In this document: piece after piece, positions 1-64,000 of the stretch
Layout: each line of letters starts with the position of its first letter
How positions within the stretch are numbered: position 1 is the stretch's first letter
Notes under the pieces: model-generated
Databases searched by the model: none
Told to the model about the DNA's origin: nothing
What the model saw: the letters and a program-made list of their open reading frames with translations, nothing else
Position numbers and translations under genes: made by a program
Source of the DNA: Chlorokybus atmophyticus
Taxonomy: Eukaryota; Plantae; Mesostigma and Chlorokybus algae
Length of the DNA: 64,000 nt
Assembly (NCBI GenBank): GCA_009103225.1
Contig: RHPI01000810.1
Coordinates: 620,001-684,000 of the forward strand
Reading direction: 5' to 3'

Positions 1-7
1 CTTAAGT

Positions 8-116
8 NNNNNNNNNNNNNNNNNNNNNNNNNNNNNNNNNNNNNNNNNNNNNNNNNNNNNNNNNNNNNNNNNNNNNNNNNNNNNNNNNNNNNNNNNNNNN
101 NNNNNNNNNNNNNNNN
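8..116. other. Assembly gap (N run); other gaps at 1313-1449, 28435-28441 and 58515-59382
   Basis: Runs of n in the sequence; most abut G- or C-rich tracts. Confidence 0.99.
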
Positions 117-119
117 GGA

Positions 120-198
120 TGTAACGGGAAGGTACATTAGATTACCACAAATCGACCATAAAAGCACCAAGTCTTTTGTGGTCGACTGGGCTGTGACA
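120..198 (+). mobile_element. Short (79 bp) LTR, same family as the TRIM LTRs at 59692-60187; probably a 3' LTR
   Basis: TGTAACGGGAAGGTACA...AAGCACCAAGTCTTTT...CTGTGACA aligns with the reverse complement of 59692-59786 and 60102-60187. It is preceded by GGA after the gap (PPT-like context, as at 28451) and no PBS follows. Confidence 0.75.
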
Positions 199-261
199 GT
201 TATGATACAATAAGCGTTTGTGTGCATGTATGTTGGCGTGCACGCATGCGTAACATATATA

Positions 262-344
262 GTGAATCTGCTTAAATGTGTACATGAGCATATTGCTTTG
301 TTCGTGTGAATCTGCTTAAATGTGTACATGAGCATATTGCTTTG
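262..344. repeat. Tandem direct repeat, 2 x 39 bp (period 44)
   Basis: GTGAATCTGCTTAAATGTGTACATGAGCATATTGCTTTG at 262-300 and 306-344. Confidence 0.9.
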
Positions 345-499
345 TATGTGTGTGCAAGAGCAAGCACCATGCATCTGCGAGGCCATCACCACCAATACAA
401 GCATTGCAGACTGCACTCGTGCATGCATGGTAAGCACGCTACTCTAACTCGACTGGCTTATCGACTGTGCCACTAGTGCCACAAGTGATAGCATCATGT

Positions 500-2650
500 C
501 TAGAAGCACCCGCAGTGAAAAGTTCTTTATGGTGGTCTGATGGCCAGCATTAAACAGCTGATGCTTAATGACCACATCGCGCAGCTGCCATAAGGTGATT
601 TGATGATGCTCTGGGATGGGGCAGTCGTTGGTGGCGATGATTCATCAGGCCTTCAGAAGGCCTGCACACCATCCGAAAACCTCATGCACTGCTATTGTGA
701 TGCGTGAGGGTGATTCCTCCTCCTCCTCATCTACAACACATGCATTGTGAGTGCCCATTAATACACATACAATCACACATACTGCAAAGAGATCCTCACC
801 TTCAGCTTCATTAGGCTCAGCGGCAGCTCCCTCAACGCCTCCGACGCTTTAAAGAATGTCCTCAGGATGTCCTGAGGCTCATCGCTTCACCCGGCTTCAG
901 TTGGGAGGGTGTTATCGACGTGAACGAACTCGGGTGGGGAGAGCATCTCCGCACGTGGAATGGGAAGACGCTGCATGATGTCCCCGATCTCCTGCACATC
1001 AGCCTGCTCGCGTGCGTCAGTGTCGGGAGTGGGCGCGTGCCAAGCAGGAGGGGTGATGCCGCTCTTCCTCTTGCAATTCAAGATAGTGATTGCGGTCAGC
1101 TCCCTGTACACCTCGCGCGCGACACCATATAATTGCTTCCCTCAACTGCACTTTCACCGTGCGCAAGTCGGTTGTCGGGTCGGCATCATATTGCTGCAGC
1201 AAGTACTACTTGCGTAGTACGCAACAAGCTTGCGCTTGTACCTGCCACGAACAAAGTAAAAAGCAATACAAACTCTGACGAACAAGGGGGGTCCCGGAGG
1301 AGGGGGGGGGGGNNNNNNNNNNNNNNNNNNNNNNNNNNNNNNNNNNNNNNNNNNNNNNNNNNNNNNNNNNNNNNNNNNNNNNNNNNNNNNNNNNNNNNNN
1401 NNNNNNNNNNNNNNNNNNNNNNNNNNNNNNNNNNNNNNNNNNNNNNNNNCTCAAATTGTTTTACAAGTTCTCCAAATGCAGACTTAGTTTGTTACCAGAG
1501 TAACGCAGCATTACACCAGACCTTGAACGCAGCAATAATGCCTGCGTCAAGAGGTTGAATCTTGCTGGTCATGTTGAGAGGCAGAAACAGACACTTCACA
1601 GTGTCCACCTGAAGCGTCTTGAACCCTTTCTCCGTGCATGCGGCCCTGTACTTGCAGGCGTGGGTGGAAGAGTTGTCGAGCAACAATACATTGCGCTTTT
1701 GCAGCTTCATCTCAAAGGCGAAGTTGCAGAGCCAGCGATTGAAAATCTGCATGAGACAACGCTTAATCACACACGAACTTACAATCACACATGTGGACTT
1801 GCAGTTTGCACTAACAGACTTGCCAACTAGCAATAGTGCCAAACACCTTACCTCAGCGTTCATCCAAGCCTTCTTGTTGTTCTCGTATTCCACACCAATG
1901 CGGATGGAAGTCCATGTGCCCTTAAAAATCCTAGGTCTTTTAGCCATACCAATCAGCAAAAGGGGACACTTCTCGGAGCCGTCGGCATTCACACACAATG
2001 CTGTTGTGAACCTGTCCTTCTCTCTCTTCCCCCCTCTCGCTTCTTTACTTGCAGTTTCCAATGTGTGGCGTGGACGAGCCCGGTAGAACATCCCGCTCTC
2101 ATCCATGTTGAAGGTGTTGGTAGCGCCGTATTCTTCAAGAATCTCTGACAAGTCAGCTCGGGCCATGCCGACCCCTTCTTCAACCGTATCGTTGGCTTCC
2201 CCTTGCAATGGTTTAGCGGAGATGCCATGACGCTTCTTGAAGCGATTCACCTACCCGTGTGATGCATTAAAGTCCTATAAGTTCAACTTGCTAGTAAAGT
2301 CCTCGCCCTTCTCTATCGCGTCTATGAGGGAAGCATTGCGAGCTTGTACAAACCATGCATACAATGCATCCTCCAACTTAGGATGTGCATCAAGCCGCAT
2401 GCGCTTGGTACTTGCAGCGAAGTTACCACCCTGAGCTAGCGTGTCAGCTATCTTATCACGGGCAGTCATCAACTTTAACAATGCATGCTGTTTGATATCT
2501 AATTTCAACTTGGATTTAACACTAGCAATGAAGTCCGCTTGCCTAACGTTGATGCTCTTGCACAACCCATTATGCAGCTCCAATATGCGCTTGTTGTCGT
2601 TGAGAATGATGTTGCTACGCTTGGCGGGCTGTGGTGTGACATGATGACAT
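500..2650 (-). pseudogene. Decayed pogo/Tigger-family transposase (CENP-B HTH + DDE_1), intron-containing
   Basis: HPKLEDALYAWFVQAR (HTH_Tnp_Tc5), FNMDESGMFYR, LLLDNSSTH, QPLDAGIIAAFK, TILNCKRKSGI and C-terminal QTTIKNF. In-frame stops near 2250-2280 and frameshifts. GT-AG intron at about 1747-1852. Confidence 0.85.
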
Positions 2651-3177
2651 ACAAGACGCATGTAATGGTTTTGATGTTTACATGAACAGTCATAACAATG
2701 CACACATATACACGAGCATGTGCACAATACACACCTTAGCACAAGCCCTCCGGAGCTTCAAGCAGCTGTTCCCATTGTCAAGGCGTCTACTGCTACCTAT
2801 CTACACCTTTGCCCCCGCCGCCGCAGCATCTTACCGCGCCTCCAGGGGATAACCATTGCCTCTGCAACTAATGTGGCGGCTTAAGGCTCAGAAGTACTTG
2901 CATGTGCACAAGGGCACAAGGGCAAGTGCTTGCTTGTGCCCTTGCCTACAAGCAAGCACTTGCCATTGTGCCCTTGCGCTCAGCATTGCCACCTCAATAA
3001 GAGCATATCACCACTGGGATTTTCATGCGGCAACAATAGTCTTATTACGGGCAAGCCTTTCTTGAAGACCATTTCACTAAGCAAAAACATTTGTTTGTAA
3101 CTTACTTATTTAAAATCCATTGGTCTTTTGATAATGCATGATCTTAGCGGGGTTATTCCATTCCACTACAGCAAAGT

Positions 3178-3197
3178 CTTTTAATGGGGGTAGGCTG
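3178..3197 (-). repeat. Candidate 5' TIR of the Tigger-like element
   Basis: Minus strand reads TA|CAGCCTACCCCCATTAAAAG, resembling Tigger-type CAG...CCC.TTA termini; no matching left TIR found. Confidence 0.35.
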
Positions 3198-4076
3198 TAC
3201 AGGCAAATAGTGGTGCTTAAGAGAGTATTCTTAACCGCAAAGAGCGCATCTGTTTTTCACGTCATCCTCGTAAGTTTTAGTGAGCGCATTTAAAAGGTCG
3301 GGGAAGTAGTAGCGCATGACGAGTTTGGCATAATATGTGACTAGCGTGATCAACAGTGCGTGATGGGCAAGGTGTGACGCGCAGCCAGCGTGACGATCAT
3401 GTTTGCGCATTGGTCGTGACGTGATGGGCGTGATATAAAGGGGATAATTGCATCAATAGCATGTTTATGCGCTTAACATTCAGGAGTAGTCTTGGTAGTC
3501 TTGGTACACTGTAGTGTAGCTCGGGAATTACGCACGTAGGACACGTAACGTGCGGCAAGCGTGCAAACGTGGCGCAGCCTGCGCAGGAGTCCAAGTCCAC
3601 GTAGGATGCTGACTTACTGGTCAGAGGCAGCATTGTTTCCTCCGCCAACGAGTAGCCTTCCGTGCCGTCTGCCGCCGCCGCGGCGCTGCTCGCTCACGAT
3701 CAGGAGGACGACAAGGAAGTGCGATTAACAGTCGCGGAGCTGTGACAGCCAAAGCCGCCGCTGCAAGATAAGGTAAGGACAATCAGTTTACTTACGGACA
3801 AGCTGGCTGTTTACGTGTGCGCGAGTGCGCCAGAGCTGCTAGCTGCTTGCTCCTCAGCTGGAAAAAGTCAATGTGCTGCACAGTTGGATGATTACTGCTT
3901 CTGCAAGCTAGTTTAGTTGTGTGCATTGAGAGCTTGCTTTCTCAACTCGAGGCTGTCGTCCGCAGCTGGCTGTGCTTGCATGGGGACGTTGCATGCTTGA
4001 GCATCATGCAAGTCGGTGGCTTATGTTTTAACATTGTCGTGAATTGGTAGGGGCTGTCGGTGATATTGTCGTCAGC

Positions 4077-6359
4077 ATGGTGAGCAATCCTGCGGGAGCC
4101 ACGGCGGCCGGCGCCGTGGCTCCGACGGTGGCGAAGCTGCGTGCCGCCTTCGACCAGGGCATCACAAGACCGTTGGAATGGCGCGAGCACCAGCTCAAGC
4201 AGCTCATCAAGATGGTCAAGGAGCAGAAAACCGCCTTTGTGGAAGCTCTTCAGGCTGACCTTGGCCGTGGAGAGGTACATCTCACACACTCTGCATGCCG
4301 CATGCAAGTCTTTGATCAGTGACAGTCCATAAATTATTACGCATGTACGTTGCAGTGGACTAGTCTACTGCGATTGCCAACGCAGTAAGCCACAACAGCA
4401 AGACAAACAGCCACGCTTGCGTCGCACTGCCTGTTGTGCGGGCGCCTTGTTAGACTGCCTTGTGCGACGTCGTGTAACGTTGGTGGCGCGCGCTCTCATG
4501 CTGCACAGCAATGAGCACAGTGTGATAAGCTGAGCATGGCTTTACATTGTCGCAGATGGAAGCGAGTGTGGTTGAGGTGGACGGTGTCTGCGCGACCATG
4601 ACGGACTTACTCAAAAACGTCAGAAAGTATGTCAGTTTGGGTTACATGTGACGACAGCTGTCATGACTGTTTTTGTTTGATTTCTATTGCTTTGTAAAAA
4701 TGACAAGTGTTGTTTGAACTCTTGACAGGTGGGCTGCACCTCAGAAAGTCAAGACGCCAATGTCTTTCTATCCAGGGACTGCAGAAGTTGTGCCTGAGCC
4801 ATTGGGCGCAGTGCTCATTATTGCTCCCTGGAACTTCCCTCTCAGTAAGTTTATGTCTGCTGCAGTCTGCGACTTGCACTCTGGCAGTTTCTGTGCGTTG
4901 CAAAAAATGACCTTCAACTCAGTGTCGGACTGATATTCAGTCCCATTCGTGTTTGTGTTACGCAGTTTTGCTTCTTGAGCCTCTTGCTGCAGCCATTGCA
5001 GCTGGCAATGCTGTAGTGGGCAAGCCGTCTGAAGTCTCATCGCACACTTCTGCGGCACTTGCCAAGTATGTTCCGCAATACATTGACATGCGTGCCATCT
5101 CCATCATTGAGGGTGGAAAGGACGTTGTGCAGCAGCTGCTCGAACAACGGTATGTATATGTATGTGCATTGTATAGCGTTTTGTGGACACATAACAAACA
5201 CAATGCTCACATGGTTGGAGTTGTTCGTAGGTGGGACCACATCTTCTACACTGGTGGCAGCAGTGTTGGGCGCATTGTCATGGCTGCCGCTGCCAAGCAC
5301 TTGACGCCAGTAACGCTGGAGTTGGGTGGCAAGTCGCCGTGTTATGTGGACAAAGACGTGGACGTGAAGGTCAGCACACCTCACTGCTTTGTAACTGGTT
5401 GGTTGTGTATCTGCTTGTGCATGCCTCTCTTTTGAGGACGCCTTTGCTGTGAACCTCATGTGTGGACAATGGCTTCTTGTTATCTTTTGTGAACAGGTTG
5501 TTGCAAAGAGAATGCTTTCGGGCAAGTTCACAAATGCAGGACAGATTTGCGTTGCACCGGACTACTGCTTGGCACATGAGAAGATTGCGCAGCCGTTGCT
5601 GGAAGCCTGCAAAGATACGATCAAAGAGTTCTATGGTGAAGACCCCAAAGCGTCGAAGGACTTTGCGCGCATCATCAGCGACGGTCATTTCAAGCGTGTG
5701 TCTGGCATTCTCGATGAGGTTAAAGACCAAGTCTTTGTGGGCGGAGCTACTGATCCGCAGCAGCGGTTCATTGCTCCAACACTGTTGAAGGATGTGCCTG
5801 AATCTGCTGGCTATTGGAAGGAGGAGATATTCGGCCCTCTGCTTGCTGTGGCGCCCGTTCCTGATGAAGACGCTGCTATTGAGTTCATTCGCAAGGGAGA
5901 GAAGCCTCTTGCTCTGTATGTGTTCTCGAACAGCTCGCAAGTGCAGCAGAAGATTGTGAGTAACACGTCGTCTGGCGGTGTTTGCATCAATGACACCGTC
6001 CTTCATGTAAGTTGTGTTTCTTTGCTGTTGCCACTTGGCAGCCCTTACATCGCTGCTTCATTAGTGCACTTGAAGAGTGCATTGAATTGTAGTAATCATA
6101 CCTTGATGCATGGCAGCTTGGCATTCCTGACTTGCCCTTTGGTGGAGTTGGTGAAAGTGGCATGGGCGCTTACCATGGCAAGCGCTCATTTGATACGTTT
6201 TCACATATCAAAGGCGTCGCCAAGAAGCCATTGGCAAACGATCCCGCGCTGCGCTATCCGCCGTTCACTCCCAAGAAGATTGCACTCTTGTCTTTGCTGA
6301 TTGGTGGCGGGTCCCTTCGCGACTGGATCAGTTGGCTGTTTGGGTGGGGCAAGAAGTGA
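4077..6359 (+). CDS. ALDH3: Aldehyde dehydrogenase family 3 (fatty aldehyde dehydrogenase-like); exons approx. 4077-4274, 4556-4626, 4729-4844, 4966-5149, 5231-5369, 5497-6006, 6117-6359
   Basis: Spliced translation gives [29 protein letters not shown] (catalytic Glu), [11 protein letters not shown] (catalytic Cys), EEIFGP and [16 protein letters not shown]; all introns GT-AG. Confidence 0.95.
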
Positions 6360-7953
6360 GCACGTGCAAATAGCGTTATGGCCTTGTACAGTTGACTGAA
6401 ATAAGTGCAGCCATTTTGTGTTGTTATGGTGCAGAAACGCGGTGGGTTTAGTGACTGGTGTGCTTGCTAGAGGAGGCAGATAGGGCGTGGGTCCTGTATA
6501 CACCACCAACGACGGTTGTTTCAAACTACTTAGACACGATGTAGGGCGTTCATGGTGCGTGTTGACTGTACCTTGTTGCCTACAGGAAGTTATCATGTGC
6601 AATTGCGGCGCTTTGGAGCATCTTGTATGCTGCATTCACGTTCCACTTCAAGAAGTTATGGTTATCAAATGCACGGATAGGTGGTAAAGGCCCCGGGTAT
6701 AATAATTGTGCTGGTGTTGATGGTTTGTCCCTGAGTGCTCTATCTACAAAATGCGCATGTTTGTGGGATGTTTACGATGTACACCCTATGGACATTTGTG
6801 GGGAAGGATGTGTGCTACATGTGATGCTGCATCTGTACAATAAGCAGTGTGTTTGCACAGCACATGGATGTGTCATCCACTCCCCTTAGCATTCGCACCC
6901 GTACACTTGCAAACACATCAAACACCAGCTACATGCAAGGAAGTCCTCATACAAGAACATCATCAAGGCTCACATATCATTACCGCAGGCAGGGCAAGCC
7001 TACCACGCGTCGCATATACATGGTATAAGACTTTTATACCGTATTTGACATGTATATGCAATAAGCTTCCACCTATAATGATAACTTCTGGTGCCATAGC
7101 TTGGTAGATAAGGTCGCATCTGTTACAGCCGATCGTAATGTCACATTCCAATCGGCTCACACGTGTGATTTCATAGTAAAAAGTCACACATGTTGTGAGT
7201 GCGAGGTATCGTTACACCATCAGTTGACGGAATCCCTACTTCAATGATGAGATATATCATCTTTTCACATAATAGGTGAGATAGTGCTAGGACAAATACT
7301 CCATACATTTCATGCATGCATTTGTAGCAAGCATCTTAGATAGCTCATAACATCATAAACTTCAAGCAATGCTACATGCAATATTGTATGTGAGGTTGTC
7401 ACATGCAGCTACACGCGATAACGACGAGTCTGTGAACATGAAAAATTACAATAATAGTGCATGGCATCTGGGGTTGTCGGGTGGGTTGGCAATCCAGCCA
7501 AGACACCACTAAGCCAACACATCAATTACAATAGGAAGCAAGCAAGGCCGGTAGATAACAAGTACAGCATCTTTTATGCAGACCAAGGCGGGCATATATA
7601 TGCTGGTTCGTGCACGAGCTTGCCTTGCTTGCATTAGTACTATTGGAAAGCCTACACATAATAAATGAAGCATACTTTGCTGACTGCAACAGCACACCTT
7701 ATATTCCAAAGACTTGCTTAGGCATACACCCATGTCTGCAAGGACACGTATACAGCAAGAGTATACCCACATGAAACAGCGTAAACTGCACATTGGACTG
7801 GTTAAATTCGCATCTGCTGTACCTAACACAAACTGCACAATGCACATACACAAGCTAGAGCGGGGGCCACAGTTGTCAACCTACAACAGAAAGGAGGCTA
7901 TACCAACCTAAGCTTGAATTGCACTACGTCACAATCGCTTATCTATCTACAAA

Positions 7954-10900
7954 CTAAGTGTCCGACCTTGTTTGCCTCGTACTGCTCTGTGACATGCTGC
8001 TGTCAGCTGTAGTAGAGCTAGTGCCGCGGCTGAACGAAGCGCTGCTCATTGAGTTGTCATTACTGTCATGGCTGGCCTGTGGCGTCGGGTCCGCAGCTCC
8101 AACTTGAGCTGCTGCTGCCACTGACACCACAGGCTGCGCAGCATTTCCTCGCCAGATAATGCTGAACGGGAACATCGGGAGGGACATTAGCGGGCCTATT
8201 GCGAGCATTAGGGGACTCGGGCTGTTGGCGTGGACAGCCGGCCGTAGCTGGCTTGCAGGGTGAGGGGTAGGGGCGGGCGGGTTGTCCGCATCCTGCTGCT
8301 GCTGCTGCTGCTGCTGCAATGGAGGAGATGCTGCGTGCTCATGTGCATGCGTGCGCTGCTGCTGGTGCTGGTGCTGCATGGGCTGGTGCTGGGTGGGCTG
8401 GCGCTGCTCTGACTGCTGTGCAGCCGCTTGTCGCTGTTGTTGACGGCGCTGGCTTTCTTCCAGAGCCGGCACCTGGTACAAACACTGTAAGCATGATCGT
8501 CACAAAGAGTGCAGATGCACCAACACCGATAGCGGCAGACCTCATGTCGGTTCCAGAAGTACAGGATGGAGTGCTGGATAAAAGCGGCGGTAGCAAAGAA
8601 GGCAATATAGGAAAAACCTGCACACCAAGCAAGAGCAATCATTGACAATGTCTCACAATTTGGCTTGCACTGTAGCAACAGCACTTACCATATGTGTACG
8701 AAAAGAAGTATATGTGGAAAAGCATGAAGTAAACAAAAAAGAATCGAGGGAAAAAGCGCATAGAAGTGGTTGTCCGGACACTGCAGCACAAACACACTAT
8801 CAGTTGCTGCTTGTGCTAGTGGCCCAGCCTGTACAGTAGAACTGGGTGGCTATAGTACACCACACAATGTACCTGATCATGGCAAAAAGCTCGCAAAGCC
8901 AGACAAGTGTCAGGATCATGAACGCCATCAGCTGGTCATCAAAGAACTCAAACAAGAAAAACAGGATGCCGATCATAATCTGTTGATTACCATCAACTGT
9001 GTGAGCAAGGCTGGCGAGAGAGTGTGCACACCTTTCCACTTCGCAGACAAGGTGCTTTGAGCAAGCATGCACAACGAAGACGTGATGCAAGGACATCTGT
9101 ACCGGCACAAACACCAGCGACTCGATAATGTGGGTGAAGATCAGCCGGAAAATAGGTAAGCGGTAGCGAGCATGGTGTTGTAGTTGAACTGCAACACAAG
9201 ATGCCATCAGATGTCAGCACCAGCACAATCAGTTGCAGATGCCGACCCTTCATATCAAGCTCCTGAGTATCGAACCTGTGAACTTGAACATGCGCGCCTG
9301 AGTCTCCCGCAGTGTGAACGAGACAGACATAGTGGTAGTGAAGAACAGGAAAAGTGATGTAATGAAAACGCCGAACTTCACCACCAAATAATCTGCTTGG
9401 ACAGTGTGTTGAAAACATGACGCAGAGCAAGCTCCAAAAATAACGCGCGTGGCAGAACTAGTGACAAGCAACCTACTACTTCGCAGTTGTGCACCACATA
9501 CCTTCAATGCGCATTGGCTCAGGGTGAACGTCAGGTGCAGAGTTCAGGTTGTACAACTCTTTTGTGTACACATTGAACAGGTACCCTACCAAACAATTAA
9601 ACAATTGATTTGACTTTGCTTTCAATCCACACACCATGACTCACATACAGGACTCCTCAACCTACCTCTGTTGCCTCGGGCTTCAATGAGGCTGTTGATG
9701 ATGACTGTATCATAGCCGACGAGGTTGTCTAGCAAGAATCGCGTGTACCTTGAGGTATGTATACAGATTATTAAGCCCTGCGGTTTTGTTGTAAGCATTC
9801 TGCAGCGCAGTGCAATCAATACACCCCACATACTTGTCACCAAAGCAAGTATTGTTTGTGCAGATAGTGACTTGTACACTGCGGATGCCATGCCTAGCCT
9901 TCGCACTCTCCGACAGCATCAAGAAGCCCTGCAAAACAGTTTGAAACTCTGTGTCAGCGCTTAATAAAGCTCTCTAGTAAAGCACTCTACAGAGTGTGAC
10001 ACTTGAATGCTGCAAACCAAACAAACCTTCTCAAGACTGTATATGTACTCAGAATCTGTCCACCAGTCCTCGAACTGCTGATATCGTTGAACGGCTGCCC
10101 AGTTCTCATGCCGAGCTGCATGGCCTAGTATGCAGCACAGTGAGCAGTGGCCACAGAGCAGTCTTGAACTGGAGTTTCACATTGCAGAAAGCAGCAACAG
10201 CATACCGGAGTCTCTGCTGCCAAGCGAGCCAGCGGTCGTTCGTGCTGATTCAGCAATGCGCTACACATGCACATGGTGCACATTAGATGAATGCAAACTT
10301 GATGCTCATAGAGTGCACGTAAGCAAGCAGCGGCCATACCCTGTCAGCAAAGGCTGATGACAAGGTCTTTTCTATCCTTTCCACCCAAGCTGCTCCGTTT
10401 GCACTCCAGCTGGCCACGAAGCTTATCAATGCACTGCCAAGCGGTCCCCGCCGAGCTTCTGCAGCTCTTTTGGACTGCTCTACCGCGGTGACTGGAGGCT
10501 CCACTGGCTCATCCTGCTTTGCAGCACTACAGCTATCACCAGATGGATCATCCTGGCCTTCCGTACTCAAACAGTAACCCGTTCCGTGTGAGGGTTCAGC
10601 AAAGGCAGACTGATCTTTCAATGGAGCCCTCATGCGCAAACTCTCCGGCACAACCCAACCACCGGAGACCTGCACCACTTGCGGATGAGACATTCTGCGC
10701 ATCAGCAACATCATCATGCTTGTAGCGGACCGGCACCTTTATGTCAATGAGTTGAGCTTCAGATATGGCCGCATCTGATAGCTCCGCTGCACAACCTGGC
10801 TGCACAACAGACGTGGCAAGCACAACTCAGTGCACTGTTCTCTCAGTCTGCTGCCTGTGCACAACCCAACAATGACTGGCAGCAGCAGCATGCCTTGCGT

Positions 10901-11028
10901 ACCGTGCCAACAAAATTGGTATGCATAATGTACAGCAACACCACCAGCAGAAGGGCGTTGATGAGACTCATGTACTCCAGTAACCGCCGGAAACGCGGGG
11001 TTAGCAACCCAGCCATTACTCCAGAAAA
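7954..11028 (-). CDS. Membralin (TMEM259)-like ER membrane protein, multi-exon; first coding exon upstream of 11028 not resolved
   Basis: LLTPRFRRLLEY, QPGCAAELS, VGYDTVIINSL, LFFTTTMSVSFTLRETQARM, IMIGILFFLFEFFDDQLMAF and FIQHSILYFWNR match plant membralin motifs; Q-rich C-terminus; stop at 7954-7956. Confidence 0.9.
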
Positions 11029-11766
11029 CCTGATGTGCGCACACTTGTCATTATGCACATCCATACACTGCGACCATGTGCTGTCGTGTTAACCACGTGA
11101 AACGCGAGAAAGCAAGCAAACCCCGACGATGCACATCATTTCCACCAACCTTGGAAGACACCCCAACCTAAACATGTCCAATCACATGGGGATTCGCCCA
11201 CCACTATATGCTTTACAACATCGTGAAGAAAACTCCCGTGCATTGCTGAAACGGTACGACAATATTGGGCATGGCGACATGTCATACGCGGCGCATTGCA
11301 ACACACAACACCTTGCGTGAATGGTTTGAAAGGCCTGCTCAGGTTCCATGGGCACGCCGGCCCGAAAGTGCACGACACCTATGCTCCCAATTATGCCACC
11401 AGGGGGCACAGGCGATCCCATAACCGCCGCCGCAGCAGCAAACCAGAGCTGCTACTACGGCACACTTCGGCAAGGTCGAAGCACCGGCTGCTGTGCTGCT
11501 CCGCATGGGTGCATGTCTCAGAGCCTCGCTTGTAGCGTGTAACTGAGCTGCGCTTCTGACATCAGCGCTGCATCGATCAGCCTCTCACGCAGGCAGCAGT
11601 CCAAGCCAAATTCAACAAATGTGAAGTCAAGACCCTCCCGCGCCCATGCACTATGCACTGACAGCGACAACGCCCAGCTTGACCCTCCCGCCGTCGCCGA
11701 CGCCGCCGTCGCCGCTAAGCACGCAGCTGCGTCACTCAGCGCCAACAACATGTTGGTAGAGTGTGT

Positions 11767-11774
11767 TAGGGTTT
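11767..11774. promoter_or_regulatory. Telo-box (TAGGGTTT/AAACCCTA); second copy at 12095-12102
   Basis: Exact motif twice in the interval between the divergent membralin and YTH genes. Confidence 0.45.
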
Positions 11775-12743
11775 GCTTTCTGTCTTCGGGTCTGACGCAG
11801 TTTCGTCGTCGTCAAGTGGCTCCGGTTAATTATGGCACACGCAGCTCGTTTAACAGATTCAGCACTAAACTGCGACAAGCCCACTTCAGCAAACACAAAT
11901 TACACGTGGCGAAAGTTGGCTTAGAGGCGGTGGCGGCGGCGGAGCCGGTGGCGGTGGTGGTGGCGGCGGTCTGGTGCGGTTGTTATTTTACGTGTCATTG
12001 TCGTCTGCGTGGTCGTTTTCGTCGTCGTCGTCGTGTGAGGGAGCTCTGCCGAATGTGCGCTGGTGTCATTGGTTGGGGCTTCAGGCAGCGTGCGTAGGGT
12101 TTGGGCGCTGACCAAGTTGACCGGCTTCCTGCGGCGGTGCCGTGGCTGAGGTTGATAGGTTTGGCGTTCCTCGACTTCGTTAACATGATCGTCGAGTTGT
12201 GACGCGTTGCGCTCAGCATACATACGCCTGCCCTTGGCTTTCCCCGTCTGCGGCCAGCCGCCTGCGCTACTCATCATCCGCACTACGCTTGCAGTCAATT
12301 TGAGCCTATTGATGCTTATTCATCACTGCCAGTCATTCACACGGCTATAAACCTGTTGACGTCTGCGGCTTCGAGCTCATACGCGGAGCGAACACCAGGT
12401 TGGTTGTCACCACAGGCTTTTTCAAGTCAGCACACGACGCACAGCATTGTTTCAAGCAGTTGCAACCCTAGCTGGCATGCGCATCCTGCGGTGGAGGTCT
12501 GATATAGGTTGCATTGTTCTCCACACACTGCCTCACCAGGTTGCACCCAACGTGGTTTTGTGAGGTCGTCTTCGGCAGCCCTTCTTACAGATTCACACAC
12601 GTAACTTATTGCACGCACACCAGAACCCGTTTGACGTTTACAGTAGCGACGTCCAGGGGGTCGTCACCTAGTGGGCATCTCGTTGCTTATGTGTCTGGTT
12701 GCACTCCTGGCAGACAACGTTTGTGGCGATTATCAGTTGCACT

Positions 12744-15480
12744 ATGCAAAATGATGGTCCTGTCTTGGAGTCAGCACAGCAGCACGGGTTGTCGGACAAG
12801 TTGCAGAAGAGTTCCAATGGCGCGAGGAATGGCACACATAGGAGTGTTGTTGATGAAATTCTGAACGCTGATGACGAGTATGGTGATTTTGGGGACGATC
12901 TTTATGCGGACTATGATGAAGACAATGACCATACACAAGACGCACGCAGAACATTACAGGCATACAAGCATGACACCAGAGACAGCCCACGAGCGCATAT
13001 GCAACATGCGGCGTAAGTGGCCGCAGCCTCTGTAGTGAACTGTGCGTTCTTGTGCTCTCTCCATGTGATTGTTGAATTTTGCATGCTATAGTTTTCTTCA
13101 GGGAAGAAACTTTGTTACCGGAATTGTATTGCGTGTTAGCTTAGCCATGGACATGGCAGGCTTAGGGCTGGGTTAGTGTTGACCATGTGTGCTAGAGCTG
13201 CTTCTTTGTCGCCCCGCCTGGCCAATATGGGCTTTATGTTAAATGTTGTCTGTATGCCTGAAGACGCAAAGAAGAGAGGAGGCAGGGTGACAGACACCGA
13301 AAAGACCATACCGAAGCTGCTCGTGCAGTGCGCAAGGTTTGTGTCCTGTGGCTTGTTGCAAGCATATGGCTTGCTCTGCACCGTTGTCAAGTCGTCCGTT
13401 GTCACAGGATTCAGTTGCTGCACACGCCATCAACACCGAGCGGCCAAGCACACGGCATGCAGGTGAGCATTTGCAAATTTGGACCTGAGCATTTGCTAGC
13501 GTGGGTGGTTGTTCTTACCATCTGGCAGCACCCGCAGGAGCACTGGAGGAGAACCAGCAACGGTCGAGGCATATTGACAAAGACGTTCACAGCAGGCTAG
13601 GCCAGGCACAGGGACGCCGATATCTACGCCGCTACTTCATCATAAAGAGCTTTAATCGCGAGAACATCACAAGGTCCATTGAGAATGGCATATGGGCCAC
13701 GCAGAAGGTCAATGAGGCAAAGCTAAATGAAGCCTTCAATGTAAGTTTGTGGTCATGTGCAGCACTGCTTTTCATTGGGTATCTCAGGTGTTGCATGCTG
13801 CTGGGATTGTGCATACGTTTTGACATGCTTATCGCTTGCCTACAGTCAAGCGATCAAGTCTTGCTGGTATTCTCAGTCAATGGAAGTGGACATTTTCAAG
13901 GGTTTGCCCGGATGACATCACCAATTGGACGCAAGGCACATTCTGTCTGGTCGGGGGGAGACCATGGCGGTGCAAAGCCATGGGGTGCATCATTTGGCGT
14001 AGAATGGATACGCCTGTATGACTTGCCCTTTGAAAGAACAAATCATCTGCACAACCCATGGAATGAGGACAAGCCAGTGAAAATCAGCAGGGACGGGCAG
14101 GTATGAATGCGTCCCATGGTTGTTTGCAAAGTACGGTAGTCATATTCTCCCATGGCATTGAGCTGCGTGTCTACGCAGGAGCTGCCCATGGAGTTAGGTG
14201 ATGAGCTTTGTCGGTTGTTTCACGAGGGCGCAGACGGCATGCTGCATAAACGGTACGGACAAAAGAGTTAAACTGGGGGGATGGTCCCATCCCACAGTGG
14301 CAAGCGTACTCAGTTTTGCGCTGTCGGGTGTACAGGCAAGGCGGGGGTGATTTCTTACCACCTGCTGGAGTGAAGCGCCATCGACCTGCACGCCCACCCT
14401 TGGACATGCCATGGCCAGGGCCACAACCTTACCTGCCTGTCAACAGCATGATGCATCCACCAGGGCCAATGGGAGCGTTTCCGTACATGCCTCCCCCTGG
14501 AATGGGCTACGGCGGCTTTCATTTTTCAGGAAATGGTCCTGCTGGTGCGTTGGGTAAGAAGACCTTGTGCTCGCTACTGGCTATGCAACGATGCTGTGAG
14601 CAGATCTCTTATGTCTTTTCCATGCCTTGCAGATACCAGGCCAGGAAGCAAGGAACACCGTAGGCCGCCCAGGCCTGAAGCAGAACCGCGTCACAGGTGG
14701 GTGAATTCAGAACTAATGAAGTGACATGGTACTGCTCTCCGACACCTTCATGTTGGGTCTCATTAGGTCTAGAAGTCGATCTCCTGAGCGCAGTGCCAGG
14801 GCGCGCTCTCGAGACAGCGAGCGCCAGCGTGCGGACACGCTTGAGCAACCCAAGACGCCAGCTTTGGTTGCAACAGATATTGCTGATATGGTGAGCCAGT
14901 TTACGAGCCAGTTGGACTTGTGGTGCTGTATTGCAGTTGTGAATTACGTACACATATGGCCACTTATGCATGACGTGAACACAGCGTCCTGTATGAACTC
15001 CGCTGTATGTGCTTTTGCGTAGACATATGAAGAGTATCTGGAGCATTTTACAAACAAACAGCAAAGTTGTGAGCCCAGCAATGGCGCTCTTAGCATGGCA
15101 CCAGGCATGAGCATGCCCGGTGCTTATGCTCCTGGCGGAAATAGCTACAACATGGCAGCACTTTATGGTGGCATGTCAATGGCCCTGGCTGCTGGTGTAA
15201 CAGAAGAGGAGTAAGTGTGTGTTGTTGCAAACAGCTGTACAGTGCATGCTGAATGCTGTTCTGCCATTACCTTGTCGTACAGAGTTCATGTTCCGCTTGT
15301 GTCACCAGGTATTTGGAGTACATGAAGCACATGCAGCGGCAAGCCGCACATAGAACTAGTAGGTCAGCGCATGGTAGTGACGTATCTCCCAGTCAGCACC
15401 TGTCCTCCCCAACAGCTGCAGACAGCACAGAGCGCGGCAGTCACATCCATCGCAAAAGCGCGCGAGCAACTGCCAAGTAA
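12744..15480 (+). CDS. YTH-domain m6A reader, YTHDC/ECT12-like, multi-exon; N-terminal exon structure uncertain
   Basis: RYFIIKSFNRENI...GIWATQ...VFSVNGSGHFQG...PWGASFGVEW...PVKISRDGQELP; C-terminal DMTYEEYL-type motif; no CCCH fingers seen, arguing against CPSF30-L. Confidence 0.88.
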
Positions 15481-15714
15481 TGTGGTCAGCTCAGCAGGTC
15501 TGCAACAGCACCCCATGCAGTGCCCTTGTACAGTTTGCCCAGTTACCATCGTGGTGACCTGTTGTCAAGTTTGATTCTGCCTCCTCACTCATATAGCTTC
15601 CATGGCTTTTGTCTGTAGGGCACCAACACTGGAGTGCCTGCGTGCTTGGTCAGTTGGATGGTTGCCACATGACATCGTGGTCTACAAACCTGGGATGGTA
15701 TGCCCCTTGACCGC

Positions 15715-15754
15715 GTGGTCGCATGAAGTGTTGTGTGGTCGCATGAAGTGTTGT
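15715..15754. repeat. Tandem repeat, 2 x 20 bp
   Basis: GTGGTCGCATGAAGTGTTGT twice, adjacent. Confidence 0.85.
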
Positions 15755-17245
15755 GCAGTCGCTGTGCATTGCAATAACATGACAATGTTTGTGTGCATGT
15801 GTATATTATTGGCATACGGTATCATAGACATGCAGCAAGCCATAGCTAGTCGAGTAGAACCACACAACCGCACAAGAATATAAGGTTGGCCAGGGGGTGC
15901 AGGTGGCCGCTGTCGTCACAGATACATTGACTTCCTCTTGTCGGAAGGAGTTCATAAATACACACGGTGTCACCCAACAGCGCGCTTCTTCCTTTAGTGC
16001 AGTACTACACCACATTGTGTGCATGCATATGCGTGCAAGTGCGTGCAATAATAGGAATGGCAGCAATGGACAACCACCTGCAGCAGCCGAGCAGGTGCAT
16101 GCTTGTATAAATTATATGTGATTCATTTGCAACTTGTGGCTAGCAAGATGCAGTAACTGTCTTTCATCACAATCACTACCACTCCCTCATAACATTAATT
16201 CCAAGGCCCTATGCAACACAATCCTTGCATACTATACAATACACTGCGCTTACACCAACCGTTGTGACAGGAAATAGTACGAGTTATCACATGGAGCCAC
16301 TTCCGTTAAGAGGCGGTCAACAATAAGCTAGTTACACGACATAAGGAACTCAAGCATAAGCGCATGATAGTGCTGCACTTGATCTATCAAATACATGCTC
16401 ACAAGCTAGGCTCTTGTCGAAGAAGAGGCATTGCACTAATCAATGTACAATATAACGCGACAGTATGCAAAGAACAAGCATACACAACGGTTGCATGAGG
16501 GTTGCTCGCACACAGCGTGTAGATAGAACAGCATAATATATACACAATGTATGAATTGTACATACATAATATTGCATGTTTATGTGACATGAGGATAGCA
16601 CACTTTATGGTTATGGCTTCTTTTAGCGTCCAAGATGATGGCCGGGGTGGTGACATAACGACATTTGTATGAGAGCGGCTTGCACAACCCATAGCAACAA
16701 TTGAATGCAGAATCCTGCATGCGACCATAGCTGGAGGTTGAGCGCGCCTATTAGAACGGTAGCGCATGGCCATCGCCCTTACCATTGCAAGCTTCATAGA
16801 GCAGTAACAAAGACTACTAGGTGCAATTTCGTGACCTAGCGCGCAAGCCGACAAAACGCAAAACTGTAACAAGCATGTTAGGCAACACACAAGACACTAG
16901 CCAGCATTCAGGCACCGCTGGCTAATCTATGCAAAGTGCCCCCCAGCTACCTACTTGTCGAACACATATTTTTGTACTGGACATGCCGTAAGGTTGTACC
17001 TGAAAATAGGCAGCTGTCACTGAATGCGCTACACTGTCACAGCATGGTGGTATCAATGTAGCACTCTTCAGACAATAATTGCGATATAAATCAGTTGACC
17101 GCTCCGCTTTGTATACCATGTAACGATATACATGGCGCACATGAGGCCGCAAGACAATACAGCAGCAATTTGCCGTTACCACTACATTGAATGCGTATCC
17201 ACGCAGATGTTGTTTTAATCATGACGTACCATTGCTCAGGTTTTG

Positions 17246-18922
17246 TCAGCCGCATGTAACATCCGAGTAGAACAGCACTTGCCGCCTCTGGCAGGTGTTG
17301 ATCTGTCTCAGCTCAATGTCAAAAACCTCATACTGCTTGGAACTGAAGAACGTGCTTGGTCCAGTCTGTGCAACAGGAGCGTAAGTTAAAGGAACACACA
17401 GCGCCAAAGCTGTAGTTGCGCTGATAGAATCGAGCAAGCAACACTGAGTTCTGTTCAGTATAAAGTTCAGCAACCAGTGCATGGAGCAAGAATGCGAGGG
17501 TGTGTGCTTACCGGTGGGCCAAGCTCTGGTGGAATGATGATTCGGCGCTTGCCACCAATGCGCATCGTGCGAATGCCCTCCTCAAATCCTGGCAACGCAT
17601 AGACCAGCAATGCAAAAATGCAGTCAGCCCCAAGAGTTTGATAAGTGACGTGGCTGGCACTAGCATTTGACAACCAGCGCGACTGCAATGATGCAGCCTT
17701 CATTTGGCTGAACTCTTTACAAGGTTCCCTGCATACTTGTAAAGAACAAATGCATTGAAACAATGTGCACACACCTGGTATCATGCCACCAATGCCTAGA
17801 CGGAAGCGCGCGGGGCGATTCTGCTGATACGTGCTGTCCACTCTTCGCCCGCTCTCGTTGTAACCGGTGTAGTCAAACACCAGCTGCAAAGGCACATGCG
17901 CATGGTCACACACACGCATGCATTATGCAAACGGTGAGCGACATTCTTTTAACCCACGCATTGGTTGAAAAGAGAATGGGGAGACTGTCTGCAGTATTAC
18001 CTCTTGGCCTTCTTTGGGCAAATCGCCTGCGCCTTCTACAAAGTCGCGATACAATAAACCGGAGCTGCTGGTGACATAACCTTCTGGAGTGAGCACGCGC
18101 ACATCATAACCTGCGTCGGATTACATCTGATGAGACTGTGCTTGCAGAAGCACTGTGCATGCCAGACTGCTGACTTTTCAAGACGCATGCGACGCGTGTG
18201 CAAGACCTCAGCGCTGCAAGGTCAATATCTGCTGATATGTTGCCAGCTGCTCAAGCATCTCAATCACAGTCGACAGCGTCCCATGGCAGTTGAGCGGACA
18301 GTACGACCAGCAAGACAACAAACCTTCTCTTACAAAGGCAGGGAAGCCGTCAGGGACGTTGTTAAGGCTCTGTATCCGCCGATTATACTCAAGCAGCTTC
18401 TCCTCCGGCGTTTGCGAAGCTGCTGCATGTGCACCCAGCACAGGTACCGCAGCCACCGCAGCCGCAAGCAACGCTGCCAGCTGGCGCCGGCTCACTGCCT
18501 TGCCTTCTAGGCTATTGAGAAACCATACACCAGCTGTCAAGCTGATAGCACAATCTCAAACCTCCGGTGCATGCAGGCAGTGAGATCAGAACCACAGAAA
18601 CCACAACAACATGCTCAAAGCACAGCGCAATGCCCGAACGGTGAGGGCTGTGTGCTCTATGTCAGGACCATGAGCTTTACTGAGCGGTCAACGTGCAAGA
18701 TACATCCAGAAGACTAGCATGCAGTTAGCAACAGCACAACCCAACGCACCTTTGGCGCACGTCTGGCGCACCGCTGCCATGGCTGCCAGCCCGGCACAAC
18801 ACCCTCGACGGACGTTTGGTCAGGGAGGTGGAAGAAGAGGAAGCCTCCTTCTGCACGGGCTTGAGAGGCAGCCCGCGCAGACCCCATGCCGCCGCTGGCA
18901 CGGCGCACGCGGACAGCGACAT
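17246..18922 (-). CDS. FKBP20-2: Thylakoid-lumen FKBP-type PPIase, FKBP20-2 orthologue
   Basis: SRRQ twin-arginine-like transit, LLEYNRRIQSLNNVPDGFPAFVREG, YTGYNESGRRVDSTY, RRIIIPPELGPPVGPSTFFSSKQYEVFD and C-terminal FYSDVTCG. Confidence 0.93.
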
Positions 18923-18962
18923 GCTGGATGACGACAATAACGCCGGCCGCAGCTCTGTAGTT

Positions 18963-18970
18963 TAGGGTTT
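18963..18970. promoter_or_regulatory. Telo-box in the 85-bp spacer between the divergent FKBP20-2 and TIM21 start codons
   Basis: TTTAGGGTTT at 18961-18970. Confidence 0.5.
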
Positions 18971-19007
18971 GCAGGCGGATGTCAGCGGCGGCGGCGGGGT
19001 TGGCGTT

Positions 19008-20661
19008 ATGGCTGCTTTGTGGAGGGTAGCAGCTGTCCAGGTGACTAATAATCTGCAAGCTTGCACGCATCCGCTCACAATTGTCTTGATTGCTGAGTGC
19101 TGCTCTGAAGCACCTGCATGGAGGAGGCGGCTTTCATCGATTCATCAAAATGATGTATTCGTCTGTATGTGTGCAGGCCTTGAAAAGGTCTTCTAGCAAG
19201 GCCAACGCCTACAGTGCTTTCGGGAATCAGAGTGTGCTGAACCATGCAGCTGCTGCTGTTGCTGCTTCTGGTGAGTGCTTTGGCAAGCAAGGACTTGATC
19301 ACATGCAGCTGTTGACACAAGCATATGGTCACAAGCTGTGCGATTGTTGTAAATTCAAGTTGGCATTATACTGTCGCCTAGTTTAAGTCATAGTTTCCAG
19401 GCGTGCATGCAGTCAACCAGACACCGACGATGCAACTCAATGTCATCAGGTATTGCGCATGCGCACAGCACCTGCATGTATGGGACACATGCAGCAGGCG
19501 GTTCGCACCAGTCTGTGCTGAGCACCCTGCCATTTGGCGTTGGTTACCCTGGCGCTGCTCGCTGCCTGGCTTCCAGCGCAGCCGCTGAAAACCAGAAGCA
19601 ACAAGTAAGCACAGCAGACTTGCATGCATTGCATGCATTGTTAGGCTGCATGCATGGTTGCCAGGCAGACACAGGTTGCTTGCTGGGTTCAATCTAATGC
19701 TGTCAAGCACAGCGAATGTCGTGCTTTCACGCAGCCTTGGCGTCGGTCACATTGTTGGGTTGATGAGTAGTATGTTGTTAAACAGAAGCAGCAAGACTTG
19801 GTTAGCGCCGAGGAAGAGTTTGATGCCATCACAGACAAAATCCCCGAAAGACCAGTTACGGCGGTGGAGGGAGCGTCATGGTCGATTGTGATCTTGGCTG
19901 CTTTGGGCATAGCAGCGGTAACTATGTGGGCTGTGTTCAAAGAGCTTGTGCTGGAGCCCACGGAGTGAGTTGCTGGTTTCAGCCATTGTCACTGCTTTGC
20001 GCGTGGCCATTGTTGCTTGTCATCATCGTGCATGGCTTTCAGAAGCTCAGCTGGTTTCAACACCTTTCGCAGGTATATCATTTTTGGCAAGTCTCTGAAA
20101 CGGGTCCAAGACGACAACAGGGTATGCATTGCCACCAGGGTCAGCTTGTTCGGCACGGCAGCAGCAGCTACAGGCTGTGTTGTGAGGCGATTGTTGCTGG
20201 GTGTACTGCTCATGCGTGTATGTGTCAGGTTGTGTTGCGCATTGGGAGTCCCATAAGTGGCTATGGAGAGGAGAGCCGCAACAGAGCTGCCCGGCAGCGA
20301 ATACGGCATCGCGAATACAAGGATGCTGAGGGCACACCGCACATGCAGGCACGTGACCATGCAATCGTAATCATTAACAGTACTTGCCTACCTTACCTGA
20401 TACTGTTATTCCTGACAAGTGTTAGCTTAACGGGTGCCAAATCTCGTGCACCGAGAGTGTTTGATGCAGGAGCCAGAGCTGACACTGGTTGATGTATAGG
20501 TTCAGTTTCATGTTCGTGGACCAACTGGCACTGGCATTGTCAATGCAGACATGTACAAGAAGGGTAAGGAATGGGAGTATAGTTACCTCTACACGGATAT
20601 CACAGCTCCTTACCCAACGCGAATAGTGCTTGAACCACGAACAGAGTCATCGTCAAGTTGA
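19008..20661 (+). CDS. TIM21: Mitochondrial import inner membrane translocase subunit Tim21-like
   Basis: [67 protein letters not shown] and EWEYSYL match plant Tim21; GT-AG introns; stop TGA at 20659-20661. Confidence 0.9.
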
Positions 20662-21094
20662 CACCTTGGGTATGTTGTGCTGAGTGTATGATGCGCCTTG
20701 TTGTGTGTTTGCCATTACGCGGTCTTCTTGTGGGGTGTGCTAGGACTGAAAGGTATGCACCCAGCAATGCACCTGCTCTCGGTGTTCGCTTCAATGCTGG
20801 GGTTGTTCGTGTGTATGCAAGGGTGGCATCTGTTAGAGCATGTGTGCTAAGCAACCTCAGGCGCATTATATAAACGAAATTCAAGGAGATGCATAATGGA
20901 CATTTCAGCGCGTGTATGTGTTGCTTTTTTATTCCTTATGGGTATACAAAGCACAGCCACCTTAACATTCCATCCATTGTGGAAGAGTATAAAGCCATCT
21001 AATGATGACACCATGTGATAGTAAAACTCGTAAGATGATAACCTTTGGGTTTGCATTATACCTGCTATTAGTTATGGTGTTGTAATTTGGGGTA

Positions 21095-21460
21095 TCACCA
21101 ATTGAGTTGAATGCAACACCATGACCTCATGCCAATAACATGATGTTATTCAAGCAAAGTCCTCGTTATTAGAATATTCCATTATATAACGTCAATTGAC
21201 AGGTCGAGGTCATGTTAGTGAAGGCATGTGATAACTAGAATGAAGGAGCCCGTATTATACAATTGAAGGTTACCATAATAAGAGCTGAGTGCATCACCAC
21301 GACCTCATGCCAACAACGTCGTGGTGATGTTATTGCAGCAACTTTCGGCTTTAATTTCTGATAATCAAGACTTTTTGCAATATATAACATCAATTAAGAT
21401 AGGTTGAGGTCATGACATCGCAGGCATGTGAAAAGGAGGAGCCTCTATTATACAAGAATA
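21095..21460. repeat. Diverged tandem dimer (~180-200 bp unit), each unit bracketed by an inverted repeat
   Basis: CATGACCTC (21120)...GAGGTCATG (21206) and CACGACCTCA (21298)...TGAGGTCATG (21405), with shared internal motifs (TATATAAC.TCAATT, GGCATGTG, GGAGCC..TATTATACAA). Confidence 0.6.
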
Positions 21461-22132
21461 CACAACAGTAAACACGTGTCAGCAGGTTACAGCCGCTGAT
21501 CAACAGCTACCGTGCAGGTAGTTGAGTCTGTCAAGTGCATGCATGCATGAATACAGCTGCAGGGTGGGGTAGAGTACATAGAGAAGTAAACAGCGTGGTT
21601 TAACTCGGTGGTCGCATAAAAGGAGCACGTGTGCGAAAAGTGTGAAGTTGTTGACATGTGAAGTTACGCAGGTGGATGTACAGGCATTAAGGGTGTACGT
21701 TGGCACGTACAAATATAAGTACTTATACTTGTACCATTTGCTTATTAATAGGTTGCGGGCATTAACGACATTGTAACATAGGTAATTATAGGTTGGGATC
21801 TTGTGGCTTAAGGCCTTCAACTACCGAGGCATACGCGGCTCTTACTTAGTATGAGTATGTGTGTAGGGTTTTATGCTGGTCGTGTTTGGTTGGGCATGGT
21901 GGCCGTTACATATAATGGCAGCACTATACATTCAACGCTTGTATGTCATTAATAATAGAGGTTGACGAGTTACAGGTAAGAGCAGTGCGAGGGATTGTCC
22001 AACTGCCCGCATGCATGTTAACCAGTCAGCATATCTCACAATAGTAGTGCCTGTGCATGCTGATCGAACATTGATATAACATGATGAATGACATTATGCT
22101 GGCTTTATGATGGCAGCGGATTGATGCGCGTA

Positions 22133-22207
22133 TGTAACGGAGTGCTACCGCTATGCGGTTCCCCGCCCTTATTTGATGAGAAATAAGGTAGCACCCCCCT
22201 TTTTACA
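22133..22207 (+). repeat. 5' LTR (75 bp, internally shortened relative to the 3' LTR)
   Basis: Matches 28453-28508 plus 28757-28775 with 4 substitutions over 75 bp; followed by an iMet-type PBS (10/12 match to TGGTATCAGAGC). Confidence 0.9.
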
Positions 22208-23110
22208 TTTGTTATCGGAGCGAGGGCATGGGGGCCTGGGGGGGCAGCGACGGCGTCGGCGGCGGGGCGCAGAGGCGGCAGTCGACACTGCTGCTCAGAC
22301 GTCAGGCCGGCGGCCTAACAGCGGCGGCAGCGGCGGCAACAAGCAGCCGCTACCCATTAGGGTGGGTAGTGGTAGTTGTTAGCTAGTTGTTGTTGTTGTA
22401 TGGTTGTATAGCGCTGCTGTTGGCCTAGCCTAGCCTTGCCTTGCCTTGCCTTGCTTGCTTAGCCTAGCCTAGCTTGCCTGGCCTAGCCTAACTTGTTAGT
22501 GTAAAAGGGAGGCGGCCACTCAGGCAGCCTCACCTCAAGTATTGCATCCCAGCACATCACTTTTAACTTGATTTCACATATTACTTGATTGTGATTGTGC
22601 TCGTGGTTGGGGCTGCCACCACGTGGATTCGTGGTGGTGTAAAGGGGGGTTGTGGTTGTTTACACATCTCCCACCTCAAGAAAGCAGTCTAATGCCAACT
22701 TGGGCTGTTTTGGCCGCCATTCAGTGCGGTAGGGCCGCCAGATTCATTCTTGGCGGTCGATATCAAAACCCCGACTCACAACTTGTTGATGTCGGCCTGT
22801 AGGGCTGATTCAACGAGAGTTTGGCACCGTTTGTGTCTTTTACAATTGTGAGTTGAGCAGGGTTGTACAAAGTGAAAACTTTGAGTTGTAACTTGTGAAC
22901 CGTCGCGTGGATCCGCGTGCGGTTTGTTTACAAATGAGTGTCTTGTTGAGAGGTGTTGGGCAGTTGTTTTACAGGCTGTTTAACCCAAGTATAGCACCTT
23001 GAAATCAACGAGAAAGAAACAACCAATATTGACACTTTTAAAGTGCACAACTCGTGTGCTTGTGCACTCGTGCACTTGCAAACGTCTTGACGGCTTGTCT
23101 CCTTGGGCAG

Positions 23111-24547
23111 ATGTCTCATCAAGGAGAGGAAGGAGGGATGTATCCCGTACCTGAGGATTCATCCTATGAGCCATCAAGTGATGAGGAAGTGAAGCACTCA
23201 GAAACAAGTGGTGGTTACAGTGTCAGTGAGGAGGAAGAAGCCAAGTCTAAGAGTGGTGAAGCTTCTTCAAAGAAGTCCTCTCATAATGACCAACCTATGG
23301 ACGCTCAGAGCATCATCGGGGCGGCCATAGCGAAGTACGCATCAGAGCGTGAAGCTCTTCTTGCTGCACACCCCCAGCTTTGCAAGGAAGTGTGGGATGA
23401 GTGGGCGCAGCAAGTGCGTAACGCATATGAGACGGACTTTGCGGCACTCCCGCGCGCAAGCAAGGAGATGGTGATTCGCATGATCGAGCACGAGTTGACG
23501 CGTAATGTACCGCAACTCATGCGCACAGATCCGGCAGTGGCCACTCTTATGGCTACTCATGACAAACCAGGCCCGTATCCAGGCTAGAGGATGGCGTTCG
23601 AGGCTCTCACCTTATTGACGGTGGAAACTCAAAAGCGTCGCAAGGACCTCTTTTTATACTTTGGGCCTGAGCTGGAGGACAAGTTAGCTCGAGAAGAGTG
23701 CTTGACTGCACGTCTCGATGCTATGCTGTACGAGTTGGTGGCATTACGCCAGCAGGTGGCAGGGGCTACTATTATTGTAGCAGGGACATCAGTTGGCCTA
23801 CCCGTCACAGCGCTGAACAAGCCCGAGAAGTTCAAGCCCAATGGGGCTGTGAACATTCATGATTGGGTGGTGAATGTAAAGCGCTACTTGGCTGCACTTT
23901 AGCGACCAGTTAGTGAGCATACATCTGTTGCTCAGTTGCTCATGCCACCTGACGCTTTGGCCGAGTGGGCGTGTCAAACAGAGGATGGTGCTTCCAAGAC
24001 TGTGGAGGCATTATTTCAGTTCTTGGTGGAGCGCTTTGGTGGCATGGACCCGGCTACTGCTGCTCGCAACAAGCTTACCAAGCTGCGTCAGAATGGTCAG
24101 GCGGCTTCAATGTACTTGCAGGAGTTCCAGGCGCTTGTTGGCCGTGTTACCAGTGGGCTCATGCCCATGGACAACGCTGAACAGTTTGACCTGTACAAGC
24201 GCGGCTTGGATGTGCGCTTGCGCGATCAATTGCAGTACAACACGTCGACGGGGCAACCGTGGGTTCCCGCGGACCTCGAGAGGCTGAGTGTGAATCTGCT
24301 CAATAACGATGCTACGGCTGTGCAGGACAAGTCACAGGTGGTGGCTTCAGTCAAGCCACATGAGGGAGGGGGGAAGCGGTTCCCTCCACCAAGTGCGCAT
24401 GTGGCAAAAAAGGCCAAGACCTCATATGCACCTGCGAGTGGTGCTACGCCTATTGCAGCACGCTCCTGCTACGTGTGCCATCAGCCAGGTCACATTGCGA
24501 AGAACTGCCCAACCAAGGGAAAAGGCAAGGCCAAGAAGGTTGAATAG
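23111..24547 (+). pseudogene. gag: gag with acidic N-terminal extension and CCHC zinc knuckle; two internal TAG stops
   Basis: One reading frame from ATG 23111; stops at 23585 and 23900; ARNKLTKLRQ..YLQEF..L capsid motif; CYVCHQPGHIAKNC. Confidence 0.85.
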
Positions 24548-24763
24548 GATTATGTCGTGATTGATGTACCTTCATCAAGTGGCCAGTTGCTAGTGTTACA
24601 TACAGCAAACTGGTTTAATGAATTGTCTCGTGTACATGTAATGACACATGCATGGCAAGCACATGATAAACTGCCACTTTTTGATAGTGAAAAAGTGGAT
24701 GACCAGGCTTGTGTGCTAGTGCATGTAGAATTTACATGCTAACAGAAGTTTTGCGCACATTGT

Positions 24764-27700
24764 GTGAGTTACAAAATAAACAACGACACTGAGTGTGGTT
24801 GTCATGGTGCCCAAGTATCATGGACCGTGGCTAAGCATATTCGGGGGGGGACTGTGTTGAAACAATTCACAAAGCGTGAGACGGGGACAGTGCGGTTGTC
24901 AGCGGTATTGATTAACCCACGCATCAGTCGCGGAATCTTAGCTACCTTTCAAGGGCGAGTAGTACCTTTACTGTAGACCTTCACAGACACGGCACAGGGT
25001 ATTACTAGCTCGTTCTTGGTTGACACCGGGGCAACGCATAACTTCGTCGAAGATAAATGGGTTATGCGCAATAAGATAGCGTGTAAACCCTCAGCCTTAC
25101 CAGCTGCTGGAACTGGAAGTGCGTTACCAGTAAAAGGTGAAATCAAGTTGAAAGTTAAGATTTGTAGTTATCAAGCCAATTTAACTTTCATCGTAGTACC
25201 CATTAACATAGCTGGTGTTGATGTGGTATTTGGCCAAGAATGGCAAAATCAAGTGTCTATTACATCAGATACTGCTGCACGGTTGTGCACAGTAAGAAAG
25301 GGGCGTAAGCGCATCACTTTGTCCGTGCAGGGGTCGCATAACTTGGAATACAAGCAAACAGACCCTGCGTTACTTACGGCGCTTCAAGTGAAGCGTGCGT
25401 TACATAAAAACACACCTGCTTTTTTGATGCACTTAACGTCGAGTGATGAAGTAGTGCCTGACAATACAGACATTGTGGCGGACATCGCTGAGAAATTTCA
25501 GGATGTGTTCACAAATGAGTTGCCGGGCTTGCCCCCTGATCGAGGTGTCGGACACACAGTACCTTTAATTCCTGCTAGTGAGCCTCCATTTCGGCCTATA
25601 TATAGGTTGAGCCCTCGTGAGAGGGGGGAAATGAAAACACAAATAAAAGAGTTATTAAAAAAAGGATTGATTGAACCAAGTTCTTCACCCTTTTGCGCTC
25701 CCATATTGTGTGTTACGAAAAAGAATGGGAAGTTGCGCATGTGTGTGGATTACCGTGCTCTAAACATGATCACGGTACAGATTAGATACCCGTTGCCAAT
25801 GATTGATGATGTGTTTGACAAGTTGTCAGAGAACGCGTACTTTAGTACGCTAGACTTGACAAGCGGCTATCATCAAATGTCTATAAGACAGCATTCAGGA
25901 CACCTACGGGTCATTATCAATACAAGTGTTACCTTTTGGACGACTAATGACTCATGCACCCGCTGTGTTTCAGAAGGAAATGAATAAATTTTTTGGTGAT
26001 ATGCTTGGTCAACATGTCGTGATATACTTGGATGACATCATTGTCTTCAGTAAAATAAAGGGAGAACATAGGCAACACTTGGAAGCGGTGTTTGCAAGAT
26101 TGCGCAAGCATCGTTTGTTGGCAAATCTCACCAAGTGTGATTGATGTAAAACGAAGTTGCGCTTTCTTGGTCACATTTTGAGTGGTACGAGTATCAAACC
26201 TGACCCTCGCAAAGTGCAAATTGTGAAAGAGTTTCCCCAACCTCAGGATATCCATCAACTACTGGTCGTTTCTAGGGTTGGCAAACTACTGTCGCAAGTT
26301 CATGATGGGGTGCTCGACAGTTGTCATGCCTTTCACCAAACTGTTGCGTAAAGATGCCCCGTTCACTTCGACAACAGCACAAGAAGCTGCTATGCAAAAG
26401 GTCAAGTTGGCTTTAACATCGGCGCCGGTGTTAGCACTGCCAAATTGGGACAAACACTTCACAGTGGTCAGTGACGCATCAACACTTGGGTGTGGTGCGG
26501 TACTTGCAAGTTGGTAGACCTTGTGCTTATGAAAGTAGGAAGTTCATTCCTGCAGAGGTGAACTACACGACAGAGCAAGAACTATTGGGTATAGTTCATG
26601 CTCTTGAGACGTGCAGATGTTACTTATAGGGTGTTTAGTTCACTGTTGTGACTGATCACAACCCGTTGGTGTATTTCTCAACACATCAAAACTTGTTAAG
26701 ACGGCAAGCACGCTGGACTGAGTTTTTGTCCAGGTTCACCTGGTTATGGGTGTTTCGGCCGGGCAGAACCAATGTGGCTGACCCTTTGAGTCGCTGCCCG
26801 TCATTACTGGCGGTAATGCGCGCGGTATTACTCGCGACACGCAGCACATTGTCTCCCGATGATGAGTTTGTGCAAACTTTTGTACGGGAATACACTTTAG
26901 ACCCGTGGTTTTCTAATGCAGACAACTTACAAAAAGTTTGACAAATGTGACAATTTGTATTACATGAGCAACAGTTTGGCGATCCCTGATCATCAGCTGA
27001 ACTGCGTGTAAAATGCATAGCGGATGTACACGATCCACCTTACGCTGGGCACTTTGGTAGTCGCAAGACCATTAAGGCGGCGCAACAGTTGTATTGGTGG
27101 CCATCGTTGCCTGCTGATGTGAAGCGCTATGTGGACACGTGTGACAAATGTCAACGTGACAAACCTTTACGTCAAAAGCCCGCTGGGCTACTGCGGCCGT
27201 TACCAGTTCCTGACAGTAAGTGGGAAAGTGTGAGTAAGGACCTTATCACTGAGCTCCCTGAGACATCGTTGGGTCATATGCGGTTGCAGTGTTTGTGAAT
27301 CGTTTGATCAAAATGGTTCACATCGTTCCTTGCCGTACGGAGATAGGCTCCCGTGATCTAGCAATGGTTTTTGTCGCGTCAGTGTTCAAGTTGCATGGCT
27401 TGCCTCGCAACATTGTCTCTAACCGTGACCCGAGGTTTGTGGCTCAGTTTTAGAAGTCGCTGTGCAACTTTCTGCATATACAGCAGCACATGAGTACCGC
27501 TTATCATCCGCAGACGGATGGTCAGACTGAACGCGCCAATTACTTGATTGAAGAAACCATTCGGCATTATGTGAGTCCGAGTCAGTCCGACTGGGATGTT
27601 TATCTTCCAATGGCTGAGTTCGCGATTAACAATGCGTGGCAAGAGAGCGTGCAGGAAACTCCGTTTTTTAAAAAATTACGGAGTGCTTCTACAAAGTCCT

Positions 27701-28290
27701 GCCAGTATTTAGTTGCCAGCTAACGACTTGACTCGCGTGCCTGCAGCGCGCGAGATGGCTGCGGCCATGCAAGACAGGTTAGCATTGGCAAAAAGCTGTC
27801 TGCGCGCAGCGCAAGATAGACAGAAAGCCCAAGCTGATAAGCATCGTGGGCAGCCAAACTATGATGTGGGCAATTCGGTGCTTTTAAGCACTAAAAACAT
27901 ATCCATCAAGGGAGTGGGTACCCGAAAGTTTTTCCCTCGCTGGATAGGCCCCTTCAAAGTGGTTAATCGGGTCAGCACTCACGTGTATCGTTTGCAGTTA
28001 CCACAATCCATATGTATACATAACGTGTTTCATGTGAGTGTACCAAAACGTATCGTTCAGACGGTCGGGTACAACCTCTTCCACCCCCTGTCGCAGTGGA
28101 TGGCGATGATACTTTTGAGTACGAGGTGGAAGCAATCCTGAGTCACCGTAAGCCCTGACGCGGACGCGCGCCGACTTATTCGGTAAAATGGAAAGGGTAT
28201 AGTGTTAAACGCAACACGTGGGAACCCGAAAGAGATCTTACCAATTGCCAGGAGATTCTTCGGGCGTACTGGAGTGATGTGTCCGCACGC
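24764..28290 (+). pseudogene. pol: pol (protease, RT, RNase H, integrase, chromodomain) with stops and frameshifts
   Basis: LVDTGATHNF; LRMCVDYRALN; YLDDII; VSDAS; TDHNPL; H..PYAGHFG..K; STAYHPQTDGQTER; GPFKV..NVFHVS; YEVEAIL..VKWKGY..TWEP. Confidence 0.92.
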
Positions 28291-28452
28291 GGACGGGAAA
28301 AGGGTGATGGCAGACCTTTTTACCGCTTCGGCCCTGGTTCTTTTCTCACTCAGGTTTTCAGTGCTCGCGGTGGGGCCTTGCTAACCCTTCAATGAGGACA
28401 TTGAAACCTAAGGGGGGGGGGGGGGGGGGGGGGGNNNNNNNGGGGGGGGGGA

Positions 28453-28775
28453 TGTAACGGAGTGCTACCGCTATGTGGTTCCCCGCCCTTATTAAATGAG
28501 AAATAAGGGTTCCAACGGGATAAACACAGCCATTAAAGTCGTATTAGGGCCTGTATAAGCCCTAATAAGGTGTCATGTTATTTAACACCGATATCGACTT
28601 GAGACATGAGTCTCAAGTCGATATCGGCCGCATGGCTTTGCTGCTAATGTAGCAACCGCTATAGCTAGGGGATCTTTCGATCCCCTGGCTGTCTGCGGCG
28701 GCGGCGGCAGCGTGGCTGTGGTTGGTGGTGTTGGGGTAGGGGATTAAAGGGGGCGGTAGCACCCCCCTTCTTACA
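28453..28775 (+). repeat. 3' LTR (323 bp) containing several hairpins; preceded by a poly-G PPT at 28412-28451
   Basis: Starts TGTAACGG, ends TTACA followed by the TSD GCGTA. Confidence 0.9.
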
Positions 28776-30279
28776 GCGTAGCACTCTTGCTATGGCGACG
28801 TCAGCCCTTTGGCCCTGCCTAGATGCCGACGACAACACTATCGCATTGTATGAGCAAGGCCACGCAACATGAACGAAGCCATGCAGGCTGTGGGGTGGGG
28901 AGGGATGAGTCGCGCAGCAGCCGCCAACTGCAGCAGGGCCAAGTTGCAACGTCCTTGTGGTCGTGCATGCAGACGCCTGCTTGGACAAGCAAGTCTAACC
29001 TCTATTTCTCGCCTCTCTTCTACAATCTACAAGTGATTGAGTGTCGCCGTCCATCTGCTTATTGCTGTGCACGCCCACCTGCTGCTGCTTACGACTTTGG
29101 TGTTGGGCTGATACTTGGGATGAGTTGGAGTAAGTTGTGCATAGCTCTGCCTTGGCCCCCATGTGATAGCATCACTGCTTGCTTATATGTGCCCAACTAC
29201 CACTTACTTTGGGTTTTGCCATGTGCAATCTTCACATAAAGATAGAGTTTAGGGACGGCACGCACACCAAACGGTATAATATTCTAGATAGGGGCAAAAG
29301 TGAAGGATGGGGCTTGAAAACGGCGAGGTGAAAAGTAAAAAAATGGCGTGCAGATTACAATTGTAATATTGATTGTTACCGCTACCGTGCTAATCTGGCC
29401 GCCCCGCGCGTTCTCTCCTAACACCCCATTACGGGCTGCTTAAAATAATCTGCATGCTGCAGGAAAAGTTATGTGTCCACTATCTGCTAATTGATTTTCA
29501 TGTGTTTGTATGTTATGTCTCCACCATGCTTCTGGCATATGCAAAATAGTAGCTTGCACTGGTTGTACACATATATGTGTACTGAGATAGCCATATAAGC
29601 CAACCCTCCAATACCCCAAGCAAACATGTATTACTTTGGTAGCTTAGGATAACAAAAAATCGGCAGCCAAGCCCAACTGCCACATGGCGGATTTGACTGT
29701 CAGACCAGCAGCCAAGGTGTAATTGCAGCGTCCACATCGCATGACGTGTGATATTGCCGTTGATAGTTGTAGATGTATAGCATAAGTCAATATGTACAAG
29801 TTGCATGTGCACGATTACTTTATGTAAGCTATACACAAACATGAAAAAATGCTAACATCACATCTCGTGTTGCTTGACATAAATCTCGTAATGTTCCCTC
29901 ATGCGTCTGCTGTTGAGGCCTTATTAAGCGTTAATTTGGTCATAAAAACACATGTTACCTTTTGAAAAGGATATATATACTTTGCATGTAATTCGACTCG
30001 ACTCGTACAAGTACACCAAGTTGCAAAGTGTGTTAAACCAAGATTTTACCGATAAATCGTGCTGTAAAGTTGTGTAAATACAATTTCATAATGTTCAATT
30101 CAACTGTTGATGAGCATGTTTTACAAAACGATGACACTGACATTGTGTGCTCATCCATGTTGGACGCTAATTGTTTTTATCTTTTGCAACATGATGCCGT
30201 CAAGCATAACGCTATATTATATTTCGTTCATATTATAATGTTTGTAAAAAACGATATTTACAACTTGCACGCATGTACT

Positions 30280-31200
30280 ACTATAGACTGTCAACAGGCA
30301 GTAACAAATTACTGACAAGCCTAGGTACCCTTTTTTTTTGCACATGACATAATGTAGCAACCTCATAGTAAACATTGAGAATGTCGTGTAGGTTCCATGT
30401 CCAATATTCTTGACATGAATTTGTTATGCCTTGCATCGTTGCAATGCTTTTACAATCCAGTTGCTTGAAATACCAGCAGCCATGCAACAATTGTACTTTT
30501 GCCTTACCACGTCATACATGATCGCACTGGAATCCTGCCTGCGTACAAAGATTTGCTCGATCGCAACCATTTGTCGCGTACTTCCGAAAGTCGCAAGGTC
30601 GCTGCATGCCCTTCCACAGTTGCTGTGCAGCAGCTTGCAGCGCGCGGCACGACACACGCCTGCAGTACCCATATTTGATACAATGGCCGCCGGCGCCGAC
30701 TAGTGCAGTGTTACTTCGTCGAACAGTCATGCCCGCTTGGCGATGCAAGACGACGCAGTTGCAGAGCGCAGGCCGTACCGTTCAGCCGTACCTTAACTTT
30801 GAACGTGCATCGTTGCTGCCGCGTGGCAAGCTGCCAAGCCAGCCGGCAGGCAGCTATCGCGCGCCGGACGGCTAAGAAACTCTGCTCGTACAACTGCACC
30901 AAAAAGCCCCTTTCTTCAAATTCACTCACCACGTGTACACGTTTAGTACCACTGTACCGGTTGCAGTTATGGTACCAGAGGTACAGCTGCTGTACCGGTC
31001 GCTTTGCGTACCACCGACCGTGTAGGCGCATTGCGCTGGTCAATACAGTCTGATATACACATCAAATGAATGTATTGCATACCATCATTTACTTTCCAAC
31101 CAAGCCGGTAGATTGGCAGTCGATCGGCAGAGGGCTTCCCGTACCGATCTGCACCGCGTGGTTCCGTTCGACGGCGCAGCACAAGGTAGGGCCCCATAGC
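30280..31200 (-). pseudogene. Tentative degenerate Mutator-like (MULE) transposase fragment
   Basis: EFEERGFLVQLY...RCTFKVKVRL...HDC resembles the MuDR/WRKY-GCM1 zinc finger, followed by KYGY...QAAAQQLW; heavily frameshifted, no catalytic motif confirmed. Confidence 0.3.
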
Positions 31201-31983
31201 CTTGGTGCTGCCGGTAGCTTGACGGCCTGCTTTGTGTCGCAGCTGTCTGCCGGCGCCGCAGGGGCGGCGGCGGCCGCGACGGCGCTTGTGGGGTGGTTGG
31301 TCGAGGTGGAGAGCGGGGTTAATCTGCGAGTAGCTGGCAGGAGTCTTCTGGGACGGGGTGGAGACATTTTCGCCGAACGGCTTTCATTCGCCAAGGCGTC
31401 AGGTTTGTGCCGGGCGTGTCGCCGCCTTCTGCTGCTTGTGTGCTAGCTTCTTGCTCAGCTCCGTCGCCAGGCGCTTCCTGTTTGCTCTACATTGGCCTAA
31501 CGGTAGTGTCGGTACTGGGTCGTGAGGCTAGCGCTTGACTCGGTGTTGGCACCGCGATGCAGCATAGCTAAGCACTCTTCAACCCTAAAGCTGTCTTAAG
31601 GCAGCAACTGCCGCTTTTCTCCAGAGGCCAGGGTGTTCTCCGTTTAAACAACGCAATCGCTACATTCAACTGTCGTTTGCACGTACACCTGTAGGCCCTG
31701 GAGGTCTTGTTGCTGCCCCTGTCCCCGTGTGCGATTGCAACGTCCTTCAGAGTTTAGCTTCATGTCATTCACCTATCAAGCTGATATAGTGACAGCTCAA
31801 TTGTAACAGCTTGCGGCAGCTAGGGATATGTGTTGCTTATTCGCTCCTGCTGGCCCAGGTCCAGCTTACGCTGCCTTGCCTATACTTTATAAACCCTCAG
31901 CAGCTGCGTCTGTGGGTATGTTGTACTAGTAGCTGACTTTTAGTTTAATCACTTGCAGGCTGGAACAAGAGACCGAGTCGGTC

Positions 31984-33545
31984 ATGGCCCGGACTGCCAT
32001 GAAACTGGATGTACAGTCGCCAAATGATGTTGCCGTTGCTGCAGCTTCGCCATCCATATCTCCGGAGGACGGCGTATATGATGACAGTTCCGATGGGGCT
32101 GTCAGCACGCGTGGCGGCCGCTCGCAGCGCAAGCAGCAGAACAACCACAAATACATTCGTTACACACCCGAGCAAGTAAGAGGCATGGTCTTGAAGCTTA
32201 ACCACCCGTTCATTTGCCAAACCATGTTGCCAAGTAAACGCACTAGTGTAGTAGGGCTCCCATGTTGTCAAGCTATCCTTGCTTACGCGAGTGTCGCAGG
32301 TGGAAGCTTTGGAACGCGTTTACTTGGAGAGTCCCAAGCCTAGCTCTTCGCGCCGGCAGCAGCTGATCGCCGACTGTCCCATATTGCGCAATATTGAGCC
32401 CAAACAGATCAAAGTCTGGTTCCAGAATCGGCGGTAAGCGATCACGCATAGCAAGTCAGGCATGTGGCGCACATTTTTTCCTTGCTGACTCTGGTCTGGC
32501 AGGTGTCGTGAGAAGCAACGTGCAGAGAGTGTGAAACTGCGGTCTCAGAACAACAAGTTGTTGTCAATCAACAAGCAGTTGCTGGAAGACAATGCAAGAC
32601 TGCAGCGCCAGTATGCAGTCCTCACTGCAGAAATGGAACAGCTCAAGCAAGCAGCACTGTTAGCGGGTCAGGTGAGTTCCACACAGGACGTTGTTGTCGT
32701 TGGACAGCGTGCCCACCATCTCACCGCATGCCCTGACAACTCCTCCGCACAGGTCATGGTGCCAGTGAAGCAGCAAGGCGAGGATGCACCTTGGCTGTCA
32801 CCGTACTACACTGGACTGGCATCAAGCATACTCAGCAGTTACAGGTAATGAGACAAGCCTCCAGGCACAGCTTGCCTTGAATTTGTCAGCATGGATACCA
32901 TTGTATACTGAAGCATGATCACCCAACAGGCACCACACAGGAATTTCTCTGATCACCAAGGAAGAAGAGGCTCTGTACAACAACAATCCGGCATTGGCAT
33001 TGTGGAGTGCAAAGCCTCCCACCATTTTTCTTGAGTGGCGTGGGCAGCCTGTCTTTACGTATGCCAACCGTAATGGCCTCGCGTTCTATGACACCACTTT
33101 TGAAGAGCTCTCAAATCTAAGCTTCGGCAAAGTGGTTGATGAGAAAGGCCGCGCTGAGAGGGAGAATCTGCTGGCAATGATTGCGCACAAGGTGCGTATA
33201 CGCCTGCCAACGCTGCTGCTGGTTGCTTGAGAGTATTGATGTCTTACTGCTGAAGCCTGTGGTGATTAGGGTGCGGCTGGCTTGGCCTCTGGCGTGCGTT
33301 ATACTGCCAAAGGCGCTGCGGTCAAGTTCGAGCATGCCCTCATGTGGACGGTGAGTGCCAAGGACGGACTTTGCCTCCACCATGGCAGCAGCTTGTGGGC
33401 AAATTGTTTCCGTGCTCTGTGGGTCAGCACAAATACATGTAACATGTGGCAAATGCAGGTTTTTGAGGAGAAAACAGAGCAAGTGCTTGGTCTGGCCAGC
33501 ATGGCTTTCAACTGGTCAAGAGACCCTCTTCCGGAAGAGCTTTGA
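31984..33545 (+). CDS. Class III HD-Zip-like transcription factor lacking START/SAD (HD-LZ-MEKHLA, 338 aa); exons 31984-32175, 32300-32433, 32503-32671, 32753-32844, 32930-33191, 33270-33350, 33459-33545
   Basis: KYIRYTPEQVEALERVYLESPKPSSSRRQQLI..IEPKQIKVWFQNRRCREKQR (C3HDZ homeodomain with its insertion); heptad zipper; then LASSILSSYRHHTG, QPVFTYAN and FNWS (MEKHLA). All six introns GT-AG and in phase; 1017-nt CDS. Confidence 0.93.
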
Positions 33546-34973
33546 CACATATTACCCAGCATTTGACGCAGTTGGTGGTGTGAAAGGCAACTGTATATGT
33601 TCCGATGCTGACAGAAACCTCGAACTCGACAGTGAAGTACTGCGCGGGCAGTCGCGAGGATCGTCCGCCTACCAGCAACAGTTTGGTTGGTGCGGCTTTT
33701 TACCCTAAAACTGCAAGCAGTGTGTAGGCTCCGCAGATTGTGCAAATATCCACCCGCGCATGACAGTGTTGAGCCGTTGCGCATTGCAGGTAGTGGCATA
33801 TAGTGTACGTAGCTGGTATATGTGGCTTGTGTTGCGAACACGCGACATGTTATGTGTTCATAAAACGCGGAAGCAGGTTATGGTGTCATCATTAGTGGCA
33901 TATAAGTTTGTGACGACCTTGTTGTCGGTTGCCATTGTGTATGTACTTGACGCAAGTGCAACAAATACTCGCCAAAGCTGTGGGCCTCAGGGTGCTTAAG
34001 AATGCCCCAAAGCCACTCCCCCTTTTCAATGGTGTATCGTGACCCTGCTTGCGCCTTTGCATGTGCAAGTGTATACCTAAGGCACAACTAGCTGCATGGA
34101 CATAGTGCATAAACCCTACCTTGCATACATCGTATGCCTCGAGTTGGTTGCTGCATTGGTGACATGTGCTGCCTTCTGCCTGCCTCACCCACCATAGCAT
34201 CGAACAGCACATCAGAGTGAGGTAGTGGCTTCCGATGTAATAGCATTGGTTTTTGGTAACTTACATTGCAAATAGTTGTCCTACCTTGCTTTCTGCACAT
34301 GTTCCACCTTTCAGCACAGTTTGACTAGATGGTTGACTATGACGTATATCCTACGCATAACACAACTCACACGTCTGCGACAACAACACCTATTTACACA
34401 ATCACCGGCTTAACCAATCACGCAAGCTAGTATACTTGTACTTGTGTGCTTGAGTGCGGTTGTATGCTATGCATTGGAACTACTGGACATCTCATACCAC
34501 GTTGCTCACCACTCTAATGGCCCAAACCCCGTGCAACACATCTGCAAGCACATGCGTCAGCATAACCTATCTGCCCAAAATGTGTCTTTGGCGCCACTCG
34601 TGCCCCTCATTCACGTTGCCCCGTATGGGTTAACTGGTCCATTATGCCTACTATGGCATGTGTACATGGTCGCATAACGTTTGTCATACTTAGTATATAT
34701 AACACAGTCAATAGCACAGCACAACCACACATGCAACCACCCGTTATGCATAAACGACTATACCATGCCCTTTCACATACACCCATTCGTATTGCCCTCG
34801 ATCCATTGCTGCCAATGTGACGTCCGTTGTTAATAATGTCATCATCAATAGTGCCCACCTCGACACGGCTCCCCGCTCCATCATCGCCCACGCCTTGATC
34901 GCTGCAGTGCACATGCCGCGCTTTGGTAGAACATTGTGATGAAGCCTCTCAGTTGGCGTAAATGCAGCCTTTA

Positions 34974-37900
34974 GGGTAAATACGTCTAATTTCGGAGGGT
35001 TTTTGGGTTTCAAGCTTATATCTAACGATCGGTTTGCTATTTGGCGGCAATGTAACTGTATGATAGATAGCTACTAAAATTTTCTGCACAACCATTATTT
35101 TTCTATGGTTTTTTGCGCGGTATATCGCCATATATACAACGCCAATCTAGGGGTCTTTGGTGGGTTTTCAAGCGGGCATTTTTGCCTAATGTCGGAAGAT
35201 TCTCAATTACCTGTCGAGCGCTGATAGGCGTTTGGCAGGCAGTTGAGCTGGGTGGGGTAGTCTTACTGGAGTTGAGGGGTGTTGAGGGTGTGGCGGCGGC
35301 GGCAGCAGATGAATGGTGGTGTCAGCAGGCTGTATTGACAACTGCCGTCACCGCAGCCTTTGCTGCAGCTTGGCGCCAACCTTGCTGGCAACCTTGGCGA
35401 CAAACAGTTGTTGTGCAAGGTTGTCGGCGCTAGAGGCGGCGGTGGTGGCGCCCTGTAGGGGAGGAAGGGGAGCGCCAGCCGGTGGTGTGTGCGTAAGGAT
35501 GCTGGCGGTGCCTTCTCCGCTTGTCTCAAGCCAGGTGTGTGATTGTTGTGTTGTTCATATTGTTACGTTAGACACCTGCCTGCTCTGTGCATGCAAGCTG
35601 TCTGTGCATGTTCTTAGATGTGAGATAGTGTGCATGCAACTGTGTAGCATGCACTCAAGCCGTTGAACTGCGCATTATGCTTGCACTAGCAGAGAGTCGA
35701 GTGAGCACGCAGCAAGCTTATAATTGCTGCAAGGTTGTCTATGTACAAGTGTATGGTCTTGCCTACACTGTGCTAAGCTGCATATGTTGGTCACACAGTG
35801 CTAGAGTCAGTCTTGCAAGTTACAAGACTGACTCTGCCTGCTTGCTTGCAGCTTTCCGCTGTGCTTGCTTCGCCCTCCGTGCGCCTGCCTCCCTTGCAGA
35901 TGGGTGGGGTGTGAAGCGATTGCTGATGTAGTCAACGGCCCTATCCGTGAAGGGTTCTCCCTCCTGGTTGTCACACATGTAGGGGTCCCATGCGTAGCGC
36001 AGAAGGATAGCGATCGCTTCCGCTGCAGTCGTCTGCCTCTGCTCCCTCTCTAGGTGAGCTGCCTCTTCTTGTTTTTGTTGAAGGTATCACATGGGTGATG
36101 CTTGTATCCGGTCAGCTTGCCCGCTACACAGGAGTTGAGAGTCGAAGGTATGGGCTGAGCACGTGGACTCCGGACTTAGTAAGATGGTCGAGCCAGGACG
36201 GACTCCGGACCAGATGCTGAGTAGAGCGTTGGGAGAAACCGCGTAGCTTTGTGGATATGTAAGCTCAGCAGACGTGGCTTAGCTTGTTGAAAAGCTCTGG
36301 TCGTGAGCTAAATAACGCAACTTAGAGTGTGTTGAAAGGCTGAGTATTGTGCACACGGTGCTTGCAAATGTAGACGTGTGTAGAAACTGGCAGGGTAGAA
36401 AACCCCTGGACTTGTTTGGCATTAATGACAGTAGCAGTCATGCTCTTGTGTTTATATTGTTGGCGTGTCACTTGCACGTGTGTATGTCAACAATTCTTCC
36501 TTCTGCCTGGCTGCCTCCCTCTGTATCTCTTGCCGTGCTGCAAGCCTCTCATCTTTCTCTGCCGGTTCCAGCCTCTTCTTGGCATCGCTGGCGGCCTTCT
36601 TGGTTGCCTGTGCGCTGCCTTTTGAGTAGCTATGGACTTCGCTGCTTCAGCCTTGTCTGCCTTCTCTTCCGGTCTTCTGACCTTGGCTTGTCTCTTTCTC
36701 TCTTTCTCCTCATCTTGCTCCACTAATAGTGCATGTATCTCGTTGCTGGTAAGGAGGTGTGCGCTAGTGAGCCCTCTTCTGCGCTTGAAGGTGGGTTCTG
36801 TATGCGGGGCGCAATCCTCAACCTCTGCCTCAGGGTTGGCCTCGTTACCGATAGTGGCATCTTCAACGTCAATGGCTTCCAGCAGAGCTCCGAGGTGGAC
36901 TGCTGGCAACACAAGAGGGAGGTATTTGTCCACTGCATGCTTGTTGATTGGCCAAAGTCCACATGCCCGGAAGCCGCTGATGATGTTCGTGGCTGATAGT
37001 CCTGCATAGAACGGTGCCGCCAGCATGCCCAGAAACTCTGATCTGCTCAGGTGGTAGTTGAAGCGTGACCTCTGTCTCGCCTGGTATTCCTTGCGGCAGC
37101 ATTCTTTGAAGGGGTAGAAGCATGCCACGTCCAGCACTTGCAGTCTGTATGTGGTGGGGAGGAAGGATGAGGATATGCAGGCCCCTCTCCTTGGCGAACT
37201 CAATCATCTTGCTGTTGTAGCGGCTGTCATGTCCGTCAATGACAAGCAGTGCATGTTTGGCAACAAAGACACCACCCAGGATGTGGTCCACCAACATCTT
37301 CACCCACACTTCGAGGATCTCCGTTGTCATCCATGCGTTTTCTTGAGCCTTGAAGCGGGCACCAGTCACCTTGTCCCCGAATTCTCTGTGGTTCTGGTTC
37401 AGTCTCTGGCCCTTCAAGATGACAAGAGGGGAGAAGGCATACCCTGCTCCCGTCACCGCACACATCAAGGTAATGTGCTCACGGCTTCCAGTAGTAACAG
37501 CTTCTGTCCATTTTGATCCACTGCATACACATGCACGAATTAACACTTTGCTTGCACCCACTTTGATTCATTGCATACACATGCACAAATTAACACTTTC
37601 GTTGCATGCACGTGATCTACTGCATGCACATGCACAAATTAACATTTTGGTTGCATGCGACTGCAGTTGAGGCTATGGTCTACTACACCTTGCCACTATG
37701 ACTCTTTTATTTTGCATGGCGCTATCTAGTTCAACACCTATCTCGTCCGCGGAAATGATCATGTCAGCTCATACTCCCAAGTCGTTCACTACCTTCTCCA
37801 GCAAGTCAAAGTAATGCTCCACCACTGGCGTGCTCAGCAATACCCTTTTTGAGCGATCCCGAAATTCTGCCTTGCGTGACGACAACCTCTGCCTACATGC

Positions 37901-39224
37901 AAATGCATCAAACCACTTCTTCGTGGGTATGCCATGCTTCCACTTCTTCACACGCTCGTTGTTGGCTAGTCGTTTGCCCACCTCCAGCACGAGTTCAGTC
38001 CATGTCATGGCTCGTCCCACTTGATTACGTGCAATCACAAATGCTGCAAGGTCCTCCTCCTCCTCAGCTGCCAACAGTGTAGGTGCACCTGCACCTCTGC
38101 GCACACATAGCCATGTCAGGTGCATTGCATCCTATGTATCTGTCTCTTATGCACGCATTGCCATGTTTGCTGCGAACCCTTTGTGTTTTTGTACCTCAAG
38201 TGGCTGAGCTTCTCGAGGTGTGTGCAGTATTCCCACAGAGTATTGTATGGCATGTTCAGCTCAAGCAGGGCTGTGCTTACAGCCATGCAGCCAGAGTTGA
38301 CAGCACTAACCACACGGGCTATGTCCTCCAGGTGACCTTGATGTCGAATGTAATGACCTCTGGCACCAGGCTTGCGAGGGGTCTTGGCTCTCACGCGCTT
38401 GCTGCCCTGCACACAAACAAGCACATGTGAGAAACGGGTGGTGTGAGTGGAAGAGTGCCACAAGGATGATAATGCAGTGCAAGAGCAAACATCACCCACC
38501 CGTGTGCCTTTTGTGCTTGGCATAGAGGTAGAGGTAGAGGTTGGTAGAGGTAGAAGTTGGCAGCCTGCACAGTTGTAACTAGCTTCTTGACTTCACTGCA
38601 GCAATGCAACTCGTGCTTTGCTAACCCGCACTCTACAGTGACCATACACACTTGTGCACGAGTGTGTGTGTTCTACCTACAAACTGACCACAACCAGCAC
38701 CCACACACCACCACAACTGCACCTCTAGCTTGTACTAATGAGTTCAAAGTCACATACACATTGAAGCAAGGCGCCAACCCAAAAATCCAAAGCTCTAAGT
38801 TATATGCCACACATAGTAGAGTGCACTCAAAGCGTTACGGGTTACCCCCAAAACCCTACCAACCTTATTTTTTCATCCCCGCGCCGAATAGTATGAAACT
38901 TGGTAAATAAATTAAGCACCTCAAGAGCTCTCGAATGCACCAGGTTTCATTTTCAAATCCATCAACAATTGCCCAAGTAATGATCATACAAAATTTAGCT
39001 TTCATGTACACGGCCATAGTGTCCTATTGATCACACATTCAAAACTTTTGAATTGGCCGCCATACTTGGCCGTTTTAACTAGTTTTTGGCTCCCTAGAAC
39101 CCGATCGGTGTAGGTTACATTGTCTACAAGTCCCATCTCAATCAGGGCTGAGATGCGCCGCCAGCAGCCCAAAAACTAGCATCTCCAAAATTAGGGCGTG
39201 TTCCGAAATTAGGCGTATTCACCC
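34974..39224 (-). mobile_element. Tc1/mariner-superfamily (pogo/Fot1-like) DNA transposon, 4.25 kb, decayed
   Basis: 23-bp TIRs GGGTAAATACGTCTAATTTCGGA (34974-34996) and TCCGAAATTAGGCGTATTCACCC (39202-39224), 2 mismatches; TA on both flanks. Confidence 0.88.
36490..38410 (-). pseudogene. HTH_psq + CENP-B HTH + DDE_1 transposase, intron-containing, frameshifted
   Basis: LNMPYNTL (psq), GAPTLLAAEEEEDL, SADEIG, ITLMCAVTGAG..PLVILKG, LLVIDGHDS, LPPH..LQVLDVACFYPFK, IISGFRACGLWP. Confidence 0.85.
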
Positions 39225-40446
39225 TACCGGTCACAGGTCTCACACAGGTGGAGCACGCTGTATTGTCGCGTCTGCTCGCCGAAACCGTGACCGTAATTGT
39301 CCTCAACTTCAACGCCACCAAGTCGATGCGGCGGCTGTGTCTCCCCTAACTAAATTGGCATGAAACCGATCGACTCTCGCGGCTGCCCATGTAGCCTGAT
39401 TCATAACTTACAGCAGAGCTGCACGAAGCATGCTCCGAGAACAGAAAAAGGTGCGCTCACGCATGGCACAAGCATGGGCACACACACAAGCAAAGCAATA
39501 AATCAAGCGGGGGCCAGAGTAAAGCCTATAAGACTTAACTCTAGGCTAGGCACAACCACCAGTCTAGACCCATCATGCTGAATATCTCATCACGCAGGGC
39601 GATGTGCGATTACTAGGGTCGGACCCTTCCCATTGGACAATGGGCGACCTCCGCCGCAAGTGCCATACCTCACACGCCGTGCGGTATGTTCATATGCACT
39701 CAACCTACACGCATATTGCATGTTATGGCATAACATTGCATGTGCATTTACTTGTGATGTTATATGTGTGACATGACCTCCGTAAGACATAAATCATGTA
39801 ACCAAAACCCAGCACAAAAGTTGGCAGCATGCATTTGGCAGGAGGTTTGCATGAGCTCGTGTGCTTCGCGTGCAACCACCACCATTAGAACGACCCATTC
39901 TAACTTGACATCCAAGAATTGGCCACCATCAGTACAGTAGTCAAGGACACTGAGAGTGATGGCAACACACTGCTTGTCACGATATATAGCGGCTTACTCA
40001 ACATGTGGACGGGATGCATGCATCAGATTGCCTTGTGAAACACGGACACACAACTCATTTTCATACCGGAGATGCAGAGCAAATCAGCCCTCTCTATCAC
40101 AATACACAGCAACCTGCATTTTGTGCAATTGCAAGCGCTCATGCACTTGTGTACAACCGAGTTTTATTGCTAGATGAGACATCCACTCCTCAGCGGGAGC
40201 AACACCCCTTTAGTGTCCAGTCTGCATGTCTGCTTGCCGACACCAGGCACGCAGATGATGTGTCCGATTTCTTCACGTTGTGCCTTGGCTGGGGGCCCAA
40301 TGTAGCTCAATCTGGACGCCCGATGTACCACTAACTTGTAAACTGCGCACGCGCATGCCTCACAGCTTGTATCTGGCGATGAGTCGACCAAGTCATCGGG
40401 CTGCTGCGTAAAGCAGGAATTGGGTTGCAGTAAGAATTGTTTCAGT

Positions 40447-43334
40447 TCATATGCCCTTATTGTACACCACGTGTGTAACACTCCGGCCCTGGCTGTCCAG
40501 CATGCCATGGAATGTTGGCTCGAGCCACGCCGTCGGCACCACAGCCGTCTGCTTGAAGACCCCTGCGCCATGATGCATGGGGTTAGCAACAGCGTGATGT
40601 TACTTAGCACTGGACACAGTAATGCACAACAAGTGCTTCCTGACTGCCATACGCTAAAATGAGCATGCTGGCTTTGGTTGCTTACAACACGTGATGTGGT
40701 CAACACTTACCAAAGGTCAGCGGCACGAACAACTGAATTGATAGTCCAATCTGCGAGGACATACCAAAGTGGGTAGCTGCACTTGCGTGCGAATGTTGCC
40801 AAATGCATGCGCGGTACTTGATGTGTGCAATATCCGACCGACAGTGCATAACACATGATGCTTTCAAACAGCAACAGTTGTCGTGCTACAATGTACACGC
40901 ACATGATCATGTTAATATCATGCCCTCTTGGTGCGAGACAAGTGCAAAGCTTGCGCTCGTCATCAAGGATACATGCGGCATTAATGACATTATGAAGTAC
41001 GGGCAAGCATGCACATGCGAATATGGTTAAGAGACACCTTCTCACTGTACCATTGCCATCAGAGTGGGTGTGAGTAAATATGGCCGCCGGTAGAACGTCC
41101 ACGTACGCTCCAACCTGCATATGATGCATTACACGCTGGGTTGTTTATATGGTACTTGTACATGGCTGCATTCTCCTGCATGTCGGACATGACTGCAATC
41201 AAGCATCATCACTCGATTGGCACCCTGCACCTTGCACTGCTGCGTACCTGTGCATGATGAGTGGAGGCAGCACAAGTATTGGAGCGGCCGCCGCTATGCG
41301 TCCTGCACATGCGCACTGACTTGCTCACTGCTCAAAGCACGACGGACAAGCACACAAATACACAACACCCCAAGCTTTATCAACTCACCAGCAATACATG
41401 ATGACACAGCAAACGCGCCGGCCACTCGACTCCTGCAATGCCATGACATGTTAACATAACAAGCTCTTGTCTCGTAAGGTTGCAGTCACACAGCTGTAAC
41501 ATTGCATGCTTACTGTCCCAACAGTAGGTTGCGATCCGTCGCATCATACACATTTATGCCCTTCAGATACTCCTCTCTGCGCCTGTTCGGTTGCAGTGTT
41601 GGCGGGGTGACAAGGTGACACGCATGCATGACACACAAGCGGCACGCGATCATCTGCAGTTTTACATAATGCCGAGGTTGAGCACATCAGCCGCGGCGAC
41701 TGCTGCGAAGGGCACGAAACGCTTGGCTATGGGTGCCCTGAAAAAGAGACAAACAAGAAGGCTTGTATCAACTTACCGCTGCCATGTTTGCAGGCGAACA
41801 TGACACCCTTATCACACTTGGTAATATCGCAATTACTACACAAGTTGCCATTGCACAGAGCAGTAAGCAACCGTTCACCAATACTGCACTTGATGCGTGT
41901 ATGAGCACTGACAACACTCTCGACAACAGTAAACCAGCACATTCATGCATGCAGTCCCCATATTGGAACAAGTCGTCAACCAACCCAAGCTCCAAACACA
42001 CCATCTTGCCTTGGCTCGTATGGCGGCAAGATGAGCCTCCCCGCTCGCGCCCGCTTGCGCCCGCAACAGCTTGTTGTTGTTGTGGTGCGTGTCCTCGCCC
42101 CCGAGGAGCGTGTTGAGTCCCACCGCGGCGGCCACGGCGGAGGCGGTGGCACCGAGGTACGCCTGGAGGAGGTGCGTGTTGTTGTTGTCGATGTCCTCGT
42201 CCGCCGTGGCATTGCGGTTGGCCCGATAGTGTAAAGCGTTGTATGTTTGGTTGGCCCATTGTGCGAGGATTGTGGTGGAGTGTCTCGAGGCAGACAGCAT
42301 CAGCGTGTCCAACACCAAATTGGCGGGTATGATAAAAGAGAGCCGCAGCGGTAAAAGTATCTTCTCGCCCGTGTCTGGATGCACCACAGCATCTTTCACC
42401 TGTTGTGCTCTCGTGTTTGTGTGCACTTAACCACATGGAGTCAAATGCAACACCATCATGATACCCAAATAGCAACAAAGAGCAGGTAGATCTGTGCAGA
42501 GAAGCATTGCAAACACAGCGTCTTATGTGACTGTGCTGGTCGTGTCATTGCAGTGTGCATCATAACCATCGTCTTGGTAGTGACCGCACCTTTTTGGCAG
42601 CTGCAAGCTCCTGTGACCAATCAAGCGGCAGATATCAGCAATGCATGTTTAGTCAATTAGCAGTGTTATATGCTACAGGCAGCACCAAACAACCACATGC
42701 AGAGCACAGCATTGCATTCATAATCCGACTGCGAATGACTAACACCACCAGAGTCAGTAGCAGTCACCTGCTCGGGGACAGCCTCTCCCCTCTCTGACCT
42801 TCCCAATGTTGCCATAGCTTCCTGCGCGACAACACGGGAAGCTTTGTGCTTATGCATGCAACTGCAACTTGACGCAGACGGATGCAGTGAGTGCAATCCC
42901 ATGTGCCAATTGCTGAGTGCCCGCGACAACTTGTGTTGACTGGTCTGGCAAACGAGTACAAGTCAAACAAGCAGACTGTCATTGGTGATGATGAAAGTGT
43001 GTGACGCGGCCTTGTCAAAGCCGCCTTGTGCATGACAATTGGGGCGCCAAGCACTACAGGCAAGGGGCAGACAGGGTGGCACGAGAGCAGAAATGGAACC
43101 CATTGGCAACACATCCAACGGAGGTGACGAGCCACATTGTATGCAGTATGATTGCTGTTGTGTATTCAGTTTCAGCACACATTCTTGGTAAGGAGCGAGT
43201 GTCAAACACGTCAAGCATTGAGTACCGTCCCCCTCCCCGCCCACCTGCAGCCGCCCGTCCGAGACGAAAGCCATGCGCACGTCCATCATGTGAAAGATCC
43301 GCCGCACCCTGTCCCAGTATGTGTCCTCCTCCAT
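40447..43334 (-). CDS. Sideroflexin / mitochondrial tricarboxylate-carrier (Mtc) family protein, multi-exon
   Basis: TYWDRVRRIFHMMD, DAVVHPDTGEKI..PLRLS..IP.N, QWANQTYNA..YRANRNA, AYLGATASAV, PFAAVAAA..LN..IMR and C-terminal VYNKGI*. Confidence 0.88.
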
Positions 43335-43790
43335 TGCACCTCCACCTCCACCTCCACCTCCACCTTCACCTTCGCCGCCGCCGCTACGGCACACACGCTC
43401 ACACAGCAACTCAGTGAAGCCTAAGAGAGTGGCTGCCGCTTGCAAACCATCAACAGTCAAGCTGCGAGAGTCAACCTGCTTGCTGCTTGCAGCTAGCCAG
43501 CATTGCATGCACTTGTGTAAACTGTAGCTGCCTGGTGTGGTGTTAAAGCTTACAGCGCAACCAGGTAGCGCTCAGCGCTGAAGCACTTCAATTGACTTGA
43601 GAGGCTCCTTAGCTTGAAGCCAAGTCCACCTCTTCAGCGCAGGCGCTGTAAACCCTTTCACGTGGCCCAAACGGCAGTTGCGTCGGCGGTGTCGACGGTG
43701 TTGGTGTTGTCCGTGTTGCAAGTGTGGCTGCTGCGGTTGGCGTCATTGGGCTGGCGAGTTAGGCGGTGGGTTGCGTGAAACGCCGCACGC

Positions 43791-45603
43791 ATGCGGCGGG
43801 CGTGCCTCGCTCTTGCTGGGTACGTACGCCTGCTTGCATGCACTCTGTCGGCTTGTTGCTGAGAGAGTCAATACTACTTTTCGTATAGGAACTAACTCAA
43901 CTCAGCTGCTGCAAGGCGGTGTTGCACAATCTGCAAGCTTGTATTGCAATGCTGGTAATGCACCGGCCTGACGCGTTTTCACTCTCTGCATGACTGAAAA
44001 ACACACAAAACCAACTACTGACTTCACTAGACGACCTTCCAGAGGGGCAAGCACTGTTGAGTGGTAACATTGTTGCCTATAATACAAGAGCGATTGGTAT
44101 CTGCTGTCGATACATGACACTCGTTGCAGACGATTACGTAGCAGCAAAGCTGCTGGGCGACTCGTTTCCAGCAACGCAGATGACACTCTTCGGGAATGGA
44201 ACGAGGTGAGTGTGTGCTTGCGTGCATGCAATTCAACACCATCATGCATGTCTGTAAATCCAACCAATGTACTGCATGGCCGCTGCATCTCGACTACCAT
44301 GCACACCACCTGCTTTTTTGGGTTATTGGTGCTTGATGTACCTCGCTGGTGACATGCAGGAGATGCAAAGGGTGTTCGGTGAGGCCGAAACAACAGCAAC
44401 ATCAACAGCATCATCAGAGCCGTTGCAACAGACAACATCACCCTTCACCACCGGTACATCACAGGTTGCACACGCACATGCACCAGCAAAATAACTCTGT
44501 GTTGACAGGATCTTCCACTTACACTACCTGCAAGTATCCATGCAGACTGATGTTGTCAGACCATCTGCAGGAGTTTCTTCATTTAGCAGCGAGGCAGGAT
44601 TGAGCAGAGCAAACGATGACAGCAAGTTTGTCCATTCCAACAAAGCTGTTGCGAGTCTTTCGCACGTTGACGAGAGCGGCAAAGCCAGCATGGTTGATGT
44701 GAGTAGCAAGGAGGACAGCGAGAGGATGGCTCATGCGCATGCAACAGTTTTATTGGGTATGACACACTCAGTTGAATAGTGCGCACGCTTTAGTGCAAAA
44801 ACACTGCTGTTGTTTCCGTCATCATCTGCACTGACCGCTGGATCAATGGGCTTGCTAGGCGAGGAAGCATACAAAGCAGTGGAGGCCAATCGGATTAAAA
44901 AGGGTGATGTCCTTACCGTGGCACAGATAGCCGGCATCTCCGCTGCAAAGCAGGCAAGTAGTAAAGAAGCATACCAGTACACTCCTGCAGCGGAATCACA
45001 CGTGTAAGCGCACCTAGGCACGAGGAACCTCACACAAACGCACGCGCACGCGCAAGCATGCATGTTTATGCCAATTCAGTCATCTTCATACTCTTCATGC
45101 AGACAGGGCACTTGATCCCTCTATGCCACCCTCTGCTCCTGACCAGCATCAAGGTAAACCTCGCTCTGGACCCGTCACGCCACGCCGTTGTTATTAGCAC
45201 GAGAGTGAAGACACGTGGTCCCACCGGTGTGGAGATGGAAGCGCTCACTGCTGCTGCGGTACACGCATGTGCATCGCTTAGTTCATCTGACTGCGTTGTG
45301 CTAAACATGTTGCGTCAAGCCAGCTTGTGTCTCAAGCCTTGTATGCACAGGATATGCAAGTCGTTGGTCAGCAATAACTCCATCCATTGCAACTCTCTGC
45401 ATGGTCATTGGTTGGGATAGGCGTGTATAAGCGCTGTGTGCAGTCAGGGTACATGTACACGAGTTGCACCGCTGACCAATGCCGTGCAGGTGTCCGCGCT
45501 CACAGTGTATGACATGTGCAAAGGCGTGTCCAAGGGCATACAAATAGAAGATGTACGGTTGGAGGCCAAGTCAGGCGGTAAGAGCGGCGATTGGCACCGA
45601 TAG
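43791..45603 (+). CDS. CNX3: Cyclic pyranopterin monophosphate synthase (Moco biosynthesis, MoaC) with mitochondrial presequence
   Basis: [65 protein letters not shown] and KSGGKSG. Confidence 0.94.
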
Positions 45604-47058
45604 TGTTGCGTCTTAATGATGCAGGCATAAGGTATATAATAATGGTCATGCTCAACTGAATGACAACACCATAACAGACGACATCACAGATTGCGCACAC
45701 ATGCTCATGCGTGTGCACAACAGCACGTCATATATGTACACATGCAGGCATGTGAATCAAATGCTTATGGTTGAGTAAGGAGCTCGGTCATGGTGCGGAA
45801 TTGTTTGTTGCAACACGTCGTATGGCTGGATACTAGTGTCCACATTGGGTTAAGCAACAGCTCTTTCTTTTTTTTTTGTGTTGTCAAACAATCCATGATG
45901 GCACGGATGTATAGATGCATATGGTAGGATTCATGTGAGTTTTATAGCATTGTTTGGTTGAGGATTGCGCGATGTCCAAACGAATTTCATGGTCCTCTAC
46001 ACATCCAACTCACAATTATGCAGCAGTATATATAACGCTGAAACATTTGCATCAATTATACCTCAATAACAATGTGCACTGCATACTTGAGCAACGCAAT
46101 CGTTGTAGATTTGAAAATGTCCGCTTCATGTCCGAACAAGTCATGTCGTTGAGTTGACCATTGCACGTCGCAATGGCCTATCAGTGCGAGGCTTTCATGC
46201 CAGATGATGGGTGCGTGAAGCCAATCCACAAGTTATAAAGGTGCAGCCGCATCGATTATGTCTTCGCAAAATTGGTACGTAGGTTAGGCCTACGTGCACG
46301 CTGTCAATTGGCTAGTCGCCGATGAGTTGATGCGCACGGCGGCGATTGGCCGCCTTCACATGTTCAGGGGTGGCCGGAGCAGAAGTCACGTCAGCAAAAG
46401 CGACAAGAGAAGCGAAAAGGCAGGGCCAAACTTTTGACACTCTGCTCAGGCACCGTCGACGTGGCGACTGCTCAGCGCACGCCCGTTCGTCCCATGAACC
46501 TCGGCCGTCCGATACACTAGGCAGCGCGCTGTCACGCGCCTGCACTAGCCCTGCAGGCCCGGTCTAGCGAGGACGAACCCATCCATTGACCCATCAGTCT
46601 CGATCCATACATTCTGTGTGCGAAATCTAATCACAACGGGGGTTTAACAGTAAACGGGTTGGCAGTGCAGGGGACAGAATGGCGCGAACACTTCGTTTGC
46701 CCGCCGCCGTCGTCGTGCTGATCCTGTAACGAGTATCGCAGGCGGGGAGTCGGAAGTTGATGATGCCTTTGTTTAACGGCACGGTTGGTGTGCGGTTGAT
46801 AGATACCTCCCCCGTCTGTCGTTACGCATATTCTTTTACATATGCCCCGAGTGGCATTCGCAGTCAATTTCAATTGGTTAATTGCTGACGTAGGATTGGG
46901 GCGGTAAACGTGCGGCGGCGGCAGGGGCGGCGGGAAGGGCGGCGAGGAGGGCGGCAGGGGCGGCGGGGTCGTGGGGGCAGCAGCAATTAGGCACCAGGGG
47001 TCGAATTCTGGACGGAACCTAGCGAGCGTCGGGGCGGGGAAGCTGGCAGGTGCTGCCC

Positions 47059-47202
47059 ATGCCGCCTCAGACCAATAATCCAGCTGCGGGAGACGGGCCG
47101 CCTGCTCCTGCGGCGGCTGCTGGCGTCGGCAGGAATCCTGTGCATGACTGGGCGCCTCCGGAGGTGGATCAGTACACGGTTATCGACTACGACGAGCCGT
47201 AG
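47059..47202 (+). promoter_or_regulatory. 47-aa upstream ORF in the putative ATG11 leader, in frame with ATG11 but stopped 42 nt before its ATG; second out-of-frame uATG at 47144
   Basis: ATG 47059 reads MPPQTNNPAAGDGPPAPAAAAGVGRNPVHDWAPPEVDQYTVIDYDEP then TAG 47200-47202; the GC-rich leader-like sequence begins near 46900. Confidence 0.5.
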
Positions 47203-47244
47203 CAGCAGGGCGGGGCAATCAACATTACCAGCAACGTCATCATC

Positions 47245-50200
47245 ATGCTTGTCCACGTTGCGGCAGACGGCCGCTCCTTCCAGCTGGAGTGCGACGGCAA
47301 CACCAGGTGGGGAGATGCCTCCGTAGTTGCATTGCGGATGTCCTTGCCTTTGTATATGTAATTGGAGTACATTCCTCCCGATTGGCGCTCTCAATTTTGG
47401 CGCTGCTCACACGACCTTGTCAAATCAACTGCCACCATGCCATCTTGTTATTCCCATATGCCTGTCTGTCGACATTCTGTGCAAATTGTGTGCAATGCGC
47501 TGTTGTCGCTAGCTGCTTGTCAGGCTTGCTCTGCAGGTCTGCATTCCAACATTCAGCTTACAGATACTCAGGCGCTGCGTGAGTATGCATTGTTCTGAAG
47601 GCAATGCAGCTGTTGCTACCTGGCTTAGAACTTAGCTGCTTGGACCTGTTGCATGGAGAAGCAAACTCTTACGGTTTCTGAGGCATTGCTTGTAGAGCTC
47701 CTGTTCGTTGTTGCTGCAACAATAATTGCCAACACATGCACAAACCCACAGTGATGTGCTGGGTGTGCAGTGTGGAATGGGTACAGCAGGCACTGGCGAA
47801 TTTGACAGGCATCCCGTCAGCGGAGCAGATTCTCCTGTCTGGCGGCGCCAAGCTTGAAGCTGCACGACAGCTGGCTGCTTATACGCTTCCAGCTGCCAAC
47901 AAGCAGGTACATGTCATACACACATTCCAGCCACACTGCATTGATCAGCTGTTAGTGCATGGTAGCGCACCAGTTACCCATACCTATGTCAGCCAGCCGC
48001 TGGTAATTTCCATTGCGATGGCAGTCAATCTGCTTTCCCTAACATCTGTTTTCCTCTGCAGCTCTACTTGTATAATAGATCGCAACTGCGATCGGACAGT
48101 CCAGCCCCACATATTGTGGATGTACAGGAGGTTACAATTGCTGAAGTGCCTCCTGTGCTAGAGACTGGCCATCACCCCTTAGATGACTCTCCCAGCCCGC
48201 TTCTTAGAGCTCTGCCGTATTATGAGCGGCACTTTGCGCACCATCTCGCGCAAGTGCAGGTGATTATCAATCTCTGACATGCTGTTCGGGCAACATTTGC
48301 ATCCCCAGCATTGCATCCCCCAAACTGCAATGCTTGCTGGCAGGCCATCCATGAGGCATCTCAGCAGCGACTCAAACTAGCTGCCCAGCTGGTGGCAGAG
48401 CAGCGTGTACAGGCGGCAGCTATTGATGCGGCTGGCGAAAACGTTGATGTGCATTACAGAAGTATCGCCCAACTGCGCGACGAATTTTTGCGCTCTTATG
48501 ATCGCTCTTATGATGCTCACCAGAGGCTGTTATCCAACTTTGAGAGGGACATGGACTCCCTGCGCGAGCGGGCACTCCACCCAGCACTGCAGACAGAGGC
48601 ACGCCACAGCTTGCTGGATTGCGTCCCAGAAGCCAAGCTGCGGAAATGGGCCGATGACTGCCGCAGAAGCAGCGCCCAGTTTCGTCTTAAAGTAAACGAA
48701 TCATCCTCCCTTTTTACTCAATTGCAGCGAAACGTTGAAGAACTGTTTATGGTGGGACCACAGGTAGCAATGGCATTGCTGGTCATGCTCCTGTAATTTC
48801 AGTCGATGGGGGGAGGGGCAAGGCCATCTTGACAAGTTGAATTTTGGTAGGTGGACATTCGCCAACTTGAAGAGCGAGTGAAGCGCGGTGCTGTACTACT
48901 GGATCGACAGGCGTCCGTTGTTCAAAGCTTGCAGAAAGACCGCAAGATGGTAAGACTGCAGCACGTCTACTTGCAAGTGAGCTAGAGTTGCCCTTACCAC
49001 CTCACGCACTGCAGGTTGCGCAACTCATTGAGGAAACGGTATCCCGGTTGAGTGACCCAAATCTATCCACATCCACTCGCGCAGTGGATGCATGCGCTGC
49101 GTTGGACCCAATGCACCATGCGCATCTTACAGACCAGCTGCCTGCTGTCACAGATTGTGACAAGCAGCTGCAACAGCTGGTTGCACAATGCTTTGAATCC
49201 AAGGCCATAATGACACAGGCAGTGCACTCACAGCTTCGCAGCATCAGTACGCTGCAGTCGCGTATTCGGGACATGCGCAATCGTCTATCCACCTTCAAAG
49301 AGGTGGGTTCATTGAAGCATGTGATGCACAGCTGCATGTCTCGTTTGCAGAAGAGAGATGTGGAAAAGGGGCTTGAGCAACAACTCGATTTTGCAGGTTG
49401 GGATTCGACAGCACGAGGCGTTCGCTGAGTTGCAGCTTGTACGAAAGGTGCATGCTGCATACCAGGCATGTCTTGCAGAGGTTGTACGCCGCAGGGCCTA
49501 CCGTCAGTATTACGCCGGGCAAGCTTCACAGCTGGCAGAAAAAATTGCTCGTGTTCGTGACAAGGAGGTTGCTGATCGAGAGGCATTTGTTCGCCAGCAT
49601 GAAAGGTACATTGCAATTACAGTGCAGTTGACTTGTTGCGATACTGGCACTGTTGAAGAAGCACTATATCATGCTGTTGATGTGCATGTCAGGTACATTC
49701 CCCGGGACGTTATGGCAGCCATGGGGTTGCTGGGCTTCCCCTCGCAGTGCGAAATCAGCATGCCACGATTTGATGACAATCTGTTGCACATTGAGTTGGC
49801 TGACATCCAGCAACACGGCGGCGCCATCAGTGGTTTTGAAAGCATGCATCGGAGTCGCATTGCACAGCAATTACCTTCAGGCAGTCCTGCCATTGAAGCG
49901 GAAGCAGCTGAGGCAGCCAGTGAGGGACCTATGGAAGTTGCCCGGCTCAAGATGGAGCTGGCTTCTGCAATTGCCCTTCTTGCAGCTGCAAGTGTCCCTT
50001 CACCACAAGGTTGAATTGCATGCCGTATGTTGCTCAGTTACCAGGCGCATAGTTCTGTTGTGTGACATTGGTAGTGGTCGTGGTGTTGTGCTGAAGCGCG
50101 GAGGGGGTCACGTGCTTGGGTGTCAGGAACAGATTATTGCTGTTTCTGTACAGGTGGTGAAGCCTCTGTCGCTAGCAGCGCTGCTCGCGAACAGATGGAG

Positions 50201-52311
50201 GAAGCCTTCAAACAGAAGGATGCCCTCGCTCTACTGCTTCAAAACCAGCTGGGCAAGCAGTCGGAACAACTGGCTTCTTATGAACAGCGCATCAAGGATC
50301 TGGAACAGCAGTTGGCAACGATGCATGCTGCAGGGCAGACCCCATCAGAAGGGAAAGCAGAGGTGTGGTTATGGTGGAACCTGCCCGTATCCGCATTTCA
50401 GTAGATCAGCGCCTGCACCAGAGCATGCAGTTATTGACCAATGAATGGTTTGTTTCTCAGGTGTTGTCGGAGCAAGCTACCATTGTTGAGCCACAGGCTA
50501 GCGAGGTGGTAACTGATGCTGAAGGACAGGGACAGTCAACTGTCTCCTCCGAGGACGCCGCAGCTACAGGAGAAAGCGATGTACAGGCGGCCGGATCTGG
50601 CTTTGTAAAGACTGATGTACAGACAGAACCAGGCGGTTCAGCGTTCCCGCAGAGCACCGGCACCAGTACAGAGTTTGGTGCCGAGTCGGAAGGCAGCACA
50701 GCTACCGACCCCTCCGCAGGTTTGTTCATGAGTCCTGGCATTGCAGTACAGTTGCTCAGAGTCCAACACGTGGACTTGTGGACGCCCAATGCCAATGGCA
50801 ATGCAAGCAGTGCTGCAGCAACCATTTGCACGCATGTCCAGCATGCAACTCAGTTCACACGCATTTGATTTATTTTTTTTTTATTTTTTTTTATTAATCC
50901 AGTTGCATTTCAGGAGCATATGATGCCGAGTCGGATGCTATGCGGCAGCAGCTGGCAGAGCGTACAGACGAAGCAGCACAAGCTGTGGCAGCTCTGGCTG
51001 TGGCACAGCAGCAATTGGAAGAAAACCGTGCAGACGTTGATAAGAAGACGGCGCTGTTGCGAGAGTGCCAGGTTAGTCCTCATGGCAACCCTGTGATGCA
51101 ACGCTCTATGGCATGGGGACATGCACGTTGCGTTCGTCTGCTTGCAAAGCTGCCAATCAGCAATGGCTAGCTCTACCAATTTGATGATGCGGTTGCCATA
51201 GAGCGCACACTGCTGTCATCTCTGCGATTCGCAATGCCTTTTGAGTAGAGAGGATGTTGCAATTGTCATGCACTGGCTACATCCAAGTGACAGAAATGTT
51301 TTGCCAATTAGTTAAACTGCGCCCAATTGGAGAAGAGACTTCACGAGTTGCGGGAAGAGGCGCGTGCCCGATCATATGCTGCAAACCGCCATGCGGCAGA
51401 GTACACTGCACTGCGCACTTCCTCTGTCAAGCTGCGCAGTTTGATGGAGCGCTTGCAGCGCTGCATGCAGGACACATCGAGCCGTCCTGGAGGTGTCGCG
51501 CAAAGCCTGAGGTGCGTTTTGTATTCATGAGCATCTGATGAGGTAGATACGTGTTAAGAGGAAGCTGTGCTGCAAGACTTGACTAACTCCCACTGCAGGT
51601 CATTTGCGGCATCTATGAGCAACTCTCAGGAAGACACCACTGATACAGTCGGCACTGAGTGGTTCAGAGCATCTGTGAAGCAGCTTGCAGAAGAGTTTGC
51701 GGCGTTGGTAGAGCAACGATCTGCCATGCTTGAACAGGTAGCAATGACACCCAAGTGCCACTGTTGTCAATGATGGGTCATGCAGGACCGTGCACCTTAA
51801 CTCTGAGGTGGCATCTGCAGGTTCAGCTTGTGCAAGCTGCACAAGTGCAATCAGAGCACCAGTTGCAGGAGAGTGCACGCCAGGTAGCCATCTTGACCGA
51901 GGCGCAAAGCAGCAGAACAAAGGGTGTGACTGTGTCCTTCGATAACTTTGCAGTACAAGATATCGCAGTCTTTTTGCCCAATGAGCAGGTCAGTGCAACT
52001 CTGTTTGAATTGCAGTCACTGCAACTGCGCAGTGTCTGATTGCATGCTTGAGTCTGCTCCACTCACAACTGTTTGAACAGGGTTTCTACGAGGCCGTTAA
52101 CACCAACTGTCCTCGTTACTATTTGTCAGAAGACTCGGTTGAGCTTTTTGTACAGCATCAGCCAAACGCGCGCAAGTACATTGTGGGACAGATCGTCCAC
52201 ATAGACCGCAGAGAGATGCACGACTCCATGCATGATAACCAGTACGAGCTGCCGGAGGGCGCTGATTACGCAATTGTAACAGTAGCCATGGTGCTGCCCT
52301 CTACAGCTTGA
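47245..52311 (+). CDS. ATG11: Autophagy-related protein 11 (ATG11/FIP200-like), multi-exon
   Basis: N-terminal VAADGRSFQLECD..TGIP..EQILL; LPYYERHF; long coiled coils; C-terminal claw VSFDNF..IAVFLPN..YEA.N..CPRYYLS..YIVGQIVHI..Y.LP.G..Y.IVTVAM. Confidence 0.93.
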
Positions 52312-54173
52312 AGAGTACCGTTGTTGAAAGGCAGTCTGGTTAAACCCCACCTTAGCCTTTACAGCTTTCTTAAGAAAAGCAGGACTTGTTGGAAAGCTTG
52401 CCTCTGTGTTTCTGTAGGCTAGCTGGGTTGGTTTCCCATTCAGATGTTTCGTTGCTTTAGAATCCAGGTTGCTATCATCATTAGTCTCCAGTTGGGGTTC
52501 GCAGCTGAACATACTAGCTATTCAAGCTGCAATGTTGAAGAAGTTGGTTGTATTTGTGTCCTGGTAGTAGCCTTGCTTGTGTTTGTTTGGTAGGTTGGAA
52601 TGACTTCCTAATGGCAGCACTGGTTCCATTGTGGCAATGAAATGACAAAATTTGGACAGGCACAGCTTCCCGGGCGGTGCCAATGAAACTCCGCCTCTCT
52701 CTCATATTTCCATATGGTGTGTACAAAAGATGCAAGAGGGAAGTTGTGTACCACAAATCTCGCATCCTGGTGGACATGGTCCTGCGGGGTCTGCTACCAT
52801 ACGTAAGTGTACATAAGATTTGCGCACATGCGTAGGTGTACCAAAGGTATGCGCACATGCGTAGGATGCTGGGGCAATCTGCACAAGCAAACTACGGCTT
52901 GGCACCTGTACTTTAGCGTTGTAGCAAGTACTTGCAAGCATATTGAGACCAACTCAAACACAGCACGCGTGTCAATAAGTGTATGTAAGGGGTATGGTAC
53001 GGTGGCAGCATGCATGGTGTGGACAATGCGAATGGCATGCATCAGCACAAGCATACACGCTTTACACATCAAATTTAACTACCGGGGTAGTTCTATGGCT
53101 GCTTGCTACACTATACCAATGCTAGCCCGCCCCCTTAGACATACAAGCATGCATTCAGTTGGTACCCCTCTCCCTCCGCTCCCTCTGCCTCCGCCCTCCT
53201 CTCAGCCACTACTGCGCGGGCTGCTGCGTGCCGCGGTTGTCAACAACCCTTGCCGCGCAGTGCTCACGTCAGCACTGCGCTGGGCAGGGACCTTTAGGTC
53301 GTACGCTGGGGCTGTGCTGCTGTGCTGGTTAGGTGCAGCTGGTAGGGTTGGGTGGTGGGGTTGGTTGTGTGGCCCAAGCAGTAAAGATTGTCAGACTGAG
53401 GTTCTCAGGTAGCCACACTTTTCCGTTTCGTATTGTTTGTACAACGGCAAGGTAGTACTAGGCAATCACACGCCTTGAAGAGCCGCCCGGCAGCGTGAAA
53501 ACTGTGCGGTGAATGAACTGCATGGTAACGCAGCCTGCCCATGCAAAGGACATAGCCACACATGCCCACAACCCAACCCCACCGAGCACACCAAACTGGC
53601 AGTAAAAAGCGTAGCAGGGACCCTGCGCTGTGCTGCGGTGCTGACCTTGGCACTGCACACCGAGGGTTATAGCAGCCGGAGGGGAGAGAGCACGGGTGGC
53701 TGAGAGCAGAGGGTGACGGGAGAACGGGAGAGAAGGAGGGTGGGGGTCATTGTGGTTATTGTGCTTGCCGTTGCCAACAGCGACTAACAAGCGCCCATGA
53801 CGGCAGGTGATTACATTGTGATGCATGCATGCTTGCATGACTAACGGGGTGGTGGTATAAGTAGTGGCTTAGATCATGTAGTAGTAAAGCCCGGTGGTCA
53901 AGTGTATATGAGGGTGAGTGCTTGCTGCGTGATGTTGCTATGCTTGCATGTTGTGCATGATATAATGCATGAGCAACAACACTGCGCATTCTCTGTACAA
54001 CAACAACAAGCATAAGCAGTGGTGCGCTGGGACTCGGCAGCACCGGCAGCAAAGCAGAGCAGGGCAAGGTAGCAGCAAAGAGCTTCTCACCCACACGCAA
54101 GTACCAATGACGCGCCGTAAGCCCCTTTGGCAACTTGACACTGCGGCCGCCCTCACATGCATATTTCAATATC

Positions 54174-54580
54174 AAACGTCAGAGTTTATGCCCTGCCATT
54201 GACAACTTACAAACCGCTGCATTCCTAAACCAAAATGGCAACTTGAACAACTATTCTCCATGATATGGGGTGGTGATTCGCACCCGGCTTCCGACACATT
54301 AGCATATGTTAGCATACCATGTATTTATGACACAGTGTATAAGCTTTGCATTATCCACGCCGTGACCAATAACCGTATATAAAACGTCAGAGTGCATGCC
54401 TTGCCATCGACAACTTACAATCCGCTGCAAACTTAACACAAAACGGCAACTTGAGCGACTTTTCCTCCGGATATGGGGTGGTGATTGGGCATCCAGCCGC
54501 GGACAAGCTAGCATATATTTTGCATATCACAAATTCATGACACAGTGCATGAGCTTTCCATTATGCATGCCGTGACGAAT
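54174..54580. repeat. Diverged tandem dimer, ~208-bp unit
   Basis: Units start AAACGTCAGAG at 54174 and 54382; shared GACAACTTACAA, GATATGGGGTGGTGATT, ATGACACAGTG and GCCGTGAC. Confidence 0.85.
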
Positions 54581-54628
54581 ATTCGTCACGGCATGCATAC
54601 TGGCTAAGCTAAACACTGTGTCATAAAT
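54534..54628. repeat. Fold-back palindrome with a perfect spacer-less 38-bp core (54562-54599)
   Basis: TATGCATGCCGTGACGAAT|ATTCGTCACGGCATGCATA; arms extend imperfectly to ATGACACAGTG / CACTGTGTCAT. Confidence 0.92.
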
Positions 54629-54929
54629 ACGAGTCATTGATGTTAATCAATAATGCGCGACACACTTGCATATGGTATAGTAACGGGGTCAATTGGGGCA
54701 AGCAGCACAGCACACTACAGCATAAGCATTACATTAATGAGCTAACACCGAGCCCAAGACAACACAAGCACAACTACAAGCCAGGGAGCTGGGGTCTATG
54801 TGCGTGCCATGTGCGTGCAGTAGCAAACAGGCAGGCAAGGTGTTGAAGCGACAGCAGCGCAGCTCAGCTACCTGCGCAGCACGGAAGGAGGGCAAGGGGA
54901 GAAGGAGGAGACGGTTAGCCCTTGACACG

Positions 54930-57900
54930 CATGACCACGCAGTAAAGTTGTGCGTGACCAGCCCCCCGTTTGCAATGACCGCCACCAGCAACTGACAACA
55001 TGCCAAGATTAGTGCGAATACGGATGCAAGCCAAACGACCTGTGCCAAGTCATTGTAGCCGTTAGCACCAGTGGCACTCAAGTGAAATGGCATGCACTGC
55101 AATGTCACAATATAGTGGGCATGTGAAGTAATTCTCCCCATTGTTCAGCTGTCACGCACTGCACCATAGCAATTTAATGCCTGAACATGCCATTATACAC
55201 ATAACCTAGCCTCGTCCACATAATAGCGCGCAGTCCGGACAGCAAGGCCCTCCATTGATATCCCATTGCCTACATGTAATTAAGCCAACGCACCACTTCC
55301 ATGAGAAAGTGCTCTTTATACATGCTTAGCCTTAGAAAACGCCACATTTGCAGCACAAACACATACTTTGTTGCCCTCGCAATGTTTAAAACGGGGTGTG
55401 GTGCCCGCTTGACTGAAATGTTGCAAAATGCCGGCTCCCGCTGCTTAGCGTATATATATCTTGGTGCACGCACGAATGTCAGCGGTTTGATCAGCAAATT
55501 GAGATAAGGGACCTCACTTCCCTGTACAATCACTGCCAACGCTAGCATAGCTTGGGGGTATCTCCCCCCCGCCACTGCAGTGTGCGATTGATACATGACA
55601 TCCACAAACGATGGCAATGCAGCGACAAGCGCATCATCAACGCGCAAAACCACATGCCGCATATGATATTGCATGAACAGAGGGCGAGGCACCAGGTTTA
55701 TAGAGCTAGAGCCAGTCCAACTTTAAAGAGCTGAGTAAGTTGTTAGCCAAGTAAACTCTTGCTGGGTTGCTCATGGAAATGCCCACCACTTGCTGATGCA
55801 ACCTGTCTGCAGCAATTCCGACATAGAGGTTGTTAACGACATATGTCAACAACACGTGTAACAACTCCGCAATGTACACCTTTGTTACCCCCTTCGCAGT
55901 TACTGTACATCCCGCAGCCCATATGTGGGTCACCTTGTCATTAAGTATTGTCATATGCAATGTTGTTGCACGTGACTAAGCATGCATGTGATCGAACACA
56001 GCTGTCACCACTGATTGCATACGCATGAGTCACGCAAATTGTTTAATGCAGGTACACAAAATAGTAAATCAAACGTTTTCAAAGTGATTTGCTCACGCTT
56101 TTGTCAAGCAGTCCTTGTCGTGTTGAGGTAGGTCAGCCAGCCCTTCAAGTCCTGCGAGGACTGCAGTACCCATGACTTGCGGGCCAAGGGGTCCTGCACG
56201 CAAGCTTGCCATAGCTGATCAGTCACGGGTGACAAGATTTTGTACACATGTGTGAGCCACACAGAGATATCAGTCAGAGATGTGTGAAATGCAGCTGCTA
56301 TAAATTAAGTTTGGGCGGTGTCTTGTGTGCATTATGAGAGTGAGATATAATGTGGTAGCTTGGCATCCCCATGGTTGGCGAACTTGTAGCCTTGTTGCTG
56401 CTTGAACAGAGTATGCCTAGCCAGCACTTGTTCTGCACTTTTCATTGTGACCACTTTATAGGTCACAATTTGCAGTTCAACATGCAATGTGGTCAAGTAG
56501 TAACATTTGCACACAAAGCCAAAAATGTAAGCACCTTCGTCCACTTGCGTGATTACTAACTGGTCTTGCATACCCAAAACAACGGCATAATCACCAGCAC
56601 ACAATTGCATAAATATGCACCTTTTGAGCCTGCAACGACTGCACCTCGGCGTTAAATAGGGTGGTGACTTGGTTAACCCAGGGATGCAGTAGACTACTTT
56701 GTCTCTTGGCGTGCTCAGTAGCGCTGGCATATTTTTGCACCCCCGTCAGCAATGCTGCAACACGAGCAGGAAATGGTGCAATCGCAGCTGCTCTATACTT
56801 CACCCCCTCTCCAGCAGTCGCTATAGTGACAAGGATCCTGTCACTGCAGCATCACATGTCAGCACGTGCTGGAGATCGGGATGCACAAAAGGCTGCAAAT
56901 GCTGTCGCGTGCATGCGCAGTCCGCATGTAAGGTGTGTTCTTGCTGCTCGATGGTAGTGTTCGTAACCATGAACGACCTATTCACAAACCTGCGACCCTG
57001 CATCTTGTTATACTTCCACACAAGACATGGGATCGTCCTATGTCCGCCGAAATGTGTGTGGGATGGTGTCTTGAACCCGTGGCGCAGCTAGGATCCCCGG
57101 CAAGTTTAAAAGATCAGCCACGTGATTTCCAAATTTGTATGAAATGAGCATGCTTTTGATGGATGAAGGTGCCCGTGGCCGAGCCTGCCGCGCCACCCCT
57201 TTCTTCAGCACCCCCGATAGTGCTTCATGTGTTCGTGGCAGCATTTCCACGTCCTCAAGTGCGGAATGCTGCAACAGTGTCAGCTTGCGCTGCAAGTTTT
57301 GTGGCTTGTAAGCCAAGAGGTTATCAAAGTGAAACGCGTGGCGCAACATCACATCTTGCAAATGCAGCAACCTGCGCTTATAGCTCCTATAACCATATGC
57401 ACGTGATCTGCGGAAAGGTGCCTGTGTCAGCAACAAAGTGGTAGACAATGGACGAGGTGGTTGTTATGCAGCACCACGATCACGCATAGCAACTTTGGCA
57501 CGAGTAAATGAGTTGCGTGAACGTTTCATGCCCGCATGTTCCCTGACGTAAATTAAGCGGGGCTGCAGTTTGAAAAACCTGAATCGAGACCTCTCACGTT
57601 GGCATGCAGCTTGCTGCTAACCCGCACGTCCCTCTTCAATGTCTGCAAAAGGAAAGAACGACACCAGCTCCATGGTGTTATGCCCCTCGCGTACACACCA
57701 GTCTGCAACATCAATAGTTCGAGTGGGGTTGCTAGTGCGGTGGTGGCTTTCTGGCTTTCATATGTTGTTTGAAACGGTGAATAGCCGAGTTGCTCGCCAG
57801 CCCCACATATGCACGTTTGTTGCCATTTAGCAACTACATCACATCGATTATAGGCAAGTGTTATGCAATAGGATTCAGAACATCTGTATATCCTAATAAC

Positions 57901-58330
57901 TCAGCACGTTTCTCCCTAAGGTTTTTGGTGATGGCAGTGCATGCTCCCCTCATGGCTATGTAGCTCACAGCTTGCGGCAAGTGCGCGAGAGAACCTGCAT
58001 GCTTGGCGGAGTAGGGCACGTGCCCTACTGCACGTGGCAAAAGTACCACACCTTAGTGACCACCATGTTGCAATACTGTCATGCCGTTGGCGGCGGAGAC
58101 CCATTGTACTCCGGGTGAAGGTTCTCAACCTCTACATGGAGAGCGTTGTACATGCAAGGCCTACATTTATGCCGATTGAGCGGCTTCCTCACGCTATTCC
58201 GCCAGCGAGTGCAGGCCTGGAAGACGATGCAATTGGGAATGACGGTGGTGGCAATTAAGGATGACGGCACAGACCACGGAGGTGGACGCGCTGGCTGCAT
58301 GCAGCCGTTGAAGGACAACACGCCGGGGGG
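54930..58330 (-). mobile_element. Decayed Penelope-like retroelement with N-terminal GIY-YIG and downstream RT (Chlamys/Naiad-type order)
   Basis: GIY-YIG-like PII(D)VM..RAYVGLASNSAIHRFKQH (~57755-57860). RT: LVITQVDE..FVCKCYY..LHVEL, LPHY..FIAA, TFD, QVVGISMSNPARVYLANNLL (~55736-55800), RVDD (~55640), VPYLNLLI and S..PHP. Many stops and frameshifts. Confidence 0.8.
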
Positions 58331-59691
58331 CATGTTGTAACACTTGGCACTGGCTTATTTGCTCAATAGCACTCCCTGACTTGTGTACGCACACAAGGAC
58401 TTTACCTAAGCAAGGACGTACATCCCCCAGGAAGTAGCCCAGCAACACCGCACCAAGGAAGGAGCCCGAGATGATCACAACAGCTCACCTCCAGCTCCAG
58501 ATCCTTACGGACCCNNNNNNNNNNNNNNNNNNNNNNNNNNNNNNNNNNNNNNNNNNNNNNNNNNNNNNNNNNNNNNNNNNNNNNNNNNNNNNNNNNNNNN
58601 NNNNNNNNNNNNNNNNNNNNNNNNNNNNNNNNNNNNNNNNNNNNNNNNNNNNNNNNNNNNNNNNNNNNNNNNNNNNNNNNNNNNNNNNNNNNNNNNNNNN
58701 NNNNNNNNNNNNNNNNNNNNNNNNNNNNNNNNNNNNNNNNNNNNNNNNNNNNNNNNNNNNNNNNNNNNNNNNNNNNNNNNNNNNNNNNNNNNNNNNNNNN
58801 NNNNNNNNNNNNNNNNNNNNNNNNNNNNNNNNNNNNNNNNNNNNNNNNNNNNNNNNNNNNNNNNNNNNNNNNNNNNNNNNNNNNNNNNNNNNNNNNNNNN
58901 NNNNNNNNNNNNNNNNNNNNNNNNNNNNNNNNNNNNNNNNNNNNNNNNNNNNNNNNNNNNNNNNNNNNNNNNNNNNNNNNNNNNNNNNNNNNNNNNNNNN
59001 NNNNNNNNNNNNNNNNNNNNNNNNNNNNNNNNNNNNNNNNNNNNNNNNNNNNNNNNNNNNNNNNNNNNNNNNNNNNNNNNNNNNNNNNNNNNNNNNNNNN
59101 NNNNNNNNNNNNNNNNNNNNNNNNNNNNNNNNNNNNNNNNNNNNNNNNNNNNNNNNNNNNNNNNNNNNNNNNNNNNNNNNNNNNNNNNNNNNNNNNNNNN
59201 NNNNNNNNNNNNNNNNNNNNNNNNNNNNNNNNNNNNNNNNNNNNNNNNNNNNNNNNNNNNNNNNNNNNNNNNNNNNNNNNNNNNNNNNNNNNNNNNNNNN
59301 NNNNNNNNNNNNNNNNNNNNNNNNNNNNNNNNNNNNNNNNNNNNNNNNNNNNNNNNNNNNNNNNNNNNNNNNNNNNNNNNNNCCCCACTACCCCCACAAG
59401 GGTGGTAGGGGAAGAGCCCCTCTAACAGCCCCAAGCTAGGCACCCCACACATTTATTGGTACACTACTAGCGCCACTCCAAGTTGCCCAACACTAGGCTG
59501 CCATTTAGCTTATGTACCCTTTGCTGCTCTCCGACCTGGCACACACATTAATTAATGGGCCACACGAGCCCTGACAGTGTGCGCTGACCTGTAAGCACAT
59601 GCTGACATATTCCCTACATTGGGAACAACCCACCTCCGAGTTTCACCCATCACATCACTTACACCTCGGGAATGTCAAACATAGCCATGAG

Positions 59692-60187
59692 TGTCACAGT
59701 CCACTTGATCATAAAAGACTTGGTGCTTTTATTGTCGATTTGTGGTTATCTGATCATTAGATAACATGATGTACCTTCCCGTAACATTCCCCCCACTTCA
59801 AAACGCTGACGTCACCGGCCCCACTGCTAAGGCCGGGTTTATACAGGCCCATACCGGTCAACTGCGCACCAAGCGCGCCTTTGTCGGCCCCACAGGTCGC
59901 ATCGCCGCGATAGGCATATCGCGTCCTGCCGCGCCGACTGAACTTCTCAGTTTGGCGCGACTGCCATCAGGCAAGTCGCGACCCTTCGATGATGGCACTT
60001 ATGAAGTGACCATTTACGATGTCAACTGGATCGAGAAACAACGACCGCGGAATTCGTGTGCAAGGCAGGAATCGAACCCGGGTCTCAAGCTGCGATACCA
60101 AAGTCACAGCCCACTCGACCATAAACCATACAAGACTAGGTGCTTTTATTGTTGATTTGTGGTTATTTAATGTACCTTTCCGTTACA
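59692..60187 (-). mobile_element. TRIM (terminal-repeat retrotransposon in miniature), 496 bp, non-autonomous
   Basis: 5' LTR 60187-60102 and 3' LTR 59786-59692 (TGT...GAC[A]); PBS TGGTATCGCAGC; PPT GAAGTGGGGGGAA; flanks ATGAG/CTGAG (4/5 TSD); no pol. Confidence 0.85.
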
Positions 60188-61457
60188 CTGAGGGCCCCTG
60201 AGGGTGCTGGGACAATAACTGCCATTAACAGCTTACTGCAACTCGCGATAGCTACATAATGGCAGTCTTTGTCACCTTCACACGCACTCTGACGTTAATT
60301 GCCATAGGCAGTTCACAACTGCTTGCAGACTGCTAGTAGTGGCAACATATATCACATCAGTGACATACAAGGCTTTTACGGCTTGTAACATTGACAAGCT
60401 ATGTGCTAGCATGTATCAATGCTCTGTGCGTAGTAACATGCCCCAGAGTCCCAAGGAGACTTGGACCAACCTTGAGCACACCTGCCAAGCTCTACATAGC
60501 TTGACAAGCGGGATCCTCACTTAGTTCTTCTTACTTACCACAAAAGTAAAGAACCGAGAGTGACTTTTGCCAGCCCTATGGGCGTGACACATGTAGCCGG
60601 TGCCACAAGTGCTGTTGACGATGCTAGAATGGAGGGCAATACTTAGAATTAGACCATGTACATATATCGTAATGTGAAATGATCATCACATGTACTTCAC
60701 TACTAGCTTGCAATAGCGTTATTCCTCTATGCAAGACCATACCACAGTGTTCACAGTCTTCGTGTAATAACAAAGACTTTGTGGACCCTACAACTGCTTT
60801 GTTTACCACCCACCATTTGCATTTTCTACAGCACACCGCAACCGGATATATTAGATTATGTTCGGTGGTGATTGTGAATGGACGATAAAACCAAACGCAA
60901 TATGACCATGATCCGTTACGCGTAACTCTTGATTACATCCAACATGGGTTGCGGGGTTGCACGCATGAAGTATTATTAAACTCTAAAAACGTCAACTTTG
61001 AATCTGAAAAGGTATGACTTGGTACCGTTCTAATAGTGGGTGCTGAAATTTGATTCCCTATCAACATGACAACTCAGTCCCTCGATACATATATATAAGC
61101 CAACCCTGAGGAACAATTGACATGTACAAGGCAGAATCATCAGCACATGCAACCTAGCAGCTATCATGTACCGCACGCTCCACTGCACATTGCATGTATG
61201 CATGCGCTGCTGTAAGGACATTAGTGATTTACCCAAGGAATGACCCTTGTGCGCCAGTCGTGTTCATTGCTGCCCACTTTGCCGTCTAGCACTGCATGCG
61301 TACAACGCAAACAATGTATGCAGCCACACGCGCTGAGTTGGGCAAAGCCATTGTGGAGAAAAGACTATACAAGTTAGGATACAAGCAGTGGTTTTCTCTG
61401 ACACCCGTCTACAGCGCAGCTAACATATCGCAGCAACTTCTGCTGCACCGCGACGCA

Positions 61458-62500
61458 TCAGCCCACACCCTTTTCATCCAGCCGGTCGAGTATGCGCTCA
61501 GCAAGTGCCTTGCTTGAGGGTAGGGTGACGGCCGGTCTGAGAAACTCAAACAGCTCTTTGACTTCTGGGACATCGACCCTGCAAACAACACTGGCTTGAA
61601 CCCAACAATAACTGTGCTCGCGCTCTTTGCATGTTGACCATGCTATTCAAGGCCAAACACAAGCACGTTGGCACACACACCCGCACACCTGCATCCACAC
61701 AACGCGCTCGTGTGCAGGCAAATTTGCACAAGCTCACAGACACGCACAAGCATGCGCAAGCAAGTGAGCGGGCGCAAGTGAGTGAGCGGATGCATGCGGA
61801 AGAGATGATACTCGGTTGGTTGCTGCTTCATATTGCACTTGTCTAGCACTCACCAATGAAACGGCAGATGGGCAGCAATTGTGGCCTTGATGAGTAGCTT
61901 CTCCAGTCGCCGCTGCTCGAGCTGGTTGAGCGGCACATCCTTGGCGCTGTACGCCACAGCCGCGGCAGCCCTCTTGACCGCCCTCGGCGGCGGGTGCTCG
62001 TTAATGTTAATCTCGCCACCACCACCGCCACCATTAGCTGCAATACCCCCAATCATCACGCCATTGTTGTTGGCGTTGTTGGGGTTGCTGTTGTGCTTGT
62101 TGGCGTGGGCGTGCGCGTTGGAAGTGGAGGTGGTGTTGCCGGCTGAGGTTGAGGCGCGCGTGCGCTTCTTAGCCTGGTGTTCGCGTCCCATCTGATTAAC
62201 ATCAGGCTGCTGGTGCGGGCAGTTGGCGAGGTGGCGGTGCATCTCATCGCTGGTGCCAAGACAGTGCCCTTGCGTTGGAGTTGGCGCATCCCCCAGCGCA
62301 TGACACGCACGGCATATCGCACCATAGTGATGCGTGTTGCGCTTCTCAGCCGTTCTGATGAAGTATTGCCAAACTAGCAGCTTTGTGTCGCTGCCCCCGC
62401 CTCCACCTCCTCCCCCTCCCCCACCCACATTCCCCACATTTCCAACAGTGTTGTTCCCCCCTGCTGTCTCTGATGCTGTTGACGACGCTGCCAGCATCAT
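61458..62500 (-). CDS. BED zinc-finger / hAT N-terminal-derived protein (~255 aa), exons 62500-61854 and 61578-61458; upstream exons possible
   Basis: VWQYF..AICRAC..MHRHLANCP (BED); IAAHLPFHW|VDVPEVKELFEFLRPAVTLPSSKAL (hAT) joined by a clean GT-AG intron; stop before the catalytic domain. Confidence 0.7.
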
Positions 62501-63266
62501 CTTTCTGTTCCTGCTGTTGATTTCTTGCCTATGCTGCTCTGGCTCTTTCTGCAATGCACGCATACCGTAAGGCCAAACAACGCATGGTCAAGATCAGCAA
62601 CGCTACTCGCGAATCGGGGTGAAACACAGCAGCAGCAGCAAGATTGAACAGACCAGACATACACGCACATTCCAGCAAGCAATGCAATGCCTGCGGGAAA
62701 AACGAGTATATGCGTGATGTACACGCATATAGAACGCGTTTTTGCCTGTGTCTTGCGAGCCAGCACATATGCTTTCATGTTTTGGACTGCACACACATGC
62801 TTACACCTTTTTTATTTCTCCTGGCAATTGGCGAAGCATAATGTAGAAAAGGATTTTATTTCTAGAAGTAAAAAAGCATATACAAGCGGCAAACCATCAA
62901 CACAACGTGCGCCGTGCTACGGCAAGCGTAAGCAACAGCAGCAGAGAGGCAGCGCTCACCTACGACGCAGCCTGCGCCTGTCCGCCAGGCCGGCAGGCCC
63001 CGCAGCAACATTGACAACTTGGGCAACAAGCTGGCCACCCTGGACGACGACACCGCCTCCGCCGCCACCCCTGCCGCCGCCGCTAAGCGCAAGAAGACGT
63101 TAAAGAGCAGTTAAGGCACTTAACGGTTGTCGCTTGCGCTTGGTTTAGACCATGGTTAAGCGTCAATCAAGCCGCATGGCAGAGATTAAGTTGTTATGGC
63201 GGAGTGTTAAGATTTTGTTTGGATAGCTGCAATTGCTGCTGTGGTCGTTAAGATGCTGCGCACAGC

Positions 63267-64000
63267 ATGGAGCAGGAGGCGGCGGCGGCGGTGGCGGCGG
63301 GAGACCTCCCACTGGATGACCGCCTGGCCCTCGCCGTGGACTACCCCGCGTTTGTGCAAGATGAAGCCGCTGCGCTCCGCACCCTCGGCGGCGAGGACGC
63401 CATTGCCGCCGCTAGGGTAATGCACAACTCTCTCTCACACAAGGACGCATGCTTACTTGTGTGTATACATGCTTACTTGCGTGCATCCACATGCACGTAC
63501 TCAGATTCCTTTCTTTTTATTTCAGAGTAGAGGCAGTTTCTTGGAGCTACGTTTTCGCCCTGGCGACGTGTTTTCGCACCCTCTGTACGGCGACCTGCAG
63601 CGCACATGCAACCTGCTGCTGCGCGTACGCGTGAAGAAGAGGAGGAAGAAAAAGAGGAATAAATTGAACCATGACGCAGAACAAGAAGAAGCAGAAGGGG
63701 ATGAGGATGGAGGAGGAGGTGGAGATCAAGGAGGAGGACAAGGAAGGTGTATGGATGCAGAAGCAGGTCAGAGCTTTGCATGCAAGCATACTAGCTGCAC
63801 CGTTGCATGCATGCGTGCAAGCATGCAAGCCTTATGACTGAAACTACAAGATGTGGAATGTTGCCGGTCTTGCTCACTCACTCACACACGGTTGCATGCA
63901 CGTACTCAATCAATACACAGACACACGCATGCACACTCGTGCACGCTCGCACGCGCAGCCACTCACCCAGCCACTTCTGACTGCAGGTCAGATGCTGCGC
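63267..64000 (+). CDS. GTF3C5: General transcription factor IIIC subunit 5 (tau95/Tfc1), 5' part only
   Basis: AVDYPAFVQD..ALRTLGG..I then LELRFRPGDVFSHPLYG..NLLLRV; exons 63267-63416 and from about 63526; truncated by the window end. Confidence 0.85.

Follow-up and report, generated by a model that had tools for sequence, protein, structure and literature searches.

Within the window (the whole 64,000-nt stretch of Chlorokybus atmophyticus DNA analysed here) we found a class III HD-Zip (C3HDZ) gene whose 338-aa product carries the homeodomain, the leucine zipper and the C-terminal MEKHLA domain and has neither START nor SAD. In land plants, C3HDZ factors hold a central place among the regulators of development. 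The encoded protein is identical to EukProt EP00898_P004699, that is, JGI Chlat1 protein 522 of gene Chrsp103S00993, and the gene model is already public. Its sequence characters place the short gene firmly in the C3HDZ lineage, and we think it probable that Chrsp103S00993, expressed and intact, is an old C3HDZ paralogue from which the START-SAD block was lost.

The gene structure is summarized in Table 1. All seven exons have GT..AG borders and add up to 1017 nt, which encode the 338 residues and the stop codon. Two spliced transcript contigs, one of 1691 nt from a study of 2021 and one of 1673 nt from an independent study of 2013, both 100% identical to the window, remove exactly the six coding introns, and neither of them contains START exons. 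Contig X1 begins at 31238 and contig X2 at 31249, the transcribed exon that holds coding exon 1 starts at 31956, and the low-depth pieces of a third run display the same splice joints. Since the 5'UTR of the mRNA contains a stop codon in frame and the start codon is the first ATG, the ORF and the protein are complete. Intron 3 is in frame and stop-free, and its retention would add 27 linker residues with the frame intact; it is spliced out in both full contigs, and N is absent from the intron, the gene and its surroundings. Thus, the reading of the first-pass annotation, which had described seven in-phase exons for 338 aa and a gapless 81-bp intron between zipper and MEKHLA in which nothing is hidden, is borne out on each of these points, and START exons in the transcripts, which it named as a refutation, are absent. 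In run X3, one short contig covering 32560-32638 differed at 3 of 79 bases and another from the same run was identical; the mismatching one possibly comes from a second allele or from a related strain in the sample.

Table 1. Features of the short C3HDZ gene Chrsp103S00993 (positions in the window)
Feature	Position	Strand	Content
5'UTR exon, first, non-coding	31238-31399	+	Transcript contigs X1 and X2
5'UTR intron, 556 nt	31400-31955	+	GT..AG; joint 31399-31956 in three runs
Coding exon 1, aa 1-64	31984-32175	+	Disordered N-terminus and homeodomain start; GT..AG border
Coding exon 2	32300-32433	+	Homeodomain core; Pfam Homeodomain E 1.2e-10 with the exon alone
Coding exon 3	32503-32671	+	Homeodomain end and leucine zipper; weak HALZ match
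Intron 3, 81 nt, phase 0	32672-32752	+	At the START-SAD place of canonical genes
Coding exon 4, aa 166-196	32753-32844	+	12-residue linker, then N-terminal helix of the MEKHLA region
Coding exon 5	32930-33191	+	MEKHLA core; Pfam MEKHLA E 3.3e-12 with the exon alone
Coding exon 6	33270-33350	+	MEKHLA beta strands, GVRYTAKG motif
Coding exon 7	33459-33545	+	MEKHLA end and stop codon
3'UTR, ~484 nt	33546-34029	+	Transcript contigs end at 34029 and 34022

Other features were noted in the window. Some 6 kb upstream of Chrsp103S00993, an ORF on the + strand (25016-25987) matched reverse transcriptase and a retroviral-type aspartyl protease and is probably the remnant of an LTR retrotransposon, and an ORF on the - strand (1492-2250) carried a DDE_1 superfamily endonuclease domain of the transposase type (E 1e-23). 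Exons of a YTH-domain gene (m6A reader type) were found at 13501-14106 (+) and those of an aldehyde dehydrogenase gene at 5449-6300 (+). N runs, which represent assembly gaps, lie at 58515-59382, 8-116, 1313-1449 and 28435-28441, and the largest of them accounts for the fall in GC to 0.31 between 58 and 60 kb.

With the whole protein, Pfam detected a Homeodomain at residues 56-114 (E 1e-15) and MEKHLA (PF08670) at residues 187-330, which cover positions 3-142 of the 143 of the profile (E 9.7e-29); no START was found in the 338 residues, in agreement with the exon-wise scans, and bZIP gave no significant match. The AlphaFold2 model (mean pLDDT 81) has a disordered stretch (residues 1-55), the three homeodomain helices, the third of which runs unbroken into the zipper (98-162, pLDDT ~95), a linker of low confidence (163-177) and a confidently folded alpha/beta domain (178-335) that in Foldseek matched PAS/LOV domains with TM scores of 0.6-0.72 normalised to the target. 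A PDB sequence search gave no useful match. The zipper carries Leu at six d positions in a row and Asn at three of the a positions, and it aligns with C3HDZ without gaps and in the same register. Taking the end of the model helix (162) and the start of similarity to the MEKHLA region of the full-length paralogue (178), the linker between zipper and MEKHLA is 15 residues long, so that the direct fusion to a full MEKHLA over about that distance, as first proposed, holds by Pfam, by the model and by similarity to the paralogue.

The absence of START, also claimed in the first-pass annotation, could be extended to the surrounding DNA: a tblastn search with residues 160-680 of the paralogue disclosed no START/SAD-like coding sequence in the 64-kb window. 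The similarity of intron 3 to START/SAD was no better than that of shuffled sequences, and the candidate remnant considered in intron 3 or at the start of exon 4 was rejected because it did not rise above shuffled sequence. Exon 4 itself matched paralogue residues 682-704 with a score that none of 300 shuffles reached. The miRNA site stated to be missing is indeed so, no miR165/166-type site being present in the window at up to 3 mismatches. Such a site is a land-plant feature and is not expected in Chlorokybus.

Several characters tie the short gene to class III. Both Chlorokybus proteins, like those of Chara, Sphagnum and angiosperms, have a Thr-to-Trp spacing of 43 in the homeodomain, against 39 in one class IV protein. 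The addition of four residues to the homeodomain, which sets class III apart from classes I, II and IV, is a derived trait of class III (PMC3773374). Moreover, we compared the gene with a REV-like gene of the cotton Gossypium trilobum (L083), the 17 exons of which were mapped onto its protein, and found that three of the six Chlorokybus coding introns share both alignment column and phase with it. These are an intron within the second Arg codon of WFQNRR (NR/R, phase 2, end of exon 2), one at the start of the MEKHLA region (SY/R, phase 2, end of exon 4) and one inside MEKHLA (K/G, phase 0, end of exon 5). By a rough estimate, the chance of three such exact coincidences is on the order of 1e-5. 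As one of these introns is in the homeodomain and two are in MEKHLA, a shared ancestry of the gene is indicated for both modules. On the same basis, we rejected an origin as a retrocopy, because introns are common to the cotton C3HDZ, and an independent fusion with a bacterial-type MEKHLA, because the MEKHLA introns are. In the cotton gene, exons 3-14, which encode the START-SAD block, are bounded by phase-2 introns after codons 122 and 667 (122.67 and 667.67), and removal or insertion of the block would therefore keep the frame.

A START-containing paralogue, for which the first-pass annotation had proposed a search, is present in the same genome. Chrsp86S08029 encodes 843 aa and is a canonical C3HDZ with Homeodomain, START (E 3.9e-9) and MEKHLA in Pfam; its presence means that a C3HDZ without START is not the rule in this lineage. 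An exhaustive representative search with exon 5 (MEKHLA) returned only the protein itself and Chrsp86S08029, plus two repeat proteins that we discarded as false hits. A canonical Chlorokybus C3HDZ (CaC3HDZ) has been used experimentally (PMC11564692), and according to the genome paper Chlorokybus has HD-ZIP classes I-III and lacks class IV, Mesostigma being devoid of classes I-III (PMC7027972). The identity between the short gene and Chrsp86S08029 is 59% in HD-Zip and 44% in MEKHLA; with land plants and Chara, the short gene is 63-71% (HD-Zip) and 26-36% (MEKHLA) identical, and the values of Chrsp86S08029 with land plants are ~50% and 25-36%. A divergence as deep as that between the paralogues implies that the duplication is old, and it could predate the split from the other streptophytes. 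The homeodomain of the START-bearing Chrsp86S08029 is the more diverged of the two and has the class IV state at five sites. The conservative homeodomain thus sits in the START-less gene, which is the opposite of what would be expected if the short copy were drifting.

The MEKHLA motifs of the short gene had been described at the outset as resembling those of bacterial stand-alone proteins more than those of angiosperms. In the alignment the likeness is real, a stand-alone MEKHLA of Methylococcaceae having REERERIL and GVRISKTG where the short gene has RAERENLL and GVRYTAKG and land plants have GRKxLxSE and GxCxSxMG. It is not, however, specific to the START-less gene, for Chrsp86S08029 has RADREQLL and GIRYSAKG. 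Since the motifs are common to the START-bearing paralogue, they are a feature of Chlorokybus and no mark of the absence of START. At seven MEKHLA sites the land plants alone differ, and the closest MEKHLA to that of the short gene is by far that of Chrsp86S08029 (44%), the bacterial protein being at 29%. The motifs reflect either a slow evolution of MEKHLA in Chlorokybus or a fast one on the land-plant stem.

No other genuine HD-MEKHLA protein without START was found among proteins of 186-591 aa. Ensete proteins with homeodomain and MEKHLA and no START were rejected as fragmentary models that read through the NR/R intron and retain SAD sequence. Exon 5 alone gave no match in a word-indexed search of proteins of 48-152 aa, and a protein search with the paralogue yielded only four land-plant proteins. 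The scan of genome contigs found one true bacterial MEKHLA (L002); a further match (L001) was false and lay inside a 580-aa membrane enzyme. Metagenome contigs produced land-plant C3HDZ transcripts or genomic pieces only, the full transcripts encoding the canonical ~840 aa, with no START-less form and no close relative among them. The searchable literature mentions neither the gene identifiers nor a START-less algal C3HDZ, and in that literature the architecture appears to be unreported; an earlier description in Romani et al. 2018 or Mukherjee & Burglin 2006 is possible.

To get insight into the branching order, maximum likelihood trees were built separately for HD-Zip, rooted on one class IV protein, and for MEKHLA, rooted on one bacterial protein, on a thin sampling that had no Klebsormidium, Zygnematophyceae, Coleochaete or full-length Chara C3HDZ. 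The HD-Zip tree joined the two Chlorokybus genes as sisters with support 77/79. Forcing the paralogue outside cost 1.2 lnL (p-AU 0.35). With the short gene constrained to branch off outside every START-bearing gene, the cost was 2.9 lnL (p-AU 0.08), and this topology was the worst of the three. In MEKHLA, where the land-plant domains form a long, well-supported branch, the three rooted topologies were within 0.4 lnL of each other and that with the short gene outside had a p-AU of 0.32. Separate phylogenies, which the first-pass annotation had proposed as a check, therefore gave a sister pair for HD-Zip and no preference for MEKHLA. Informative quartet site patterns with the short gene as the outlier (BC/AO) were absent from HD-Zip and MEKHLA alike (0 sites in each). 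The states shared with land plants were 11 for the short gene versus 1 for the paralogue in HD-Zip, and 10 versus 5 in MEKHLA.

We believe that loss of the START-SAD block is the probable explanation for these results. START-SAD is common to classes III and IV, but the class IV homeodomain is unexpanded; hence, a gene with the class III insertion and MEKHLA should derive from an ancestor already equipped with START-SAD, and the absence of this block from the short gene would be a loss. In the accepted order of events, a class IV-like HD-Zip-START protein gained MEKHLA. Against a loss, no START/SAD remnant was found in intron 3 or its flanks. Moreover, since Chlorokybus is reported to be without class IV (PMC7027972), the textbook argument that START preceded MEKHLA is weakened and there is some room for the reverse order, in which an HD-Zip protein acquired MEKHLA and the four-residue insertion, START-SAD entered one copy later and the START-less copy survived only in Chlorokybus. 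The deep divergence of the paralogues is consistent with such a course, and neither the MEKHLA topology (p-AU 0.32) nor that of HD-Zip (p-AU 0.08) is formally rejected. In addition, with classes I-III and no class IV in Chlorokybus and none of classes I-III in Mesostigma (PMC7027972), only one or two losses would be required, class III may predate class IV, and the symmetric phase-2 flanks of the cotton START-SAD block suit the insertion of exons as well as their deletion. We nevertheless regard this order as unlikely, because neither module has a single site in its favour, the short gene shares more land-plant states than its START-bearing paralogue does, and the topology is the worst of the three for HD-Zip. 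Furthermore, as the class IV homeodomain is unexpanded, START-SAD would have to be acquired twice or moved between classes, or else the insertion reverted, and the searches brought up no genuine START-less HD-MEKHLA protein of 186-591 aa from another organism. Of the two possibilities raised in the first-pass annotation, the ancestral intermediate has thus found no support, given the existence of a START-bearing paralogue, the characters derived within C3HDZ, the lack of informative sites and the p-AU of 0.08 in HD-Zip. The derived minimal sensor-transcription factor fits better, even though the trees do not settle the branching order.

A copy truncated by an internal deletion on its way to a pseudogene, with no role of its own, might also lack START. 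The form is known in one species only, and deletion of START abolishes the developmental function of PHB in Arabidopsis (PMC10226595), both of which would suit decay. The 338-codon ORF is nevertheless intact, all its splice sites are canonical and used, runs of two studies show its transcription, and its MEKHLA is complete and folds confidently in the AlphaFold2 model. In addition, HD-Zip has kept 63-71% identity to land plants against ~50% for the full-length paralogue, and such conservation despite the deep divergence indicates long purifying selection, which makes a decaying copy very improbable. The chance that START exons were missed altogether, because a region had collapsed in the assembly or the gene model was wrong, is close to nil: apart from the N runs elsewhere in the window nothing is in favour of an artefact, and against it, no N occurs in or near the gene, the 2013 and 2021 transcript assemblies agree on a 1.69-kb mRNA without START, and the ORF has stop codons on both sides, one in frame upstream and one at its end.

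With the START-SAD loss as the preferred reading, a mode of action can be proposed. C3HDZ factors bind a palindromic site as dimers (Sessa et al. 1998, as cited in PMC10226595), and the short protein, which has exactly the recognition helix of land-plant C3HDZ and the more conservative HD-Zip of the two Chlorokybus copies, would be predicted to bind a site of this type as a zipper dimer. This could be a homodimer or a heterodimer with Chrsp86S08029, the a-Asn and d-Leu register being the same in both. Its activity would be gated only by the MEKHLA sensor beside the zipper, with no lipid input through START. Magnani and Barton reportedly found in 2011 that MEKHLA restrains the dimerisation of REV, and by analogy it could be the only switch in the short protein. 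When START is deleted from PHB, 15% of the protein forms dimers versus 80%, DNA is still bound and activation is weaker (PMC10226595). The short protein would probably tune the same targets, with the lower intrinsic dimer stability and potency of that deletion form, and since START-deleted PHB dimerises poorly, still binds DNA and activates weakly, a role as a weak activator, or as a heterodimer partner that tunes the canonical paralogue, is plausible.

The individual contributions of START, SAD and MEKHLA are an active question (PMC10226595, PMC11564692, PMC13590234), and Chrsp103S00993 represents a natural, long-conserved and expressed HD-Zip plus MEKHLA version in that lineage of streptophytes which is furthest from land plants. 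Together with the canonical copy of the same genome it makes a ready-made comparison pair, which could show how the MEKHLA sensor acts alone, whether dimerisation outside angiosperms needs START, and whether short C3HDZ proteins modulate the full-length ones as the ZPR microProteins do in land plants. The gene is relevant, too, to the question of which domain was added when, and here the evidence favours loss. Should it be, as we doubt, a living relic of C3HDZ assembly in which MEKHLA was gained before START-SAD was inserted, the accepted order would be reversed and class III, not class IV, would be the older START-linked design.

Compared with canonical C3HDZ proteins (REV/PHB/PHV/CNA/ATHB8, Chrsp86S08029 and the CaC3HDZ of PMC11564692), the short protein has the same four-residue homeodomain insertion, an identical recognition helix (KVWFQNRRCREKQR), the same zipper register, a C-terminal MEKHLA and three intron positions in common. 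The canonical proteins, however, have ~840 aa, and the short one, with 338, lacks the ~500 residues of START and SAD, the latter being a cryptic second START (PMC13590234), and with them the region that in land plants bears the miR165/166 site. The engineered PHB-Delta (PMC10226595) is another C3HDZ lacking START, with HD-Zip and MEKHLA retained, and it is the only experimental hint at how such a protein behaves; it is artificial and apparently had START alone removed, whereas the gene of Chlorokybus arose naturally, is old and conserved and is without SAD too. The stand-alone MEKHLA of Methylococcaceae (a 172-aa ORF, L002:1291-1809) shares the Pfam domain and the motifs PVFTYANR, RxERExLL and GVRxxxxG, but it is only 29% identical to the short protein, and bacterial proteins of this kind have no DNA-binding part and no introns.

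In layout, the short protein recalls the stramenopile aureochromes and other bZIP-PAS/LOV factors, in which a basic region and a zipper are likewise followed by a C-terminal sensor of PAS fold. The bZIP-LOV aureochromes were the nearest clusters by protein-language-model features, with scores (0.82-0.84) below the level of kinship, and the LOV domain of aureochrome 1a was among the Foldseek matches. The LOV flavin-cysteine motif (NCRFL) was not found in the short protein sequence. Aureochromes are bZIP proteins unrelated by descent to the Chlorokybus homeodomain protein, and the analogy concerns layout and PAS fold only. The LITTLE ZIPPER (ZPR) microProteins are short relatives of C3HDZ, and a pairing through the zipper with full-length C3HDZ, as in their case, is conceivable for the short protein as well; ZPRs, however, have neither homeodomain nor MEKHLA and form dimers that do not bind DNA, whereas the short Chlorokybus protein keeps both domains.
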